From Candidatus Thorarchaeota archaeon (GTDB lineage: Archaea > Asgardarchaeota > Thorarchaeia > Thorarchaeales > Thorarchaeaceae), in NCBI GenBank assembly GCA_016840855.1, contig JAEORO010000069.1, positions 1 to 64,000 on the forward strand: a DNA stretch of 64,000 nucleotides. Direction: 5' to 3'. Made by a program: the position numbers and the translations under genes. A model generated the notes under the pieces. It saw only the letters and a list, made by a program, of their open reading frames with translations. It ran no database searches and was not told where the DNA came from. Of the stretch, positions 1 to 64,000 are shown one piece after another (positions within the stretch are counted from its first letter, which is position 1; each line of letters begins with the position of its first letter).

Positions 1-1022
1 CTAAGACTATTCTCATCCATCGTCTTTCCATACATGGGTTGAAACTGTCCACCGATTGCATGAATCATTGGAATTCCTGCGAGTCTGTTGAAATAATAAG
101 TCCCAACTATGCTTGCATTGTACGATGAGCCACATGCAACTAAATAGTGTCTTGAAGCCTCTTCGATGAGTTTTAACCAGTCTTCACTTTTAGGACCTTC
201 AAGTATACCTATGACATCCGTAGCAATCTTTGGTTGTTCATTGATTTCTTTAAGCATGAAGTGGGGATAACCACCTTTCTCTGCTGCTCGTGCATCAACA
301 TTTGAAATTTGAGGAGGTCTGTCAAGCGGTTTTCCGTCTTCAATCCTATACACTTTAACATCATTTGGAGAAAGAACTAACATCTCACCATCTGCGAGGT
401 AAATTACATTATTTGTTAGAGGCAGAACTGAGGGGAGATCACTTGAAACGATGGTTGCATCACCTGCAACCCCTGCAACAAGTGAAGATCCCATCTTAAC
501 TGCATAGATTTCATGTTCATCAGCCCGACCTACTGCATACGCATAAGCACCCTTGAGGTCATTAATGGATAGTCTAACAGCTTCAAACATATCTCCAGTT
601 TTTTCGTAATATTTGTCTACTGCATGAACGCAGAGTTCGCCATCATTTTCGGATCTTACTTTATGACCAGCTTCAATGAGTTCATTCTTATACTCAACAT
701 AATTGTGAATGTTTCCATTGTGTGCGCCATAGATGACTTCATCGCAACCAAAATGGGGCTGAGCATTAGCTTTGGTGGGTGCACCATATGTTGCCCATCT
801 TAACTGGGCAATCCCGCGATCACCTTTCATTGTTGACAGACCAAGGAGTTTGTTGACGGCATCAATAGTGCCAACATCCTTTCTGAGGTCCACCTTCCCA
901 TTTCGAACAGCGGCGACTCCCACACTGTCGTATCCTCGGTAGGTAAGCTTTCTACTGCATTTAACAAGAAGTTCACCAATGTTGTCACTTTTCTGCGTGA
1001 CAATCCCAGTTATTCCGCACAA
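1..1022 (-). CDS. glmS: Glutamine--fructose-6-phosphate aminotransferase (3' end runs off the window)
   Basis: Absent from the ORF track. Manual translation from TTG at 1022 gives MCGITGIV (Ntn-amidotransferase Cys2), then YRGYDS, QVRWATYG, NAQPH, HNGNIHN and the start of a SIS domain (VACGSSY). GGAGG lies upstream. Confidence 0.93.
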   Translation of the reverse strand, partial: MCGITGIVTQKSDNIGELLVKCSRKLTYRGYDSVGVAAVRNGKVDLRKDVGTIDAVNKLLGLSTMKGDRGIAQLRWATYGAPTKANAQPHFGCDEVIYGAHNGNIHNYVEYKNELIEAGHKVRSENDGELCVHAVDKYYEKTGDMFEAVRLSINDLKGAYAYAVGRADEHEIYAVKMGSSLVAGVAGDATIVSSDLPSVLPLTNNVIYLADGEMLVLSPNDVKVYRIEDGKPLDRPPQISNVDARAAEKGGYPHFMLKEINEQPKIATDVIGILEGPKSEDWLKLIEEASRHYLVACGSSYNASIVGTYYFNRLAGIPMIHAIGGQFQPMYGKTMDENSL

Positions 1023-1183
1023 TTCCTCAGGAACCTCCCCAGGAACAAGTTTTGATTTTGCAGATTGCAATTAAGAGTTGTGTAGGAGCAACAAGTGCAC
1101 CAAATTCTTACGAATTTGGTAGAGGCGAAGCAATTATATCACTGATGTTAAATCATTGATGAGAGAGAAGAGAGGACCACGCC

Positions 1184-1891
1184 ATGGGAAGGCAGAAACG
1201 TATGGCATTGCTTTTGCATCCGTTCCGGAGAGAATTATACCAGGTGCTATGTGAGAATCCTGGGACTTATCTTCTTGAATTAGTCGATATACTTTCATCT
1301 CCACTTGGAACCTTGACGTGGCACCTTCGGATTCTTGAACGGGAGGGTCTTGTGAAGTCTCTAAAATTCGCAGGAAAACGATTATACTATCCACGAATGT
1401 TGAGATCACAGGAGGCAGAGATGGCATACCTTACGATGAGAAGCGATACAGCTCAGAAAATCTTCGCTTTTATTGTTAATAATCAAGGATGTTATCAGGA
1501 ACAGATGGCAGAGTCTCTTAGTGTGCACCATGACACGGTGAGATGGCATATTTCGAGAATGGAAGAAGTAGGTCTCGTGAAAGTGGTTCGTGAAGGCCGG
1601 AAGAAACGACACTATTTGGATAAACTCGGAGACCTGCTAATGAAAGGTAGTCTTAACACAATCACTGAAGCCTACGTCATGTTCTTGATGGAGAAGCTCG
1701 AGGATGGATGTCTTAACCCTGAGATTCGTGAGTCCACAGCTGATCACGTCACTATTCGAATTGATTGTCCGGAACGTGGAAAGGATTGTTTCATTACAAT
1801 TAATTTGACAGACTGGGAATTCCAATTCATTGATGATGAAGGAACTGAAACCTCGGTTAAGCAAGAACAAGCTGAGGCTGGTAGCCGTTAG
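1184..1891 (+). CDS. Tandem winged-HTH (ArsR/MarR-like) transcriptional regulator
   Basis: Two wHTH repeats (TLTWHLRILEREGLV; TVRWHISRMEEVGLV) plus a small C-terminal domain. Confidence 0.85.
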   Translation: MGRQKRMALLLHPFRRELYQVLCENPGTYLLELVDILSSPLGTLTWHLRILEREGLVKSLKFAGKRLYYPRMLRSQEAEMAYLTMRSDTAQKIFAFIVNNQGCYQEQMAESLSVHHDTVRWHISRMEEVGLVKVVREGRKKRHYLDKLGDLLMKGSLNTITEAYVMFLMEKLEDGCLNPEIRESTADHVTIRIDCPERGKDCFITINLTDWEFQFIDDEGTETSVKQEQAEAGSR

Positions 1892-2652
1892 GTAGTTCCG
1901 TCGAGAATCAACCGAACTCGCTGTGCTATGTCATCTTGATTTGGACCAGGACATACAACTGCCAATAAGCGGGTATCATCTACTCGAGTAATTAAAAGTC
2001 GTAAACCTGCAGAGTCAAGAGTTATTGAATCAGTAACTTCTGAATAGGTCAACCCGTTAGCAAAAAGCGCACTCATTAAGGCTGCCACCTCAACCTCATC
2101 CTTGAAACCTACAGAACCTAATGGAAGACCTTCGATTGTTAGAAGAGCACCTTGTGTCACTTCAGGAATTTCTTCAACAATTCTCCCTAGTATTGTCTGT
2201 TTTCCGAACGCACTTGTTGAACTCATGACTAACTCCATTCTTGTAGCCAGAGATTGAAATGCGGGTACCAGTGATTCAAGGTTTAATCCAGCATCTGCAG
2301 CCCGCGATATCACGACGATTAGATGATAGTGTGGCTGTACAACAGTAAGAATGCGTTCAATACTAGTTGAATGTATTAGATGAGAGGGACCGGGGCTCTT
2401 CAGGTGGTGCATAGCTGATGTTCCGCCCCACACTAATGCTGAAGATACTGTAGCAAGTAAACGGGGATCAAGTTCTCCACCTCGTGCTACGGCAGCCACT
2501 ACTACGCCTTCTTTTGTGCAGAGAACTGCGTTGTTCACAGAACGATGAACCTTCAATGTATTTTCAAGCAGTGTTGCTACTTCACCTAATGTGTCTCCAG
2601 GCATAACACCACAGACCACTTTGTTTATTGGAGTTTTGTCATGCTTCCGCAT
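1888..2652 (-). CDS. Protein with two tandem roadblock/LC7 (MglB-like) domains
   Basis: Two repeats of the roadblock pattern (AVLCTKEGVVVA...LLATVSSAL; ALLTIEGLPLGS...VAALMSAL). The start may be the ATG at 2604. Confidence 0.75.
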   Translation of the reverse strand: MRKHDKTPINKVVCGVMPGDTLGEVATLLENTLKVHRSVNNAVLCTKEGVVVAAVARGGELDPRLLATVSSALVWGGTSAMHHLKSPGPSHLIHSTSIERILTVVQPHYHLIVVISRAADAGLNLESLVPAFQSLATRMELVMSSTSAFGKQTILGRIVEEIPEVTQGALLTIEGLPLGSVGFKDEVEVAALMSALFANGLTYSEVTDSITLDSAGLRLLITRVDDTRLLAVVCPGPNQDDIAQRVRLILDGTT

Positions 2653-2722
2653 TTATAACTGATACTCTTAATGGAAAAGACGCTAGAAGAGCTTTACTTC
2701 TTAGAGCAACAAGTTTAAATCG

Positions 2723-3883
2723 ATGGTCCAAAGCAACGACGTTAATGACCAGGGAGGCATGATTTTGAGCTCAAGGTCAAACGTCATATCGTCCGTAATA
2801 ATAGTAATTTTAGTATTCTCTGCAGTGGGTAGTTTTGTATTTTTAACAAATCAATACGTTCCTTCTAACATTGCAGTCGTTGTAATCGATCCCGGATTTG
2901 GCGACAGAAGTATGGCAGATCACGCTTATGAAGGACTTTACCAAATTGATGTAGTAGTTAATTACGACTTCTATGTTGCAAATGACGTTGAAGATTTGCA
3001 GACCATAATTAATACGCTTGCAGTAAATAGAAACCATGATTTAATTCTAGTAATTGGAACTCAAGTTGGACTAGCAACTGCGGTTAATGTAGTCGCTGCA
3101 GCTAATCAACATCAGAGGTTTGGATTTGTTGGGGGATATGTTAGCCAACCAAATGTAGCTTCAGCAACTTTCTCAAATAAGCAAGGAGGATTTCTTGCAG
3201 GGGCACTTGCAGCATATCTTGCTGTTGGTGATATGAGTCGAAGTGGAATAGTTGGGATTATAGGTTCTGTGAGTGATGATCCAACAGTCGCAGAGTTGAT
3301 TGATGGGTTTCTCCAAGGTATAGATTTTGCAAATCAAACTCTTGGTAATGTTAGTCTGTTGGCAACCCAATACGTCGGATCCTATAATGACTCACTAACT
3401 GCAGAAGTGCTTGCTAGAAATATGTGGAATCCTCTATTAGGTAACGCATCCGTTATTTTTGCCCCAGTACGAGCTAGCATCGTTGGAATCAGAACAGCTA
3501 TGGAATACGCCAACGAAACATGGTTCTGGGACATTCCAAATCGTGAGCCATTTGTGATAGGTGCAGAAGGCGACCAGAGATACATGGGTAATCCGGATAT
3601 CGATATTGCATCTGGACCTTCATGGGTTGTGACGAGTGTTGTACCTCGTAGTGATTTAGCTGTGGTCAGAATAATAAATGCTACACTTTGGGATGAATTC
3701 CTTGGAAATCTTAACTACGGCGGTGAAATCGCTAGCACATTTGGAGGTAACCTCACTAATAATGGCATAGGTCTTGCAGACATGCATGAGTTTCAGGACG
3801 AAAACTGGGTTACAGACAAAATGATCAATATGACGATTGACTATCGCTTAGCCATTATCAATGGCACGATTGAAATCACGTAG
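2723..3883 (+). CDS. BMP/PnrA-family substrate-binding protein, N-terminal membrane anchor
   Basis: Motifs GFGDRSMAD, QGGFLAGALAA, YVGSYND and VTSVV, an N-terminal TM helix, and several N-x-S/T sequons. Confidence 0.85.
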   Translation: MVQSNDVNDQGGMILSSRSNVISSVIIVILVFSAVGSFVFLTNQYVPSNIAVVVIDPGFGDRSMADHAYEGLYQIDVVVNYDFYVANDVEDLQTIINTLAVNRNHDLILVIGTQVGLATAVNVVAAANQHQRFGFVGGYVSQPNVASATFSNKQGGFLAGALAAYLAVGDMSRSGIVGIIGSVSDDPTVAELIDGFLQGIDFANQTLGNVSLLATQYVGSYNDSLTAEVLARNMWNPLLGNASVIFAPVRASIVGIRTAMEYANETWFWDIPNREPFVIGAEGDQRYMGNPDIDIASGPSWVVTSVVPRSDLAVVRIINATLWDEFLGNLNYGGEIASTFGGNLTNNGIGLADMHEFQDENWVTDKMINMTIDYRLAIINGTIEIT

Positions 3884-3897
3884 CGTATGGTCGCTTT

Positions 3898-3930
3898 TTG
3901 GGGGTATCATACCCCCAACGTTTTCTTTTT
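3898..3930 (+). terminator. Stem-loop plus U-tract downstream of the BMP gene
   Basis: TTGGGGGTA-TCA-TACCCCCAA (9-bp stem) followed by CGTTTTCTTTTT. Confidence 0.65.
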
Positions 3931-3946
3931 CACTCCAGGATAACAG

Positions 3947-4597
3947 GTGAGTAAATTGAACATATCTAAGGAAATAATTGTTTTAGCAAAACAGGGAGAA
4001 ACTCTAAAGAAAATTGGACGGTCGGGATGGGCGCTTGCAGGAGTAGACAGAGTAAGACAAGAGTCTGTAGGAGAACATTCGTTTGGGACAATCCTGATGG
4101 CACTATTAATTTCGAAGGCTCTTATTCACCAAGGAGTAAAAGTCAATGTTAATAGAGTTGCAATGATGGCCGCTATTCATGATCTTCCGGAATCGGTAAT
4201 TTCTGATATACCTCGAACAGCCATTGAAGCGGGAGGCGAGAACCTCCAAGAAGGCAAAAGAACTGCTGAGAAGAAAGTAATCCAATCTATTGCAGAGAGG
4301 AGTCCGAGCTTTGGAAGTCGTCTGTTAGAGTTATGGAGTGATATTGAAAAACAGGCTAGTATTGAAGCTCGTGTTGTGCTGGGGGCAGATGTTATTGATA
4401 TGCTAATACATGCTGTTTCGCTGGAAGCTGCTGGTGCATCTCCAGATTTACTTCACCAGTTTTTCATCAATAGTAGGACGTCTATTGAAACCCTAGGGAT
4501 ATCTATAGTTGAGGATATTTTTAGGGATTTGTTTAAAGAACATATTGAACATGCGAATAGACAGGGAATCACTTTGAAGTTCATTAATCTCGACTAA
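3947..4597 (+). CDS. HD-domain 5'-deoxynucleotidase (YfbR/HDDC2-like)
   Basis: LKKIGRSGW, ESVGEHSF, IHDLPE and ADVIDM motifs. Confidence 0.88.
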   Translation: MSKLNISKEIIVLAKQGETLKKIGRSGWALAGVDRVRQESVGEHSFGTILMALLISKALIHQGVKVNVNRVAMMAAIHDLPESVISDIPRTAIEAGGENLQEGKRTAEKKVIQSIAERSPSFGSRLLELWSDIEKQASIEARVVLGADVIDMLIHAVSLEAAGASPDLLHQFFINSRTSIETLGISIVEDIFRDLFKEHIEHANRQGITLKFINLD

Positions 4598-5219
4598 GTC
4601 GAACTGCTTCAATGAAATCACGATGTAGTCCTGAAGCGATTGTTCTAGCAACTCTAACAGGTTCGGGTACTCTACCATCAATGGTTAATTTATCGACTAG
4701 ATTTCGTGCTCTAATGTGACCAATACCTGCAACAGAGAGGTATAGGGAATGGCCAGTCTGAAGCTGAATGGTTTTACGACCACCTGTTTTCTCAAGGAGA
4801 CCAAGACGGGTTTGCCAGTCATCAGGAAAATATTCCTTCAGGTATTTCTCAATTCCATCAGAGGGATGGTAAGAAATGCAGATTACGGGTGTTCTTGTGC
4901 GTTCATATAGTTCATGAATATCAACTATATTGAACCAGGAAATTACTGAGCCTCCAAGCAGCCAAGCACGAATGTCTCTACGATTAAGACGGTTAAACAT
5001 CATGGTAAATTCCTCAGTGGAATCCTTACCACCAATTGAAGGAGTGCACACACTAAATCCATCAATTCTCAAATCTCCTCTCATGACAACTCCTGCCACT
5101 ACACTTCGTGTGTCGTCCTTGTCGAAGCTTTCAGATACTCCAAGAACGCGAACACCTTTTTTCCAACCGATTATTGCTTCTGTTGGTATCTCTGAGTCGA
5201 GTCGATATATTGAATTCAT
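4584..5219 (-). CDS. DUF99 family protein (endonuclease V-like fold)
   Basis: RVLGVSESF, GVVMRGD..IDG, WFNIVD and VPEPVRVA match archaeal DUF99. Confidence 0.85.
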   Translation of the reverse strand: MNSIYRLDSEIPTEAIIGWKKGVRVLGVSESFDKDDTRSVVAGVVMRGDLRIDGFSVCTPSIGGKDSTEEFTMMFNRLNRRDIRAWLLGGSVISWFNIVDIHELYERTRTPVICISYHPSDGIEKYLKEYFPDDWQTRLGLLEKTGGRKTIQLQTGHSLYLSVAGIGHIRARNLVDKLTIDGRVPEPVRVARTIASGLHRDFIEAVRLSRD

Positions 5220-5370
5220 GGTCGATACTCACCATTAAATCATCTGAACATCTATGAAGTAACTAAAGTAGTCTTCTAAAGACCGAATTTGAATATGTCA
5301 TGCAAACTTTATTAATGCGCATTTGTAAGTGACATTCATCCTAGTCGAGAGAGAGCAAAGAGTGGCAGCC

Positions 5371-5754
5371 ATGTTTGATCCAAGTTTCGAAGAGCTGCAG
5401 GGGAAACTAAGACAAATTATGGAGGAAGCCACAGCACTCGCTGCAGGAATTCGAGCATGGATGCTTCTCTCAAAGGAGGGACTACCTATATCATCTGCAG
5501 TTCCTCAAGGGCTCGAAGAAGCTGAGATAGCCGCAATGGCTGCATCAATCTTAGGAGTTGCAGATCTTGCCGCTGAGAGAATGGATCAAGGAACACTAGA
5601 AGAAATTCTTTTGACCAATGAGAAAGGTTTAATGATCATGAAAAGTGCTGGTGAGAAAGCAATACTTGTTCTTGCAGCAAGTAAAGGAATGAAGACAGGT
5701 CTCTTAGTTTATGCTGCAAACACTGCAGCAGAAAAGATAGCACCACTACTTTAG
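5371..5754 (+). CDS. Roadblock/LC7 domain protein
   Basis: LLSKEGLPISS, IAAMAASILG and GTLEEILL. The ATG at 5371 is preferred over the GTG at 5329. Confidence 0.9.
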   Translation: MFDPSFEELQGKLRQIMEEATALAAGIRAWMLLSKEGLPISSAVPQGLEEAEIAAMAASILGVADLAAERMDQGTLEEILLTNEKGLMIMKSAGEKAILVLAASKGMKTGLLVYAANTAAEKIAPLL

Positions 5755-7766
5755 GTATCCAGATAACGAATAAGCCAGTATACTATTTGCAGAACAAATA
5801 TCAAATCTTGATCCGATTTATATAATCCAGATAGAGCAAAATTATCAATGAAATAGTTACTCCCAGTTGCTATGAAACGTCCAGTATTATTGTTTTCAAA
5901 TCCAACCATAACAGTTCGATTCTCATGATAATATGTTCCATTCTCAGCACGTAGAAGCACATCAGCCCAAGCAATCTTGAAGGAGTCACCCGAATAATTT
6001 AGGGAACATCCATTATAATCAAACGAATCTATGTTTTCAGTTATCGTGTGCGGAATCATTTCTGTAATCAATTCGGTAGAGAGTAACCCATTCACTGAGA
6101 TTGTTATGCTTGGAATTTGATCATTATTTAGTGTAACATTAAATAGAGAGAATAGCTCATTGGCATTGTTTTGATCAATGCTCGCATTTGGTAGTCCTAC
6201 TAGGAATAAATTGCCGCCATTCTCAAAGTAATTAGAATACGCACTCAACTGCTGTGGAGTATACCAAAAAATGCCTATCTGCTCATAGGAGAAACCACTG
6301 ACGGTATATGCCCAAGCACACGGATTGAGTACAAACACTGCATCATATAGAGACAAGACATCTAGGGTTACATTTTCAGGAAATCTTAGCTCATCAACTG
6401 CAATACCAACTGTTGTCAACAAGCTATATAGCTTCTTGTATTGTCCATAAGAAGAATCCATAGCCCAAGATGTATGACTGATATCAAAAGCCACTTCCCT
6501 CAATGCCACAATGGCTTCAAATTCAAGTTCAATATTCAATTGCAAATATCCAGATGATGTTATTAATACTGATGCTTCTAGATCTTCTTCGGCATGCGAT
6601 GACTGGACTCTCACCTCAAAAATAAAAGCACCACTTTGATTCACCCATATAGACGAAGGACCAGCCAGCCATTTTGCAGATACGCCACGATAACTCAGAG
6701 CAAATGTGCTATTTGTCGAAGCAAAGATAGACACATGTATTTTTGATGTATGGTTTACAAAATACCGTTCAAAGGAGAAGGGGCTTTCAGTTGGACTTAC
6801 CGCAAAGAGGAGGGGTAATCCATCTTTTTTCTGCGAAAACTCGATGTACAACAAACTTGTGTCTACATCAAGTAGACCAGATCCAACTTGCCATTCTTCG
6901 TATGGGAGATTAGATGCGCCAAGCATTATTGCAGCTTTCACCATGCCAGGTGTCCAAGCCCATTCATTTGTAAGGCAGTTTGAAATAATCTTTGATGCTC
7001 CAGCTGCGACGATTGGTGCAGCAAAGCTTGTTCCAAGTACAGTTTTACCATCTGTTGAAAAATCACCACGAGCAGAGATATCGGGTTTAATTATTCTATC
7101 TCGCAATGGACCTATTGCTGTAAAAGAGTAAGGTGAGTGTGTTTCATCAACTGCGGCAACAGCGATAACTTCTGGATATATTGCAGGTGATTCTATTGAA
7201 CTGCCAGCAACTCCGCCTTGTCCATTATTTCCTGCAGCAGCAACTATACATACCCCCTGACGAAAAGCCCAACGAATTGCATCCCCAATTGTATCGTTAT
7301 AGATTGGTGAGATACCAAGACTAAGGTTGATCACGCTACAATTCTCTTCTAAAACAACCCATCTGATAGCTTCTACTATAGCTAATGGAGTAGCGAGATC
7401 TGTGGAGTCAATGACCTTGGCATTTACTATCGCAGCATCAGAATCTTCTGTTGCGATTATTGTGGCGATATATGTTCCGTGAGAGATACCGCGAGGAGAA
7501 CTATCAGTTGTTGAGTTATCCTCTTCTAGATATCCAAGAGATGTGGTCACAAAGCTCTTAGCAGCCACGACTCGAGTTTCCAGCTCCTGATTAATATTAA
7601 TACCCGAATCAATAATTGCGATTCTGACTCGTAAATCTGGATTAGTATATGTGGGAGGCACAACGTACAATCCTGCAATAGTCGCAATAATGATGAGAGT
7701 GGATAGAAGTAATGCATTACCTCTTCGTCGTTTTGGTTCTAGAACTTCACCCACAGTTAGTCTCAT
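5751..7766 (-). CDS. Membrane-anchored S8 subtilase with C-terminal GATase1-like (GIFT/DUF4350-type) domain
   Basis: Catalytic triad IIDSG, HGTYIA, GTSFAAP and oxyanion AAGNN. N-terminal TM helix. C-terminal FDISH, YDAVFV, GGNLFL and GRFIATG. Confidence 0.88.
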   Translation of the reverse strand: MRLTVGEVLEPKRRRGNALLLSTLIIIATIAGLYVVPPTYTNPDLRVRIAIIDSGININQELETRVVAAKSFVTTSLGYLEEDNSTTDSSPRGISHGTYIATIIATEDSDAAIVNAKVIDSTDLATPLAIVEAIRWVVLEENCSVINLSLGISPIYNDTIGDAIRWAFRQGVCIVAAAGNNGQGGVAGSSIESPAIYPEVIAVAAVDETHSPYSFTAIGPLRDRIIKPDISARGDFSTDGKTVLGTSFAAPIVAAGASKIISNCLTNEWAWTPGMVKAAIMLGASNLPYEEWQVGSGLLDVDTSLLYIEFSQKKDGLPLLFAVSPTESPFSFERYFVNHTSKIHVSIFASTNSTFALSYRGVSAKWLAGPSSIWVNQSGAFIFEVRVQSSHAEEDLEASVLITSSGYLQLNIELEFEAIVALREVAFDISHTSWAMDSSYGQYKKLYSLLTTVGIAVDELRFPENVTLDVLSLYDAVFVLNPCAWAYTVSGFSYEQIGIFWYTPQQLSAYSNYFENGGNLFLVGLPNASIDQNNANELFSLFNVTLNNDQIPSITISVNGLLSTELITEMIPHTITENIDSFDYNGCSLNYSGDSFKIAWADVLLRAENGTYYHENRTVMVGFENNNTGRFIATGSNYFIDNFALSGLYKSDQDLIFVLQIVYWLIRYLDT

Positions 7767-7890
7767 CTTCCCAAGTAGTTTAGTAGCGATTCTAATGTGA
7801 TTTCATAAGTGATATTGTGCATAAAGTCTGTACGGAAGAAGCAATCATATTAGTGATGTAAACCAAACGCTTAACTTCGTTACTAATCCT

Positions 7891-8724
7891 ATGGAACTGA
7901 GGTTGCCCTCTTTGGTCATGGAAGACCCGGACATATATGAACTTGAAGAATCAAGTGGGATTGGCATCTTTGAACCAGGCACACTGTTAGAGAGTCAGGT
8001 CAATGGCAACCAAATGGTTGGCGTTCTAGGGTATACAGCCATAGGTATGATTCTCATGGTTGTAGCAACCGTAATTATCATGCTTCCGCTAATTGGAACA
8101 CCTCTGATTATAATTGATTTCTATAGTGGGTATATATACATAGACCCATTGGCGATGTTGCTCATGACTTTGGCAGAGATTGTTTTCGTGATACCACCAA
8201 TATACTATATCCGAAAGAATGGACTACCGAAATCATCAATTGGTATCAAGAACATGCTTTCACCAGTTGATGCAATTCTTGGATTGGTTGTTGGAGCATT
8301 AATGATAGGTGCGAACATCGCAATGTCATGGTTCATGACACAAGCAAGTGAACCTGCACCAATAGCCGAAGATCTACTGGTAGCTAGAAATTGGCCAGAA
8401 ATGATTGCTTGGACTATCGCAATGGTAGTTTTCGTAGGATTCACTGAAGAACTCATCTTTAGAGGCTTCATGCAACGACGAATGGAGATGTACTTCAGAG
8501 GGCGTGGTACATCAAACTACAAGATAGTTGCATTATTGATTAGCAGCTTCATTTTTGGAGCAATACATCTAGATTTGATTGGACTGCCGACAAGATTTGT
8601 GCTTGGTGTGCTTTTGGGATTTCTTGCTCAGCAACGGAGTTACAGTCTTCTTGGACCATCACTTGCTCATGGAGTGAACAATTCAGTAGTTGTTTTTCTA
8701 TCGAGCATACCATTCCTTTTCTGA
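7891..8724 (+). CDS. CPBP/Abi (Rce1-like CAAX) intramembrane glutamic protease
   Basis: EELIFRG, FGAIH and HGVNN motifs; multiple TM helices. Confidence 0.92.
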   Translation: MELRLPSLVMEDPDIYELEESSGIGIFEPGTLLESQVNGNQMVGVLGYTAIGMILMVVATVIIMLPLIGTPLIIIDFYSGYIYIDPLAMLLMTLAEIVFVIPPIYYIRKNGLPKSSIGIKNMLSPVDAILGLVVGALMIGANIAMSWFMTQASEPAPIAEDLLVARNWPEMIAWTIAMVVFVGFTEELIFRGFMQRRMEMYFRGRGTSNYKIVALLISSFIFGAIHLDLIGLPTRFVLGVLLGFLAQQRSYSLLGPSLAHGVNNSVVVFLSSIPFLF

Positions 8725-8795
8725 AAAAGAACGAGGGATCTGCATAAGTCAGATCCCATGGTTCAACTTGTACGAGTAGAGGAAAAATGCGAAAC

Positions 8796-8999
8796 TCAAG
8801 GTTCGTACTTGAAAGCCACTTTGATGTTAGCTCGGAAAGCAATGATTTTGTTGTCCTTCACTTTGCAAGTGAAATGATCAACATCTATTCCTACAATTCC
8901 TCTAACAGTCTTTGCTGCAACTGCTAGCGCATTTGTACAGGCTTCTTCCCAGCTATTAGGTGACTCTCCAATCAGTTCAATTACTTTAACTACACTCAT
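8796..8999 (-). CDS. Dodecin (flavin-binding protein)
   Basis: 67 aa with KVIELIGESPNSWEEA and FRANIKVAF. Confidence 0.92.
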   Translation of the reverse strand: MSVVKVIELIGESPNSWEEACTNALAVAAKTVRGIVGIDVDHFTCKVKDNKIIAFRANIKVAFKYEP

Positions 9000-9084
9000 G
9001 TGACAATTATACCTCCTTGTGGATAGTATTTATTGTTGGTTGAACCTTAAGGGTCTTACCACACATATGGAAAACTAGTAGAAC

Positions 9085-10242
9085 CTATGCGAGGGTTGTT
9101 CTTCGCGCGAATATTATCCAAGCAATTATTATGAGAGCCAGAGATAATTCCAAGATAATGAGTATGTGACCTGTGAACTCTGCTAGTGCAACACCCTTGA
9201 ATGCAGTGTCAGACATCATGACTCGACCAAGATTGAGAGGATAGTAATCATCCACAAGCCCTACGTCCATAAAACCTGTCCCTACAATTACGCTACCAAA
9301 GAGTAGGAAGAGAAATGATTGGTTTGCTTGAAGTCTTGTTGTTACCAATGTGGATATTAGAACTCCAAGAGCAGAACCAGATAGTGACATGAGAGCAAGA
9401 ACAATATTCATTGTAAGATATTGAGCCCATACGTCAATATTGAACAGGACTTGCCAAAGAATGAGCAGGAATTGCGCCTGCAGCATTCCAACCACAAAAT
9501 ATGCACTAACTTTAGCGAGGATTGCTTCCATTTTGCTTGCAGGAGTCAGAAGCATTCGATTAAGAGGAACATCCCCCACTATTGCTTGAGCTGCTGTAGC
9601 TGCTACTGCAATAAAAACTGCAAAAACGATCATAAAGACACCAAACGTGGCTTCAAAACCACTGGCGCCGGGAGGCTGAAACTCAGAAAACATTTCATTC
9701 GCTATTTCACCTTTTACCCATCCATGATCCTCTCTAAACGCCTGAACAACTCTATTGAATTTTGAAAACACTGACGACTGAATCTCAAAATCTGTACTAC
9801 TGATATGAATGCCAACAAAAGCTGGAATATCGTTTGTTATGTTCCCTTCAAATCCATACGGGATTACAGCATATGACTCAACTCTATTGAAATACAATGC
9901 ATCTAGAGCTTCTACTTCCGTATTGAAAATAACAGCAATGAAATCTGGACTATTTGAAAGATACCAAGTGAAATTCTCAGAAAGATCTTCTTGTGGGAAC
10001 GTGTTGGTTGTATCAAGATCTACTATACCTAATCGAATAGCACCTTCATTTTTCCCTGTTTCAGGAGAGATGCCAATTGCAGCTTGGTTGGTTGTGGCAT
10101 ACATTGTTACCATTATCATGGTTGGAAGAACAAAAACCAACAGTAACGCAAATTTGTCGTTCTGAATTAATCTGAGTTCCTTCAGAAACATAGACCAGAT
10201 GCGCCACAATTTTGTGTTCTTTTTCGTTTCAACCTTTGACAA
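9085..10242 (-). CDS. ABC-2 type exporter permease
   Basis: KELRLIQND, IVDLD, RMLLTPASK..AILAK; one plus five TM helices. Confidence 0.85.
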   Translation of the reverse strand: MSKVETKKNTKLWRIWSMFLKELRLIQNDKFALLLVFVLPTMIMVTMYATTNQAAIGISPETGKNEGAIRLGIVDLDTTNTFPQEDLSENFTWYLSNSPDFIAVIFNTEVEALDALYFNRVESYAVIPYGFEGNITNDIPAFVGIHISSTDFEIQSSVFSKFNRVVQAFREDHGWVKGEIANEMFSEFQPPGASGFEATFGVFMIVFAVFIAVAATAAQAIVGDVPLNRMLLTPASKMEAILAKVSAYFVVGMLQAQFLLILWQVLFNIDVWAQYLTMNIVLALMSLSGSALGVLISTLVTTRLQANQSFLFLLFGSVIVGTGFMDVGLVDDYYPLNLGRVMMSDTAFKGVALAEFTGHILIILELSLALIIIAWIIFARRTTLA

Positions 10243-10299
10243 GGAGTTTTCACCTTACACGTCGTTCTGCTTTTCAGCGAGAGTCCTTTTATGGATTTT

Positions 10300-11268
10300 C
10301 TACTTGTCTTTTTGACTAATAAGCCCCAGAACTTCTGCACACATAATCAGATACAATACAATATTACTAGAGTCCCCCCAATTTCTTGCATGTTCTTGAA
10401 CCTGTTTAGCATTCATCCTTTTCCCTCCATTATATAGATTCCCAAGAACCTTTTGTATCACTAAGTCATCGAAAGCAAAAACTGAGAAGTTCCCCAGTCC
10501 AGCCAAAGACAAAACCCTTACTGTCCATAAGCCAATGCCTCGAATTGGTAAAAGCGTTGATAGAACTTCGTCAAAAGGACGTCCCATCAGTGAGTTAACA
10601 TCCAATTCACCATCAGCTACAAGACTTGCGGCATGATGAATATATTCTGTCTTGTACCCAAATCCATACTGCCGCAAAACGTTTGGTCCAGCTTTTGCAA
10701 TGGTAACAGCATCTGGAAAATGATACAATAATTGGTTTTTAAAATTCACAGGTTTTGTAAGTCCAAGTACCATCCGCTTAGTGAATATATTAGCTGACTT
10801 GTAAGATACCTGCTGCTGGATTATCGTTTTGATTAATGCTTCAAAAGGGGTAGGTGACATATAAGGTCTAATTCCCATGACACTCGAAGTGAGATAAGCG
10901 ATGATTGGATCTTTTCGAATTTGTTCTAAAGCATCATCTATGTCAATACCAAGTCCCAGAGTTCGAATAATTAAGGCTTTTAGCTCCTCCTTTGCCACAC
11001 CGCTCTCCGAATAATTGATTTGTAAGGATTCACCCACTCTCGTCTGCCTTATGATAATTGCCACTTTTTCGTGTTCTAAATGATAAACGCGTCCAAAATA
11101 ACCGATTCCAGTACATTCTGGAACTGGTTGGATATCAGGATAAATCCAAGAATGCACTGAGGAAAGTAAATCATAGCCATTGGGAACCTTGATGCGGAAT
11201 GACAATCGAATCACGCTTAGAAATACGATAGCATCTGCCAGAATTAAATCCAGCAGATGCTTGTTCAA
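10300..11268 (-). CDS. alkA: AlkA-like HhH-GPD DNA glycosylase
   Basis: PFEALIKTIIQQQVS, FPDA and HhH motif IRGIGLWT followed by FAFDD. The true start may lie about 50 nt downstream. Confidence 0.85.
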   Translation of the reverse strand: MNKHLLDLILADAIVFLSVIRLSFRIKVPNGYDLLSSVHSWIYPDIQPVPECTGIGYFGRVYHLEHEKVAIIIRQTRVGESLQINYSESGVAKEELKALIIRTLGLGIDIDDALEQIRKDPIIAYLTSSVMGIRPYMSPTPFEALIKTIIQQQVSYKSANIFTKRMVLGLTKPVNFKNQLLYHFPDAVTIAKAGPNVLRQYGFGYKTEYIHHAASLVADGELDVNSLMGRPFDEVLSTLLPIRGIGLWTVRVLSLAGLGNFSVFAFDDLVIQKVLGNLYNGGKRMNAKQVQEHARNWGDSSNIVLYLIMCAEVLGLISQKDK

Positions 11269-11304
11269 TCTGAATATATATTGCAGGTCAATATGAATTT
11301 CTTA

Positions 11305-11418
11305 TTAACTTCTATCCTTTTTGAAAGGGTTGCCTTTGAAGGGATTCTTTGGTGCGTGCAATTTTATCTTCAAGATATCTCTCGTCTTATTATCAGTCGA
11401 GTCTTTTTCTTCGCTCAA
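11305..11418 (-). CDS. Unannotated 37-aa microprotein with two NPF motifs
   Basis: TTG start 6 nt after GAGGAG, filling an otherwise empty gap. Translation MSEEKDSTDNKTRDILKIKLHAPKNPFKGNPFKKDRS*. Below the ORF-track length cutoff. Confidence 0.5.
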   Translation of the reverse strand: MSEEKDSTDNKTRDILKIKLHAPKNPFKGNPFKKDRS

Positions 11419-11543
11419 TTATTTCTCCTCTCAAACCACATTGTGGTTGAACTAGAACAGCTCATGAGTGCATATGAATTTATCATTTCAAACGAAAGCA
11501 TCACGGTTAAAACGATTCCAAAAGACTGGAATCAGGAGAAAAA

Positions 11544-11891
11544 ATGGATAGCGGTTTAAGATCTTGGTTGGGTACTCCTGTTGCGAGATTTGTATTGATG
11601 ATCGTTGCTACAATCCTGTTTAATTTTGGATTGTTTTTCATTCTGAATTTTCTAGCACCGTTGATTACCGGGATCATTATTGGTTTTCTAAATGCCAAAA
11701 TTGAAGATGGAGTTGTTGTTAGCTTTACGGGGACTCTTATTAGCTACTTCATCTTGTTTACTATCTCAGAATGGATTCAGGGATTTAACAATGCAGCAAT
11801 AGACATAGCTATTGCCATTCTTATCATGGCATCTATCGGATCTATTGGAGGAGCCTTAGGGTCTATGATTGCTACCAAAGCTAAAAATTAG
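11544..11891 (+). CDS. Small 4-TM membrane protein (DUF5518-like)
   Basis: Hydrophobic helices with APLITGIIIGF and GSIGGALGS. Confidence 0.7.
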   Translation: MDSGLRSWLGTPVARFVLMIVATILFNFGLFFILNFLAPLITGIIIGFLNAKIEDGVVVSFTGTLISYFILFTISEWIQGFNNAAIDIAIAILIMASIGSIGGALGSMIATKAKN

Positions 11892-11892
11892 T

Positions 11893-13095
11893 TCACGTAT
11901 CAACAATCAGTCTACCAGGTGTGAAGTTTGCATTCGGACCAACAGTAGTTCGCCGTAGTGGATTTCCGAAAAGCATCCATTCAGCAACTGAAACTGCATT
12001 ATCAATAGTAAGGGTTGTCGTTTCTCCATTCCGTACGTTTTCAAGTTCAATGCGGGCTTTCCTTTCAAGATTCTCTGTGAGTGTCTTGTCGACTGCGAGT
12101 TTCACTTCACCTATGAGTTCATGAGAATCAAGAAAATCTAGAAAACCAAATTTCCAGCCATCGCAGTATGCGCAAGTACGCCAATCATCAAAAGGCGTTA
12201 GATTGTTCATAGTGTCAAGTGTTGCGCCAATATAGGAAGCTCCAGAGTTCAAAAATGCCTTTAATAAAGGACCTTCTTGTGCAGTACAACAAGCTTCCGA
12301 ATAGACGACGGGATATCCCTCGAACTTAATTGCTGATGCTTGTTCAGAACTTAAAATGATCGAGTTGTGAGTGGCCCATTTGTCAGGAGTTCCATGAATA
12401 CGTGTTGTAAAAACACCATCTGAAAATTGAAGAATGAATTCACTTACAGAGAGCAATTTTGAATCATCATCAGAAAACTGGTGTAAAACTTCAACATCAA
12501 AACCCAATTCAGCTAGTGCTATAGCATGTCTGTCAGATCTTTTGGGTTGACTATCAAAAACAACTGCAATATTACTATCAACAATGGAAGGATCCATGTG
12601 ATACAATACAGTTTCAGAGGGACCAAAGATACGACCAAATGGAAAATCAGGGATGCCATCACCATCTAGGTCTTGGATGAACCAGTCAGTGAAGGAATAG
12701 ACACCATCGTATGATATCTGTGTAGCAGGTAGTTCTTTATTGTTGCCAATCAGTAATACACCTCTGTGAAAGCTAGGGTCATAATTCTCTTTGATTGTTT
12801 TCTGCGTAAGAACCCATGAGCGACCTTTTTCCACGATAAAATCGGATTCAAGAGCACCAGCTTTTTCATGGTATAGTTCTTCATTTTTACTCCCGACCCT
12901 ACCACAAACCACAAGCATTCTCTTGAGCAAGTCCCGATCCATATAGCCTATATCGAAAGAAAGTTCTTCCTTAGTTCTTTTTTTCCTGAATATCTTTCTG
13001 ATTTCGTTTATAGTGCCATACCCACTCTTTCTGATGATGTTCATGACAACAGAAACCTCATCAAAAGTGATAATTACTGTTACTGGTGTAGCCAT
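11893..13095 (-). CDS. Peptidase C25 (gingipain, clan CD)-like protein without signal peptide
   Basis: TDWFIQDLDGDGIPDFPFGRI, IHG, SEACCT and LFGNP resemble C25 motifs. Confidence 0.6.
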   Translation of the reverse strand: MATPVTVIITFDEVSVVMNIIRKSGYGTINEIRKIFRKKRTKEELSFDIGYMDRDLLKRMLVVCGRVGSKNEELYHEKAGALESDFIVEKGRSWVLTQKTIKENYDPSFHRGVLLIGNNKELPATQISYDGVYSFTDWFIQDLDGDGIPDFPFGRIFGPSETVLYHMDPSIVDSNIAVVFDSQPKRSDRHAIALAELGFDVEVLHQFSDDDSKLLSVSEFILQFSDGVFTTRIHGTPDKWATHNSIILSSEQASAIKFEGYPVVYSEACCTAQEGPLLKAFLNSGASYIGATLDTMNNLTPFDDWRTCAYCDGWKFGFLDFLDSHELIGEVKLAVDKTLTENLERKARIELENVRNGETTTLTIDNAVSVAEWMLFGNPLRRTTVGPNANFTPGRLIVDT

Positions 13096-13130
13096 GTAAG
13101 CTGGGAATAAGACAAGAATTGGTTGTTAAT

Positions 13131-13781
13131 ATGACTTTAGAAATAAAGGTAATTTCATTGGATTTGGATGGTGTCCTCTTCGATGGCTCTAGCGCTGCTT
13201 ATGTAGTAGCTAGACAAGTAGGACTAGCAGATCAATACGACACACTCTTTCAAAAGATGGCTCAGGAAAAAATGAGTCTAAAACAATCTGTAATTGATGG
13301 AACCAAGATTTGGAAAGGAATAACCATTGATAGATCCTACAGCAACATTGTGAATTCTTTGCCTTTAATGGAAGGAGCAGAAGAAGTAGTAAATACCCTG
13401 AAATCATGGGACTATGAAGTGGGTTGTATCTCAAGTGGTGTAAGCCAATTCTTTATGGGTCCACTCATTGAAAGGTTGGATCTTGACTTTGGTTTTACTA
13501 ATATCCTTGGTTCAGAAAATGGCGCACATGATGGGACAGTTAAATTCATCATGGGAGGGACTGAAAAAGCAGAAACTATTCTAAAATATGCAAAACAAAA
13601 CGGGCATTCTAGAAAAAGTATCGCTAGTGTAGGTAATGGCTTGAATGACATTGAATTGTTCAATATTTCATCATTTAGCATAGCTTTCAATCCTGTTGAC
13701 AAAAGTGTCAGCGATGCGGCTTCAGTGACAGTATTATCAAAAGACCTACGGTCTATTCTACCTCATTTCAGGAAATCCTAG
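13131..13781 (+). CDS. HAD phosphatase, SerB-like
   Basis: DLDGVL motif I, ISSG motif II, K motif III and GNGLND motif IV. Confidence 0.85.
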   Translation: MTLEIKVISLDLDGVLFDGSSAAYVVARQVGLADQYDTLFQKMAQEKMSLKQSVIDGTKIWKGITIDRSYSNIVNSLPLMEGAEEVVNTLKSWDYEVGCISSGVSQFFMGPLIERLDLDFGFTNILGSENGAHDGTVKFIMGGTEKAETILKYAKQNGHSRKSIASVGNGLNDIELFNISSFSIAFNPVDKSVSDAASVTVLSKDLRSILPHFRKS

Positions 13782-14914
13782 CCCAGTATTTTACAGAAGG
13801 CATTTTCAATCTGTTCCTTGTCTTCTGTTGAAAGACTAGGGTGAATTGGGATGTCAAAGTGCTTCTGACCGATTTCCTCAGATACTGGTAGACTAAGTTT
13901 TGAATAATTAGGATAATTCACAAATTTCGCCCATCGCCACTGGTGGATATTGAGGTAAGTATCTTGCTTATGACATGGTAAGGCATATACAGCTCTTGAC
14001 CCAACACCTTCGTTTCTGAGGGATGTTACGAGCTCATCGCGATTCATCTTATCAGAGAATATCCGAGGTGCGTAGAGATGGTATGAAGATTTTAGTCCCT
14101 TGTCTTCAACCTGAGGTCTAATCACATCAAACTCTGATAGGAAATCATTAAACTCCTGAGCATTTTGACGTCTCTGTTTAACAGATTCGGGCAATCGTTT
14201 GAGCTGTTCGATGCCCAATGCTGATACAATGTCCAGCATTCGATTATTGTATCCAATTCTATAGTGGCTATAACCGCCCTGCTTACCACGCCCATGGTTT
14301 TTAACCATCAGAATCTCATCATAGAGGTCTTCGTTGTCTGTGGTAATCATACCACCTTCTCCGGTCATCATATTCTTTGTAGCATAGAAGGAGAATGCAG
14401 CAACATGTCCAATCGATCCAACTTTCTTCCCTTCAACCTCTGCTCCATGTGCTTGACATGCATCCTCAATCACTTGTAAATCATGCGAGTCTGCAATTTC
14501 CATAATATGTTTCATCTCTGCGGGCATTCCGAAAATATGCACAGGCATGATTGCACGTGTTTTGTCGGTAATTGCATCCTCGATGAGGTCAGGATCAATA
14601 TTATAGCTGTCTGGTTTGACATCGACAAAGATGGGAACAGCACCTATCATGGCAATCGTGTTTGCTGAAGCAATGAATGTAAAGGGAGATGTTATGACCT
14701 CATCACCGGGTTGAATGTCCATGGCTTCGAGAGCTGTGCTAAGAGCTGTAGTTCCGTTCGTTGTTACTGTGGCAAACTTAGTACCTGTATATTTTGCATA
14801 TTGTTTCTCAAGCTCTCGAGAAACATTGCCTTCCGCTAACATACCTGATTCAAGAACACGTTTTACAGCTTCAATTTCCTCTTGACCTATTATGGGCTTA
14901 GCAAAAGGGATCAT
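13778..14914 (-). CDS. DegT/DnrJ/EryC1/StrS nucleotide-sugar aminotransferase
   Basis: NGTTAL, EDACQAHG and SFYATKNMMTGEGG (PLP Lys). Confidence 0.95.
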   Translation of the reverse strand: MIPFAKPIIGQEEIEAVKRVLESGMLAEGNVSRELEKQYAKYTGTKFATVTTNGTTALSTALEAMDIQPGDEVITSPFTFIASANTIAMIGAVPIFVDVKPDSYNIDPDLIEDAITDKTRAIMPVHIFGMPAEMKHIMEIADSHDLQVIEDACQAHGAEVEGKKVGSIGHVAAFSFYATKNMMTGEGGMITTDNEDLYDEILMVKNHGRGKQGGYSHYRIGYNNRMLDIVSALGIEQLKRLPESVKQRRQNAQEFNDFLSEFDVIRPQVEDKGLKSSYHLYAPRIFSDKMNRDELVTSLRNEGVGSRAVYALPCHKQDTYLNIHQWRWAKFVNYPNYSKLSLPVSEEIGQKHFDIPIHPSLSTEDKEQIENAFCKILG

Positions 14915-14981
14915 GTTAATTCACACTCGGTAGAAAATCTAAACAGAATAAAACCCTTTGGCATGAATAACAATTGCACTG

Positions 14982-15548
14982 TTACTCTGCTGGCTTTTCA
15001 GGAGTTGCATCGATCTCAGCTTGAAGTTCTCTATAATAGGCATTTCGACGTTTATTCTCAATTAAACCCACTAGACCAATTGACGAGCTCATCACTGCAA
15101 GTGCTACTAGCATATATGCTAGGTTCCCAAGATAGAAAATTATCGCGAGTGCGAGTCCACTCATAAAACCAGTCGAAACTCGAACAAAGTTAGTCGTCTT
15201 TCTTGGAGTGAGTCTTTGACTCATCCAATCAATTACTGTTGTAAAACCAAGCGCTACAGAAAGAAAGAACCAGAACCATTCAGGATTTAGGTGTACTTGG
15301 AATACGAAGAGAAAAAGGAGACCACCACCTAAGCCACCGTAAATACCACTGCATCTTCCACACAAGTAGAGTGATCGACCCAGAATAGAAACTCGAAGAC
15401 AATGGCCATACATCGAGGGAGGGTGATGAGATAGAAGCATGTGAATTCCTTCTCGAAAATCACCTGTTCGATCAAACTCTTCCATGCTTTCGACCAAGAG
15501 TTCATCCGAGCGACTCTTGCTTTCATCTGCACTATTCACAAATATCAC
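14982..15548 (-). CDS. DUF2085-like membrane protein
   Basis: LCGRCSGIYGG, IDWMSQ and NFVRVSTG. Confidence 0.75.
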   Translation of the reverse strand: MIFVNSADESKSRSDELLVESMEEFDRTGDFREGIHMLLSHHPPSMYGHCLRVSILGRSLYLCGRCSGIYGGLGGGLLFLFVFQVHLNPEWFWFFLSVALGFTTVIDWMSQRLTPRKTTNFVRVSTGFMSGLALAIIFYLGNLAYMLVALAVMSSSIGLVGLIENKRRNAYYRELQAEIDATPEKPAE

Positions 15549-15820
15549 TCATTAAAACCAAGTTTCCAACGTCTTAAAACCGTTGCTTTGGGTCTAGAGG
15601 CTTTTCTATCATTTTAACAAACTTTAAGAAAGTTTAAACATTTGGAACACTTTCAAGTAAAATACCAGCTCGTTCTTCTATACAGTCCTAGACTTAGTTT
15701 AATCGCCATTTTGATGGATTTTATCGGCATCGATATGAACAAATAAACAGAACGACAACGATAGGATTTTAATGTATGTTCTGATATCGTAATTCGACTT
15801 TAACAAAACCGGACGGAAGT

Positions 15821-16315
15821 ATGATGGAGAAACTGCTATTTGTTAACATGGACAAATGCACAGGTTGCAAGCAGTGCTCACTTGCATGTTCTCTTATGAA
15901 AGAAGATCTTTTTGATTCAGCGAGAGGAAGAATAAAGATTCTAAAAAAAGAGGATATAGCTCTTGGTTTGCAACTTTTATGTGAACAATGCGAATCGCAT
16001 CCTTGCATTGCATCATGTCCAAATGGAGCTTTATCCAGAAATGAAGTGACTGGAATAATTACAGTGGATGAGAAACTCTGCACATCACAAGGTGCTTGTA
16101 TTGATGCTTGTATCTATCATGCTATTCGACTCCACCCAGAAACGAAAAAACCAATGTTCTGTGACTTATGTGGAGGAGATCCATATTGTGTCAAACACTG
16201 TGTTCCTGAGGCACTTCAATGGGTAGACAAAACAGAAGCGAATCTCAAAGAAAAGAGAAAGTACCGTTCTACAAGAATGAACGTGTATAAAGCACTAAAA
16301 AAGGAGATTGCATAG
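15821..16315 (+). CDS. 4x[4Fe-4S] electron-transfer subunit of aldehyde oxidoreductase
   Basis: CTGCKQCSLAC, CEQC..PC...CP and CDLCGGDPYC...C; abuts the AOR gene. Confidence 0.92.
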   Translation: MMEKLLFVNMDKCTGCKQCSLACSLMKEDLFDSARGRIKILKKEDIALGLQLLCEQCESHPCIASCPNGALSRNEVTGIITVDEKLCTSQGACIDACIYHAIRLHPETKKPMFCDLCGGDPYCVKHCVPEALQWVDKTEANLKEKRKYRSTRMNVYKALKKEIA

Positions 16316-18235
16316 ATGTACGCACACCAAGGTAGGATATTGCATGTTGATATTGGAACCGGAAAAAGTTGGGTAGAAGACATTCCTGAAGAATGGCGTA
16401 GACTCTATATCGGCTCAAGAGGTATCAATGCAAAGATACTCTGGGATTATTGTAAAGATCCATCTATCACTTGGGATGATCCAAGAAACATCATCATCTT
16501 TGCTCCAGGTGCAGTGACTGGTACTACAGCTCCAGCATCAGGCCGTACATCTGTCACTACTGTGGGATGTACCACAGGCATGTATCTAAAGAGCAATACA
16601 GGAGGTCACTGGGGCGCAGAGCTTAAGTTTGCCGGATATGACCATCTTGTTGTACATGGTGTTGCTAAAAAACCAGTATACATCCTGATAGAAGATGAGC
16701 ATGTAGAAATTCGAGAAGCAAAAGAACTCTGGGGCAAAGATATTATTGAAACTGATGCACTCCTGAAGAAATGGCATGGAGAAGACTCTAGAGGGTTGTA
16801 TATAGGACCTGCTGGGGAGAAGCTAGTTCGAGCTGCTTCAATTCAGTGCTCACTGTATCATGCTGCTGGTAGAGGTGGAGGAGCTGCGGTAATGGGCAAG
16901 AAGAAGCTCAAAGCAATTTCTGTAAGGGGTACAAAACCCGTCCGTGTAAAAGACCCAAAGAAATTTGCAGAGATTGCCAAAGAAATGCGTGAACTCCTCA
17001 AAAAGGATAGTGGCGCTCAGTCCTTGCATGAGTTTGGAACCTCTGGCTCGATTGCTGCGGTTAATGAGCTACATGCCTTTCCAGGTAAAAACTGGCAGAC
17101 AGGATATACAGAAAATGCACATCCGATCTCAGGTCAGGCTTTGAACGAGAAAGGCTACCTGAAGCGTCGAGTAGCATGCTTTGGTTGTACCATTGGTTGT
17201 CACAGATACTCAACTATCGAGAAGGGACCAAATGCAGGAATTGCAAGTGGAGGGCCTGAATATGAAACCTTTGGCGCATTGGGTAATGGACCTGGAATCA
17301 TCGATACTGAAGGTGTTCTAATCCTCAATGAGATATGCAATCGACTTGGCCTTGATACGATAACTGCTGGGACTGTCACTCAGTGGGCAATTGAGAGCTA
17401 CCTTAGAGGAGTGCTTACCAAGAAGGATACCGATGGACTCGAACTTGATTGGGGCAAATTAGATGAGGTAAAGAAGACTGTTGAAAAAATAGCTCTTCGA
17501 GATGGAAATCTTGGAAACCTTCTCGGGGATGGTCTGAAAATTGCTACGAAAAAGGTTGGCAAAGATTCCTACAAATGGGCGATTATGAATGCTAAAGGAC
17601 TCGAACAATCGAATGTTGAAACTAGGTCAGCAAAAGCCTATGCATTAGCTTTCGCAGTGAACCCTAGGGGTAATGATCATCTTATGACTGAAACATTTGC
17701 TGAGTTTGGAGCCAGTCCAGAAGCAATTGATGTCATAGAAAAAGTGACAGGGAATAAGAAATGGGCTTCACCACATTTCACAGAATACAGGGCTGAAATA
17801 GTTCGATGGCATGAGGATTGCTATGAGATAACAGAAGCACTTGGTTTCTGTGTCTTTACATCAACTGCAGCGTTTGGTGTCAATCCAGATAACATGGCAA
17901 GACTCTATGCAGCTGCGACTGGAATTGAATTGTCGGAAGAAGAAATGATGCTTACAGGAAGACGTGTTTGCACCATCGAGAAAGCATTCAATGTTACAAG
18001 AGGCGCAACACGTGAACACGACAATCTTCCATGGCGTCTAATGAACGAAGGTGCAGCATCGGGGCCATTGAAGGGTGAGAAGAACTCGCAGGAAGAACTG
18101 GACGGAATGCTTGATCGCTACTATGAACTTCATGGTTGGGATAAGAAAACAAGTTGGCCAACTCGAGAAACACTTGAGATGCTCGAATTGAAGTTTGTGG
18201 CGGACTATCTAGAGGAAATAGGGAAACTTCCCTAA
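16316..18235 (+). CDS. aor: Tungsten/molybdopterin aldehyde:ferredoxin oxidoreductase (AOR/WOR family)
   Basis: SNTGGHWG, IGPAGE, AGRGGGAAVMG, CFGCTIGC, GPEYET, GLDTI and YYELHGWD. Confidence 0.95.
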   Translation: MYAHQGRILHVDIGTGKSWVEDIPEEWRRLYIGSRGINAKILWDYCKDPSITWDDPRNIIIFAPGAVTGTTAPASGRTSVTTVGCTTGMYLKSNTGGHWGAELKFAGYDHLVVHGVAKKPVYILIEDEHVEIREAKELWGKDIIETDALLKKWHGEDSRGLYIGPAGEKLVRAASIQCSLYHAAGRGGGAAVMGKKKLKAISVRGTKPVRVKDPKKFAEIAKEMRELLKKDSGAQSLHEFGTSGSIAAVNELHAFPGKNWQTGYTENAHPISGQALNEKGYLKRRVACFGCTIGCHRYSTIEKGPNAGIASGGPEYETFGALGNGPGIIDTEGVLILNEICNRLGLDTITAGTVTQWAIESYLRGVLTKKDTDGLELDWGKLDEVKKTVEKIALRDGNLGNLLGDGLKIATKKVGKDSYKWAIMNAKGLEQSNVETRSAKAYALAFAVNPRGNDHLMTETFAEFGASPEAIDVIEKVTGNKKWASPHFTEYRAEIVRWHEDCYEITEALGFCVFTSTAAFGVNPDNMARLYAAATGIELSEEEMMLTGRRVCTIEKAFNVTRGATREHDNLPWRLMNEGAASGPLKGEKNSQEELDGMLDRYYELHGWDKKTSWPTRETLEMLELKFVADYLEEIGKLP

Positions 18236-18237
18236 TT

Positions 18238-18266
18238 GAGGGGCTCAGCCCCTCTTCTTATATTTT
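18238..18266 (+). terminator. Stem-loop plus U-rich tract after aor
   Basis: GAGGGGC-TCA-GCCCCTC followed by TTCTTATATTTT. Confidence 0.55.
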
Positions 18267-18282
18267 GAAGGACGTAAGAATC

Positions 18283-19296
18283 ATGAAAGGTTTCAAAGAA
18301 TTGGGTGTAGCAATGACGGGTGTCTTTCCAGTCAACGAAGCTGTTGAATTAGCAAAGGTTGCTGAAGCATCAGGTTTGGGTTCAGCTTGGTTTGCTGAGG
18401 ATTATTTCTTCCGTGGTGGTATACCTTACATGGCTGCTGCAGCAATGGCTACTGAAAAAATTAGGTTGGGATTGGGTGTTGTCAATCCGTATTCGCGGCA
18501 CCCAGCATTGATAGCTATGGAATTTGCTACCCTCGATGAGATGTCAAATATGAGGACCGTATTTGGTCTAGGCTCCGGAGTGCCCTTCTGGATGGACCAG
18601 ATGGGTATCTACGATAAGAAGCCACTATCAAGAACTCGTGCATGTATTGAACTTGTTCGAAAAGTGATGACTGGTGAGAATGTCAACCATGCTGACAACT
18701 TCTTCTCAGCTAAAGATATCAAACTGGTCTTCAAGCCAGTACGAAAGAGTGCACCTATTTACCTTGCATTTGAGGGACCTAAAGGTCTAGAACTTTCAGG
18801 AGAGATAGGTGATGGAGTGATACTTTCTATTTTCTGTACTCCATCCTATGTTAAATCTGCATGGGAGTGCATTGCCAAAGGTGCCAAAAAAGTTGCCAAG
18901 TCATTGGATGATTACGAGATGGTAGCCTACATGCCCATGGTTATCCATGATGATCTGGACAAGGCAATTAGCATAGCTCGCGAATTCTCAAAGCTATATC
19001 TTCCTCACTCCCAAGAGGGAGGTCCTTTGATGTCTCATGCAAGAGTCAAACCAGAAGACACTATAGCAATGAGAAAAGCAGCTGAGAAAAATGATGATGC
19101 GTTGCTAACAGAACTCATCACTGATGATATGGTGAAAGAGCTTTGTCTGGTCGGTGATAAGGAGGCTTGCATAAAGAGACTCCAGCAGATGATTGACGCA
19201 GGTGCAAATACAATCGTTGCGTTTCCAGTTCCTGGAACAGAACCAGTAGAGAACGCAAAGATATTGGGCAGAGAGTTCACAAATCAATTACACTAG
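18283..19296 (+). CDS. LLM-class (Mer-like, probably F420-dependent) oxidoreductase
   Basis: AWFAED, NPYSRHP, GLGSG, PIYLA..GPK and GDGVI. Confidence 0.9.
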   Translation: MKGFKELGVAMTGVFPVNEAVELAKVAEASGLGSAWFAEDYFFRGGIPYMAAAAMATEKIRLGLGVVNPYSRHPALIAMEFATLDEMSNMRTVFGLGSGVPFWMDQMGIYDKKPLSRTRACIELVRKVMTGENVNHADNFFSAKDIKLVFKPVRKSAPIYLAFEGPKGLELSGEIGDGVILSIFCTPSYVKSAWECIAKGAKKVAKSLDDYEMVAYMPMVIHDDLDKAISIAREFSKLYLPHSQEGGPLMSHARVKPEDTIAMRKAAEKNDDALLTELITDDMVKELCLVGDKEACIKRLQQMIDAGANTIVAFPVPGTEPVENAKILGREFTNQLH

Positions 19297-19309
19297 GAGT
19301 CTTGAACAA

Positions 19310-20548
19310 ATGCAAGAACCAGTAGAACCTTTCTGTTTAGATATAGAGGGCACACCAGATTTGACACCGAATATTAAGAAAAGAAACAGGATGATTGGAT
19401 ACATCACATCTTTTCTTACGGTTTTTACACTTGGAACTACTGAAATATTCGCATCGTGGTACTCGACTAGAATGGGTGGGACTCCACTTGAGTCTGGATT
19501 GGCTTTTGGGATTTTTGGCCTGGTCTACATGTTTTCACCAGCCATTGGAGGTCGTCTATCAGATGATTTGGGGCGTAAAAAGACGCTCTTAATCTCTACA
19601 AGCGGATATATTGTGGTAATCCTACTGTACCTCCTTCCTTTCTTTAGCCCTTGGCAACTCATAGCGATACGAGCTATCGAAGGACTGGTGTTTGGGTTCG
19701 TAGCACCTACAATCGAGGGGATGGTGAGTGAGCTCGAGCCAGAATCACAGGTTGCATCATTGGGGAATTTCTCAACCTCTTGGAGTGCATCTATGATTCT
19801 ACCACCAATGGTAATAGCATATCTCTCAGGAATCTATGGAGACCAATCTGGAATATTCGTTGTCCTGGGAGTTGAATTTCTTGCACTGACAATTATTGCG
19901 GTTTTCCTACAAGGATACAAACGGAAGCCTAACACTTCATCAACGAATACTCAAGATAACATTTCACTGGACTCAGTAGAGAAGGTGAGTAAGAGCTCAC
20001 CATTATTCATTGCGTCTTATCTATCTGTGATGCTTTGGGGAGTGGTATCTACAATAGTACTTGGTTTGTTTCCATCCTACATTGTAATCCTATCTGATTT
20101 AGGATATCCATTCGTAAGTCAGGATTTTGGTAATCTCCTTCTAATCTGGAATCTATCTCGTACTGTCACATTCATCGTGATTGCTAGATTATCAGGAGAG
20201 CATATGAAACAAGCCATAGTTTCAGGAGCAATACTCTCAGCAATATCAGGCTTCATGCTTTTCCTCTTCACGGATATTTGGGTATTCGCCATTGCCATGA
20301 TCCTCTCAGGAATAGCTGTTGGTTTTAACTACCTCGGGGCGCTTTATTTGGTTGTCTCATCAACTGATATTGAGAAAGGAGCTCATGCAGGACTTGTTGA
20401 GAGCATGGGAGGAGTAGGATTATTCCTTGGGCCCATAATAGGTGGTTGGTTCATGGAAATTGAACTAACACTCCCATATCTAATGTATGCAATCTTTTCA
20501 GTTGTTGTCCTTATCCTAATGGTAGTACTCTTGAGAAAGCACACTTGA
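19310..20548 (+). CDS. MFS transporter
   Basis: Motif A GRLSDDLGRK; about 12 TM helices. Confidence 0.92.
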   Translation: MQEPVEPFCLDIEGTPDLTPNIKKRNRMIGYITSFLTVFTLGTTEIFASWYSTRMGGTPLESGLAFGIFGLVYMFSPAIGGRLSDDLGRKKTLLISTSGYIVVILLYLLPFFSPWQLIAIRAIEGLVFGFVAPTIEGMVSELEPESQVASLGNFSTSWSASMILPPMVIAYLSGIYGDQSGIFVVLGVEFLALTIIAVFLQGYKRKPNTSSTNTQDNISLDSVEKVSKSSPLFIASYLSVMLWGVVSTIVLGLFPSYIVILSDLGYPFVSQDFGNLLLIWNLSRTVTFIVIARLSGEHMKQAIVSGAILSAISGFMLFLFTDIWVFAIAMILSGIAVGFNYLGALYLVVSSTDIEKGAHAGLVESMGGVGLFLGPIIGGWFMEIELTLPYLMYAIFSVVVLILMVVLLRKHT

Positions 20549-20558
20549 AAGAAAAAAG

Positions 20559-21326
20559 TCATTTCTCTTTCAGGATATCATCGAAAGCTCCTTTGAGACA
20601 AGGAGCTTCGTTAATTTTTTTCTTAGGTGGAAAAGGATATGCTACCTTACTATGAGATAGACCAGATTCGACAAGCATGAATGCGGTTTTGATAGCTACT
20701 ATCCATGGATCGATGATGGGAACCTTTAGCTCTTCCATTATAGGTTTGAGATTGACTTCATGGGATAATGCTGTGCATCCAAGAACAATAACGTCTGCAC
20801 CATGATTATTCAATAGATCTCGACATTCATGAAGAATCTCTTTCTGCGCCTGAGTAGGTTTCTTGGCAATGTCAAGAACAGGCATTTTCAAGTAACGAAC
20901 TCCAGCACAGAACGACTCGAGCCCCTCTTTTCTGACCCCATGTTCTATACATCGTTTCAGAGCTTCGCCTTGAACCGTAATTACACCAAAACGAGTTCCT
21001 AAGGTAAGAGCTAAGTGAAAAGCAGTATTTCGTGGTCCAACCACTGGAACCTCCGAAACCTCGCGAGCAGCCTCAAGAACTGGGTCACATGCACAGTCTA
21101 TCACGATTACATCATAGCCCTTTTTGTTCGCGAGCACTACTTGTTCTAGGATGAACGGAGAGTTATACGCTTCATCCGTCAGAGACTCAACACTGTGAGT
21201 ACCATGTCGAGGAGTGAAGTTACCAATCTCACAACCAGGGGGTGTATGTAAATCAACAAAGGATTTCTTCTTGGGATCTTTCCACCAATCAATACCTGTT
21301 GCTCCAATGAGGGCTAATTTTGTCAT
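20559..21326 (-). CDS. Asp/Glu/hydantoin racemase family protein
   Basis: Two catalytic Cys motifs IDCACDP and VLGCT; VPIIDP. Confidence 0.9.
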   Translation of the reverse strand: MTKLALIGATGIDWWKDPKKKSFVDLHTPPGCEIGNFTPRHGTHSVESLTDEAYNSPFILEQVVLANKKGYDVIVIDCACDPVLEAAREVSEVPVVGPRNTAFHLALTLGTRFGVITVQGEALKRCIEHGVRKEGLESFCAGVRYLKMPVLDIAKKPTQAQKEILHECRDLLNNHGADVIVLGCTALSHEVNLKPIMEELKVPIIDPWIVAIKTAFMLVESGLSHSKVAYPFPPKKKINEAPCLKGAFDDILKEK

Positions 21327-21382
21327 ATGATTGCTCTCTCCTATGAAAATACACAGGATATCTACAATGGCTTACTTTGAAA

Positions 21383-22501
21383 CTAGTGGAGCCGTCCTAT
21401 TATCTCTTCCATTTGCTTGTATTCGAGCTCAGGATGACCATATCTCTCGGGAGAGAACGCTTTCTTCCCAATCTCAGTGCTCCCAGCAAACCGAAGTCTT
21501 TCATGAGCTGAAACAGCTGTAACGACCACTTCCATTCCTTCCCTAAGGTTAGCACTCATTATGCCATGTCCATTCTCAGGATCTTGTAGGCAGATGAGGT
21601 CAGGAAACATCACTACTGGCTTGCTATCACACATGGCCATCATATACTCATTCTTTACAACTAATTCGAAACGACCCTTTAGGTTGTCGGGTTTGATTCG
21701 GACCAAGACATGCCAATGTCCTGCTCGATCCTCACCTTTAACCTCTTTGACCTTACCTTGTGTAAGGACTTGCCCACCCATTACATCTAGAAATGCATCA
21801 ATAGGGTTCTTCTTGTTCGCATTTGCATCTTGAATTGCAGCTCCAAGTTCGATTGATTTTGAAATGCTGTTTGGAATCACTGCTTTCTTGAGCTGTGCTC
21901 CAGATTGATAGTAGTGGTTGTTGGCTCCAGCACCACCATCCTGAACTACAGCGAATCTTCCGATTTCATCAGCAAGTGCAGGGGATGTAGTTTTATCCAC
22001 AATGATTATGCTTCCATTCTTGGAAACAACAGGCATAGGACAGAGCTCAATCCCGTATCCAACAAAAGTAATCATTTGGGTTTCAGGGGCGGATCTTCCA
22101 AGACCATCTCCATCAACACACGTAATCCCTGCTCTTGCAGCTAATGATAGCATTACAGTTGTATTAGTCCCACCAAGTTCAAAGGGGACAAGGTGATTCA
22201 CGTTCTTGCCTGTAATTCTCTCAGATATCTTCATTGCCTCGTGGAGTTCATATCGAGTTTCCCAAGCTTCAAGCATGTCACCTACTGATTTGAAGGCTTG
22301 AACAGAGCCCATATAGCCACCGCATACAATAAAGGCATCATCTCTGATTTCGTCGGGTGGAGTTATCTCGTAGACTCTTCCTTTGTTATAGTCCCAATCC
22401 ACCATTGGCTTCCCGAATGATACAGGATCGCCACCACCACCGGTTCCAAGTATGCCTACTCCTGTAAGCATATCATATGCATTCCCTTTTGTAAGTTTCA
22501 T
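21383..22501 (-). CDS. DUF917 family protein (thiohydantoin desulfurase-like), copy 1
   Basis: LGTGGGG, PFELGGTN, DGDGLGRSAPE, KNE and PDLI. Confidence 0.9.
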   Translation of the reverse strand: MKLTKGNAYDMLTGVGILGTGGGGDPVSFGKPMVDWDYNKGRVYEITPPDEIRDDAFIVCGGYMGSVQAFKSVGDMLEAWETRYELHEAMKISERITGKNVNHLVPFELGGTNTTVMLSLAARAGITCVDGDGLGRSAPETQMITFVGYGIELCPMPVVSKNGSIIIVDKTTSPALADEIGRFAVVQDGGAGANNHYYQSGAQLKKAVIPNSISKSIELGAAIQDANANKKNPIDAFLDVMGGQVLTQGKVKEVKGEDRAGHWHVLVRIKPDNLKGRFELVVKNEYMMAMCDSKPVVMFPDLICLQDPENGHGIMSANLREGMEVVVTAVSAHERLRFAGSTEIGKKAFSPERYGHPELEYKQMEEIIGRLH

Positions 22502-22530
22502 GGTCCCAAAACCCCAATTCTAGACCTTGC

Positions 22531-23331
22531 CTACTTTGCGTCTCGAGTCCCTTCCATTGAATGGACGAATTTGTACCAACGTTGCTTTGTTCCAACCTTC
22601 GCTCTTCTTTTCCATCCACCAGTCTTTGGAATGTCCTCAATTAATTGATGCAACTTCTTAGCTCTGGAAATGACCAGGTCCTTCTGCGCTTGGTCAAGTT
22701 CTTGAACTGTGGGTACAAAATCAATGAATTTCTTGATGTTCTCTGTGACTGTGTAGTAAAAGCCCCAGTCATCAGACAGCATCTTTGCTATGTATTTTCC
22801 ATTTAGAGCTTTGTCTTGTCCATCCTCATTTACATCATGCGCAAGAAATGTAATAATTAGGTCTTTCAAGTCCTTGGCATTTATCTCAACAATCTGAGTC
22901 TTTTCTAAAAACAGCTCAGCTAGAGGAATTGTGGGTGAGTCGACATCTAGACGTTTGTTTTTCTTAAAATCGATTTTATGACAGAATTCTAGGTGGTCAT
23001 AAAAGACATCTATTTTCCGGTCTCTTTCTTTATCTATGAATAGGTCTCTGAGTGTTGAAGCTCTAGCAAAACTAGGTGGCACCCAATAGTATCCAAGATC
23101 ATCTCGAAAGAGATTGATTAGTTTCTGTCGATGATTGTAATATGATACAAAATCTATGTCGGTTACTTCACGGCCCATTTTGATATGAAGATCTGCAAAT
23201 TCTGGGCTCTTTAATCTAAACGCGAGACAGCCAATAATCCGGAGTGGAACTCCAAGATCAGCTGCTGCTTTTTCTATTCTTAAGGCTTCATTCATGAAAT
23301 CATCAAGAATAGGACCATATTTGTCAGTCAC
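22531..23331 (-). CDS. Pol-beta-superfamily nucleotidyltransferase-like protein
   Basis: IIGCLAF...TDIDF (hG-x-DhD), third acid in KIDVF, and C-terminal KTQI...KDLKD. Confidence 0.7.
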   Translation of the reverse strand: MTDKYGPILDDFMNEALRIEKAAADLGVPLRIIGCLAFRLKSPEFADLHIKMGREVTDIDFVSYYNHRQKLINLFRDDLGYYWVPPSFARASTLRDLFIDKERDRKIDVFYDHLEFCHKIDFKKNKRLDVDSPTIPLAELFLEKTQIVEINAKDLKDLIITFLAHDVNEDGQDKALNGKYIAKMLSDDWGFYYTVTENIKKFIDFVPTVQELDQAQKDLVISRAKKLHQLIEDIPKTGGWKRRAKVGTKQRWYKFVHSMEGTRDAK

Positions 23332-23510
23332 TTGTCAGTGCACCTCGATACTCAGATTACATATGACGATGCTGAATTACATTAATATCTTGTGTCATGT
23401 GGCATTATCAGCTTATTTTTCAAAGTCATATTAAAGTACTGGGATACCGCTATACCATTAAGGATTTAAATTGGCTTAAAGAGAATTTCTTTATCATTAT
23501 ATGAGGTAGT

Positions 23511-24455
23511 TTGATGAGAATTTTCCTAGCAGCCGATCCACACGGAAGTCAGCAAACATGGGAGAAGATGTGTAGAGCACCAAAAGTGTTCAAAGCCGAT
23601 GTAGCAATGATGTGCGGAGACCTCACTGGCAAGGCAATCATGCCAATTATTCAAGAGAAAGAAGATAGATGGTATGCCTCACCACATGGTAGCAAAAAAA
23701 CATTCAAGAAGCAAAAGGACTTGGATACTTTTATTAAATTCACAAAGGATGAAGGATACTATCCAAAGATCCTAACACCAGAGGAACTTGCCAAACTTCG
23801 AGAAACACCAGGCGCCATAACCAAATTATTCCAAGATTTAATGCAAGAAAGAATACAGCTATGGATGGATATGGCAAATGAAAGAATTCCAGAAGACATT
23901 ATGGTAGTTGTCAATCCAGGGAACGATGATGACTTATCTATAGATAAGGTCATTCAGGACGATCCGCGGGTCATCTATCCTCTTAAGAAAGTTGTAGATG
24001 TAAGAGGGTATCCTATGATTAGCTTGGAGTGGGTAAATTCCACACCTTGGAACACTCATCGAGAATGCCCTGATGAGGAATTAATGGACAAGCTTGAAGC
24101 TGAGTTTGCCCGACTCGAAACGAATGATTATTCAAATGTGATATGTAATTTTCATGATCCACCATATAATTCCGGACTGGATACCGCTCCTACATTGGAT
24201 GAAGAATTCAAGATAAAGAAATCCGGTGCAATGGAGGTTCTGGGTCCTGTAGGGAGCAAGTCAGTTAGAGCTGTGATTGAAAAGTATGAACCACTTCTTG
24301 GTATGCATGGACACATTCACGAATCTGTTGGATACCGGCAAATTGGTAGAACACTTTGTGTGAATCCGGGTTCGGAATATAGAGAAGGAATCTTGAAAGG
24401 TTTCCTAATCACAGTTGAGGATGGTAAAGTCCAAGCTGGTAGAGTTGAACTCTAA
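23511..24455 (+). CDS. Icc-like calcineurin-fold metallophosphoesterase
   Basis: DPHG, GDLTG, PGNDD, HDPP, HGHIHE and NPGS. Confidence 0.92.
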   Translation: MMRIFLAADPHGSQQTWEKMCRAPKVFKADVAMMCGDLTGKAIMPIIQEKEDRWYASPHGSKKTFKKQKDLDTFIKFTKDEGYYPKILTPEELAKLRETPGAITKLFQDLMQERIQLWMDMANERIPEDIMVVVNPGNDDDLSIDKVIQDDPRVIYPLKKVVDVRGYPMISLEWVNSTPWNTHRECPDEELMDKLEAEFARLETNDYSNVICNFHDPPYNSGLDTAPTLDEEFKIKKSGAMEVLGPVGSKSVRAVIEKYEPLLGMHGHIHESVGYRQIGRTLCVNPGSEYREGILKGFLITVEDGKVQAGRVEL

Positions 24456-24471
24456 TTCAGTACAAAAATAT

Positions 24472-24506
24472 GGGGAGTGTATCACGCTTCCCGATTCTCT
24501 CTTTTT
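24472..24506 (+). terminator. Stem-loop plus U-tract after the phosphoesterase gene
   Basis: GGGGAGTGT-ATC-ACGCTTCCC (two G-U pairs on the + strand), then GATTCTCTCTTTTT. Confidence 0.6.
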
Positions 24507-24571
24507 AGAAAGAAAATAAATAGTAGAGATATTAACATGGATTTAATAAATTAAATCTGGAAAGGGTTCTG

Positions 24572-25687
24572 ATGACGCTTTTATTAAAGACTAGAACTGA
24601 TGTGGATGATCTTACAACAGGCTGCACTTTCTTCGGGACAGGCGGAGGAGGTAGCAAACAGCTTGGTCTCGATATGCTATACCCGCATGTCGATGCTGGA
24701 AAAACAATTGAAATCGTAGATGTAGGAAAAGTTCGTGACAACGACTGGGTTGCTTGTGCATACTACTCAGGCACAATAGCTCCACCAACTCCTGAGATTG
24801 AAGCACTGCGTACACGGTTTACATGGGATTTCTTTGAAAAGGAGCTAGCAGAAGGTCTAGCATCACTTGAAGAGTATATGGGAGTAAAGTTTGCCGCTGT
24901 TGCTCCATTCGAATTGGGTGGAGTCAATACCCCAGCACCAATCGATGCTGCAGTTAAATATGGTATCCCGTGTGTTGATGGAGATTACTCAGGACGCGCG
25001 GTTCCAGAAATTTGTCAAAATACAGTGTGTGTAAAAGGATATTCTATGGCACCTATGGCTCTTATTGACTGGTTTGGAAATAAGAGCATTGTACAAAATG
25101 TGATTAATTATGAGATGGGTGAACGCCTTTCAAAGGCACTTAGTGAAGTTGCGTGGGGTAGGCTTGGAAATGTGGCGTTCCCAGTTAAGGGAAAGGACTT
25201 TCATGATGCAATTATTCCGAACACATTAACAAAGAGCTATGATGTTGGAAAAATGATCCGAGAATGCAGAGAATCAGGTGATGATCCAGCTGAGAAGATT
25301 GTAGAGAGAGTCGGTGGTTGGGTGTTGTTCAGAGGAGAGGTCGTTGAAAAGACATGGGAGAATAGAGAGGGATATATGTGGGGAGAAACTGAGATTAAAG
25401 GTTCAGGCATTAAGCATGGGAAGAAATTCAAGGTATGGTTCAAGAATGAGAACCACATTACGTGGCTTGATGGAAAACCTTGGATAATGAGCCCAGACAT
25501 TATTGAGATTATTAATGCTAAAACTGGCGAACCAATTACAAACACTGACATAAAGCCAGGCGATAAAGTAAGCGTTTTAGGTATGGAAGGAGAAAAGCTA
25601 TTCAGAAGTCCAGAAGGTCTGAAGGTATTAGGACCTCGTCATTTCGGATTTAACCTAGACTATAGACCGATTGAAGAACTAGTATAA
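24572..25687 (+). CDS. DUF917 family protein, copy 2
   Basis: FGTGGGG, PFELGGVN, DGDYSGRAVPE, FKNEN and GPRHFG. Confidence 0.9.
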   Translation: MTLLLKTRTDVDDLTTGCTFFGTGGGGSKQLGLDMLYPHVDAGKTIEIVDVGKVRDNDWVACAYYSGTIAPPTPEIEALRTRFTWDFFEKELAEGLASLEEYMGVKFAAVAPFELGGVNTPAPIDAAVKYGIPCVDGDYSGRAVPEICQNTVCVKGYSMAPMALIDWFGNKSIVQNVINYEMGERLSKALSEVAWGRLGNVAFPVKGKDFHDAIIPNTLTKSYDVGKMIRECRESGDDPAEKIVERVGGWVLFRGEVVEKTWENREGYMWGETEIKGSGIKHGKKFKVWFKNENHITWLDGKPWIMSPDIIEIINAKTGEPITNTDIKPGDKVSVLGMEGEKLFRSPEGLKVLGPRHFGFNLDYRPIEELV

Positions 25688-25745
25688 GATTGTAGGGGGC
25701 ATAGATTGTATCAAAGCTCTTTACAAATTAGACAATTGTGCGGTA

Positions 25746-26447
25746 TCAACTAGTCAGTTTTATCTTCACAACATAATGTTTACGCAATCCCGCAGGTTCT
25801 TTTAATATCAGTATTCCTTCATAGTCATCGTTGAAGAATTTAGTGAGATTCTTATCAGGATCTTCCCCACTTTTTCGCATCAACCTCGCAACATGGTAAA
25901 TCAGTTCCTGAACCCATTTTCGCAAGTGCTTTCTTTCATTTTCTACTAGATTGGGATTCGCCTCAATGTAGTAATGAATCTCCCAAGCTATCTTACGGTT
26001 GTACCATGCAGAAGCAAGGAAGTTGATTAGCACCATCGCAATTGCTAGTACAGCTAGAGGAATAATGAAATCCTGTAAGAAAGCCCACTGAAAAACCCAT
26101 GTGAGTAAAAGTACAGGCGCAACAATAGTGAGTAAAGCCATTGATGCAAAAGAGAAGTACTGCTTTCTATTGAGCCAGCCTTCAATGCCTGGAATCTTAG
26201 GACCAATTGCAGCAAGCTTATGCAGAACCTTTCGAATGACTCCCCATTGTCTTATGAAACTTTGGGGCAATTCACCTTTGTTGATCTTCTTATCGATAAA
26301 GGCAAGTTCGTAAGTTCTGTTTATTCGATAGCCATCAAAGACAGTAATGAGGTTTCGACTAAATTTCAAGTCCAATTCAGAGGGGTTGAAATTAAAATCG
26401 TCCAAAGAGATAGGAGTTCCTTTCTTGCGTTTTGATTGCTGACTCAT
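25746..26447 (-). CDS. Hypothetical 2-TM membrane protein
   Basis: 233-aa ORF with a central helical hairpin and an upstream GAGGA; no family recognised. Confidence 0.7.
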   Translation of the reverse strand: MSQQSKRKKGTPISLDDFNFNPSELDLKFSRNLITVFDGYRINRTYELAFIDKKINKGELPQSFIRQWGVIRKVLHKLAAIGPKIPGIEGWLNRKQYFSFASMALLTIVAPVLLLTWVFQWAFLQDFIIPLAVLAIAMVLINFLASAWYNRKIAWEIHYYIEANPNLVENERKHLRKWVQELIYHVARLMRKSGEDPDKNLTKFFNDDYEGILILKEPAGLRKHYVVKIKLTS

Positions 26448-26610
26448 CTTTCATAGTCCTCTTTCTGCAGGCTCATGTTATCAGCTAATTAACATTTGTG
26501 ATTTTGAGCTAAATCGCAACCGTCTGGTTTAAGAACTGCCCTGTTCGAACACAATTTAGCAACTCCGGGTGACCTTTAAAAAAGGGGTACTTCAATGGTG
26601 AAATAGCACA

Positions 26611-27540
26611 ATGTCCAACAATGATAGACTTCCAGATATCGAGTATATTGGCACAGATCCTTATAGTGAGAAACAGCATGAGATACAAATTAATCCAAAT
26701 TGCGCCAGATTCGTTCTTCCTCGAGAAAAGAAAGGAAAAGAATACCAAGCAGTTTTTGATGCAGAATGGAAGGAAGTCATATCGTTTGAGGTGTGTGAGG
26801 TTCATTATGGTAAGGATGATCAAACATGGCCAATTGATGAAGTACTACCCGATGATTTCAAACCATTGGGAACGGTGGGCCTGCTTTTTCTCTATATGAT
26901 GCCCTTTGGTCAAGCATTCTTTCCGGTATGGGGCAAAATACCACTAGAAGATGTACTAAAAGTTCGAAGCCTCATAGAAGAACGATTGCAGCGACCGTCA
27001 TTACCTGGATTAGCTCACCATGGAACAGCAGCGGCTGTAAAATATGTACTTCAGCATTGTGAGATTCAAAGTCAGAAAAGAGCAGAGTGGTATGATTGGA
27101 CAAAGAAAGGACGTATGTCTAAACCAAATCCTAAATTCCGAGAAATAGGACCGAATTATGTTTACTGTAAAGAGGGGATGGCAATTGACTTCTACGGTGC
27201 AGGTGAGCAGCTGGAGCAGATGTCAACATTTTGGCCTTGGAGACTGGTAAAAAGAGTCTTTGCGGATCACAACGAGCTCGTTGTACGATACCAATGGTAT
27301 GAGGACTCCTATATGTTTGAACAACAGGTATTGGAAGATGATGATCGCCATGAGTTCGGAGAAAAAGCGGAAGCAGCACTTGCATCTTACCAATCCTCTG
27401 ATGATGTAAAAGAGCTCCTTTTGATAAGACCTTGGTCATTTCCTTCAAAATTTCATCGAACATGGGATAAACTAGAGGCTTTTTCGAGCAAAGCGAGCAG
27501 AAACAGATTCCCGCCAATCTATGACTTTCAAGAAGAGTAG
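26611..27540 (+). CDS. Hypothetical soluble protein
   Basis: 309-aa ORF with a GGTGA SD and protein-like composition; no family recognised. Confidence 0.7.
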   Translation: MSNNDRLPDIEYIGTDPYSEKQHEIQINPNCARFVLPREKKGKEYQAVFDAEWKEVISFEVCEVHYGKDDQTWPIDEVLPDDFKPLGTVGLLFLYMMPFGQAFFPVWGKIPLEDVLKVRSLIEERLQRPSLPGLAHHGTAAAVKYVLQHCEIQSQKRAEWYDWTKKGRMSKPNPKFREIGPNYVYCKEGMAIDFYGAGEQLEQMSTFWPWRLVKRVFADHNELVVRYQWYEDSYMFEQQVLEDDDRHEFGEKAEAALASYQSSDDVKELLLIRPWSFPSKFHRTWDKLEAFSSKASRNRFPPIYDFQEE

Positions 27541-27588
27541 AAGAAACGACTTTGATCATACTTTGATATTGTAAGGATAGCTATAGTT

Positions 27589-27629
27589 GAAAAAAAAAGA
27601 AATGAAGAAGAGAGCTTGCGGCTCTCTTC
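27589..27629 (-). terminator. Stem-loop plus U-tract after the APC permease gene
   Basis: GAAGAGAGC-N5-GCTCTCTTC (27607-27629), followed on the minus strand by TTCATTTCTTTTTTTTT. Confidence 0.7.
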
Positions 27630-27643
27630 AAATATTCTATAAT

Positions 27644-29206
27644 CTACTCTGGTGGTAGTTGTCCGAAGATTGCGGACATCTCGATGCCCTTGGCTTTGTT
27701 CTTAGCACCATAGTACATGTATGCCAGTTGACCAATCAGGTACACAATGACTGTGAACCAGACCTCAAACTGAACAGTGGGATCTGGTACGTAGGCAATC
27801 AATGCATAGAAGAATGCTGCGCCTGAAATCAGACCAGCAAGCGAAACTAATGGAATGCCAAGGAATTTCCATGCACCACTCCGCTCCCACAATGTTGGCC
27901 TATAGTATGGCAGTGAAACTGCAGCCAATGCCATTTGCCATCTGATGAAGACATAGGTGAAAGCCACGCCTATCAGAGAAGCCAAGGCTGTGCCAAAGAA
28001 GGCTTGTAGGATTGTTGCGTATAGGACTGTACCTAGCGATAGAATCAACCAGAACCACAGTGTGATGTGTGGCACATGGTACTTCGGGTGGACTCTTGCG
28101 AATGCCTCTGGGCAGAACCTGTCCATAGCCATCGAGTGCATTGGTCGGGTCACCCACAGCGCATTGCTTGGTGAGTCTAAGACACTAGCAAAGATTGGGC
28201 ACAGGATCACGAACCAGGCAATTGGATTGGCTCCTAGCGCTATTGCTGCGTAGTTACCAAATCCTGGGAAGAACCCAGTGACACCATTTGCGAGGTTGAT
28301 ACCATAGAGGTTGTTACCCATGCTGGCCTGAACTGCGAATGCAGATAGCAAGAAGAAGCCGGCAATGCCAGCCCAACCACCAACGTTGCTAAGCGGAATG
28401 TTCCTGCTTGGCTGTGAAACCTCACCTGCAACTGGCATAATCAGATAGGGCCACATTCCTCCAACTGTCAGAATGAGAGCACCACCAATTGCGCCAGGGT
28501 TGAAGTCTATGTAGTTGACTGGTGTAGACGGGTTAAATGCACCCGGACCAGCAGCCCAAGCGCCAGTACCAAATACACCATCCCATACAGTCTGGTTTAT
28601 TGGGCTCGCAATTAGGACTAGGTCAGCAACCAGTAGAGCTACTATGTTAATGATACCTAAGATTATAACGAACCATCCCAGCCATTTGACACTGAGATAG
28701 CTGAAGATGAATCCAACAAAAATCATCAACGCAGCAGCCACGAACAACCAGATTACGTTACCCTGAAGTTCTTGCGCGAAGGATACTAGGCCTGCGTTTC
28801 CGGTAGCCCATCCAATGACGACAAGTCCGCCAGCGAAAATTTGTACAGCAAAAAAGCTTCCAGTGCCTCTAAAGACTGGGTTGGTAATCACGCTTCGCCA
28901 GCCTTCCATTACACCAAATATAGGGCTCAGACCACGTCCGGTGAAGTGGTATGATGCACCAGACCTTGGCATCGCGAGCATCAGACACATCAGTGAAATT
29001 GCTTCAAAGAATACAATGCCTGAACCGATGGCATACATCGGTAACAGATGCGCGCCGGGATACCAGGATGAAACCTGTGGTCCAAAGTAGTGGAACCAAG
29101 GTCCTAGTGTTAGTGCTATTGGAAGAAGAAGAGCGAAACCGGTACCTACTTCCTTTACAAGGCCGGAGCTCTCTCGCACGAAGAGGAGCTTTTCTTCCTC
29201 ACTCAA
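27644..29206 (-). CDS. APC-family amino acid/polyamine permease
   Basis: FVRESSGLVKE, AMPRSG, AGEVSQP, RPMHSMAMDR, HPKYHVP and C-terminal FGQLPPE. Confidence 0.92.
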   Translation of the reverse strand: MSEEEKLLFVRESSGLVKEVGTGFALLLPIALTLGPWFHYFGPQVSSWYPGAHLLPMYAIGSGIVFFEAISLMCLMLAMPRSGASYHFTGRGLSPIFGVMEGWRSVITNPVFRGTGSFFAVQIFAGGLVVIGWATGNAGLVSFAQELQGNVIWLFVAAALMIFVGFIFSYLSVKWLGWFVIILGIINIVALLVADLVLIASPINQTVWDGVFGTGAWAAGPGAFNPSTPVNYIDFNPGAIGGALILTVGGMWPYLIMPVAGEVSQPSRNIPLSNVGGWAGIAGFFLLSAFAVQASMGNNLYGINLANGVTGFFPGFGNYAAIALGANPIAWFVILCPIFASVLDSPSNALWVTRPMHSMAMDRFCPEAFARVHPKYHVPHITLWFWLILSLGTVLYATILQAFFGTALASLIGVAFTYVFIRWQMALAAVSLPYYRPTLWERSGAWKFLGIPLVSLAGLISGAAFFYALIAYVPDPTVQFEVWFTVIVYLIGQLAYMYYGAKNKAKGIEMSAIFGQLPPE

Positions 29207-29387
29207 TTTGCGTTGTTCTCCTTTTTTTCTCTCTCACGACAAGAAAACGAATCGTTATCGTGATAATGTTTTAGGGGTGTACGCTGATATTTAAACTAAA
29301 GGGTATCATTTTTTGAGACTTTAATATCGACTTTAATATTATTAGCTCCTATTCAATACGGCATTTGTCGGAGTGCTCAAAATACTA

Positions 29388-30167
29388 TCACGAGTGTCGA
29401 AGTCTCTTAAAGAAATCCTGATCTAGAAGGAGCACCTCGACATTCTTTGTACGAACACCAGTACGACTCTCTAGAAGGACATTCAAAATGATTTCAATAT
29501 CCATTATGTGAACCGGCGGGACTGAGACCTTCATGTCTTTAGTGGCATATCCCAGTGCTTCCTGTTTCCCTTCATTTGTGACAATGCCATTTGTAATTAG
29601 AACACCCTGATTTGCTTGATGAGTTGGAAGAGACCCTCTAATCTCGCGAATGAGGTCAGCCCCAATCCTCTCGTCAAAGTCGCACTTCTTGGCGTATACA
29701 ACAACAGGAGACCTACCACCATCATCTCGCCATGATGTTAGAAGCACAACGGTTTCATTATGTGTATCAACCTCTTCAGCCTCCTCTACACAGGCTCGAA
29801 TGTTAAGAAGAACAATTCTTGCGAGATCGTTAAATCCTTCTAAATCGAGTCGAGCAATCTCATGTCTCATCTCTCTGCGAGTTGCACGATTAAAGTCATC
29901 AGCACGAGCTCGCACTTCAGCAATTAATTCCTCGTCCACTGCTCCTTCGCAAAGGTCGTTATACTGATATAGTCCAGGTCCTGTACGTAGGAAATACGCA
30001 GGCCGATTATCTTCCTGTGCTTGTTTGCCTTCAATGGAGAGGGATGCTGAAACTGAGGCAGGATCACGTGCCAATGCTTCTGCAATCTTCTTATAATGAA
30101 CTGGCTCAGCCCTAGCATGTTGTGCGAGCCATTCTCTGAGGGTAAGTTTTGATATCTTATCTGCCAA
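29388..30167 (-). CDS. HARE-HTH plus Mrr-like restriction endonuclease domain (catalytic motif degenerate)
   Basis: N-terminal HYKKIA...SVSASLS...FLRTGPGLY; C-terminal YAKK, IREIRG, GVLITN and HIMD. Confidence 0.75.
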   Translation of the reverse strand: MADKISKLTLREWLAQHARAEPVHYKKIAEALARDPASVSASLSIEGKQAQEDNRPAYFLRTGPGLYQYNDLCEGAVDEELIAEVRARADDFNRATRREMRHEIARLDLEGFNDLARIVLLNIRACVEEAEEVDTHNETVVLLTSWRDDGGRSPVVVYAKKCDFDERIGADLIREIRGSLPTHQANQGVLITNGIVTNEGKQEALGYATKDMKVSVPPVHIMDIEIILNVLLESRTGVRTKNVEVLLLDQDFFKRLRHS

Positions 30168-30390
30168 TTTCTATCGCAACCGATGCTGTCGTTAGCTTTT
30201 TTGACTACCCACTATTGTTGGGCGTATCCTTGTTATCAAGGTGAAATCAAGGTGATGTCTGGTAACATCCCCTTTATGACATTTGTCCCGCCCCGTGGCT
30301 ATGGTGGGCATTCCTGTTGATTTTTGTATTTATATGGGTAAATTTAAACTTTAAGACTGTATTAAGAATTATGAGTGTGGATAAAAGAAA

Positions 30391-30681
30391 TTGACAACAG
30401 TTTTCGTGAAGCTCATGAACAAAGGGTTGAAGCATTCAGAACATGATAAGTTCTCATTTGAAACAGGTGAGGATTCAACTGTTCGTGATTTAATTGATGA
30501 GCTCCATGAAGAGTATGGAGAAAGATTCGAAGTTTATCTGGAAGACAAGGAGAAGCGAATCCTTAGAAGAGACACAGTTGTCATTGTCAATGGTATGAAC
30601 ATGGTTGCGCGAAAAGGAGAGAAAACAAAACTCTCCAAAGGTGATCTGATTGTTTTTATGATTGCAGCTGTTGGTGGCTAA
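30391..30681 (+). CDS. moaD: MoaD/ThiS/SAMP ubiquitin-like sulfur carrier
   Basis: Beta-grasp pattern (VIVNG, LSKGD) and C-terminal AVGG. Confidence 0.88.
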   Translation: MTTVFVKLMNKGLKHSEHDKFSFETGEDSTVRDLIDELHEEYGERFEVYLEDKEKRILRRDTVVIVNGMNMVARKGEKTKLSKGDLIVFMIAAVGG

Positions 30682-30711
30682 AAGAGAGGAGAAGGTGTTT
30701 CCCATCCTCAA

Positions 30712-31908
30712 TTAGTCTTCAGGGAAATAGTCAGATTCGAGAATTTCAGGATTAACAATACCAGCAGATACAGCCATTATTTCAGCAACATCCAAGACCC
30801 TGATATCCAAGTCAGCTTCATACATACCATGTGTCAGATTCATCTCGCAAGCTGGACAGATGGTCGTCATTAACTCAGCATTAGTACCAACAAAATCTCT
30901 GATTCGTTCGTCTGATACCTTCTGAGAGTAATCAGGAAACATGATTTTGCATCCTCCACCACCGCCGCAACAGAATGCATGCTCACGATTTCTTGACATC
31001 TCAATGAATTCCAAACCAGGGATTGATTCGAGAACTTTTCGTGGTGAATCGTAGATATCTCGATAACGTCCTATCTCGCATGGGTCGTGATAGGTGACTT
31101 TCTTCGTAACTGAATTCTTGAATTTCAGCTTCTTTTGTTCAACAATCTCAAGCAATACTTCACTAGTATGACGTACCTTAATTGGTAACTTATCCAAACC
31201 TAGAAGATGAGGATACTCCTCGTCAAATGCTCTAAAGCAACTAGGACAAGGAGTTATGATTTCATTAACTCCACGATCCTGCAATTTCTTCAAGTATGCT
31301 TTTGCATACTTCTTTGCATCTTTCATGATTCCTGTTACCCAATAGGGGGTACCGCAGCATTTCTGATCATCACCTAAGAAATCTAAATCATACCCAGCAG
31401 CTTGAAGCAACCGTACAAGGATGTTTGTTTTCTCCTTGAAACGATGACTAGCTAGGCATCCCGGATAAAACAAAGTCCCTGATCCTTTGTTGAATTCAAG
31501 TCCTGCAGTCCACTTGGTATGTTCCTTGACAGAGTCTGCAAAGATGTTACCTGACGATGTGACTGTTTCAGCCATATTTGTTCCAGCTTCAGGGATTTTT
31601 ATTCCTTGGTTTATGAAGTCCTGCCGCATAGCCTTTGTAATCTCAATTACATCAATTTGAGCTGCTTTCTTACACTCCTCTCTACACCTTCCACACATAA
31701 AGCATCCAAAGATTCTTTCTGCAAGTTCTTCAGAATATTCCAGCTTACCCTCAAGAATTGACCGGGCAATCGCCATTCTACCTCTTGCTGTAGAAGACTC
31801 CCAGCGCTGTGTGAAAATTTCAGGACATCGGTCATTGTAATCGAATCCACGGCAGAACTCACATCTCCCGCAAGCATAGATCATGTCTTTGTATTGCTCA
31901 ATTTTCAT
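30712..31908 (-). CDS. GlcF/HdrD-like Fe-S oxidoreductase with two CCG domains
   Basis: CGRCEFC, CFMCGRC...C, CCG, YHDPC and CCGGGGG. Confidence 0.9.
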   Translation of the reverse strand: MKIEQYKDMIYACGRCEFCRGFDYNDRCPEIFTQRWESSTARGRMAIARSILEGKLEYSEELAERIFGCFMCGRCREECKKAAQIDVIEITKAMRQDFINQGIKIPEAGTNMAETVTSSGNIFADSVKEHTKWTAGLEFNKGSGTLFYPGCLASHRFKEKTNILVRLLQAAGYDLDFLGDDQKCCGTPYWVTGIMKDAKKYAKAYLKKLQDRGVNEIITPCPSCFRAFDEEYPHLLGLDKLPIKVRHTSEVLLEIVEQKKLKFKNSVTKKVTYHDPCEIGRYRDIYDSPRKVLESIPGLEFIEMSRNREHAFCCGGGGGCKIMFPDYSQKVSDERIRDFVGTNAELMTTICPACEMNLTHGMYEADLDIRVLDVAEIMAVSAGIVNPEILESDYFPED

Positions 31909-33290
31909 TGCAGTTCTTCCTCCGGAATGAAAATTCCACGTTGCAAGATATTCTTTGGATCCAATGTCTTCTTTAGTGTCTTAAGAAGCCTGTAGTATCC
32001 TGTGTTTCGCTCAGCGACGAAGCTTCGAAGACCGTCCCGTCCACCAATTCCATAAGGAACAACTGGACCATTGAGAGTTATTTCATCAATCTCATGTGCT
32101 ATCTTCACTAGCTCTTTCCATTCTTCTGGCTCCTTGTAATTAGTCACCATGAAGGCTAACCAATCCCTTGGTAGAATCTGTCCCCCAAAACCCGCTTTCG
32201 TGTATCCTCTTTTCTCTATGAGTTCCTCTTTCCAAATTCTATACAAGAAGGTTATATCATCAATTCGAAGAGATCCTGCTCCAAAGAAGTGCCAGACACC
32301 TGTGTTGAAAAGGTCTGTTAGTCCCGTCAAAATTCTACCAAAATAATCATCAGCTGGAGCGCGATCGCCTATTTCTCCACCAAGCTCATTGATTTTCGCT
32401 ATTATCATCTTCTTCCGATGGTCAACAATTTCCTGCTCGTAACCGAAAATATCCATCATTAAGAAGAGCACTTCAGGTGCTGTTGGAGCAACCCAGAGGT
32501 ATATGCCTTGCATGTACTCATCACCTACATGCTGGTTGATGAAGTGACCAAACTCAATAACATCATCAAGTGTCTTCATTGTGGCGGTTAACCGCTCTGA
32601 GATATCAGTGGTTGGTCGAACTCGCAAGGTTAATTCAGTACAGACTCCAAGAATTCCTTCTGCACCAATGAACATACCAGCGAGATCAGGACCGAGACAT
32701 TGACGCTTGAATTTACCTGCACTTGGCCATGCTGCTGACCCAGTTTCTACTACATCTCCATTTGGCAAGACCATCTCCAAAGAGATGATATCTTGGTTGC
32801 CATGGAAGCCAAACTTAGCTGTGGAATGAGGTCCACCTCCTGCCTTCATGACCGACCCACCAACAGTCATTGCAGGACCTCCAGCTTCACTACAAAGATA
32901 TGTGAGTCCCTGCTTTCTCAACTCTCGGTCTAATTTCGCCCATGTGCAGTTGGGTTGCACTGTTGCTACAAGGTCTCTCGTATTGATTTCAATGACCTTA
33001 TTCAAGCGTCCCATATCAAGCATAATTCCAGGTTCTTGCGGGAGATAGGCATCCCAATGAGAAGTGCCTCCCCCACGTATGTATACCGGAATTTCATGAC
33101 TGTTTGCAATCTTTAGAATGGTTTGAATCTCTTCTCTAGATTCGGGTAGGACAACATGAGTTGGTATTTTCTGCGCTGCAGGGCTAAGGTCACGACTATA
33201 TGGAATCAGGTCGAACTTTTTATCGGTGACTCGATTCGGACCTACAACCTCTTGAAGAAGGCTTGTAACCTTCTTAATATCGACCATCAT
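31905..33290 (-). CDS. FAD-linked oxidase (GlcD/VAO/AGPS family)
   Basis: RGGGTS, EMVLPNG, GPDLAGMFIGAEGILG and LDPKNIL; 4-nt overlap with the Fe-S partner. Confidence 0.9.
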   Translation of the reverse strand: MMVDIKKVTSLLQEVVGPNRVTDKKFDLIPYSRDLSPAAQKIPTHVVLPESREEIQTILKIANSHEIPVYIRGGGTSHWDAYLPQEPGIMLDMGRLNKVIEINTRDLVATVQPNCTWAKLDRELRKQGLTYLCSEAGGPAMTVGGSVMKAGGGPHSTAKFGFHGNQDIISLEMVLPNGDVVETGSAAWPSAGKFKRQCLGPDLAGMFIGAEGILGVCTELTLRVRPTTDISERLTATMKTLDDVIEFGHFINQHVGDEYMQGIYLWVAPTAPEVLFLMMDIFGYEQEIVDHRKKMIIAKINELGGEIGDRAPADDYFGRILTGLTDLFNTGVWHFFGAGSLRIDDITFLYRIWKEELIEKRGYTKAGFGGQILPRDWLAFMVTNYKEPEEWKELVKIAHEIDEITLNGPVVPYGIGGRDGLRSFVAERNTGYYRLLKTLKKTLDPKNILQRGIFIPEEELQ

Positions 33291-33408
33291 GAATCGCTCC
33301 AATGACACCAGAATAGTATAAGATGTCCAGAGTAGTGCCCACCGATTAATTAAAGACTACGGTCTGAACCCGATTTAAGAAGAGATTAGAAAAATTAGAG
33401 GAATAGGA

Positions 33409-34542
33409 ATGAACATGAAACCTAGGGAGAGATTTCATGCTGCTGTTAATCATGAAGAGCCTGATCGAGTACCGATGGACTATTGGACAACTCCACAAGC
33501 ATATGAGAACTTACGGGATTATTTAGCCATAACTGCTCCAGAAACACAAGAATGGGGAATAATGGCTACATGGAAAACATCGGAAGAGCTATTGAAACGT
33601 CTTAATGTTGATTTTAGACGAGTATACATGAAATCCTCAGCTAGTTTTGCACCTCAGCCACTTCCAGATGGGTCTATTGAAATTGAGTTCAAATGCGGTA
33701 TGAAAGTAATAGGAGGTTACAACGAAGTCACCTACTATCCTTGGGCTGATTTTACGGAAGTTGAACAAATCGAGGATTTTGATTGGATTGATCCAGATGA
33801 TCCATCAAGATTGGATGGAGTTAGGGATTGGGCTGAATATCTACATGAGAGAACAGATTATGCAGTTGTAGGAATGGTTGGAGGGCCTTGGGGTGTTTTC
33901 GAGATTGTGGCTCATTATATGCGAGGGTTTGACAAGTTCCTAATCGACCTGCTAAGAAGACCAAACCTAGCGGATGCAATGATGGAGAAGAGCATGAAAC
34001 TTGCCTTAGAGATGAATCGAGTCTTCTTGGATGAAGTTGGAGAGTATTTAGACATCGTGCAAGTTGGGGATGATCTTGGACATCAAGATGGTCTTCTCAT
34101 AAGTCCAAGAGTATACAGAAAAATGGTAAAACACAGACACAAGAGAATCTATAGTGATATTCATAAAAGAGCGCCTCACGTGAAAATTCTGTATCACTCG
34201 TGTGGTGCAATCGAGCCTATGATAGAAGACCTTCTTGAAGTTGATGTTGACATCTTGAATCCGATTCAGCCACTTGCAAAGGGAATGGATTCTGTTGAAC
34301 TCAAGAAGAAATATGGGGATAGGCTAACATTTCATGGAGGGATAGATCTACAACACGCTATGTCAGCTCAAGGTACAGTCAACGATGTGCGAGCAGAGGT
34401 TGATAGACGAATAAAAGCGTTAGCACCTGGAGGCGGCTACATACTCGCGCCTGCACATAACATACAACCAGAATCGACTCCAGAAAAAATCCTTGAGCTC
34501 TATGACTACGCATCTAAGAAAGGTGTGTATCATTTACGTTGA
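33409..34542 (+). CDS. Uroporphyrinogen decarboxylase/MtaA-like (URO-D) family protein
   Basis: PRER...HEEPDRVP, GDDLG, YHSCG, NPIQ, FHGGID and PAHNIQ. Confidence 0.88.
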   Translation: MNMKPRERFHAAVNHEEPDRVPMDYWTTPQAYENLRDYLAITAPETQEWGIMATWKTSEELLKRLNVDFRRVYMKSSASFAPQPLPDGSIEIEFKCGMKVIGGYNEVTYYPWADFTEVEQIEDFDWIDPDDPSRLDGVRDWAEYLHERTDYAVVGMVGGPWGVFEIVAHYMRGFDKFLIDLLRRPNLADAMMEKSMKLALEMNRVFLDEVGEYLDIVQVGDDLGHQDGLLISPRVYRKMVKHRHKRIYSDIHKRAPHVKILYHSCGAIEPMIEDLLEVDVDILNPIQPLAKGMDSVELKKKYGDRLTFHGGIDLQHAMSAQGTVNDVRAEVDRRIKALAPGGGYILAPAHNIQPESTPEKILELYDYASKKGVYHLR

Positions 34543-34548
34543 GTAGAG

Positions 34549-35217
34549 CTAAGGGATTGGTCGCTCTTTGTGAAGGTCATGAGGGTCTTTTCCTTCATCT
34601 AATTTTTCAGACCACCACTTATCAGTCCCCACAACTGCTTCTGCGTGTCTTAAAACATCCTCAATTCGACTAGCTGGAATCACAATAATTCCATCACCAT
34701 CTCCAAATACTAAATCTCCTGGATTCACAGTGACTCCACCGCAGACTATAGGACTTTGGACCGACTCCATATCTAAACGGCCTCTCATTGTACCGGGATG
34801 ACGACCGCGGGCAAAAACTGGGAAATTTAATTTATCAATATCATAGATATCTCGGGAGGTGCCATCAACAACTGCTCCGCGAACACCTCGCTTTAAACCA
34901 ATCTTCGTTAATATCTGCCCCCATGCTGAGCAATCATTTGCGCCAGCCATGTCAATAACAAGAATGTCACCATCTGAGGCTTCGGTCCCCAGACTCATGA
35001 ATACATCAAGTTGATTCTCGTCATATGGTCGATTCGCAGGAGCGCGTTTTAGTTTCCCAGTTCGTGCGAATCCAGCCATTCGGTTATTTTTTGTTAGAGG
35101 TGTAATTCCTCTGTCCATGCATACCTGTCCAAGTCCAACCTCATCTGCAGCATCTGAAAGAGCTGCAACATAGAGTTTCATTGTACGTTTGATAATTAAA
35201 ATTCTATCAGTCGTCAT
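34549..35217 (-). CDS. RraA family / HMG aldolase-like protein
   Basis: LSDA, AWGQ, VVDGTSRD and VNPGDLVFGDGDG. Confidence 0.9.
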   Translation of the reverse strand: MTTDRILIIKRTMKLYVAALSDAADEVGLGQVCMDRGITPLTKNNRMAGFARTGKLKRAPANRPYDENQLDVFMSLGTEASDGDILVIDMAGANDCSAWGQILTKIGLKRGVRGAVVDGTSRDIYDIDKLNFPVFARGRHPGTMRGRLDMESVQSPIVCGGVTVNPGDLVFGDGDGIIVIPASRIEDVLRHAEAVVGTDKWWSEKLDEGKDPHDLHKERPIP

Positions 35218-35222
35218 AGAAG

Positions 35223-35696
35223 TCACTTCCTTTCCCAACGATAAATGCAGAAATCATCGCCACGCATCATGCACTTGGGCAATGACATCGACACATTAGG
35301 ATCAATAGCTTGACCAATTCCCTCGTCTATTTTAGTTACATGCTCGCATATATCCAGACTAGCTCCTCGCGCCTTGAAGGATTCTATCCATGGACAATAC
35401 GTGACCTTCAAATCAAAACGTTTGGCAGTCTGATTTTCTACAGAGAGTTCAAATCCAAAGTAAGGATAGCTTCCATGAAAGAACTCGAAAATGGATTGTA
35501 GGTCACCTTTTCTCAGAGTGCCATTCTTGATTCCAGCATTACCAAGCTCCAAACCATGAAGACGATTGACCTCCCCAATCTCTTTCAATCCTTCATCACC
35601 CATCAGTCGGCGGATCGTTTCAACATAGATTACATGTGTATCTGCAAGAGTGTTCATGTTGGTTTTTCGAACTTCCTCGGCACTTGGATTGGACAT
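35223..35696 (-). CDS. L-2-amino-thiazoline-4-carboxylate hydrolase-like (V4R-related) protein
   Basis: VTYCPW, IC...KIDE and KCMMRGDDFC. Confidence 0.75.
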   Translation of the reverse strand: MSNPSAEEVRKTNMNTLADTHVIYVETIRRLMGDEGLKEIGEVNRLHGLELGNAGIKNGTLRKGDLQSIFEFFHGSYPYFGFELSVENQTAKRFDLKVTYCPWIESFKARGASLDICEHVTKIDEGIGQAIDPNVSMSLPKCMMRGDDFCIYRWERK

Positions 35697-35842
35697 AGTT
35701 AAGCACAAACCTTACTGAGTTGGATGATTAATTACCAGATGTAACTTAAAACTTCTCTGAAGTACATGATGATTTTTCTTAAAGTATGATGGTCCATTAG
35801 ATAGGTTATATAAACTAGGAATATTCTCGCAGCATCAGAAGG

Positions 35843-37012
35843 GTGACACCTATGCTTGCTGAGAGAAATATAGATGTTCCAGCTAGTGAAATCCGTAAAA
35901 TCTTCAACATGATTATTGGAAGAACTGATGTCTTTGACATGACTGTTGGCATACCTGATTTCGACACACCTGAACACATCAAGGAAGCTGCAAAGAAAGC
36001 TATAGACGATGGATTTACTAGGTACACTCACAATGCAGGTTATATAGAGGTTAGAGAAGCACTTGCGCAGAAACTCAAGCGAGACAATAATATCGAAGCA
36101 GATCCAGTTAGTGAAATGGTACTAACCGCTGGAGGTATGGGGGCACTCGTTCTAGCTAATTTGGTGATGATAAATCCTGGTGATGAGGTGATTTATCCTG
36201 ATCCTGGTTTTGTAAGTCATTACGCTCACATAAAGCTAGCAGGAGGTATACCAATCCCCATACAATTGAAGAAGGAAAATAGGTTTGGTCTTTTGTCGGA
36301 GGATGTAGAACACAAAATTACTCCTAAGACGAAAATGATTGTTCTTAACTCACCCAACAATCCAACTGGTGGAGTCACTCCCAATAGTGAATTGAAAAGA
36401 ATTGCTGAACTATGTATTGAGAATGACATCTATGTCATAGCTGACGAAGCATACGAGAAGTTTAGATATGTAGATGAAGAACCACTGTTCATCGGTTCTC
36501 TGCCAGAAATGAAAGAGAGGACAGTTTCGATATTTTCGCTTTCTAAAACATATGCAATGACAGGCTGGCGAATAGCTGTGGCTACAGGATCCAGTGAGAT
36601 TATCGGTGCTATGACCAAACTACAAGAACATGTAATCGCAATGCCGACTTCAATTGCACAAAAAGCTGCAGCAGCAGCGGCTGTTGGCCCTCAAGACTGC
36701 GTGGCTGATATGCTCAAAACATTTCGAAAACGACGAGACCTTATTACTAAGGGATTAAACGATATTGAGGGAGTTGAAATAGCTCCTCCTGGAGGCGCAT
36801 TCTACGCATTCCCAGATGTTTCTGCGTATGGCGTGAAATCATATGATCTTGTTCACAAAATTCTGAATGAAACCAATGTTGTTACAATCCATGGAACAGC
36901 TTTTGGAAAATACGGTGAGGGATTTCTCAGACTTTGCTATGCAGTTTCAACAGAGAGAATTAATGAGGCTCTCAGTAGATTGGATAGCTATTTACCAAAA
37001 TTGCTGCATTAG
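35843..37012 (+). CDS. Class I PLP aminotransferase (AspC-like)
   Basis: GIPDFDTP, NSPNNPTG, DEAY, SLSKTYAMTGWR and GAFY. Confidence 0.95.
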   Translation: MTPMLAERNIDVPASEIRKIFNMIIGRTDVFDMTVGIPDFDTPEHIKEAAKKAIDDGFTRYTHNAGYIEVREALAQKLKRDNNIEADPVSEMVLTAGGMGALVLANLVMINPGDEVIYPDPGFVSHYAHIKLAGGIPIPIQLKKENRFGLLSEDVEHKITPKTKMIVLNSPNNPTGGVTPNSELKRIAELCIENDIYVIADEAYEKFRYVDEEPLFIGSLPEMKERTVSIFSLSKTYAMTGWRIAVATGSSEIIGAMTKLQEHVIAMPTSIAQKAAAAAAVGPQDCVADMLKTFRKRRDLITKGLNDIEGVEIAPPGGAFYAFPDVSAYGVKSYDLVHKILNETNVVTIHGTAFGKYGEGFLRLCYAVSTERINEALSRLDSYLPKLLH

Positions 37013-37061
37013 ATATACCAGATGCGAAAAGTAATGAACAGAAAAATCGGTAGTTTGAGAG

Positions 37062-39374
37062 ATGACGTTCCGTAGTAAGCAACTCAAGCAAAGAATGCTT
37101 GAAGCGGTTCCAACGATATCATCTGAGAGAGCTGTCCTTTTCACAAATTACGTGAAAGAAAATTGGTCCAAACCAGTGATATTACGGAATGCAGGCGCTT
37201 TTGCTCATGTTCTGGATAATATGACTATTAGAATAGAGCCGGATGAACTAATCGTTGGTAATATGGGACCGACACCACGTTCGTGTCAGGTGTTTCCAGA
37301 GTATAGCTGGAAGTGGATTGAAGAAGAACTAGATCGGTTTGATAAACGTAGGACTGAACGCTTCTCAATAAGCGAGAAGGATAAGCAGAATCTCCGGGAA
37401 GTTTTCAAATTCTGGAAAGGTAAGAGTACCGCAGAAATTTCTGGAGAACTAATACCTAATGAATCTAAAGAAGCATCTAGCGTCGGATTATTTACGATTG
37501 GGGCGCCTGGGACGGGAATTGGTCATGTAATTGCAAATTATGAGAACGTTCTGAGGAAGGGATTCCTGAGAATCCTAGATGAGATAGAAGACAAAGAAGG
37601 TGATTACTTCGATGCAGTCCGTACTGAGATAATTGCAGTTCTCAGGTTTGCAGAACGATTCTCTCACCTTGCCTGCGAAATGGCGGAGATTGAAACAGAT
37701 GAACTGAGAAGGCATGAGTTAAGAGAGATATCAAGAATCTGTAATAAGGTCCCAGCTAAACCTGCAGGAACGTTTCATGAAGCTATCCAATCTTTCTGGT
37801 TTATCCATTTATTGATGCAGACTGAATCAAATGGTCATTCAATGTCTACAGGTAGATTTGATCAGTACATGTTTCCATACTATAGAACAGACATTAAGAA
37901 TGAACGGATAGATCGAGAAAGAGCAATTGAATTGCTTGAGCTACTCTGGATTAAGCTGACTTCTCTCATCAAGATTAGAAATGAATACTACAGTATTGCA
38001 TTTGCAGGACATCCAATGTTTCAGAACCTCACGATTGGTGGTCAAAACGCAGATGGCTCTGATGCTACAAATGATCTCACGAAACTAATCCTTGAAGCCA
38101 CTGCAGACATCAGAGTCACTCAACCAAGTGTGTCATTCCGTTGGCATAAGAACACACCTGAGGACATCAAGCTGAAAGTTGTTGATGTAATCTCGAAAGG
38201 TCTGGGAATGCCAGGACTCTTCAATGATGATGCAATCATACCAATGATGATAGAAAAAGGCACGAAACCTCCAGAGGCTCATGAATATTCTGTTCTTGGT
38301 TGTGTTGAGCCAATTATCGGTGGAAAATCTGATCCTAGACAGAACATAGGGTATGTCAACTTACCGAAGATTCTTGAGATTGCCTTGAACAACGGAAGAG
38401 ATCCTAAGTCAGGTAAAGTAATTGGGAGGGAAACAGGTGACCCTCGGGATTTCAAATCGTTCAGTGAACTTTGGCTGGCGTATGAAGAACAGATTGACTA
38501 CACGATAGAATTACTGACACGCGCAGACAGAGTTGCAGCTGCTGTACATGCCCAAAATACACCAACGCCATTCATCTCAGCCTTACTTGAGGGATGCAAT
38601 GAATCTGGCAAAACAATGCAAGAAGGTGGAGCAGTCTATAATTCAGGAGGGATTATGGGAGTTGGAATTGCGATTGCTGCTGACTCACTAGAAGTCCTCC
38701 AGAAATTCGTTTTCGAAAAGAAAGAGATATCGATGAATGAGCTACTTGAGATACTTTCTAGCAATTATGAAGGTCATGAAGAGCTCAGAATAAGATTAGA
38801 GAATGACCCTTCAAAATATGGGAATGATATTGAAAGAGTGGATTTCCTTGCTAGAGATATTGGACGAGCTTTTTGTAATTCAATACAGAGCAGAATGACA
38901 ACAAGGAATGGACCATATCATGGTGCTCTTTTCTCAGTATCGATGTACATTCCGCAAGGAGAGGTTTTAGGTGCCACTCCAGACGGCAGGAAAGCTGGCC
39001 ATATGATCTCAGATGGAGTTTCTCCAACACAGAATAGAGATGTGAATGGACCTACTGCTGCGATGAAATCCGTTTCAAGGCTTGACCATGGATTGTGCTA
39101 TAATGGTACACTCTACAACATGAAATTCACACCAGACTTCTTTGACACTGAATCAAGAAGAAAGAAATTCATCAATATGGTTGACACGTATTTTAGGATG
39201 GGAGGATTCCATGTCCAATTCAATGTAGTTTCTCGAGAAACATTAGAAGATGCAAAAGTCAACCCTCTACAGCATAGAGATCTTATTGTTCGAGTAGCAG
39301 GATATAGCGCGTACTTTATTGAGCTAGATCCGTTTGTTCAAGACGAAGTCATTGCACGAACTGAGTTCTCATAA
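37062..39374 (+). CDS. Glycyl radical enzyme, dehydratase/eliminase class
   Basis: Cys loop GCVEP, Gly loop RVAGYSAYF, GRFDQY and ATPDGRKAG. Confidence 0.95.
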   Translation: MTFRSKQLKQRMLEAVPTISSERAVLFTNYVKENWSKPVILRNAGAFAHVLDNMTIRIEPDELIVGNMGPTPRSCQVFPEYSWKWIEEELDRFDKRRTERFSISEKDKQNLREVFKFWKGKSTAEISGELIPNESKEASSVGLFTIGAPGTGIGHVIANYENVLRKGFLRILDEIEDKEGDYFDAVRTEIIAVLRFAERFSHLACEMAEIETDELRRHELREISRICNKVPAKPAGTFHEAIQSFWFIHLLMQTESNGHSMSTGRFDQYMFPYYRTDIKNERIDRERAIELLELLWIKLTSLIKIRNEYYSIAFAGHPMFQNLTIGGQNADGSDATNDLTKLILEATADIRVTQPSVSFRWHKNTPEDIKLKVVDVISKGLGMPGLFNDDAIIPMMIEKGTKPPEAHEYSVLGCVEPIIGGKSDPRQNIGYVNLPKILEIALNNGRDPKSGKVIGRETGDPRDFKSFSELWLAYEEQIDYTIELLTRADRVAAAVHAQNTPTPFISALLEGCNESGKTMQEGGAVYNSGGIMGVGIAIAADSLEVLQKFVFEKKEISMNELLEILSSNYEGHEELRIRLENDPSKYGNDIERVDFLARDIGRAFCNSIQSRMTTRNGPYHGALFSVSMYIPQGEVLGATPDGRKAGHMISDGVSPTQNRDVNGPTAAMKSVSRLDHGLCYNGTLYNMKFTPDFFDTESRRKKFINMVDTYFRMGGFHVQFNVVSRETLEDAKVNPLQHRDLIVRVAGYSAYFIELDPFVQDEVIARTEFS

Positions 39375-39449
39375 GGAGATACATTACGACAGATTTAACA
39401 TTTCCATGATTGAGTATGTTATTGTTAAACCTCTAGTGTGGTGTGAATA

Positions 39450-40445
39450 ATGGGTTATGATGTAGTTACTTTTGGAGAAGTGATGCTTCGACTCTCTCCT
39501 CCTGACTTCAAAAGGTTCGAACAAACAGAGAGCTTCAACGCTAATGCAGGTGGCGCAGAAATGAATGTCTCTGTAGCTTGCGCGCGATTAGGATTAAATT
39601 CTGCATATGTCACAAAGCTCGGTGACAACTCTATTGGACATTTCATTAGGAATAAAGCTCGAGAACATGGAGTTGACACATCACACATCCTCTGGGATGC
39701 TAGTAATAGGTGTGGGATCTATTTCGTTGAGTTTGGAGCAGCTCCTCGCACAAATCGCGTGATCTATGACCGAAAGGAATCTGCAATTAGTAAGATAAAA
39801 CCTGGCGAGGTAGATTGGAAAAAGATATTGAAAGGAACTAAGCTATTTCATACAAGTGGGATTACGCCTGCGCTTAGCGCGAATTGTGCAGAAGTGACGA
39901 ATGAAGCACTCAAGACATGCAAAGAATTGGGTGTGAAGGTGTCCTATGACGTAAATTACAGAGGAAAACTATGGACATCAAAAGATGCGCAGAAGTTCAC
40001 AGAACCTGCTTCTGAGTTCATTGATATATTAATCACAACTGAAGAAGACACCAAGGTTGTCTATGGGATTGAGGGCAAGGACTATGAAGATGTTGCAGCG
40101 AAACTAATTGATAAGTTCGGATTCGAGGTAGTTGTCATTACTCTAAGAGAAACCCCATCGGTCTGGTTCAACAAATGGTCTGTTTTTGCTTATTCTAATG
40201 GCAAGGTTTACAGAAGTCCAGTCTATGATGTGGAGATTGTAGATAGATTAGGTGGAGGCGACTCTTGCAGTGCTGGATTTATTTATGGATACATTGAGTT
40301 GAAGGACTTACAGAAAGCGGTTGATTTTGGCTCGGCTTTCTCTGCATTGAAACACTCCGTTCCTGGAGATCTAGCATTTGTATACAAGTCAGAGGTTGAA
40401 GAGCTCATCAAAGGGCGTCAGCGAGGATTACGCATTGAGAGGTGA
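39450..40445 (+). CDS. kdgK: 2-keto-3-deoxygluconate kinase (PfkB family)
   Basis: GEVMLRLSPP, GGAEMNV, YDR, SGITPAL, YDVNYR.KLW and DRLGGGD. Confidence 0.9.
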   Translation: MGYDVVTFGEVMLRLSPPDFKRFEQTESFNANAGGAEMNVSVACARLGLNSAYVTKLGDNSIGHFIRNKAREHGVDTSHILWDASNRCGIYFVEFGAAPRTNRVIYDRKESAISKIKPGEVDWKKILKGTKLFHTSGITPALSANCAEVTNEALKTCKELGVKVSYDVNYRGKLWTSKDAQKFTEPASEFIDILITTEEDTKVVYGIEGKDYEDVAAKLIDKFGFEVVVITLRETPSVWFNKWSVFAYSNGKVYRSPVYDVEIVDRLGGGDSCSAGFIYGYIELKDLQKAVDFGSAFSALKHSVPGDLAFVYKSEVEELIKGRQRGLRIER

Positions 40446-41101
40446 AAAGTGTGTGGAACAAGGAAAATACAATGAAACTGATTCATGATACAGCACTTAT
40501 TCCAATAATCCGTGTTGAGTCGGCAGATATTGCATTCAAAGTGGCGGATGCATTTCTGCAAGGCGGAGTCAATATTATAGAAGTGACCATGAGTGTTCCG
40601 GGTGCAATAGATGTCATGAAACAGCTTTTGGAGAATTATGGGAAAAAAGTCCTAATTGGTACAGGAACAGTGGTGGACAGCAAAATGGCGAAAGAAGCCA
40701 TCAAAGCTGGTAGTAAATTCATAGTCAGTCCGAATTCTTCTAAGAGTCTGATTGAAACCGCTAACAAACACTCGACACCCATAATTCCTGGAGCTCTTAC
40801 ACCAACTGAGATATTCAATGCGTATTCAATGGGTGCAGATGCTGTGAAAGTCTTTCCATGTGGAAATGTAGGAGGTGCAGAGTATCTAAAGGCCATAAGA
40901 GCACCATTACCGCATATTCCTCTTGTTCCAACTGGAGGAGTCGATTTAGATTCTGCAGGACCAATGCTTGAAGCAGGTGCTTTTGCGTTAGGAGTAGGTG
41001 GAGCCATAACAGACAAGAAAGCAATCAAGGAAGGTAAGTATGAGGTCATCACTGAAAATGTGAAAAAATTCCTTGAGATTGTGAAGGAATATCGAAGTTA
41101 G
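40442..41101 (+). CDS. eda: KDPG/KHG aldolase
   Basis: IEVT, GTGTV, FIVSP, TPTE, Schiff-base KVFP and PTGGV. Confidence 0.93.
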   Translation: MKSVWNKENTMKLIHDTALIPIIRVESADIAFKVADAFLQGGVNIIEVTMSVPGAIDVMKQLLENYGKKVLIGTGTVVDSKMAKEAIKAGSKFIVSPNSSKSLIETANKHSTPIIPGALTPTEIFNAYSMGADAVKVFPCGNVGGAEYLKAIRAPLPHIPLVPTGGVDLDSAGPMLEAGAFALGVGGAITDKKAIKEGKYEVITENVKKFLEIVKEYRS

Positions 41102-41943
41102 CTATTGGTTCGTAGGATGGCAATCATGTGAGTGCCACCATCTATTGCACCAGGCTCCTTGCAGAACTCAAGTTCCCATTTCAGGAACATGTTCCACTTC
41201 TCTTCATCACCCATTAACTCTGTAAGGTATTCCTCATTAAACAAACCTGTTGATAGAAAATTTGCTGCCGATATGTCTAGAATTTCAACAGGATATCTAG
41301 AAAGAAGTTCTCGATATTCACTCCAGCGAAACATATGGCATTGATGAGTTCCTTTGTCTGCCATCTTTCCTAGGACATCTCCTGTATCCACGATGGCATC
41401 GAAATTCTCCAAGCCCATATGATCCCATTCATCAAAGACATTCCTGATGAGATGATGAAATGTACCAAGACATGACATCACACTGGTGAGGATGATTCCA
41501 CCAGGTTTTGTTACTCTGATCACCTCGTCCAAAGCCTGGTTAACGAATTCAAGAACATAGCTTAGAGGACCGCCAAATACCACTGTTGAGTCAAATTCAT
41601 TGTCAGGGATTCCATCTAGATTGAGAATATCTAATTTCCGTCTCCACTCAATGCAATCTTCATATCCAGCTTCTCTGACTTTGTCTTCATTCATCTTCAG
41701 CTGCGCGTTGGCAATATCAACTATCCCAATTCTAGCTCCTATCTTTGCCAGTTCAATCGTAAACCTACCTGGACCAGGCCCTATCTCAAGAACTCGATCA
41801 CCTTTCTTGATGTACTTCCGAAGATAGTATTGGTGAATATGAAACTGAACCTTACCTCTAGGAGTTCGGTCGAGTCGTTCCCATTCTAGATGAGCGTCTT
41901 TGTCAAAATGACCTTCAATTATCTTCGAGTCGTACTTTTTCAT
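41098..41943 (-). CDS. Class I SAM-dependent methyltransferase
   Basis: EWERL, VLEIGPGPGRF and RVTKPGG. Confidence 0.9.
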   Translation of the reverse strand: MKKYDSKIIEGHFDKDAHLEWERLDRTPRGKVQFHIHQYYLRKYIKKGDRVLEIGPGPGRFTIELAKIGARIGIVDIANAQLKMNEDKVREAGYEDCIEWRRKLDILNLDGIPDNEFDSTVVFGGPLSYVLEFVNQALDEVIRVTKPGGIILTSVMSCLGTFHHLIRNVFDEWDHMGLENFDAIVDTGDVLGKMADKGTHQCHMFRWSEYRELLSRYPVEILDISAANFLSTGLFNEEYLTELMGDEEKWNMFLKWELEFCKEPGAIDGGTHMIAILRTNS

Positions 41944-42086
41944 TACTCTTCACTCCTCTCCAACACATAAAGAAAGCGAAATGGTGTACTAAAAGCATAT
42001 GGTCAACCCTGATTGTTTAGAAAAAACCGGGAAAGGAAACAACTAAATCATCCTTTAGCTGCACGATGCCCTCGGAGTATTGAGAG

Positions 42087-42413
42087 ATGACTCAAGACTT
42101 ACTTGAACTCATGCAGGAAAGAATTACTATTGGACTTGAACGAGAGAAGACATTAGAAGCCATCGAAGGATGGGAGCGAACAGCACAACTGAGCTTGAAA
42201 GAAGGGCCAGAATATCACTTCATTGTAAAAGATAACAACATCACAGTTCATGAAGGTCCTATAGACAATCCTGACATGAGAATACAAAGCGATGAGGATA
42301 CAATTCGAAAACTATTCCTTGAGGAAATGAGCGCAGCATCAGCACTACTGAAAAGGAAGCTGAAAGTGAAAGGTTCGGCTTCAGACCTTATGAAAATAAG
42401 ACATATCTTCTAG
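42087..42413 (+). CDS. SCP2 sterol/lipid-binding domain protein
   Basis: PDMRI, ALLKRKLKVKGS pattern; first gene of an operon. Confidence 0.85.
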   Translation: MTQDLLELMQERITIGLEREKTLEAIEGWERTAQLSLKEGPEYHFIVKDNNITVHEGPIDNPDMRIQSDEDTIRKLFLEEMSAASALLKRKLKVKGSASDLMKIRHIF

Positions 42414-42441
42414 CAGTAGGTCATCTTCTGGAGGACATAGT

Positions 42442-43863
42442 TTGGATAAGACGATAGTGGAAGAACTATCAAAGATTGTTGGTGAAGAATATATCTCTAC
42501 GAGAAGAGATGTACTTCTTGCTTATTCCACTTCTGCGTCAATGAGTTATGATACTGTAATGCCAAGTGCAGTAGTCAGACCAGGAACGACAGAAGAAGTA
42601 TCAAGAGTTCTAAAAGTAGCAAACAAATACAAGATTCCCGTGACACCAAGATCTGGTGGTTCAAGTCTCCAAGGTGAAGTCATTCCAGAAGCAGATAGTC
42701 TAGTAGTCGAACTTTTGAGACTTGATGATATTGTCTTGTATAAGGATCTACGGTCAGTTACAGTTGGAGCAGGTGTTACTTTTGGTGCCTTAGATAAGTA
42801 TCTGAATGAACATGACCTCTGGGTTCCGTTCTATCCAGGATCTTCTTTGGTTGCAACATATGCAGGAAATGTTGCTGTAAATGGAGCAGGGTTTGGGTCA
42901 GGAGTCTTTGGATGTATAGCAGAACTCGTGATGGGGCTTGAAGTTGTTCTACCAGATGGAACTATTATCCAAACAGGTTCTGAAGCGAATCCTAACTCAC
43001 CAGGACCCTTCCTGCGGTATGCCTTTGGTCCAGACCTCACGGGTCTTTTCATAGGGTCTCTTGGTAGCTTTGGAATCATCACAAAGGTCTCTCTGAAGAC
43101 TCATAAAAGAATGAGATTCTTTGATTATAACACATATGGGTTCGACGAAGTTGAGAATGCAGAGAGATTCTTGTTAGAGTTGAAAGAGAACGAGATCAAT
43201 GCTATTTGGATGGCTCTTTATGAGGGTAGTATTCTTGATTTCTTTCTTGATATGGTAGGTGAAGAGTATGGTGTTCCAGAATATGATTGGCCAAAGTTCA
43301 CTGTGTCTGTGGCTATAGGACGAGTAAGGATAGATCAACTCAAGAGTGATATGAGAGCTGCAAAATCCGTTTGCGAACAATTAGGTGGACATGTCATCGG
43401 AATCAAGGAACTACCTAAGAACGAGTGGGAGGACCGCATGAGAGAGCTTGCAAGGTCTTCATATGTTCATGGTTGGCACTGGCGAATCCTTTACCATCAC
43501 CAAACGCCTATCAATTGGCACAAATCAGTAGAATCTTTGTGGTCAGTTATGGATGAGTATGGTGTCCTTGGACACACAGCAGGGTTCCAATCAGGGCATG
43601 CTAGCTACAACTTATATCCGCAGCTATATTTCGACCCGCAGGATAAGGAGGAGGAAATGAAAGTCAAAGAGGCTCACAGAGACCTCTGTCACCGACTTTT
43701 CAAAACAGGAGCAGTACCTTTCAAGCTGGCAAGATACTGGGTAGATGGAATTTCTGAGATGGACAGTTATCTCCAATTTTTAAACGAAATGAAGAGGAAT
43801 GTTGATTCAAATGAGATTCTGAATCCAGGAATTCTGCCAAAACCGAAGGGAGGGGAAAACTAG
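42442..43863 (+). CDS. FAD-linked oxidase (GlcD/AGPS-like), paralog A
   Basis: PRSGGSS, EVVLPDG, GPDLTGLFIGSLG and ILNPG. Confidence 0.9.
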   Translation: MDKTIVEELSKIVGEEYISTRRDVLLAYSTSASMSYDTVMPSAVVRPGTTEEVSRVLKVANKYKIPVTPRSGGSSLQGEVIPEADSLVVELLRLDDIVLYKDLRSVTVGAGVTFGALDKYLNEHDLWVPFYPGSSLVATYAGNVAVNGAGFGSGVFGCIAELVMGLEVVLPDGTIIQTGSEANPNSPGPFLRYAFGPDLTGLFIGSLGSFGIITKVSLKTHKRMRFFDYNTYGFDEVENAERFLLELKENEINAIWMALYEGSILDFFLDMVGEEYGVPEYDWPKFTVSVAIGRVRIDQLKSDMRAAKSVCEQLGGHVIGIKELPKNEWEDRMRELARSSYVHGWHWRILYHHQTPINWHKSVESLWSVMDEYGVLGHTAGFQSGHASYNLYPQLYFDPQDKEEEMKVKEAHRDLCHRLFKTGAVPFKLARYWVDGISEMDSYLQFLNEMKRNVDSNEILNPGILPKPKGGEN

Positions 43864-45270
43864 ATGGATGCGAAAATAGTTGCTGGTTTCGAGGAGATTG
43901 TAGGTAAAGAATTCGTGTCCACAAAAGCAGATGTGCTACTCACTTATTCTCAAACAGCATCTATGGCTGCAGATCCAGTTATTCCTGAATTGGTTATTCG
44001 TCCAGCGAATACAGAGCAGGTTTCCAAAATACTGATGCTAGCGAACGAGCACAAGATACCAGTAGTTCCAAGATCGGGTGGTTCAAGTCTGCAACAGGAA
44101 GCTATACCAAAACCAGGTTCAATTGTCATAGAACTCCTGCGGTTAACAGAAATTAAACTCTACAAAGACCTCCGATCAGTAGCCGTAGGTGCTGGAATTA
44201 CCTATGGTGAATTGGATAAATTCCTTAGCAAGCATGATCTTTTTTTGCCTGTGTGCCCGGAATCTGCGCTTGTCTGTACAGTCGCAGGGAATATTGCAGT
44301 AAATGGCGCAGGACCTGGCTCAAGCCTGTATGGATGTACTGGGGAGATGGTTCTTGGACTTGAAGTTGTTTTGCCTAACGGTTCGATTATCCAAACAGGC
44401 TCTGAAGCCAATCCTTATGCTCCAGGACCATTTATTAGATATGCATTTGGCTCAGACATCACAGGTCTCTTCATTGGCTCACTTGGCAGTTTTGGTATTA
44501 TCACAAGAGCATCTATGAAGATATTCAGACGACCAAAATATCTAGATTATAATTTGTACGGATTTGATACTGCAGAGCAAGCAGAACAATTTCTGGACGA
44601 GATAAAACAGAATGATATTAGCGGCCTTTTTACCTCAATATATTCTGGTGAGGTTCTTAGTTTATTTTGGGACTTATTGGCAGAGGAGTTTGGTTACCCA
44701 ACCATTGAATTTCAGAATCGGTCAGTATCGATGACAATTGGCAGAAATCGTGAAGACTTAGTGAAGAGTGATGCTAAACTTGCGTCTGAAATCTGCAAGA
44801 GTCTTGGAGGAAGGGTTTTGGATGCGAAGGAACTTATTCATTTTGAATGGGAAGGTCGTCTATGGAATTTTGTGAGAGCTTGCTATGCTCACGGATGGCA
44901 CTGGCGAACAATATACCACCATCAAGCTCCTAGAAATTCCCACAAATCAGTTGATCTAATCATGGAAGCGATGGACCGGTATGGGTTCATGGGACACACT
45001 GCTGGTTTTCAAACTGGACATTCTTCTATGAACATGTATCCTCACATGTACTTTGATCCACAAGATAAAGAGGAAGAGATGAAAGTGCGTAATGCTCACA
45101 AAGAACTTGCCAAATCCCTCTTCAAATCTGGTGCAGTGCCCTTCAAACTTGCTGAGTATTGGAAAGATGCGATTGAAGACATGGATGATTATATGACATT
45201 TCTCAAGTTAATCAAGCATACAATTGACCCGAATAACATAATGAATCCTAGAGTACTTGGAGGAATCTAG
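43864..45270 (+). CDS. FAD-linked oxidase (GlcD/AGPS-like), paralog B
   Basis: Tandem paralog of A, sharing identical blocks HGWHWR, YHHQ, YFDPQDKEEEMKV and GAVPFKLA. Confidence 0.9.
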   Translation: MDAKIVAGFEEIVGKEFVSTKADVLLTYSQTASMAADPVIPELVIRPANTEQVSKILMLANEHKIPVVPRSGGSSLQQEAIPKPGSIVIELLRLTEIKLYKDLRSVAVGAGITYGELDKFLSKHDLFLPVCPESALVCTVAGNIAVNGAGPGSSLYGCTGEMVLGLEVVLPNGSIIQTGSEANPYAPGPFIRYAFGSDITGLFIGSLGSFGIITRASMKIFRRPKYLDYNLYGFDTAEQAEQFLDEIKQNDISGLFTSIYSGEVLSLFWDLLAEEFGYPTIEFQNRSVSMTIGRNREDLVKSDAKLASEICKSLGGRVLDAKELIHFEWEGRLWNFVRACYAHGWHWRTIYHHQAPRNSHKSVDLIMEAMDRYGFMGHTAGFQTGHSSMNMYPHMYFDPQDKEEEMKVRNAHKELAKSLFKSGAVPFKLAEYWKDAIEDMDDYMTFLKLIKHTIDPNNIMNPRVLGGI

Positions 45271-45272
45271 TA

Positions 45273-46433
45273 ATGACAGAGATTGACCTCGATGACCTCA
45301 TTGAGAACCTGATGCAATGCCGAAGATGCGGGATTTGCAGAAATGCTGTGTATGAAGACAGAGGATTTGATGGAGTCTGTCCAGTCTGGAAAAACTCGTA
45401 TGGATTTGAAACTAGTTTCATGCGTGGTAGAATTCAAGTTGCATTAGCTCTCCTTGAGGGCACTCTAGAGAGAACAGCAGAGAATGCTGAAGCACTATTT
45501 ACTTGCACACTATGTGGGAACTGCACTGAAATCTGTGCCGCTGAATTTGATCCAACAGATTGTCTCGAAAAAGTCAGAGAAGTTCTTAATGAAATTCCAA
45601 ATGATGTTCGGGATGAGCTCACGAAGAGGATAATGGAATATAACAATCCCTATACAGAGAGTGGTTTAACCAAGCGTGACTGGACTGCAGAAGTTGGTTT
45701 TGAAATCCCACTCAAAGGCGAAATTCTCTATTATACTGGATGTACTGCAGCAACAAAACTACCAAACATTGCTAAATCAACGGTGAAAATCCTTAAAGCT
45801 GCTGGAGTCGATTTTGGAGTCCTCGCAGACGAGCCATGTTGTGGTAGTGTTATGTTGAGGACTGGGAGAAGAACAGATGCGACTTTAAATGCTGAAAAGT
45901 TTGCTGAGAGAATGAGGGATGAAGGAATCAAAAAAATCGTTGTAACCTGTGCTGGATGTCTTAATACACTGCGAGAAGATTATCCAAAGCTCAAAGTGAA
46001 TATTCCTGAAGCGAAGCATGTGGTTGAAGTCCTTCCCAGAATAATCCGAGAGAAGAAACTCAAATTGAAACCTCTTGGCAGAGATATTAAAGTTACATAT
46101 CACGATCCATGTCATCTCTCCAGAGCTTTAGGGCTATATGAAGAACCAAGAGATTTAATCAAAATGATTCCAGGTCTACAGCTTGTGGAAATGGAAACCA
46201 CAAGAGAAACTGCTATGTGCTGTGGAGCAGGTGGTGGACTTCGTTCTTTTGATTCAGAACTTTCAAAGAGAATAGCAGCTGATAGGGTGAAAAGTGCTCA
46301 TACAGTAGAAGCAGAAATGATTGTGACTTCTTGTCCGTTCTGTGAGCATAATCTCAAAGAAGGAGCTAGAAAAATAAACAGCTCTGTGCGTGTAGTTGAT
46401 GTTGTGGATCTTCTAGCTGAAAGTCTAGATTGA
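45273..46433 (+). CDS. GlcF/HdrD-like Fe-S oxidoreductase with CCG domains
   Basis: CRRCGIC, CTLCGNC...C, CCGS, YHDPCH, CCGAGGG and CPFC. Confidence 0.9.
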   Translation: MTEIDLDDLIENLMQCRRCGICRNAVYEDRGFDGVCPVWKNSYGFETSFMRGRIQVALALLEGTLERTAENAEALFTCTLCGNCTEICAAEFDPTDCLEKVREVLNEIPNDVRDELTKRIMEYNNPYTESGLTKRDWTAEVGFEIPLKGEILYYTGCTAATKLPNIAKSTVKILKAAGVDFGVLADEPCCGSVMLRTGRRTDATLNAEKFAERMRDEGIKKIVVTCAGCLNTLREDYPKLKVNIPEAKHVVEVLPRIIREKKLKLKPLGRDIKVTYHDPCHLSRALGLYEEPRDLIKMIPGLQLVEMETTRETAMCCGAGGGLRSFDSELSKRIAADRVKSAHTVEAEMIVTSCPFCEHNLKEGARKINSSVRVVDVVDLLAESLD

Positions 46434-46473
46434 AAAGAAGTGGGGGAGAAACTACGAGTGTAGTCCTACCCCA
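46432..46473 (-). terminator. Stem-loop downstream of ssb
   Basis: Minus strand TGGGG-T-AGGACTAC-ACTC-GTAGTTTCT-CCCCCA, then CTTCTTTTC. Confidence 0.55.
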
Positions 46474-46496
46474 ACTAATATGATTTCAATTTAGGA

Positions 46497-47009
46497 TTAG
46501 TAGCCATCGCTTCTATCGCGATAGCCACCGCTACGACGACGATCCCGGCCCCCATAACCACGGTCTCGACCGTAGCCTCCGCCTCCGCCGCCTCTTCCAT
46601 ATCCACGACCGCCACCACCATATCTTGGGCGACGCTCATGTTCCTGCTCACTCATGTCAACCTCACTATTTACCTCTTCGATAGCTGTTTCAGCTTCCTT
46701 TAGAGTACCATAGCGGCCGATATTGAGTCTTAAATGACCTTGAAAGAGGGTTGTGTACCCGTTCTCGAGTCGATAGGTCTTCTCAACTTCAACCTCATCA
46801 ATTGAGGTGTCCCAAAGGGGTACTGTCACAAGACCAGTATTGTCACCTACAATTGTATCACACACACGGTGTTGTTCTCCGTCAGCTCTGGATGCTACCT
46901 CCCTGACTTCACCTTTTTCAATTACCTTGAATGAAATGTTCACACTCTTCATTCTTGGCTTTAGTTCTGAAATTTGAGCTTCGATTGGCTCTCTATCTTG
47001 ATATCCCAT
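46497..47009 (-). CDS. ssb: Single OB-fold ssDNA-binding protein (crenarchaeal SSB/RPA type) with RGG/YGG tail
   Basis: VGDNTG, LWD, NGYTTLFQGHLRLNIGRYG and a low-complexity C-terminal tail. Confidence 0.92.
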   Translation of the reverse strand: MGYQDREPIEAQISELKPRMKSVNISFKVIEKGEVREVASRADGEQHRVCDTIVGDNTGLVTVPLWDTSIDEVEVEKTYRLENGYTTLFQGHLRLNIGRYGTLKEAETAIEEVNSEVDMSEQEHERRPRYGGGGRGYGRGGGGGGYGRDRGYGGRDRRRSGGYRDRSDGY

Positions 47010-47167
47010 GGTCTATCACCTTGGATTTGCAGGCTTTCAAAAGTAGAATCTTCCTCAGGGATCGCAAAGCTGTGCCTGGAACTCTGGAGCATGTGATTCA
47101 ATAATTTGAGGGCACTGCTGAGTTATGAAATAAATGAATCCCCTATAAGAATTCCCCATATAACATA

Positions 47168-47233
47168 AAAAGAGGTGGACGAAGGCGACACCGATGTGCC
47201 CGATTTTTTTGGGCTCGAGGTCCACCCTCTTTT
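47168..47233. terminator. Branched stem-loop flanked by A- and T-runs (bidirectional terminator-like)
   Basis: AAAAGAG-GTGGAC pairs with GTCCAC-C-CTCTTTT and encloses two small hairpins. Confidence 0.5.
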
Positions 47234-47246
47234 AGTTATTTTGAAC

Positions 47247-47414
47247 ATGAGTGGCGCTCCAGTACACACATTGCCAAGACACTTCTCTGAACCCTCGGGG
47301 GTGAGAGCACGAATTTCCCTGCAGATGGACATTCGTATACGCCAGTGCAATGCGGTCGCATCGTTCCCACGACTCTTCGACGATGCGTGGAGCAATGGGG
47401 CGTCTGCCATTCGT
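47247..47414. ncRNA. Candidate structured non-coding RNA of unknown family
   Basis: GC-rich island in an AT-rich intergenic region with six perfectly nested helices (see findings). The overlapping ORFs match no family I recognise. Strand unresolved. Confidence 0.55.
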
Positions 47415-47536
47415 CCGAAATAATGTATGCAACATACCAACATAAGTCCTTCCCCAACAGATAAAATGCGAAAACTATTCTATATCCATAGAATAACTTA
47501 TAAGAAATCCAGAGGTTTTGACGATTAGAGCCAGAG

Positions 47537-48613
47537 GTGGCATATTTGAACGGAATAAAGGTCGCAATTGTTGGAGTTGGCAACTGCGCAAGTGCACTTG
47601 TGCAAGGTGTTGAATTCTACAAGGATGCAAAAGCAGATGGTGATGTCATAGGCTTAACACATCCAGACTTTGCTGGTTATCATGTAAAGGACATTCGTTT
47701 TGTAGCAGCATTTGATGTAGCAGACACAAAAGTAGGCTTTGACCTAGCAGAAGCTATTTTCGCCAAACCAAACAATGTGATGCGTTTTGCAGAAGTGCCA
47801 ACAACCGGAGTCAAGGTCAGGAAAGGACAAGCGCTTGATGGAGTAGACGATATGCTCAAAGCATTAGTGAAAATCTCATCAGAAAAGGATACAGATGTTG
47901 TGAAAGTCCTCAAAGACTCTGGTGCAGAGATACTCATCAATCTAATTCCAGGTTCAGCTGAAGAAGCAACTAAGTTCTATGCGAAAGCAGCTCTTGATGC
48001 AGGATGTGCATACATAAATGGCACACCAATACCGATTGCTTCTGATTTGGAATGGAGTAAGAAATTCGAAGAGAAAGGACTTCCTCTTGTGGGAGATGAT
48101 ATTCAGGATCAATTGGGTTCAACAGTCTTTCATCGTAACATTTTACAGCTTCTTGTATCAAGAGGTGTCAGGGTGGATAAAAGCTATCAATTGGATGTAG
48201 GCGGTGGTGCAGAGTCACTCGATTCGCATTATAGGGGTCGAATGAGAAAACGAGGAGTGAAGAGTGAAGCCATCAGTCAGGATTTACCATATGATGCACC
48301 TCTAGTTGCTGGCTCAAGCGATTACGTTGATTTCATGGCTAACGCTAGAGACTCCTACTTTTACATCAATGGCCGACAATTTGGTGGAGCACCTATCAAA
48401 ATAGACATCCGAATGGAAGTTACTGATGGGCCAAATGCAGGTCCTATTTTAATGGATGCAATAAGAGGAACTAAGCTTGCTTTAAAGAGAGGTCTTGGCG
48501 GGTCTCTAGAATCAATCTCAGCTTATGGGTTTAAGATGCCTCCTGCTCCTACAACAATGTATCGAGCTGAAAGATGGGTTGAGGAGTTTCTATTAGGAAA
48601 AAGAAAGCTCTAG
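47537..48613 (+). CDS. ino1: myo-inositol-1-phosphate synthase
   Basis: GVGNCASALVQG, AAFDV..KVG.DL, GDDI, YQLDVGG and DGPNAG. Confidence 0.92.
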   Translation: MAYLNGIKVAIVGVGNCASALVQGVEFYKDAKADGDVIGLTHPDFAGYHVKDIRFVAAFDVADTKVGFDLAEAIFAKPNNVMRFAEVPTTGVKVRKGQALDGVDDMLKALVKISSEKDTDVVKVLKDSGAEILINLIPGSAEEATKFYAKAALDAGCAYINGTPIPIASDLEWSKKFEEKGLPLVGDDIQDQLGSTVFHRNILQLLVSRGVRVDKSYQLDVGGGAESLDSHYRGRMRKRGVKSEAISQDLPYDAPLVAGSSDYVDFMANARDSYFYINGRQFGGAPIKIDIRMEVTDGPNAGPILMDAIRGTKLALKRGLGGSLESISAYGFKMPPAPTTMYRAERWVEEFLLGKRKL

Positions 48614-48617
48614 GAAA

Positions 48618-49022
48618 TTATCTGTGTTGCTTAAGATACTCATCAAGCATTGATTTTAATGGATCAAGTTTACTAATGACAAGAAATTCGGTGTCTTCTC
48701 CTATCTCACTCAAAGTTTCATTGAAGGATATTACACTGTGAAAATCTTGGATAAGATTCTCTTTTGCAGCTTTGGTTCGAGCCGATGGGTCATAGACAAC
48801 AATTTTATTTTCTGGCTCAAAATTCACAACTACACTCCTACTGAGGTACATGACCTTCTTACACTTCGGGCATTGGACTCGATTTGCTTTGCCAGCTTTT
48901 AGGGCTTTGATCATATCGCGGTCTTCTGAAAGATCAATATGATCTACTACATTTGCTTCATAGACATTCTTGCATTTAGCGCATTTTATTTCTGCTAAAC
49001 TTGTACTGGCCAAAATTCTCAC
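48618..49022 (-). CDS. CpXC-domain zinc-binding protein
   Basis: CAKC...DHIDL...CPKC pattern. Confidence 0.75.
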   Translation of the reverse strand: MRILASTSLAEIKCAKCKNVYEANVVDHIDLSEDRDMIKALKAGKANRVQCPKCKKVMYLSRSVVVNFEPENKIVVYDPSARTKAAKENLIQDFHSVISFNETLSEIGEDTEFLVISKLDPLKSMLDEYLKQHR

Positions 49023-49074
49023 CTAGACTATTTTGAATTCCTTGATAGTACACTTAAGAATTATGCACCGAACA

Positions 49075-49761
49075 TTAACTCTCAGGAGTCTTAGAATTAC
49101 CATCTTTTTCTTCTTGTATGTAATCTTCGTTTCGAGTTAATTCATCTTCAAGAATATCTTGAAGTATATCAGATTCTTGACCTTCGGTTTTCCTCTTAAA
49201 AAGAATTCCAGTTATGATTGCAGTTAATGCAATTGATGCAACAACAATGGGCATGGATTCAAAGAATCCACCACCCAAGGCAAGTCCACTTAAAGCTATT
49301 ACTGCCCCTGCAATTGTAACAGCAACTTTTCCCGTAAAGTAACTGATTATAAATTTGACAGTATTATATTTAGCAAGTCCGACATAAACAATCAATGGAT
49401 CGTCAGGTACTGGAGAAGCCGCTGCAATAAAGAGTGCAAGAGCACCCCATTTCTCAACACGCTGTTTCTCTGTGTCAAGAGATGCTAAACGTGCCTCAGA
49501 TAGAACTGCTCTTGACCCTCTTACGACATAAAAATGGATCAGTTTTGCCAGAGTAGCAGTAATAGCTACAATTACGCCTATGAGAATTGCGTCAATTAAT
49601 CCTACGGGCATTAGAATTGAAAAAACGAGGACAGCAGCACCAGCAAGAACCATGTTGCTAGGACTAAGGAAGGGAATCATGTTTATTGCAAAACAAATAA
49701 TGAAGAGACCTACATATCCCTGACTAATCATGTCCAGAATGAATTGAACAATGTTCTGCAT
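49075..49761 (-). CDS. DedA/VTT (SNARE-associated Golgi protein) family membrane protein
   Basis: IPFLSP, AASPVPDD and GK motifs; several TM helices. Confidence 0.85.
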   Translation of the reverse strand: MQNIVQFILDMISQGYVGLFIICFAINMIPFLSPSNMVLAGAAVLVFSILMPVGLIDAILIGVIVAITATLAKLIHFYVVRGSRAVLSEARLASLDTEKQRVEKWGALALFIAAASPVPDDPLIVYVGLAKYNTVKFIISYFTGKVAVTIAGAVIALSGLALGGGFFESMPIVVASIALTAIITGILFKRKTEGQESDILQDILEDELTRNEDYIQEEKDGNSKTPES

Positions 49762-49805
49762 GTTTTATGCACCAATGTGGTAGCATGAGGCTAGGAATCA
49801 TAGAA

Positions 49806-50234
49806 TCAAACTGATACGTGTTCGATTACGACTCTTTGAACTCCATCAAGAACCTTGAGAGAACTCTCTAATTCATTTATGTCTGAGCTAAGTTGTCCAG
49901 GGTTAAAGTAACACTCGTAGAAACATCTTGTTCCTCGGAGACACACTCCCGTTGAGAATAAGAGATCAACGAGACCTGCTCTTTTGAATATTTGAGAGAG
50001 TTTGGTCAAGAAGTCATTTGTGAGCTTTCCAATCTCAAGACTCAGAAATAATACTTCGTCACTCTCTAAAGGAAATATCTTAATGAGTCGGTCCTTGTGC
50101 ACTAGCACCATCAGACCTTGACCAGTTCCCATGGCGTTTTTAAAAGCCTTAGGAAATTTTACGGTTTCACTTTCATCAAAAACTAGTACTTTTCCGGCGG
50201 TTGCACCTTCATAGGTTTCGTCTGACATCAGCAT
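49806..50234 (-). CDS. Hypothetical protein, possible C-terminal ACT-like domain
   Basis: ATG at 50234 after GGAG; beta-alpha-beta-beta-alpha-beta pattern ending LKVLDGVQRVVI. Confidence 0.6.
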   Translation of the reverse strand: MLMSDETYEGATAGKVLVFDESETVKFPKAFKNAMGTGQGLMVLVHKDRLIKIFPLESDEVLFLSLEIGKLTNDFLTKLSQIFKRAGLVDLLFSTGVCLRGTRCFYECYFNPGQLSSDINELESSLKVLDGVQRVVIEHVSV

Positions 50235-50353
50235 TTGTCTCCGTAGCGAAATCCTGCTGATGTAAGTCCTCAAACTCGTTAATAAGTAAATCTCTACTGT
50301 TTGGTCTGATGTGTGGTCCTTTTGTATTGTAATCAAAAACAATACTTTGACCT

Positions 50354-50626
50354 ATGATGAGGCTGTCAGAAATAGAAAAAGGCCCTTATTATGATATGAG
50401 AGAAGTATCAGAATTGAGAATACAGTATCAATGCGAATATCGCCTGCTTCTGAAACAACAGTTTGGAGAATCTCATTCATCTAAGAGCATTACTGGAACA
50501 AAATTACATCAGCGTGTTGCACTTGTAGATAATAATCAAAATTTCAAAAGAAATGAAATTCAACTTCTGCCTCTATTGGTAATCATACTTACTTTGATTA
50601 TTGGCATCTTCTGGATCTTCGGGTGA
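50354..50626 (+). CDS. Cas4-like N-terminal fragment with C-terminal TM anchor
   Basis: VSELRIQYQCEYR (first Fe-S Cys) and GTKLH (Cas4/RecB motif I); tail LLPLLVIILTLIIGIFWIFG. Confidence 0.7.
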   Translation: MMRLSEIEKGPYYDMREVSELRIQYQCEYRLLLKQQFGESHSSKSITGTKLHQRVALVDNNQNFKRNEIQLLPLLVIILTLIIGIFWIFG

Positions 50627-50630
50627 TTTC

Positions 50631-51287
50631 ATGAGTGATCTGATCAGCCTTCTTATGCTCATGTTATTTCTCTTTGGAATTCTTCTTCTTGTGAGAGATC
50701 TAAGAACTGGTTTCATCACAATTGGAATGAAGATAAAATACGCAAGTCCAGCGCAATTTAGCCTGTCAGAATTTCTCAAAATGGATTCAAGCCAAGAGAG
50801 GCTCATTAAGTATTATTACTTCTCAGAGGAAAATGTGAAGTCATTGGGTCACCGCTATACTGGAAGATTTGATGGAGGAATTCTCCATTGGGAAGAGACT
50901 GCAATATTGGATCTTGTAATAGAGTACAAATTTCCTACATTGTATCTCCCAAAACAGGCAAGGTTAGAGGATGTCTTTCAACTGGAACTCTATGCCCTTG
51001 CACTCCATGAATGTGGTATTTCATGTTCTTCAACAATTCTTGTAACAATTTACTGTCTTCAAGAGAATGCAGAGAGATGCATGAGTAAGAAATCATTCAG
51101 AGACTGCTGGCGATGCAATGCTGGAAGAAAATTCACAACACGATTCAAGCCTAAGAGAGTGTTGAAAGAACTGAAGAGATTGGATGAAATTTGGTATCAT
51201 GGGAGAAGACCAAAGCCTACCAAAGACGCAAATCGCTGTAGGATTTGTCCATATAGCCGCGGTAAGTGCAATTTTTCATCTGTATGA
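50631..51287 (+). CDS. Cas4-like PD-(D/E)XK nuclease C-terminal part with N-terminal TM anchor
   Basis: GRFD, IEYKF, QLELY and terminal CRICPYSRGKC. The ATG at 50631 follows a GGTGA that contains the upstream stop. Confidence 0.8.
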   Translation: MSDLISLLMLMLFLFGILLLVRDLRTGFITIGMKIKYASPAQFSLSEFLKMDSSQERLIKYYYFSEENVKSLGHRYTGRFDGGILHWEETAILDLVIEYKFPTLYLPKQARLEDVFQLELYALALHECGISCSSTILVTIYCLQENAERCMSKKSFRDCWRCNAGRKFTTRFKPKRVLKELKRLDEIWYHGRRPKPTKDANRCRICPYSRGKCNFSSV

Positions 51288-51354
51288 ATCTTGATACTAG
51301 AGGGATACAGCAACACAGACCTTTTTTACCTCATAGACTTTACTGAAAATTGCC

Positions 51355-51771
51355 ATGGTTCATTCATTAACAAGACTTCTTACGCATGTGATGACTGCAA
51401 AGAGAGACCTCAAACGTGTTTACTATACCAGCCGTAACCAAGATGCAAAACTAGATTCAAAGGAACTTGTTGCAGCTACAATTACACTCCAGAAGCTACT
51501 TGAAGACCTCATAGCGAAACGTCGAACAATCAGGGTAGCCAAGAAGATATTGGAGGACAAGAAAGCGGAACTGAATCTTCGTCAGTGGGCAATTGGATTT
51601 CCGCGGCGTGTTAGAGATTTCCTCTCAAAATCAAAGAAGCTAGAACAGCAGCATCTTCGTAAATATCAGCAAGCACTCTTGGAATATATCAATAACATAA
51701 GCACAGAACTTACTAAATGGATAGAGGATATTGAAACTCTAAGAGGAATGCCTCATCCACCAAAGGGATAG
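51355..51771 (+). CDS. Hypothetical basic all-helical protein
   Basis: 138 aa, K/R-rich, heptad-like pattern. Confidence 0.7.
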   Translation: MVHSLTRLLTHVMTAKRDLKRVYYTSRNQDAKLDSKELVAATITLQKLLEDLIAKRRTIRVAKKILEDKKAELNLRQWAIGFPRRVRDFLSKSKKLEQQHLRKYQQALLEYINNISTELTKWIEDIETLRGMPHPPKG

Positions 51772-51772
51772 G

Positions 51773-52852
51773 CTACCAGCGTAATCGTGCAGCCATCCCG
51801 CCAAAAGCTTTCAGTTGTGCTCCAGATTCTGTTTGATTTGAAAAAACAAGAAGCTGAGACCCATAATTAGCTGTTTCTTCATAAAGTTCATCCATCTGAT
51901 CAGCAAGATCTTCGGAAACCATGATTGTATCTACACGGCCTTGACGGAGTGCATCCATGACTTCTTTCTTGCCATAGGTGACAGTATTGAGCCCTTTCAA
52001 GAGGTCACCCATAAAACCGTCCCAGGTCTGCCGCTCAGCATAGATTTCAGTTTCACGGAGCACACGAGATGCCTCTTTCATTGCTTGGAACAAACCAGTT
52101 TCATCAATTACACTCACCGGAATGATGGTTTCTGCAACCTTCTCTCGCAGACGATAGTCCAGGTCACCCTTTTCTAGGAACTCTTGACAACGGATTGTAT
52201 TACCACCCAAGACAATTGCATCAACGTTATCCAAGTTATCAAGAAGAAGTTCACCTAGCAAACGTCCAACATGCTTGAAGAACTCAAGCATCTTTTCTTC
52301 ACGAATTCGTAAGTAACGTTTTGCACTCTGTCCACCAGCTCTTGTTTTCCCGATGATATAGAAGTCCTCATCACGGACCAGCTCCATATGCTTTCCACGA
52401 AGATAACCTATCGTTACCTTTCCGCCTTCGATTAGTACTATAACAACCAAACTCTTTGGCTGCGTCATTGTCTCGAGTTCTTCAGTAACAAATTCACGGC
52501 CACAGAGATATACGAATTGCGAAATTGGTGAAGGGGGAACTATGATCTCACGTATCTCTTCGTTTGTTCCTCCTTCTTCCTTAATACCAAAAAAGAAGGC
52601 AATACCGTTTTCAGGTAGCTGTGTAATCTTGGTGAGTTCACTGAGAATAGCTGTAAGATTATCTGAAACGTTCTTTCGATTCGCTTTGCTTTTGATGTTC
52701 TCTGCACCTGCAAGTTCAGTTTTTACAAAGCTTATGACATCAGTCAGGTTCTTTGAGGGGGGGATGTAGATTGTGGTGAAAGAACTATGGCGTCCTTGGT
52801 AAGCTTTTAGCTGCTCTATTTTGCGCTTTAGCCTATATCGATTCAAGGACAC
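51773..52852 (-). CDS. prf1: Peptide chain release factor aRF1
   Basis: NIKS, YLCGREF (YxCxxxF), GGQS and FGGMAARLR. Confidence 0.95.
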   Translation of the reverse strand: MSLNRYRLKRKIEQLKAYQGRHSSFTTIYIPPSKNLTDVISFVKTELAGAENIKSKANRKNVSDNLTAILSELTKITQLPENGIAFFFGIKEEGGTNEEIREIIVPPSPISQFVYLCGREFVTEELETMTQPKSLVVIVLIEGGKVTIGYLRGKHMELVRDEDFYIIGKTRAGGQSAKRYLRIREEKMLEFFKHVGRLLGELLLDNLDNVDAIVLGGNTIRCQEFLEKGDLDYRLREKVAETIIPVSVIDETGLFQAMKEASRVLRETEIYAERQTWDGFMGDLLKGLNTVTYGKKEVMDALRQGRVDTIMVSEDLADQMDELYEETANYGSQLLVFSNQTESGAQLKAFGGMAARLRW

Positions 52853-52986
52853 TTTTTGTCACCTTCACACTGTATATCTTTGCTGATTATTAAAAATCAG
52901 AGGCAGGTCAAATCCGCCAACTGAGAACCTCAATTGAGCATATTTGAACATTACGACATAACGATTATTGTGCAGACGCTTGTGAA

Positions 52987-53150
52987 GACCATTCATAATT
53001 ACGGCGACAGATTAAAAAGGTGAGGGCATCGTTGAAACTTTCAACAGGTGAAGGACGGATGGATAACCGCCAATTTACATCAAGCCCATAAGGGATCATT
53101 TGTCATGCCATAATAGTGAAAATCTGGTGGGTCCATCATGCTTCAATCTG
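52987..53150 (+). promoter_or_regulatory. Structured 5' leader of pheS (candidate cis-regulatory RNA)
   Basis: Long helix GATGGAT-AA-CCGCCA / TGGTGG-GTCCATC with + strand G-U pairs, hairpin GTTGAA/TTCAAC, and closing CAGATT/AATCTG. Confidence 0.4.
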
Positions 53151-53176
53151 ATTGTTTTAGGAGTTTTGATTAACAC

Positions 53177-54685
53177 ATGAGTGAACAGCTGACAGAAGGT
53201 GAGAGAATAGTACTAAGAGAACTATTGAATCTAGGCCAGCGTGTTTCATCGTCACAACTTGCCAGTAATCTCAAGCAAGGTGATGAGCGAGTAATTTCTA
53301 TCCTCAACTCATTAGCTAGTCGTAGTTTTGTGCAAATTCAAACTAGAGAGATTGTGTCATATTCGCTTACAGATGAAGGAATAAGCTATGCAGAGATTGG
53401 ACTTCCTGAAATCCGTCTTTTTAATGGAGTTAAAAAACTAGGAGGGAAGGCTACCTTTGATGAAGCTGTTGCTCAAGCAGAATTAGACTCAGAAACTACA
53501 AGAATCGCAATGAACTGGGCTCGGAAAAATGGATGGCTAGAAATATCGAAAGAGGACGATGTCACTATCCTCCAGTGTTCAGTTGACATTGCAGAATCAG
53601 ACATATCTGAGGTTCTTGATTTACTGTCATCAGGAAGAGAATTACTATCAAAAACACATGCTGAATCTTTGAAGATAGCCTTAGAGAGAAAACTAGTCTA
53701 TGAGATTATCACCAAGAGATTTGAAGCTGAGATTGTCCAAGCTAAAATTGGAGAGATTGAGCAATTAGTTGAAGGTGTCGTGAAAGGGATTGGAGATATT
53801 ACTCCAGAGCTTCTTGCAAGTGATGCATGGAAAACTGCAACTTTCAGACCATATAATGTTGACATACAACCAGCTTATCGTAACTACGGCAAAAAGCATC
53901 CGTATGCAGAGTTCAACGATTGGTTAAGAGAAATAATGATCGGATTAGGATTCACTGAATGGTTCGGACCATATGTGGAAACTGAATTCTGGGCTCATGA
54001 TACACTCTTCGTCCCTCAAGACCATGTTGCTAGGGAAGTCCAAGATCAATTCCGTGTTGTAGCCCCATACAGTCATGGGCAAATCAGCGATAAGAAATAC
54101 TACAATACTGTAAAGGAGGTTCACGAGAATGGTGGTCACACAGGATCAAAAGGATGGGATTGGCCATACCATGAAGAAATAGCAACACGCCTATGTCTAC
54201 GTCCACATACAACTCCTGTTTCTATGAGGTTTCTTTATGAACATCGTAAAGGTCCTCAGAAGATGTTCATAATTGATAGGAATTTCAGGTCTGAAACTCT
54301 TAGTGCAACACACGCACAGGAGTTCGATCAGTGTGAAGGAATAATTATGGACAAAGGATTGACATTGCGAGACCTGCTTGGATATCTTACCTCAATATGC
54401 AAAGGTGTTGGCATTGAGGAACTTAAATTCAAACCTGGTCAGTTCCCATTCACAGAGCCTAGTGTTGAAACCTTTGGAAAGCATGAGAAGCTTGGGTGGA
54501 TTGAACTTGGAGGTTCAGGGATTTTCAGACCTGAAGTCACTCAGCCTCTTGGAATTAAGGACACAGTTCTTGCGTGGGGAATTGGAAGTGGAAGGCTGTA
54601 CATGGCTTCAATGGGAATTAATGACATAAGGGACCTTTTCTCGCGAGATTTGACCTGGCTTAGGAGGAGCTACTTCATCAGGTAG
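53177..54685 (+). CDS. pheS: Phenylalanine--tRNA ligase alpha subunit (archaeal/eukaryotic long form)
   Basis: N-terminal wHTHs, GKKHP, PQDHVARE, LRPHTT, FRSE, FPFTEPS and GSGIFRPE. Confidence 0.97.
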   Translation: MSEQLTEGERIVLRELLNLGQRVSSSQLASNLKQGDERVISILNSLASRSFVQIQTREIVSYSLTDEGISYAEIGLPEIRLFNGVKKLGGKATFDEAVAQAELDSETTRIAMNWARKNGWLEISKEDDVTILQCSVDIAESDISEVLDLLSSGRELLSKTHAESLKIALERKLVYEIITKRFEAEIVQAKIGEIEQLVEGVVKGIGDITPELLASDAWKTATFRPYNVDIQPAYRNYGKKHPYAEFNDWLREIMIGLGFTEWFGPYVETEFWAHDTLFVPQDHVAREVQDQFRVVAPYSHGQISDKKYYNTVKEVHENGGHTGSKGWDWPYHEEIATRLCLRPHTTPVSMRFLYEHRKGPQKMFIIDRNFRSETLSATHAQEFDQCEGIIMDKGLTLRDLLGYLTSICKGVGIEELKFKPGQFPFTEPSVETFGKHEKLGWIELGGSGIFRPEVTQPLGIKDTVLAWGIGSGRLYMASMGINDIRDLFSRDLTWLRRSYFIR

Positions 54686-54694
54686 GTGATAAGA

Positions 54695-56365
54695 ATGATT
54701 ATAGAATGTCGAATCGATGATCTTCTTTCATTAATAGGAAAGAAACTCACCATGCAAGAGCTAGAAGATACGCTATTTCTGATAAAAGCTGAGGTTGAGA
54801 ATGTAGATGGAAACATCATTGAGATAGAAGTGAATCCAGACCGCCAAGATATGCTATCCACAGAAGGCATAGCTAGGTCAGTTAGGTCATTCTTGAGTAT
54901 TGAAACAGGATTGAAGACATATGCTGTGAAAAAATCAGGGAAACAAGTCATTGTCAAAACAGGACTTGCAAAAATCAGACCCTTCATTTGCTGCTCTATC
55001 ATTAAGGGTGTACCTTCTGATGATGAATTGATAAAGGAATACATGCACCTGCAAGATTCTCTAACATCAACACATGGAAGGAATAGAAGCAAAGCCAGCA
55101 TTGGTCTCTATGTATACGACGAACTTGAATTCCCAGTGATTTATGGATTGCGTGCTCCTGAGATGATCAAGTTCATACCATTAGGTTATGAGAAAGAGAT
55201 GGATGGTCCAACAATTCTGAATCAACATGAGAAAGGAGTTGAATTTGGGCCCATTATTCAGAAACATAAGAAATGGCCATTACTCTATGACTCTAAAAAT
55301 CAAATTTTGAGTCTCCCTCCAGTCATCAACAGCAACCACCTAGGACGAATAACCACAGAAACCAGGAATATATTCGTTGAAGTTACAGGGACACATTTGC
55401 CGACAGTACATCAAGCTCTGAACATCATCACCGCATCCCTTGAAGAAAGAGGGGGTAAAATTGAGTCTGTTACAGTCGTATATCCTGATGGCACTACTGA
55501 TGAAACTCCAGATTTTAAGCCGGATCGAATAAGGATCAACGTGGACGACGTTAATTCGCTTTTAGGTCTCGATTTATCAGAAAGTCAGATTGTCAGAGCA
55601 TTGGAAAGAATGGGTTATGGAGCAAAAACAACGAAAGCAAAACAAATTCAGGTGTTCATCCCCAAGTTCAGAATGGACATTCTTCATCCCGTCGATATAA
55701 TCGAAGACATAGCTATCGGATATGGATATGACCGATTGGAGCCCGCTATGCCCCAAACAATGACTATGGGAAAAATCAATCCGATAACTAGAATCAAAAA
55801 CAAGATTCGAGATTTATTGGTTGGACTTGGCTATCAAGAAGTCATGAACTACATCATGAGTTCTCCTGATTTACTGAATGAAAAAATGAATCGAAATCGG
55901 CCACTGGTAGAAACTGGTAATCCAAAGAGTCGCAACTACTCGGTCCTCAGGAACTCTCTTCTTCCAATTCTCCTTGATTTCATTTCACAGAATCAACATG
56001 CGGATTATCCACAGAAGATCTTCGAGGTTGGAGATGTGACAGTTCCGGATGAGTCAAAGGAAACCCGCGCAAACCAGGTTACGTCGATTTGCGGTGTGAC
56101 GACAGATGTAAAGGTAAACATCACTAGTCTAATGAGCGAGATAGGATTTCTTTTACGTAATCTTGGATTAGACAAACAATTCACGTTCGAATCAGAAAAG
56201 AGCACAGACTTCATTGAAGGTAGGTGCGCAAGCATTAAGATTAATGATGAACCATGGGGATCTTTTGGAGAGATTTCTCCCAGAATACTCTCTAACTTCG
56301 GAATTGGCTATCCAATCGTAGCTTTCGAGATTCACATTCCAAGAAATGCAGATTGGATTACGTAA
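54695..56365 (+). CDS. pheT: Phenylalanine--tRNA ligase beta subunit
   Basis: DRQDMLS.EG, GRNRSKASIG, SLPPVINS, RMDILHPVDIIED and LRNSLLP. Start is the ATG at 54695 or the GTG at 54686. Confidence 0.97.
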   Translation: MIIECRIDDLLSLIGKKLTMQELEDTLFLIKAEVENVDGNIIEIEVNPDRQDMLSTEGIARSVRSFLSIETGLKTYAVKKSGKQVIVKTGLAKIRPFICCSIIKGVPSDDELIKEYMHLQDSLTSTHGRNRSKASIGLYVYDELEFPVIYGLRAPEMIKFIPLGYEKEMDGPTILNQHEKGVEFGPIIQKHKKWPLLYDSKNQILSLPPVINSNHLGRITTETRNIFVEVTGTHLPTVHQALNIITASLEERGGKIESVTVVYPDGTTDETPDFKPDRIRINVDDVNSLLGLDLSESQIVRALERMGYGAKTTKAKQIQVFIPKFRMDILHPVDIIEDIAIGYGYDRLEPAMPQTMTMGKINPITRIKNKIRDLLVGLGYQEVMNYIMSSPDLLNEKMNRNRPLVETGNPKSRNYSVLRNSLLPILLDFISQNQHADYPQKIFEVGDVTVPDESKETRANQVTSICGVTTDVKVNITSLMSEIGFLLRNLGLDKQFTFESEKSTDFIEGRCASIKINDEPWGSFGEISPRILSNFGIGYPIVAFEIHIPRNADWIT

Positions 56366-56469
56366 AGAGCTAAATTAAAACAAGTTTAATCTCCGCAGAA
56401 AAGATATAAAACAAGACTCGTGAAGAGTGAGAGTACGTCCGGAAAGCGATAACTCGGGGTTGCCAATGT

Positions 56470-57078
56470 ATGACGCAGAGAATTGATACTTCAGAAACCA
56501 TATCTGACACAGACACGTCCGATGGCTTTGAAGGGTACAAGTTTCGTGTGGTCCTACTAGGAGAGGCAGCCGTTGGGAAAACATCGCTTGTAAGGAGATA
56601 TACTGAGAACGTCTTTGATGAAGAGTATAAACAGACCATTGGAACTACATTCGCGACAAAAGACATTGATGTGACAGATAGCGAGGGCAGTATTCGTAAG
56701 GTTCGTTTGAACGTTTGGGATATGGGTGGTCAATCAACATACAGAGAACTTCGAAGGCAATTCATGAAAGGTGCGTCAGGTGCCATCATTGTATATGACG
56801 TTACACGTCCTGAAACATTCATGGCAATGAACAATTGGTTTGAATCGTTCAGAGAGGTTTGTCCTGCTTCGCCTGTTATCATTAGTGCTAACAAGATTGA
56901 CCTCGCCGATCAAAGGATGGTCCCTCAGGAACCTGGATTGATGCTTCGCGATTGGTTCCAAGCGGAGTATTTTGAAACTTCAGCAAAAACTGGCGACGAG
57001 GTAAACAATGTGTTTACTCGTATTGCAGAGGTTGTTCTGGGAAAGGCTCTATCAGAAGCTAAAGGTCCTTTGATGTAG
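56470..57078 (+). CDS. Rab-like small GTPase
   Basis: G1 GEAAVGKTS, G2 TIG, G3 WDMGGQ, G4 NKID, G5 ETSAKTG. Confidence 0.93.
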   Translation: MTQRIDTSETISDTDTSDGFEGYKFRVVLLGEAAVGKTSLVRRYTENVFDEEYKQTIGTTFATKDIDVTDSEGSIRKVRLNVWDMGGQSTYRELRRQFMKGASGAIIVYDVTRPETFMAMNNWFESFREVCPASPVIISANKIDLADQRMVPQEPGLMLRDWFQAEYFETSAKTGDEVNNVFTRIAEVVLGKALSEAKGPLM

Positions 57079-57093
57079 ACCTATCCAGACGAG

Positions 57094-57516
57094 GTGAAGA
57101 GAAATATGAAAGTAAGGGACTTCATGACTTCATTAATCATCACAGCAGAAGTAGACACTCCTGTGACAGATGCAGTCAGATTGATGGCTGTTGAAGATGT
57201 TGGAAGTCTCTTGGTCACAAAAGCAGATGTTCTCGCAGGTATGGTCACTCTTCGTGAAGTCATTGGAGCACAACTTCTTTCCGAGGAATTATACCACACT
57301 CTTTGCTTGGAAGATATCATGACAACTCCAGTCGTCACCATCGGACCTGAAGCAGATATTGGGCAGGTAATCACCCTAATGAATCAAACTGGGAAACGAC
57401 ATATTCCAGTCATTGAAGGAAATGATATCATTGGTTTGGTGGCCACCACAGACATAATCAGAGTACTTGCTACTGTGAAGCTTATTGCTGATGGAGCCCC
57501 GATGCTTGAAGATTAA
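57094..57516 (+). CDS. Stand-alone CBS-pair protein
   Basis: VRDFMT, VGSLLV, GMVT.RE, DIMTTP, RHIPV and GLV.TTD. Confidence 0.9.
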   Translation: MKRNMKVRDFMTSLIITAEVDTPVTDAVRLMAVEDVGSLLVTKADVLAGMVTLREVIGAQLLSEELYHTLCLEDIMTTPVVTIGPEADIGQVITLMNQTGKRHIPVIEGNDIIGLVATTDIIRVLATVKLIADGAPMLED

Positions 57517-58244
57517 GCAGGTTTGTATTTTGGAATCTCATCTTTGATTTCTTTCTTGAGCTTTATCACATCACGAGCTTGGAGTTCATGGCGTTTCTGA
57601 TATCCCCCCACAATTCCGGCCCATCTATCAATATGAACCATAATTGGGTCACTTGGCACAATCTTCAAAATTGCCGCTTTTGCCTCAGCCATGGCATCAA
57701 GAACATCCCCTGCAATACAACCCATTTTTAGAGATTTAACAATTGAATTCAAATGACCTGCAATTTGCATTGCGCGATCTGCAGGGAGAGCTGTTGGAGC
57801 AAAGGTAGCAACGGGTTCAGGTTCAGGCTCAGGGGTGACAACTGGAGCAGGTTCTGGAGTCGGCGTGGGCGTTGCTTTAGGAGGAGGAGTTGGTGCAGCT
57901 GGTTTTGGAGGAGCAGTTTCAGGCATCTTAGTCAACATTTCATCAATGAGAGCAATCATTTCATTCCTGAGTTTTTCCATTGATTGTTGAACAAATACTC
58001 GAATGGCTCCAACTTCCTGTACGACCATATTGGCAAGAGCCTCTTGATTATCAGGAGGTGATGCAGCTGAGGTCTGCTTACCTATTGCAGCAATAATCTC
58101 ATCCTTGGCAACTCGCACCTCAGATTTAATCTCAGTCACTGTACCAAGAATTGTAATCATGCGTTTTAGAGTTTCACCAAGTTGATTGATGCTCTCTTCA
58201 ATCTTCGTTAAACGACTTAGAAATTGCTCTGCCAAGATAGTCAC
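57513..58244 (-). CDS. Hypothetical coiled-coil protein with proline-rich linker
   Basis: Heptad N-terminus, linker APPKPAAPTPPPKATPTPTPEPAP..PEPEPEP, and helical C-terminal domain. Confidence 0.8.
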   Translation of the reverse strand: MTILAEQFLSRLTKIEESINQLGETLKRMITILGTVTEIKSEVRVAKDEIIAAIGKQTSAASPPDNQEALANMVVQEVGAIRVFVQQSMEKLRNEMIALIDEMLTKMPETAPPKPAAPTPPPKATPTPTPEPAPVVTPEPEPEPVATFAPTALPADRAMQIAGHLNSIVKSLKMGCIAGDVLDAMAEAKAAILKIVPSDPIMVHIDRWAGIVGGYQKRHELQARDVIKLKKEIKDEIPKYKPA

Positions 58245-58428
58245 CTACAGTCCAAATTACATCCGCGTATGGAAAATGTCAAGTATAATCCTTACTGTGA
58301 TAGACCCATTTTTGTATTACTCATCATTCTTACAAATCGCAATGATAGCTCGACAATATACTCAGAACTATTATTAACCCAACAATGGCAGAAATAAATG
58401 GTAGTGAAAATTAGGACGTTGTGCCACC

Positions 58429-59025
58429 GTGATGGAAGACGCTAGCCACATGCTCAAAATGGTCGCTCTAGGTAATGGAGCAGTAGGCAAGACTAGCTGT
58501 ATTAAGAGATATACGGAAGACAGCTTTAGCGAACGCTATATAGCTACTATTGGCACAACATTTGCTCTAAAAACAGTAAATACTGTATCACCAAGTGGCA
58601 GTACAATTACAGCACGAGTTGTCCTTTGGGATCTTGCAGGACAACCCACCTACAACGAGCTGAGAAGAAGGTATATGGCCGGCGCTTCAATGGCTATCAT
58701 AGTGTACGATGTGACTCGACCTCAGACTTTTTTGGACATTGGTGAGTGGTTCACCAAGTTTATCACTGTGTGTCCAAATGCTGTGGTCGCGGTTGTTGCT
58801 AACAAGATTGACCGCGAAGACAGATTGGTTCCTCCAGAAGCTGGAAAAATGGTCACGCAATGGTTGGATGTCTTGCACTATGAAACTTCAGCTAAGACGG
58901 GTGAAAACATCAACACCCTCTTTACTGATTTAGTTCAAAGGGCAGTGGCAAAGCAAGCTGAATTGGGTCAGCTTGATCAATTGTCTGGAACCCAACCACC
59001 AAAACCATTCAAGCTAGGCGTCTGA
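58429..59025 (+). CDS. Rab-like small GTPase
   Basis: GNGAVGKTS, TIG, WDLAGQ, NKID and ETSAKTG. Confidence 0.93.
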   Translation: MMEDASHMLKMVALGNGAVGKTSCIKRYTEDSFSERYIATIGTTFALKTVNTVSPSGSTITARVVLWDLAGQPTYNELRRRYMAGASMAIIVYDVTRPQTFLDIGEWFTKFITVCPNAVVAVVANKIDREDRLVPPEAGKMVTQWLDVLHYETSAKTGENINTLFTDLVQRAVAKQAELGQLDQLSGTQPPKPFKLGV

Positions 59026-59051
59026 GAGGACTACTAGGAAGGATTTGGATA

Positions 59052-59585
59052 GTGTCAAAACTTCAATATTTGAAAGGTGGAATTGGACATCTTTTTCTTC
59101 TCATGATAAATTTCTCCGTTTTGGTTGGAATTATTGAAAGTCTTCAGCTCTTCACACCGTTCTTACCAACTCTGAATGCATTGGTTTTAGGGTACATGCT
59201 GTGCCATACTTTCATTCTTCTGTCGATTCAACAAGGCATCCAAATTCTAGAGTTCATTCGATTGCGTATGCCCACCGTTCTCATCGCATATTACTTTCAG
59301 ATTAGCGATCAAGAAACCATAAAGGTGCCACTTTTTGATCCTACTAAAAGCAGGTTGGCTGTGTTTATTCTCCTTCTTGTAATAACTGGGGGACCAATCC
59401 TTTATCCAATTTTCGCGGTGTATGGATTCCTATTGGTGTGGGGACATTTCGCCATTATAGCTCTGGATCCCGCAAGGATCGTATGGTACTTTGGGATATT
59501 CATAAATTATGCTCCTCCATTATTACTCATTATTGCAGCAATAATTGTTGGTTCTATAGTAATGATAGAAATGAAACATGTGTAG
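59052..59585 (+). CDS. Hypothetical multi-pass membrane protein
   Basis: About four hydrophobic segments; 26 nt after the GTPase stop. Confidence 0.75.
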   Translation: MSKLQYLKGGIGHLFLLMINFSVLVGIIESLQLFTPFLPTLNALVLGYMLCHTFILLSIQQGIQILEFIRLRMPTVLIAYYFQISDQETIKVPLFDPTKSRLAVFILLLVITGGPILYPIFAVYGFLLVWGHFAIIALDPARIVWYFGIFINYAPPLLLIIAAIIVGSIVMIEMKHV

Positions 59586-59588
59586 TCG

Positions 59589-60884
59589 TCAGAAACGGAA
59601 TCTTGAATCTACAATTGTATCAGTTCTCCTTGGACCAACAGAAACCATAGCTACCTTTGATCCAGTTGATCTTTCTATAAAACCGATATAATTTTGTAAT
59701 TGACTAGGAAGGTTGTTAAAATCGCTATGTTCAGGAGAAGGTTCAATCTCTTCTGTCCAACCCGCCATCTCATCATAGATAGGAACAACCTCTGAAAGCA
59801 TTTCTGTGTAACTGGGAAATGTCGAAGTTTCAGTACCGTTTACATCATATGCTACGCAGACTTTTAGAGGATTAATGCCTGTTAGAACATCGACTTTGGT
59901 CAAAGCAAGGTGTGAGCACCCATTTATACGAATGGCATATCTTAGTGCAACTAAATCTAACCATCCACATCTTCGTGGACGACCAGTAACCGTTCCAAAC
60001 TCTTTCCCTCGGTTCTGCATTCTATGACCAATGTCATCTTTAAGTTCTGTAGGAAATGGTCCGGTTCCAACGCGTGTCATGTAAGCCTTGCAGACACCTA
60101 GTACAGCGTCAAGCCTTGAAAATGGTACTCCGGTCCCAACAGATGCAGCTGCAGAAACGCAATTTGAACTAGTAACAAAGGGATAAGTCCCATGGTCTAT
60201 GTCGAGGAGAGTTCCTTGAGCACCCTCAAAAAGAACGCGTTTGCCTGTATTGAATGCCGACTCCAAGTACTCTCCTGAATCACCTACATATGGTAGCAAC
60301 TTCTTAATGATAGACGAAAATGATTCCAATGAAGCTATGTATGGGTCATCAACTACTGTCCCATATATCTTCTCAATGATTGATTTTGCTGAAGACTCTA
60401 ACACTGACCACTGTTCACTATTACGTTGAGTAAAATCACTGAGCCTGACGCCTACTCTAGCCACTTTATCACAGTACGTAGGACCTATTCCTCTTTTTGT
60501 GGTTCCGAGTTTCATGTTTCCTTTGGCAGTCTCGTTAAGACCATCAATCTGAATGTGAAAAGGTGTAATCAGATGTGCGCGGTCACTGATCAACAGATCA
60601 ATCTCTATCTTAGCCTCTCGAAGAGCCTCAATTTCTTCTATAAGAACTGTAGGGTCAATAACAACACCATTACCAATCACCGTTCTCTTTCCACGTACTG
60701 CACCGGTAGGCATGATTCTGAATTTGTGAGTGTCGTTTGCAACTATTACCGTGTGCCCTGCGTTACTACCACCTTGAAATCTGACAACAATATCGAAGTT
60801 CTCGGATAAGACATCAACAATCTTACCTTTACCTTCATCACCCCATTGAAGACCTATGACGACCAAGCCCTGCGGAGATTTCAT
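59589..60884 (-). CDS. purA: Adenylosuccinate synthetase
   Basis: QWGDEGKGK, GGSNAGHT, GTTKRGIGP, EGAQG and GTVTGRPRRCGW. Start moved to the ATG at 60884. Confidence 0.97.
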   Translation of the reverse strand: MKSPQGLVVIGLQWGDEGKGKIVDVLSENFDIVVRFQGGSNAGHTVIVANDTHKFRIMPTGAVRGKRTVIGNGVVIDPTVLIEEIEALREAKIEIDLLISDRAHLITPFHIQIDGLNETAKGNMKLGTTKRGIGPTYCDKVARVGVRLSDFTQRNSEQWSVLESSAKSIIEKIYGTVVDDPYIASLESFSSIIKKLLPYVGDSGEYLESAFNTGKRVLFEGAQGTLLDIDHGTYPFVTSSNCVSAAASVGTGVPFSRLDAVLGVCKAYMTRVGTGPFPTELKDDIGHRMQNRGKEFGTVTGRPRRCGWLDLVALRYAIRINGCSHLALTKVDVLTGINPLKVCVAYDVNGTETSTFPSYTEMLSEVVPIYDEMAGWTEEIEPSPEHSDFNNLPSQLQNYIGFIERSTGSKVAMVSVGPRRTDTIVDSRFRF

Positions 60885-60990
60885 AATCCGGAGCGATATT
60901 CGGTTGTAGATAACCATTCTGCCTAATGTTGGATTTAGGTTGTCATGGTCTAATTTAAATTCCAGAGCGCCTTTTGATTGTCGATAGATA

Positions 60991-62343
60991 TTGAAGAGAC
61001 CTGATGTTGTCATTGTTGGAGCTGGTTCCGCAGGATGTGTCACTGCAAGAAGGTGTGCAGAGCTTGGGCTGAAAACACTTCTTTTGGATAGAAAACCAAA
61101 GGAAGAAATCGGTCAAAAAGTATGTGGAGATGAGGTTAGTAAGGCTCATTTTGAAGCGACAGGGATAGATTACCCAGAGGACAAAGAAATTTCATCAGTA
61201 ATTTCGGGAGCTGATGTCTATCCTCCCAACATGAAAAACGAATTAAAGGTCAGAGATTGGGCGGATTTTGATGGATGGACGGTAAATCGACTCATCTTTG
61301 GGCAAAGACTCTTGCGTGAAGCTATTAGCGCTGGAGCGACATTCATGCCCAATATCCATGTTGGAAGCCCCATGATGATAGGCGATCAGGTCACAGGTGT
61401 CCAGTACAAAGACCTCTCCTCAGGAGATTCAGTCATCATAAAGAGTAAGGTCGTTGTTGATGCCAGTGGATTTGCAGCAGTGATTAGAAACAAATTGGAC
61501 AATGCTCTAGTCGAGAACGACATCAGCAAAGAGGACATCGCACTCTGCTATAGAGAAATTCTCACCTTGAAGATGCCTTTAGCTGAGCCTGAAGTAGCTC
61601 GTGTCTTTCTTGGAGGCGAAATTGCACCAAAAGGGTATGGCTGGATTTTTCCGAAGGGTGCAAAAGTAGTTAATGCAGGCATTGGTATAACTGGAGGAGA
61701 TGGTCGAGGCTCGCCCAAATCACATTTTGTGAAGTTTAAAGAAACCTATCCACTTCTTTTTGGGACTAAGGTGATTGATGGAAAAGGAGGCGCAGTGCCA
61801 GTTCGACGACCACTAAAGAGTCTAGTTGGAGATGGTATTGCTTTTGTTGGAGATGCAGCATTACAAGTCAATCCAATCCATGGTGGTGGGATAGGAGCTG
61901 GAATGAGAGCGGGAATAATCCTAGGTGAAGTAGTACGAGGTGCGATAGCTAGAAGGGATGTTTCTGCAAATGGACTTTGGTCATATAACACAAGATATCT
62001 CTCGAGTTTTGGTCAAAGGCTTGCATCACTTGAAATCTTCAGGAGACTCCTCCAAAGTGTTTCTGATGAAGATATGGACTTTGGTTTCGAACGGAAACTC
62101 TTGGAAGCAGAGGACCTGATGGCTGCAAATCGTGGTGATGGTTTCTCACTTAGTATCGTTGATAAATTAAAGAGAGTAAAAAGAGGAGCAGGTAGAATTT
62201 CACTCTTAATCAAATTACAAAAAGCTGCGGGATTGATGAAGAAAATGAATAAAGCATACAGCAACTACCCTAACAGCCCTGACAAACTTGATAGCTGGGA
62301 AAAAACTGTTCTAGATATTATTGAATCAGCTAATTTCGAATAG
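60991..62343 (+). CDS. Geranylgeranyl reductase family (DGGR-like) FAD oxidoreductase
   Basis: GAGSAG, KVCG, GYGWIFPK and VGDAA..NPIHGGGI. Confidence 0.92.
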   Translation: MKRPDVVIVGAGSAGCVTARRCAELGLKTLLLDRKPKEEIGQKVCGDEVSKAHFEATGIDYPEDKEISSVISGADVYPPNMKNELKVRDWADFDGWTVNRLIFGQRLLREAISAGATFMPNIHVGSPMMIGDQVTGVQYKDLSSGDSVIIKSKVVVDASGFAAVIRNKLDNALVENDISKEDIALCYREILTLKMPLAEPEVARVFLGGEIAPKGYGWIFPKGAKVVNAGIGITGGDGRGSPKSHFVKFKETYPLLFGTKVIDGKGGAVPVRRPLKSLVGDGIAFVGDAALQVNPIHGGGIGAGMRAGIILGEVVRGAIARRDVSANGLWSYNTRYLSSFGQRLASLEIFRRLLQSVSDEDMDFGFERKLLEAEDLMAANRGDGFSLSIVDKLKRVKRGAGRISLLIKLQKAAGLMKKMNKAYSNYPNSPDKLDSWEKTVLDIIESANFE

Positions 62344-62373
62344 AGAAAGGTGGATGGTCTCTGGGAGACCATC
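62341..62373 (-). terminator. Stem-loop between convergent GGR and radA
   Basis: GATGGTCTC-TGG-GAGACCATC (9-bp stem, 62353-62373), followed on the minus strand by CACCTTTCTCTA. Confidence 0.6.
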
Positions 62374-62386
62374 AATACTTCTATGA

Positions 62387-63442
62387 TCAAACGTCACGAA
62401 TGCCTTCTTTCAAGACGGTGAATACCGCTTCACCTTCAGGAAGATTAGGCGAGTCTACAAGACGACAGATCCTTCGTTCGCCCTTTGACTTTCTGAGATA
62501 GCAGCGGGTTTGAGGTACATGTGCAAGTACATGTCCACCTACTGGAGCGGTTGGATCTCCAAAGAAAGCATCAGGTCGAGACATCACTTGATTTGTGATG
62601 TAAACAGCCATGTTGTTAATCTCTGCGCCTCGCTGAAGATGGTGCAGATGCTTGTTTAACTTCTGCTGCCTTGCTGCAAGAGTGCCTCTACCGGTATATT
62701 CTGCTCTGAAATGACTTGTGACTGAGTCTACGACTAGCAACTTGGCATTGTGCTCAGTAGCCATTTCCATGGCTTGATCACAAAGTAGGATCTGATGATC
62801 TGAATTATAGGCACGAGCCCATACGACATTCTTCAGAACTTTTGCACTATCCATTCCATATGCTTCAGCCATGTCAACAAGACGTTCTGGTCGAAAGGTA
62901 CCTTCAGTGTCAACGTAGATGGCTTTTGCATTCAATCCACCATCTTCAGGCAAGCGTTGTATATTTACGCATAATTGATGCGCCATTTGAGTCTTTCCAG
63001 ATCTGAAAGAACCATACATCTCAGTAATAGATTGTGTTTCAATGCCGCCACCAAACAATTCATCGAGAGCTTTCGATCCTGTTGAAATTCTACCAGCAGT
63101 TCTTCGGCGTTCGAGAAGAAGGTCCGCTGTTTCGAAACCGATATCCAGCATCTCACGAGCTGCTTTGATAATCTTCGTAGCAGTCGTTTCACCAATTGAT
63201 CCTGCAGCAGCAAGTTCACCTGGTGATGCAACAGCGATTGCTTCAACATTCTTATAGCCGGACTCAGCTAGACGTTTTCCAATAGCTGGACCTACACCCG
63301 GAAGATCAGTGACTTCAATGCCTGAAACGCTGGAGTCATCTCCTCCGGAGTCTTCTAATGTTTCTTCTTCAGTTCCTTCAAATTCCTCGTAATCCATTTC
63401 CTCGTCGTCGTGTTCTTCATCTGCTGCCTTCTTTGGTGACAA
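62387..63442 (-). CDS. radA: DNA repair and recombination protein RadA
   Basis: HhH LPGVGP, FETA polymerisation motif, Walker A GSFRSGKT, DTEGTFRPER and GRGTLAARQQ. Confidence 0.98.
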   Translation of the reverse strand: MSPKKAADEEHDDEEMDYEEFEGTEEETLEDSGGDDSSVSGIEVTDLPGVGPAIGKRLAESGYKNVEAIAVASPGELAAAGSIGETTATKIIKAAREMLDIGFETADLLLERRRTAGRISTGSKALDELFGGGIETQSITEMYGSFRSGKTQMAHQLCVNIQRLPEDGGLNAKAIYVDTEGTFRPERLVDMAEAYGMDSAKVLKNVVWARAYNSDHQILLCDQAMEMATEHNAKLLVVDSVTSHFRAEYTGRGTLAARQQKLNKHLHHLQRGAEINNMAVYITNQVMSRPDAFFGDPTAPVGGHVLAHVPQTRCYLRKSKGERRICRLVDSPNLPEGEAVFTVLKEGIRDV

Positions 63443-63644
63443 ATAGAAGACCTCCCATTATCACTCAACTTTGATCTTCAGATTTTGTTGAGTATCTAGA
63501 CGTGATAGTGTTGATTCACTGAGTATAAAAATAGCACTAGTGAACAGACCGAGTGATTAGACTATAACACTTCTAAAGAAGTTGACTCTATATACATCAA
63601 TCATTCCTAGATTCGTTACAATAATGATGTAATAGTAATCAGTT

Positions 63645-64000
63645 TCAACCACGCGTTAATGTGACAAGAATAAACTCTTCTTGAGGAGCGATTCGAATTC
63701 CACCCATGTTTGTTTGTATCTGAATGAATGCTAACTCTCCGCCTTCTTTAACACCTCTGACTATCTCCCAAGTCTTGCCAATCAATGCGCTTAGAAGTGC
63801 AGAAATTTCTTCGGCACGCTCTAGCGTAACACCCCAAGTGTTTATGGGAAATCCTTCAGGGCTTATGAATAATGCAGCATAGACATCTGGAAACTTGCTT
63901 GTAATATTTTGAATAATCCTCTCGAATATTTCACGCTTTGGCATTGCTGGCATGTTTTTGTACACATCCATAGCAGTTTCTGGGTGTTCTGTATCTGAAA
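63645..64000 (-). CDS. Roadblock/LC7 domain protein (frame open to the window edge, possibly 5'-truncated)
   Basis: FISPEGFPI, ISALLSAL and ELAFIQI; no in-frame stop between 63971 and 64000. Confidence 0.8.
   Translation of the reverse strand, partial: SDTEHPETAMDVYKNMPAMPKREIFERIIQNITSKFPDVYAALFISPEGFPINTWGVTLERAEEISALLSALIGKTWEIVRGVKEGGELAFIQIQTNMGGIRIAPQEEFILVTLTRG

Follow-up and report, generated by a model that had tools for sequence, protein, structure and literature searches.

A stable, heavily folded non-coding RNA of about 246-250 nt is encoded by an independent gene on the minus strand of the Thorarchaeota locus analysed here, running from 47416 to about 47167 of the window (the whole 64,000-nt stretch of DNA under study). 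The RNA is encoded in single copy, has been kept through one Thorarchaeota family and belongs to no described RNA family, which makes it new as an RNA family within the scope of Rfam 15. Its most probable role, to which we assign a probability of roughly 55%, is that of a trans-acting scaffold of a lineage-specific ribonucleoprotein, encoded by a stand-alone minus-strand gene. An earlier sequence-only reading of the locus had flagged an element of about 170 nt with several nested folds; these folds form the central part of the RNA, seen from the opposite strand.

Gene extent, strand and expression

The complete RNA gene (47167-47416, minus strand) has its 5' end at the G of position 47416 (GGACGA...), and its body closes with ...UCGUCC-ACCUC at 47172, after which positions 47171-47167 read UUUUU. 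A covariance model matches it at 47171-47416 on the minus strand with 211.5 bits. The element of about 170 nt proposed earlier was a real RNA region, but it took in only about two-thirds of the molecule, whose true span continues some 80 nt further left on the minus strand. Folding of single sequences was scored at both sets of bounds: over the originally flagged range (47240-47420) the predicted folds are no better than those of shuffled sequences (z = -0.05 on the plus and -0.46 on the minus strand), while at the full bounds the minus-strand fold reaches -92.3 kcal/mol (z = -3.23; 1 of 200 shuffles as good), compared with z = -1.16 (24 of 200 shuffles as good) for the plus strand. The minimum-energy fold of the full-length RNA also reproduces the family structure model. 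Strand bias among paired cells favours the minus strand both in the genus (98 G-U versus 7 A-C cells) and across the family (217 versus 91), and a plus-strand reading of the element would contain internal T7 and T4 runs.

The gene has its own archaeal BRE/TATA promoter and terminates at a pyrimidine- and U-rich tract. In the promoter (47440-47453, minus strand), a TATA-like CTTATGT at 47446-47440 is centred about 27 nt upstream of 47416 and is preceded by a purine-rich, BRE-like segment at 47453-47448. Across the family, an archaeal promoter motif, YTTAW, starts at -31 to -29 in 61 of the 62 unique homologues for which 50 nt upstream are available, and positions -37 to -32 are A/G-rich in these 62. 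At the opposite end (47167-47176, minus strand), the single-stranded 3' tail ACCUC, in which the second tail position is an invariant C (46/46 sequences), is followed by the U-run, a likely terminator; the 12 nt past the tail average 50% T and 71% pyrimidine over 62 homologues.

Metatranscriptome contigs from four runs of four separate studies, 33-231 nt in length and with depths of up to 165, map only to 47181-47404, with none on ssb or ino1. The contigs are assembled, such that strand, ends and abundance are not readable from them, and RNA libraries may contain DNA. That the cover by RNA-library contigs ends at the gene borders is a weak hint only. Because assembled contigs cannot show strand or ends, both rest on the promoter, terminator, G-U and energy arguments.

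Secondary structure and covariation

The structure model comprises 59 pairs and was evaluated on a structure-blind MAFFT alignment of 46 homologues. In this alignment 84.0% of cells are paired, as against 38.0-46.5% in slid controls; in the window's genus taken separately, the paired share is 98.0%. Changes on both sides occur in 50 of the 59 pairs, and of 500 shuffles none equals the real alignment on any of the five measures, although such shuffle controls overstate significance because the homologues are related.

The two ends of the RNA pair with each other to form a long interrupted rod, P1/P1b/P1c, beyond which a short, single-stranded, C-rich 3' tail protrudes. The 5' strand of P1, GGACGA (47411-47416, minus strand), pairs with 47177-47182 in 46/46 sequences at five positions, with compensatory changes from A-U to G-C (two), C-G to U-A (one) and G-C to A-U (two). 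The 3' strands of P1 (47177-47182), P1b (47183-47186) and P1c (47187-47192) lie together at 47177-47192 on the minus strand, outside the range first flagged; the 5' strands of P1b (47406-47409) and P1c (47399-47404) occupy 47399-47409. In helices 2 and 3 of this closing rod, every pair has changed on both sides, as exemplified by GAAUC/GAUU and GGACA/UGUCC in other genera.

This arrangement revises part of the earlier fold. All six complementary segment pairs listed in the sequence-only reading are in the sequence where it placed them, and five of them (its P2 to P6) match helices of the family model on comparative data; its outermost helix (47247-47255/47406-47414) lacks such support, since two G-T wobbles become C-A mismatches on the transcribed strand and its right arm pairs instead with 47183-47192 in the covarying P1b/P1c. 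Likewise, the supposedly unpaired AATGGGGCGTCT, for which a pseudoknot had been suggested, is the 5' strand of P1c and, together with that right arm, supplies the 5' side of P1b and P1c; no pseudoknot is needed to accommodate it. More generally, the highest mutual-information values belong to the modelled helices, and no prominent signal for a pseudoknot or a long-range tertiary pair emerges. Pairs 77-102 and 111-189 covary, and each may reflect one evolutionary event.

The rod opens onto P2, which bears a variable hairpin, P2.1, and the stem P3/P3b. The 5' strand of P2, GCUCC (47389-47393, minus strand), pairs with GGAGC at 47256-47260 in 83% of cells, with both-side changes in three of five pairs, and corresponds to the P2 of the earlier reading; L066 has CUCGAAC/GUUGCGAG instead. 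P2.1 (47358-47386, minus strand), previously seen as P6, has changed on both sides in 7/7 pairs and contributes the top mutual-information pairs. The 5' strands of P3 (47347-47353) and P3b (47341-47343), together 47341-47353 on the minus strand, find their partners at 47268-47280 and comprise the P3 of the earlier reading plus an extension. Both-side changes affect every pair of P3b (3/3, 84% paired) and of P3 (7/7, 68.5% paired in the MAFFT alignment).

At its far end, P3/P3b meets two hairpins of conserved sequence, HA and HB, in a tight three-way junction; despite being paired, the letters of both hairpins are retained in at least 90% of sequences. HA (47309-47336, minus strand; the former P5 with an added upper stem) consists of the conserved CGAAUGUCC...GGAGAUUCG with the loop AUCUGCAG and is 94% paired; its mismatch of 47330 opposite 47315 is purine-purine in 44/46 sequences (GG 32, AA 7, GA 3, AG 2). 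A palindrome of at least 6 nt, of the kind that a kissing dimer through the HA loop CUGCAG would use, occurs in 7 of 34 unique HA loops versus 2.4 in shuffles, four of the seven being the same inherited CUGCAG and two being stem extensions. HB (47284-47306, minus strand; the former P4) reads CUCUCACC...GGU-UCA-GAGAG and carries a 3-nt UCA bulge on its 3' strand; its lower stem is 100% paired with both-side changes in 4/4 pairs, and GGUUCAG is invariant (20/20) in the window's genus, with most positions kept in at least 90% of the 46 sequences family-wide.

The remainder of the RNA consists of a small hairpin and a linker, some 40 nt in length, that contains invariant motifs. The linker, from P2 to the 3' hairpin (47215-47255, minus strand), contains AYGUUCA (47248-47242), an A-rich run and GGGUGGACCUC (47227-47217), all with nearly invariant letters. 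The small 3' hairpin, GCCC-loop-GGGC (47198-47214, minus strand), shows both-side changes in 4/4 pairs, is 75% paired, and is missing from two species of the window's genus. A K-turn, considered by eye for this hairpin and for HB, was rejected on the absence of the required tandem G-A pairs.

Two further pairings were considered and left out of the model. A helix of CCACUC with GAGGGUGG, predicted by both RNAalifold and the minimum-energy fold, has no covariation beyond three genera and is unestablished because most other genera alter its 5' arm but retain GGGUGG. A pairing between GGGUGGAC and the 3' tail (GUCCACCU) was discarded, as tail position 241 varies without compensation. In six species (L057, L058, L059, L061, L062 and L069), GGGUGGAC is replaced, and by eye the replacement pairs with a segment past the small hairpin; this potential helix ('P5' in our working nomenclature) was kept out of the model because its register differs between clades.

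Distribution across the family

By BLAST, the region recurs in 20 of the genus's 24 other genomes and in 0 of 16 outside it. Covariance model R1 identifies it in 23 of 28 genus genomes, including all seven high-quality ones, and in 67 of 87 genomes across the order, that is, in 66 of 85 other genomes of the Thorarchaeota family f1, representing 15 of 16 f1 genera. All R1 matches are full-length and single, except in genome G020, where a second one is a fragment at a contig end; in its own genome the RNA is likewise single-copy by BLAST. Model R2 detects it in 24 of 26 f1 genomes and gives one noise-level match (19.7 bits) among 124 genomes drawn from 26 further families of this phylum.

The exception is genus g23, in which R1 detects no copy (0/4 genomes), with two of the four also blank by R2 and three ino1 loci blank with filters off; these genomes are incomplete. 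The RNA is therefore either dispensable in the family or, in g23, diverged beyond the model. Outside the archaea, 11 bacterial loci matched by the core motif were rejected, only the motif itself matching (at most 16 bits), and viral contigs searched with the core motif gave 0 matches.

Relation to described RNA classes

The 4227 models of Rfam 15 take in self-cleaving ribozymes, snRNAs, Y, vault and 6S RNAs and introns. None matched in the 64-kb window at the gathering threshold, and relaxing the cutoff to E = 10 brought up lncRNA noise only; 20 homologue loci gave one unrelated match (E = 1.8). The Y_RNA, 7SK, Vault, 6S and ribozyme families in particular were without match in the window and in the 20 homologue loci at E up to 10. 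ARAGORN found 0 tRNA or tmRNA genes in the window and 22 homologue loci, and next to the 3' strand of P1 lies a P1b strand, not a T-arm. Archaeal SRP RNA (RF01857) and RNase P RNA (RF00373) are without match in the window, and both are encoded elsewhere in the genome, the former in full length at G000:C216:1871-2179 (87.7 bits), the latter at G000:C183:32492-32832 (163.9 bits). Guide sRNAs are defined by RUGAUGA and CUGA boxes with a K-turn, or by an ACA box 3' of a pocket hairpin; in the alignments, inspected by eye, no conserved box C/D, H/ACA or K-turn motifs were seen, and the tail past P1 is NCC/NCU rather than ANA.

Part of what the sequence-only reading proposed in this respect is borne out. 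Its suggestion of a new Asgard ncRNA agrees with an RNA that is conserved, covarying, non-coding, present in RNA libraries and absent from Rfam 15, and the public records carrying it bear Thorarchaeota or related Asgard labels. It had also reported no tRNA, SRP or RNase P signature and had called for an Rfam search, for homologue covariation to be weighed against coding, and for metatranscriptome reads. ARAGORN and Rfam 15 are indeed blank at the element; helices change in a compensatory manner while no frame is kept (frames being compared in 20 genus genomes); and contigs from the four studies cover the RNA, albeit in assembled form with no readable strand. Conservation, compensatory helices, an unkept frame, a promoter and terminator, and presence in RNA libraries together characterize a generic structured ncRNA gene, and all are seen here.

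Among known systems, OLE, ROOL, GOLLD and the raiA motif RNA are orphan structured ncRNAs of bacteria, discovered by comparative genomics and represented by Rfam families; multimer formation is known for some of them. The Thorarchaeota RNA resembles them as a stand-alone, expressed, lineage-restricted gene with many covarying helices and junctions, invariant unpaired letters and a role that cannot be deduced from its neighbours, yet it is archaeal, about 250 nt long and without Rfam 15 match to them. A second comparison is offered by the protein-scaffold RNAs, namely Y RNA (with Ro60), 7SK, vault RNA and 6S RNA, in which the ends pair into a rod and a pyrimidine- or U-rich 3' tail is free. Here, too, the 5' and 3' ends form a long interrupted stem, beyond which lie a short single-stranded tail and a U-rich terminus; the helices are conserved in sequence, and one mismatch and one bulge are candidate protein sites. 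In contrast to these RNAs, the interior is a branched multi-junction structure rather than a loop or promoter-like bubble, no Rfam match exists, and no Ro60 gene (TROVE, PF05731) was found in the genome (G000, 92% complete). With archaeal SRP RNA and RNase P RNA, the element shares single-copy, family-wide occurrence, a length in the range of 250-320 nt, a terminal closing helix and a strong promoter, although it matches neither model.

Gene neighbourhood

The neighbours tested across family loci proved to be ino1 and genes for a CCG/Fer4 protein, an ssb-like protein and CpXC, with neither a nuclease nor a reverse transcriptase encoded among them. The RNA is transcribed away from ino1, which adjoins it in 15 of 18 distant loci tested for the gene on the 5' side, and the ino1 TATA box and operator (47475-47504) lie between the two. 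On the 3' side, a co-oriented ssb-like OB-fold gene follows in five genera only (part of g1, g19, g22 (L056), g15 and g27), while a convergent CCG/Fer4 gene adjoins the RNA at loci from ten further genera, as it does in part of g1 and of g22. Between RNA and ssb, the window contains the U-run, a TATA box belonging to ssb (47148-47144) and a separate ssb leader of 110 nt that is nearly invariant. Because the co-oriented downstream gene varies and ssb has its own TATA box and leader, the RNA is taken not to be cis-acting.

Proposed role and alternatives

The RNA would thus act in trans rather than on an adjacent gene, most probably as the scaffold of a lineage-specific ribonucleoprotein. HA and HB, the sequences of which are kept despite pairing, may serve as protein-recognition sites along with the purine-purine mismatch and the UCA bulge, and Sm-like proteins could plausibly bind at the A-rich linker and the U-rich 3' end. 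A bolder proposal, advanced tentatively and against the odds, casts the RNA as a catalytic or organising subunit in a hitherto unseen Asgard-specific machine, which would be either a new ribozyme class or a new ribonucleoprotein with this RNA at its core. For the ribonucleoprotein, a candidate partner is the RGG-tailed OB-fold protein encoded directly downstream in five genera (46497-47009 in the window).

An unlikely alternative is that the same minus-strand RNA is a ribozyme or another protein-independent catalytic or structural RNA, the linker letters and conserved helices forming an active site or tertiary core. The RNA's roughly 60 pairs, its three multi-helix junctions and its invariant unpaired AYGUUCA and GGGUGGACCUC are in keeping with this, the conservation of HA, HB and linker letters would fit RNA tertiary contacts equally well, and the search of the genome for a partner protein, covering Ro/TROVE, found none. 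Against it stand the blank Rfam 15 ribozyme searches, the lack of a prominent pseudoknot or tertiary pair in the mutual information, and an RNA-library contig of 231 nt that spans nearly the whole molecule in one piece, so that efficient self-cleavage is not evident.

It is quite improbable that the RNA is a trans-acting antisense or titrating regulator pairing with mRNAs or the small ribosomal subunit through its 3' tail CCACCUC, which we take to resemble the anti-Shine-Dalgarno end of 16S rRNA, or through the internal, Shine-Dalgarno-like GAGGGUGG. The tail letters are strongly conserved, the tail CCACCUCU is complementary to AGAGGUGG immediately upstream of the ino1 start, and an A-rich linker with a U-rich end is typical of Sm/Hfq-type sRNAs. 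Several genera, however, have no anti-Shine-Dalgarno-like tail (CCCAUC, UCUUUU, ACUACU), and variation at tail position 241 meets no compensating change in GGGUG. Short-word BLAST against the own genome gave complementarity at chance level (at best 13-14 identical letters or 17/18, E >= 2.5), and matches to rRNA that might indicate mimicry were equally at chance level. Moreover, a multi-junction fold of 250 nt far exceeds the needs of a seed-type regulator.

Readings that tie the RNA to an adjacent gene fare worse, and the riboswitch suggested earlier finds no support, given transcription away from ino1, the RNA's own promoter and U-rich end, and a downstream gene class that is not conserved, most genera having no co-oriented gene after the RNA. 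A co-transcribed leader or an attenuator of the ssb-like gene, suggested by its co-oriented position in five genera, is very unlikely and largely refuted: the RNA is kept where convergent CCG/Fer4 follows, the U-run, TATA box and separate leader intervene in the window, and RNA-library contigs do not extend past 47181 toward ssb. A plus-strand riboswitch or leader acting on ino1, the orientation implicit in the sequence-only reading, is hardly tenable. The frequent adjacency of ino1 speaks for it, and covariation is visible on that strand too because helices are strand-symmetric, but the G-U to A-C ratios, the z values and the internal T runs favour the minus strand, the conserved promoter faces the opposite way, the ino1 TATA box and operator are downstream of the element, and L047, L048 and L058 retain the RNA without ino1.

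An orphan mobile-element RNA, as had also been entertained, whether a transposon-nuclease guide RNA, a retron RNA or an intron remnant, would be of similar size and fold complexity but has next to no probability in view of one copy per genome in the same chromosomal neighbourhood across the family, the lack of a nuclease or reverse-transcriptase gene among tested neighbours, and the blank viral-contig and Rfam searches. Finally, a small protein gene is already refuted: the window does hold open frames of 58-115 aa, including a Cys/His-rich minus frame and an MSGAP... plus frame, but in 20 genus genomes scattered stops, frame changes and 1-2-nt indels leave none intact, the sole ATG-led frame is shortened to 5-28 aa in 8 of them, and substitutions in helices are compensatory rather than codon-patterned.

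Implications

The strong conserved promoter, about 60 covarying pairs, occurrence in the RNA libraries of four studies and retention in 15 of 16 genera point to an RNA-borne function that the lineage needs. A defined sequence of 250 nt and a model of its secondary structure are now in place, so that transcription, probing, imaging and use of the RNA as bait for partner proteins are feasible without a cultured host. To our knowledge, archaea have few large structured RNAs besides rRNA, tRNA, SRP RNA and RNase P RNA, and a full-text literature search found none described for Asgard archaea beyond those classes. Should the RNA prove to be part of an Asgard-specific machine, it would join a very small set of large functional RNAs whose known occurrence is confined to the archaeal relatives of eukaryotes.

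Strand, promoter and borders of the RNA

The 527-nt gap between the ssb-like gene and ino1, which contains the element that the sequence-only reading had described as six nested helices at 47247–47414 (implicitly on the plus strand), harbours an independently transcribed, structured, conserved and non-coding RNA. Four agreeing lines (wobble pairs, folding energy, promoter and 3′ end) place it on the minus strand, from 47416 down to about 47167 (some 246–250 nt). Read on that strand, the genus alignment holds 98 G-U/U-G cells versus 7 A-C/C-A cells, and the family-wide MAFFT alignment 217 versus 91. The full-length minus-strand RNA folds to -92.3 kcal/mol (z = -3.23; 1 of 200 shuffles as good), its minimum-energy fold reproducing the comparative model, against -83.5 kcal/mol for the full-length plus strand (z = -1.16; 24 of 200 shuffles as good).

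At the 5′ side, YTTAW begins at -31 to -29 from the first G in 61 of the 62 unique homologues whose upstream sequence extends to 50 nt, preceded by an A/G-rich stretch; in the window it appears as CTTATGT (47446–47440, minus strand), the geometry of which we take to be that of an archaeal BRE/TATA promoter with a start at about 47416. At the other end, the closing helix is followed by a 3′ tail, ACCUC in the window with an invariant C as second letter, and by a pyrimidine- or U-rich stretch (UUUUU at 47171–47167, minus strand), the 12 nt beyond the tail averaging 50% T and 71% pyrimidine. Were the plus strand the transcript, runs of T7 and T4 would fall within it.

Within the genus, BLAST of 47100–47540 finds the region at 68–86% identity in 20 of 24 further genomes; outside the genus it finds it in none of 16. 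Across 20 loci aligned with MAFFT, the conserved block exceeds the range first proposed, running from GGTGGACGA at 47174–47182 through TCGTCC at 47411–47416; the sequence-only reading was wrong in both borders and strand. Numerous 1–2-nt indels lie within this block, and no reading frame is conserved across it in the 20 genomes: the ATG-led plus-strand frame is shortened to 5–28 residues in eight of them, and the minus-strand frames are interrupted at scattered positions. A small protein gene is rejected on account of these truncations, scattered breaks and indels.

Secondary structure

The shorter segment 47240–47420 folds no better than chance (z = -0.05 plus, -0.46 minus), and RNAalifold on 20 genus sequences gives -42.8 kcal/mol for the plus and -53.3 kcal/mol for the minus strand. 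In the minus-strand genus consensus, 98.0% of cells are paired (slid controls 36–49%) and 14 pairs are changed on both sides; none of 500 shuffles reaches four of the five measures, and 25 of 500 reach the fifth. R1, the covariance model built from the genus, was used to gather homologues from other genera, 46 of which were realigned with MAFFT blind to structure, the pair model being written from the window's own pairs. Of the cells of its 59 pairs, 84.0% are paired versus 38.0–46.5% for slid partners; 50 pairs are changed on both sides (331 cells), and not one of 500 shuffles attains a single one of the five measures. Covariation set against coding signal gives compensatory changes in helices and no kept frame.

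With position 1 at window 47416, the model comprises P1 (1–6 with 235–240), P1b (8–11 with 231–234), P1c (13–18 with 225–230), P2 (24–28 with 157–161), P2.1 (31–37 with 53–59), P3 (64–70 with 143–149), P3b (74–76 with 137–139), hairpins HA (81–108) and HB (111–133), and a small hairpin at 203–219. All six complementary segment pairs of the sequence-only reading are present at the coordinates it gave, and five of its helices persist, its P2, P3, P4, P5 and P6 being P2, P3, HB, lower HA and P2.1 here; its P1 gives way to P1b and P1c, whose partners lie beyond its range. The AATGGGGCGTCT segment that it had left unpaired and free for a pseudoknot is the 5′ strand of P1c; by mutual information the modelled pairs rank top and no pseudoknot is convincing.

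HA contains a mismatch that is purine–purine in 44 of 46 sequences (GG 32, AA 7, GA 3, AG 2), and HB a 3-nt UCA bulge inside the motif GGUUCAG, which does not vary among the 20 genus sequences and hardly varies across the family. Of the 63 unique homologues, 24 have the self-complementary CUGCAG in the HA loop (window 47319–47326), and two further species have other 6-nt palindromes there (GACGUC, AAAUUU), a pattern from which loop–loop dimerisation is possible.

A new RNA family and its distribution

Rfam 15 gave no matches in the 64-kb window at the gathering threshold, only lncRNA noise around the site at E up to 10 and, across 20 homologue loci, no family that matched consistently even at a weak level. 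ARAGORN called no tRNA or tmRNA in the window and no tRNA-like fold in 22 homologue loci, and the genes for SRP RNA and for RNase P RNA both lie elsewhere in the genome, in keeping with the earlier exclusion of these identities. No box C/D, H/ACA or K-turn signatures were seen by eye, no Ro/TROVE gene was found in the genome, and full-text literature searches, as far as the texts they reached extend, returned no paper describing such an RNA in Thorarchaeota or Asgard archaea. The proposal of a new Asgard non-coding RNA is borne out: conserved, covarying, non-coding and unmatched in Rfam 15, this is a new RNA family.

R1 matches 23 of 28 genus genomes, including all seven high-quality ones, and, in the order as a whole, 67 of 87 genomes; within f1, the window's Thorarchaeota family, it matches 66 of 85 other genomes and 15 of 16 genera, and it is blank in the one genome of the sister family. 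Each match is full-length and, with one exception, the only one in its genome: genome G020 has an additional, fragmentary one where a contig ends. The family-wide model, R2, matches 24 of the 26 f1 genomes sampled across the phylum; its single match among 124 genomes from 26 other families scored 19.7 bits (E = 0.004) and is read as noise. When one genome for each prokaryote species was scanned for the exact motif, 40 loci emerged, 29 of them archaeal, labelled Candidatus Thorarchaeota, Promethearchaeota, Hermodarchaeota or 'uncultured archaeon' and all matching R2; the 11 bacterial loci were rejected as homologues, their match being confined to the motif (at most 16 bits).

Gene neighbourhood

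In the window, the RNA lies between a minus-strand ssb-like OB-fold gene (46497–47009; Pfam Ssb-like_OB) and, on the right side of the gap, plus-strand ino1 (Pfam Inos-1-P_synth). The typical order is a CCG/Fer4 (HdrD/GlpC-like) gene, the RNA directed toward it, and ino1 directed away: of 18 distant loci with the 5′-side gene tested, 15 have ino1 as that divergent gene, and 14 of 19 loci place a CCG gene 3′ of the RNA. An ssb-like gene, co-oriented with the RNA, separates it from the CCG gene in five genera (part of g1, g19, g22 at locus L056, g15 and g27), and three loci (L047, L048, L058) retain the RNA beside different neighbours. Because neighbours differ among loci, the RNA is not bound to a single downstream gene.

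The ssb-like protein has a Gly/Arg/Tyr-rich (RGG-type) C-terminal tail of about 50 residues, and its class recurs immediately downstream of the RNA, in the same orientation, in five f1 genera. The 110 nt upstream of its start (47119 down to 47010, minus strand) are near-invariant in 13 genus genomes with ssb here, and a TTATA box (47148–47144, minus strand) stands some 27 nt upstream of where this block begins; the block has the look of an extended, strongly conserved leader of the ssb mRNA that may be structured or autoregulatory.

On the ino1 side, an inverted repeat, ATTCTAT-N4-ATAGAAT, conserved in the aligned genus genomes, immediately precedes the ino1 TATA box (CTTATAAG, 47497–47504), the two together lying within 47475–47504. 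An identical 28-nt copy at G000:C178:23519–23546 (L136, 2520–2547), on another contig of the same genome, lies upstream of an ORF of 213 aa that matches no Pfam family; the repeat is probably an operator for a shared transcription factor. Near this second copy, L136 3643–4965 encodes a protein of 440 aa whose C-terminal domain is a small GTPase of the Ras/Roc type. Furthermore, TTG 47546 seems a more likely ino1 start than GTG 47537: it stands 6 nt after GAGGTG and is kept in all loci reaching that position save one (CTG in L019), and the GTG chosen by the ORF tool falls inside that Shine-Dalgarno sequence.

Presence in RNA libraries

Six metatranscriptome runs contain small shares of the region's words, and four of them, one per study and all stored as assembled contigs, were mapped. 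Over 46800–47800 their contigs (33–231 nt, depth at most 165) cover only 47181–47404, with none on ssb or ino1. The RNA is present in RNA libraries, the contigs being without information on strand, ends or level; that their cover stops near the RNA borders is a weak hint in favour of those borders. On one contig of 231 nt, a loose end holds the CCAAGUCUU insertion characteristic of sister species, which identifies this contig as the same RNA from a relative.

Function and outlook

Where a helix conserved in sequence carries a mismatch or bulge, this usually points to protein binding or to a tertiary contact. HA and HB, conserved in sequence although paired, may be such sites, given their purine–purine mismatch and bulge. 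The RNA also resembles protein-bound scaffold RNAs in its paired ends, free C-rich tail, U-rich end and A-rich linker, and on these features together we favour an RNP scaffold (probability about 0.55), with the RNA inferred to act in trans. A ribozyme or structural RNA working independently of protein is an unlikely second reading. Still less probable is a regulator that pairs with or titrates a target; beyond chance, the genome holds no other sequence or complementary matches to the RNA. The remaining readings are each very improbable: a cis-leader, which the varied downstream genes leave without a fixed target; a plus-strand riboswitch, once suggested for an RNA that is read away from ino1 under its own promoter with no fixed downstream gene; a coding region; and a mobile-element RNA, the RNA being single-copy in its genome and its motif absent from viral contigs.

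Genus g23 stands apart in the family. R1 matches none of its four genomes, two of which are also blank with R2, and three of its ino1 loci (L132, L133, L134) gave no RNA with filters off; its ino1 is 76–78% identical, yet the RNA is undetected beside that gene or elsewhere in g23 genomes. Within a family that otherwise carries this RNA widely, g23 offers a natural contrast group for the discovery of partner genes.

Follow-up and report, generated by a model that had tools for sequence, protein, structure and literature searches.

Two adjacent genes of a Candidatus Thorarchaeota archaeon, here called A and B, probably encode the subunits of a single membrane-tethered DNA nuclease of the EXO5/Cas4 type, one of the "iron-staple" PD-(D/E)XK nucleases. 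Because each gene encodes one membrane helix and one part of the nuclease, the enzyme probably has to be assembled from two proteins at the inner face of the membrane. To our knowledge, the iron-staple nucleases Cas4, EXO5, Dna2, and AddB are soluble, single-chain proteins whose cluster fastens the two ends of the fold together. In databases, A is named "hypothetical protein," as is B, which is sometimes named Cas4 instead. We found no paper that describes the A–B pair or any split or membrane-anchored Cas4 or EXO5; neither "split" nor "transmembrane" occurs in the main text of PMC5704561, where "membrane" appears a single time with an unrelated meaning, and its supplements, like Supplementary Figure S1 of PMC4176176, might list such forms. 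The following features were located in the window, that is, the whole stretch of 64,000 nucleotides that was analyzed.

50354-50626, plus strand: gene A, an open reading frame (ORF) of 90 aa.
50396-50509, plus strand: A residues 15-52, a helix segment (from hhalign) with the predicted first cluster Cys, C27 (50432-50434), and the His of motif I, H52 (50507-50509).
50564-50620, plus strand: A residues 71-89, C-terminal predicted membrane helix with one residue beyond it (Kyte-Doolittle 2.95).
50622-50626, plus strand: GGTGA sequence, the predicted Shine-Dalgarno (SD) site of B, which includes the TGA stop of A.
50631-51287, plus strand: gene B, an ORF of 218 aa with its ATG at 50631 and its stop at 51285-51287.
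50637-50693, plus strand: B residues 3-21, N-terminal predicted membrane helix, N-out/C-in by charge distribution (Kyte-Doolittle 2.74).
50871-50993, plus strand: B catalytic motifs with invariant residues D81 (motif II), E98-x-K100 (motif III), and Q117-xxx-Y121.
51054-51116, plus strand: B insert with four Cys (C142, C150, C159, C162), a possible second metal site.
51237-51269, plus strand: B C-terminal triad C203-xx-C206-x6-C213, predicted to supply three of four Fe-S ligands, invariant in 50/50 sequences.
51310-51329, plus strand: conserved AACACAGACCTTTTTTAC motif in the intergenic stretch after B, a candidate T-run terminator and/or TATA box of the following gene.

A and B are separate genes that are translationally coupled. 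Four nucleotides separate the TGA stop of A (50624-50626) from the ATG of B, and in all 15 loci of the genus A lies upstream of B with the same arrangement of stop codon (TGA in 14, TAA in one), 4 nt, and start codon. The frame of B is open upstream as far as a TTG at 50601, but the start conserved among orthologs is the ATG at +4 after the stop of A. The initial annotation had B starting 4 nt past this stop by way of a GGTGA that contains it, which is borne out both by the sequence and by the orthologs: GGTGA occurs at most 14 nt from the start of B in 36/49 loci, and the last codon of A is NGG in 40/49 loci, though the encoded residue differs (G, W, or R). The 3′ end of the 16S rRNA of a family member (genome G339) reads GGATCACCTCCT; the anti-SD sequence was taken from this genome because no 16S rRNA was found in the host MAG, nor in G001, G346, or G370. 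Within the window, GGTGA is present at positions -16 to -3 of seven of the 60 long ORFs, against 0.7 expected. Downstream of the pair, a run of at least five T lies no more than 110 nt past the stop of B in 12 of 14 genus loci, and the remaining two have TTTATA and TTTAAA. The GC content of the pair (0.355-0.39) is not atypical with respect to nearby DNA (0.35-0.45).

At the other end of gene A there is a second ATG, at 50357. This may be the true start of the gene, since its orthologs begin with MRL or MKL.

Relative to A, B is read in the +1 frame, and this frame, open from 50601, overlaps the end of A, as might be expected if one gene had been disrupted, either by a frameshift introduced in sequencing or assembly or by a mutation that recently made it a pseudogene. 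However, runs X7, X9, and X12, from three studies, yielded Logan contigs that span 50600-50640 without a single inserted or missing letter. The initial annotation had proposed looking there for an indel, and none exists in the bridging contigs of three of the four independent runs; those of the fourth, X11, break off at 50624 and 50613 without crossing the junction. It had also proposed asking whether the split and both helices are conserved across genomes. Among 50 unique genome loci from 13 genera, A adjoins B upstream as a separate ORF in 49, and an A–B fusion in one ORF was found in none. The metagenomes, with 31 loci, gave a similar picture: a separate A in 30, no fusion, and one locus without upstream DNA. 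None of the 21 B-like representatives with E<1e-30 exceeds 252 aa; of the 243 database relatives of B, the best 120 measure 185-235 aa, and the 125 relatives of A measure 70-105 aa, all named ones being a "hypothetical protein" of Thorarchaeota. In addition, dN/dS against the closest ortholog (an unsaturated pair, dS 0.18-0.74) is well below 1 for both A (0.13) and B (0.26), and the ATG and SD site of B are conserved. Both genes are under purifying selection and have been kept as a pair across this Thorarchaeota family. The pair changes faster than the neighboring genes, seven of which have dN/dS values of 0.016-0.076 in the same unsaturated comparison (dS 0.18-0.74). The broken-gene explanation is in practice refuted by the conserved split, the clean contigs, and the dN/dS values, and its probability is negligible.

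A different route to a single chain would be programmed frameshifting or stop read-through, in which case the two ORFs would mark a recoding site and the product would contain a membrane hairpin. The +1 offset is uniform within the genus, where the stop is nearly always TGA, and in two loci from two genera (L075 and L076) A and B share one frame, parted only by TGA and 2-3 codons, which would suit such a mechanism. Across the family, however, the offset varies (+1 in 27 unique loci and +2 in 20, the other two having offset 0 and an intervening stop), and the gap ranges from -31 to +26 nt according to a start-codon heuristic. Moreover, B is preceded by its own start codon and GGTGA, the RNA fold of the junction is no better than that of shuffled sequences (z -0.21), and no Rfam element was found. 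Recoding is thus very improbable, and two separately translated proteins are the preferred reading.

The initial annotation had divided a nuclease domain between these two proteins and had proposed profile comparison as a check. The division holds: A carries the first Cys and the His of motif I, and B carries motifs II, III, and QxxxY plus three Cys. So do the motifs named for each gene: the VSE.....QC and GTKLH signature of the 90-aa A (R16-V-S-E-L-R-I-Q-Y-Q-C27-E-Y-R and G48-T-K-L-H52) and the GRFD, EYK, QLELY, and CxxCPYxxxxC of B (D81 within GRFD, E98-Y-K100, Q117-LEL-Y121, and C203-RI-C206-PYSRGK-C213). With hhalign, the A1 profile aligned residues 15-58 of A to positions 33-76 of single-chain Exo5-like proteins (94% probability, E 1.5e-7, over a short match of 44 columns), and B aligned to positions 94-252 of the same proteins (99.2%, E 3e-19). 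Profile comparison thereby identifies the soluble part of A as homologous to the N-terminal helix with the Cys and His of these single-chain relatives, whose catalytic core and C-terminal triad of Cys find their homolog in B. The A1 profile had no match among longer proteins, a negative that carries little weight. In A, Q24, C27, G48, and H52 are invariant in 47/47 sequences, and the linker (residues 53-70) has just 11% pairwise identity; in B, D81, E98, K100, D114, Q117, and Y121 are invariant in 50/50. The Cys triad of B lines up with the CxxCx5C found in both human EXO5 and the single-chain relatives, so that the Cys-x(n)-CxxCx5-6C signature of iron-staple nucleases (AddB, Dna2, Cas4, EXO5) is present, and invariant, across two chains. 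The four extra Cys that had been pointed out in B are also there (Y-C142-x7-C150-x8-C159-W-R-C162), each invariant in 50/50.

These single-chain relatives are archaeal "solo" nucleases of the Exo5/PDDEXK_1 type (P0144-P0152, and L089-L094 in Asgard archaea), of about 246-290 aa, and are colinear with A followed by B. They share with the pair the motifs (V/I)S.(L/I)..Q..CE, G..(L/I)H, G(R/K)xD, ExK, QxxxY, and CxxCx5C. Unlike A and B, however, they are one polypeptide and have no membrane helix (maximum Kyte-Doolittle values of 0.82-1.42 in six Asgard examples), and the Cys4 insert of B is missing in all six Asgard relatives examined, although P0144 has a four-Cys insert at the same location. 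In other Asgard families, 12 full-length single-chain matches were obtained among 314 genomes, and a branch with 100/100 support parts the single-chain relatives from the B clade.

The initial annotation spoke of a "Cas4-like Fe-S nuclease." The iron-staple PD-(D/E)XK domain stands, but the nearest kin appear to be nucleases of the Exo5/PDDEXK_1 type, along with human EXO5, and not the CRISPR Cas4 proper. Neither protein reaches the curated cut-off of a family. B scores 15.5 bits with PDDEXK_1 (PF12705; gathering cut-off 22, E 0.018), a family matched at E<=0.01 by nine of the 77 members of alignment A4, and 17.3 bits with the Cas4 model TIGR00372 (cut-off 65). Neither A nor B matched Pfam Cas_Cas4 (PF01930) at E<=1 or, directly, Pfam Exo5 (PF09810), and the A2 profile reached EXO5 with an E of 1. 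PHROGs contained no match for either protein, and an Atlas search with P0081 returned only its own cluster and PDDEXK_1 clusters. The single-chain relatives match both Pfam PDDEXK_1 and Exo5 (22-31 bits with PF09810, three of six being above the 25-bit cut-off) and human EXO5 at E 1.2e-13. The link of A and B to EXO5 (PF09810) would thus be a transitive one, made through these relatives.

EXO5 (PF09810; human structures 7LW7-7LWA) resembles the pair in being an iron-staple nuclease, but it is soluble, single-chain, and eukaryotic. It localizes to the nucleus or the mitochondria. Its [4Fe-4S] cluster joins N- and C-terminal Cys beside an ssDNA channel (PMC8710748). Cas4, represented by SSO0001 (4IC1), type I-C Cas4 (8D3L), and the Solo-Cas4 of M. 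mazei, has RecB motifs and one N-terminal plus three C-terminal Cys (PMC4176176, from which the definitions of the catalytic motifs were taken). RecB motifs II (D), III (ExK), and QhXXY are present in B and invariant in 50/50 sequences. The AlphaFold2 (AF2) model of B alone (pLDDT 77.6, with a helix at 3-24) is predicted to adopt a RecB-like fold, as Cas4 does: its top Foldseek matches were Cas4 (8d3l_J, E 1.8e-4, TM 0.42), MGME1, EXO5 (E 3.8e-3 to 8.6e-3), and SSO0001 (4ic1, E 1.1e-2). Cas4, however, is a soluble single chain with four Cys in one polypeptide, whereas here A-C27 and B-C203/C206/C213 are divided between two; moreover, the pair scores below the Cas4 cut-offs and has no link to CRISPR.

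That Cas4 might nonetheless be the origin of the pair, as a CRISPR adaptation protein strayed from its locus, is suggested by the matches of B to PADLOC Cas4 models (PDLC01250, B 51-139, E 3.5e-8) and by JGI, which calls some B orthologs "CRISPR/Cas system-associated exonuclease Cas4." However, the closest relatives are of the Exo5 type, and the pair is independent of CRISPR. Among 86 genomes of the family, Cas1 occurs in 19 and the pair in 70, and among 27 genomes of the genus Cas1 occurs in one and B in 23. No tandem repeats or CRISPR array were found in the window, and the 92%-complete MAG had no Pfam match to Cas1 or Cas_Cas4, in agreement with the statement of the initial annotation that the window contains neither cas genes nor an array. 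A strayed Cas4 is therefore highly improbable.

Both proteins appear to be anchored in the membrane. The initial annotation had A ending in, and B beginning with, a transmembrane helix, and hydropathy agrees in every ortholog. Expressed as the Kyte-Doolittle mean over 19 residues, for which the usual threshold is 1.6, the values in the genus are 2.55-3.23 for 15/15 A tails and 2.63-3.32 for 15/15 B heads, and all 47 A tails (minimum 2.25) and 50 B heads (minimum 1.98) of the family exceed the threshold. Elsewhere, A does not rise above -0.26, nor B above 1.41. K/R residues lie on the soluble-domain side of the helices. In addition, A is laid out as a tail-anchored protein: its single membrane helix lies at the very end of the chain, and the N-terminus carries no signal sequence. 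This pattern is found in 47/47 sequences. Hydropathy is the argument for insertion, and the helix sequences are poorly conserved (24-33% identity), so that the helices might instead form a greasy zipper, not spanning the membrane, that holds together a soluble heterodimer. Such an arrangement seems quite unlikely, since the 19-residue means observed (2.0-3.3) are those usually seen in membrane spans and both the placement of K/R and the layout of A speak against it. We thus favor membrane-inserted subunits, with a topology that hydropathy and charge suggest.

The pair is limited to one Thorarchaeota family, in which its inheritance is vertical and its housekeeping locus fixed: its syntenic position among housekeeping genes is constant, and the gene tree tracks the genera, with 13 label changes, which is the minimum. 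No copy was found in viral contigs, nor were defense genes found among the neighbors; up178 and dn138 had no sequence match in Pfam or the PDB. The pair has also been lost repeatedly. Genome G394 keeps a decayed stub of A and no B, both genes are deleted in G011, where about 19 codons of A remain, and in G396 and G397 A is cut by a TnpB-like element while the frame of B is still open.

These open B frames raise the alternative that B is a self-sufficient nuclease and A a small membrane partner (an anchor, regulator, or chaperone) outside the fold and the active site. Motifs II, III, and QxxxY are all on B, which fits this alternative, as does the activity kept by Cys mutants of several Cas4 proteins, which lose the cluster and still cut DNA (PMC4176176, PMC12501428). 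On the other hand, the soluble part of A is the counterpart of the Cys/His segment of the single-chain relatives, its C27 and H52 are invariant, A and B were lost together in G394 and G011, and in B folded alone pLDDT is <50 over residues 205-218, at the Cys triad. We consider a self-sufficient B unlikely. The Cas4 mutants do bear on the proposed two-subunit enzyme in another way: given that they cut DNA without a cluster, it would be unsafe to deduce from the cluster alone that the enzyme is active only when stapled, and the cluster may be only structural. The invariant H52 of A would be the better argument that activity needs both halves. By position and motif, it may correspond to His62 of SSO0001, which binds metal together with Asp99, Glu113, and Ile114 (PMC4176176).

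For this two-subunit enzyme, we propose that A is inserted as a tail-anchored protein, N-in/C-out, and B as a signal-anchored protein, N-out/C-in, and that the two helices lie side by side as in a hairpin whose outer turn has been severed. Both soluble parts would then be cytoplasmic, on short, variable tethers. A-C27 and B-C203/C206/C213 would hold one Fe-S cluster across the subunit interface, and A-H52 would join B-D81 and B-E98 to complete the Mg/Mn site. Together with B-K100 and Q117/Y121, this would give a metal-dependent nuclease for ssDNA or DNA ends. The Cys4 insert of B may bind a second metal, either a structural Zn or another cluster.

As to its role, our guess is that the enzyme trims or destroys DNA present at the membrane. 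Action against entering foreign DNA, by analogy with SNIPE, is conceivable but tentative. In E. coli, SNIPE is a membrane nuclease that cuts phage DNA on entry and protects against phages (PMC13190303), and thus offers a precedent for a nuclease at the cytoplasmic membrane whose location picks out entering DNA. The likeness is one of function only: SNIPE is bacterial, a single protein, and unrelated in sequence as far as tested, and the abstract of PMC13190303 does not mention an Fe-S cluster. Such a spatial defense is also at odds with the fixed place of the pair among housekeeping genes, with a gene tree that follows the genera, and with the lack of viral copies and defense neighbors reported above. 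Membrane-associated repair or processing of replication ends, as in EXO5, is a rather doubtful candidate, and DNA uptake or export is an unlikely one; some other role accounts for what is left.

The ssDNA tunnel of EXO5, Dna2, and Cas4 is closed by a covalent chain. In a more speculative and decidedly doubtful reading of the pair, the Fe-S cluster would clasp the two membrane proteins together reversibly. Only with an intact cluster would there be a nuclease, which would thus be redox- or iron-gated; its ssDNA tunnel could open between the subunits, load on DNA without a free end, and cut DNA entering the cell. If this were true, the pair would be an innate-immunity nuclease of Asgard archaea in which location is the rule for self and non-self, as with SNIPE in bacteria.

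More generally, an iron-staple fold is encoded here in two pieces, each with its own predicted membrane anchor, and this arrangement has been retained for as long as this Thorarchaeota family has existed. Assembled as proposed, A and B would provide an inter-subunit Fe-S site in a nuclease, as well as a natural membrane-tethered DNA nuclease, related to EXO5, in the archaeal group closest to eukaryotes. These two small proteins would also offer a simple system in which to study the function of the cluster in this class of enzymes and DNA transactions at the archaeal membrane.

Genes A and B adjoin in the same orientation and are arranged as follows.

50354-50626, plus strand: gene A, an ORF of 90 aa
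50622-50626, plus strand: GGTGA, within which A's TGA falls; four bases follow, then B's ATG
50631 (ATG) to 51285-51287 (stop), plus strand: gene B, 218 aa, starting at a conserved ATG

The initial annotation had proposed a split, doubly membrane-anchored Cas4-like Fe-S nuclease at 50354-51287, and the features that it described are all present in the sequence, including the 4-nt gap with a GGTGA that holds A's stop (50622-50631). Gene B lies in frame +1 relative to A. Gene A encodes V-S-E-L-R-I-Q-Y-Q-C27-E-Y-R and G-T-K-L-H52, while B encodes GRFD (D81), E98-Y-K100, Q117-LEL-Y121, and C203-xx-C206-PY-xxxx-C213, as well as the additional cysteines Y-C142-x7-C150-x8-C159-W-R-C162. The hydrophobic helices noted at A's end and B's start correspond to mean Kyte-Doolittle values over 19 residues of 2.95 (A 71-89) and 2.74 (B 3-21), with far lower values in the remainder of both proteins. 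K/R residues flank these segments on the side of the soluble part, a charge distribution which suggests that A would be tail-anchored (N-in) and B signal-anchored (N-out, C-in).

The split between A and B is real and old. Logan contigs from three runs of three studies (X7, X9, and X12) span 50600-50640 without a single inserted or missing letter, so that the indel considered in the initial annotation is not seen; those of a further run, X11, stop at the junction. Gene B was matched in 20/24 other genomes of the window's genus and, by profile search, in 69/85 genomes of the family, with no match in 314 searched genomes from other families of the phylum. Within the genus, A immediately precedes B with stop, 4 nt, and start in 15/15 loci; the layout is identical in 19 of 20 named-record loci, the exception (L034) having TGA, 5 nt, and ATG, with A frameshifted. 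Conservation of the split, also in question, extends across the family: among 50 unique loci (13 genera, duplicates removed), A adjoins B in 49 and shares one ORF with it in none. Likewise, A is separate in 30/31 metagenome loci and fused in none, the remaining one lacking upstream DNA. When the B profile was searched against 1.84 billion representatives with HMMER, 33 proteins were recovered at E<=1e-3; the 21 with E<1e-30 measure only 112-252 aa, and there is therefore no A-B fusion of ~310 aa among them.

Two other explanations for the two-ORF appearance, a sequencing or assembly error and programmed frameshifting that joins A and B, are both opposed by the fact that the frame offset varies across unique loci (+1 in 27, +2 in 20, and 0 in two, with a stop between) while stop and restart remain constant. 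In addition, frameshifting is disfavored by an ordinary RNA fold at the junction (z -0.21) and by the lack of any Rfam match there. The A-B spacing in unique loci ranges from overlaps up to +26 nt, the exact gaps resting on a start-codon heuristic. In two loci from two genera (L075 in G349 and L076 in G345), A and B are in the same frame with only TGA plus 2-3 codons between them, and read-through would yield one polypeptide carrying a membrane hairpin.

A and B are translationally coupled: GGTGA is found <=14 nt from the B start in 36/49 loci. The last codon of A is NGG in 40/49, although the encoded residue varies (G, W, or R), which indicates that selection acts on the RNA. In a family member, the 3' end of the 16S rRNA reads ...GGATCACCTCCT, which pairs with GGTGA, and in the window this motif occurs at -16 to -3 of the first ATG in 7/60 long ORFs, vs 0.7 expected. 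In G339 (L082:1403-1501, minus strand), the Rfam SSU match stops at 1501 and the terminal GGATCACCTCCT lies at 1403-1414, which leaves ~86 nt of unrelated sequence near the 16S 3' end, possibly an intron. Upstream of A, the 125-nt divergent intergenic region that separates it from the flanking gene up178 (50229-50353) is near-invariant within the genus and holds the TATA-like elements ATATAAGT and CCTTTTGTAGG.

Family models recognize the pair poorly: B scores 15.5 bits against PDDEXK_1 (cut-off 22) and 17.3 bits against TIGR00372 cas4 (cut-off 65), and A has no meaningful match in the family scan. A PADLOC Cas4 model does match B 51-139 (E 3.5e-8). The predicted fold of B alone (pLDDT 77.6; <50 in the Cys triad region, 205-218) retrieves Cas4 8d3l (E 1.8e-4), MGME1, human EXO5, and SSO0001 as top Foldseek matches. 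The weak tail of the B-profile representative search includes single-chain proteins of 246-268 aa that match Pfam PDDEXK_1 and Exo5. In profile-profile comparison, A 15-58 aligns to single-chain positions 33-76 (94% probability, E 1.5e-7) and B 60-218 to positions 94-252 (99.2%, E 3e-19), in colinear order; the single-chain profile in turn matches human EXO5 (E 1.2e-13), covering the N-terminal ...CE... and G..IH segment, and SSO0001 (E 3e-3). These matches bear out the iron-staple reading and argue that A and B together correspond to one EXO5/Cas4-type domain, interrupted after motif I and ahead of the first core strand; by its position, A-H52 would be the motif-I His. This reading agrees with published definitions: Cas4 families carry RecB motifs I-III, QhXXY, and one N-terminal plus three C-terminal Cys, SSO0001 binds metal through His62, Asp99, Glu113, and Ile114 (PMC4176176), and the EXO5 cluster links N- and C-terminal Cys next to the ssDNA channel (PMC8710748).

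Other Asgard families contain full-length single-chain relatives, but only sporadically (12 matches, E 1e-39 to 1e-56, plus one truncated, in the same 314 genomes). In genomes of the Thorarchaeota family the single-chain query matches only gene B's part, and no single-chain copy was found in the window's MAG. Six Asgard single-chain proteins lack a membrane-like segment (maximum Kyte-Doolittle 0.82-1.42) and the Cys4 insert, whereas A and B each have such a segment and B has the insert; the N-terminal Cys is kept in 5/6. In another Asgard family, f9, L091:625-2292 (G183) and ORFs like it (540-560 aa) fuse a single-chain relative to a C-terminal extension of ~300 aa, and in L091 FYSE replaces YCE, with loss of this Cys. 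In a tree, a 100/100 branch divides the six single-chain rows from 44 B rows (those of the unique loci to which a genus is assigned; L016, L030, and L032-L035 omitted). The 14 labels in this tree, one for each of 13 genera and one for the single-chain rows, require 13 changes, the minimum, vs 30.6 when shuffled, so inheritance is vertical. Together, these observations place the origin of the membrane helices, of the split, and of the Cys4 insert in the stem lineage of the Thorarchaeota family.

The gene order is inositol-1-phosphate synthase, CpXC, VTT-domain membrane protein, up178, A, B, dn138, eRF1-family protein, and PheRS, and it holds in 20 named-record loci, several ended by contig edges. 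The flanking genes up178 (49806-50342, minus strand; probable start 50228) and dn138 (51355-51771, plus strand) are among the most conserved of the locus, reaching 99% and 93% identity, respectively, with the nearest species; by sequence, no Pfam or PDB entry matches either of them. Since dn138 adjoins up178 in genomes without A-B, it lies outside the A-B unit. Further downstream, 56470-57078 (plus strand) encodes a small Ras/Roc/Arf-family GTPase (PF00071, E 4e-45), a type typical of Asgard genomes.

The pair has no CRISPR link. As first noted, the window holds no repeat array, and neither Cas1 nor Cas_Cas4 is matched in its MAG; Cas1 occurs in 19/86 family genomes and the pair in 70/86 (1/27 and 23/27 in the window's genus). 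The pair was not found in viral contigs.

Relative to the closest ortholog, L016 (dS 0.18-0.74), A has a dN/dS of 0.13 and B of 0.26, vs 0.016-0.076 for seven neighbors: both genes are under purifying selection and evolve several-fold faster than their surroundings. Q24, C27, G48, and H52 are invariant among 47 unique A sequences, as are D81, E98, K100, D114, Q117, Y121, C142, C150, C159, C162, C203, C206, and C213 among 50 unique B sequences. Identity is 11% in the A linker (53-70), 24-33% in the helices, 53% in the A motif, and 58% in the B core. Judged by these patterns, both genes are functional.

The pair has been lost repeatedly; it is therefore dispensable, and A and B share their fate. 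In genera g28 (three genomes, 96-99% complete) and g16 (one genome), up178 and dn138 abut with nothing between. Between conserved neighbors, G394 (L084:898-1095) keeps an A remnant of ~56 residues without the His and no B, and G011, from the window's genus (L095:1159-1401), only ~19 A codons; these are independent deletions. In G396 (L062:250-420) and G397 (L063:30-1412), a TnpB-like gene (Cas12f1-like TNB domain, PF07282, E 4e-13) is inserted in A and ends inside it, leaving A's last 18-52 codons and an open B frame, and in G348 A is frameshifted. In a further three genomes of the genus, dn138 is missing along with B, so the locus is unassembled there rather than lost.

In the proposed mechanism, the A and B helices would pair within the membrane and the soluble parts come together on its cytoplasmic side; there, A-C27 and B-C203/206/213 would hold one Fe-S cluster, A-H52 would join B-D81/E98 at the metal site, and B's Cys4 insert may bind a second metal. 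In several Cas4 proteins, mutation of Cys is described as abolishing the cluster but not DNA cutting (PMC4176176; PMC12501428). Action on DNA at the membrane is the favored reading. Defense is one candidate role: the pair evolves faster than its neighbors and is repeatedly lost, and SNIPE offers a precedent (PMC13190303). However, the pair's constant place among housekeeping genes, its vertical inheritance, and neighbors devoid of defense genes speak against this role, and EXO5-like membrane-linked repair and DNA uptake are live alternatives.

Public records call A and B 'hypothetical protein', with B named Cas4 by JGI in some cases, and no Cas4/EXO5 form that is split or anchored in the membrane was found described in the literature searched, including the main text of the Cas4 phylogenomics paper (PMC5704561).
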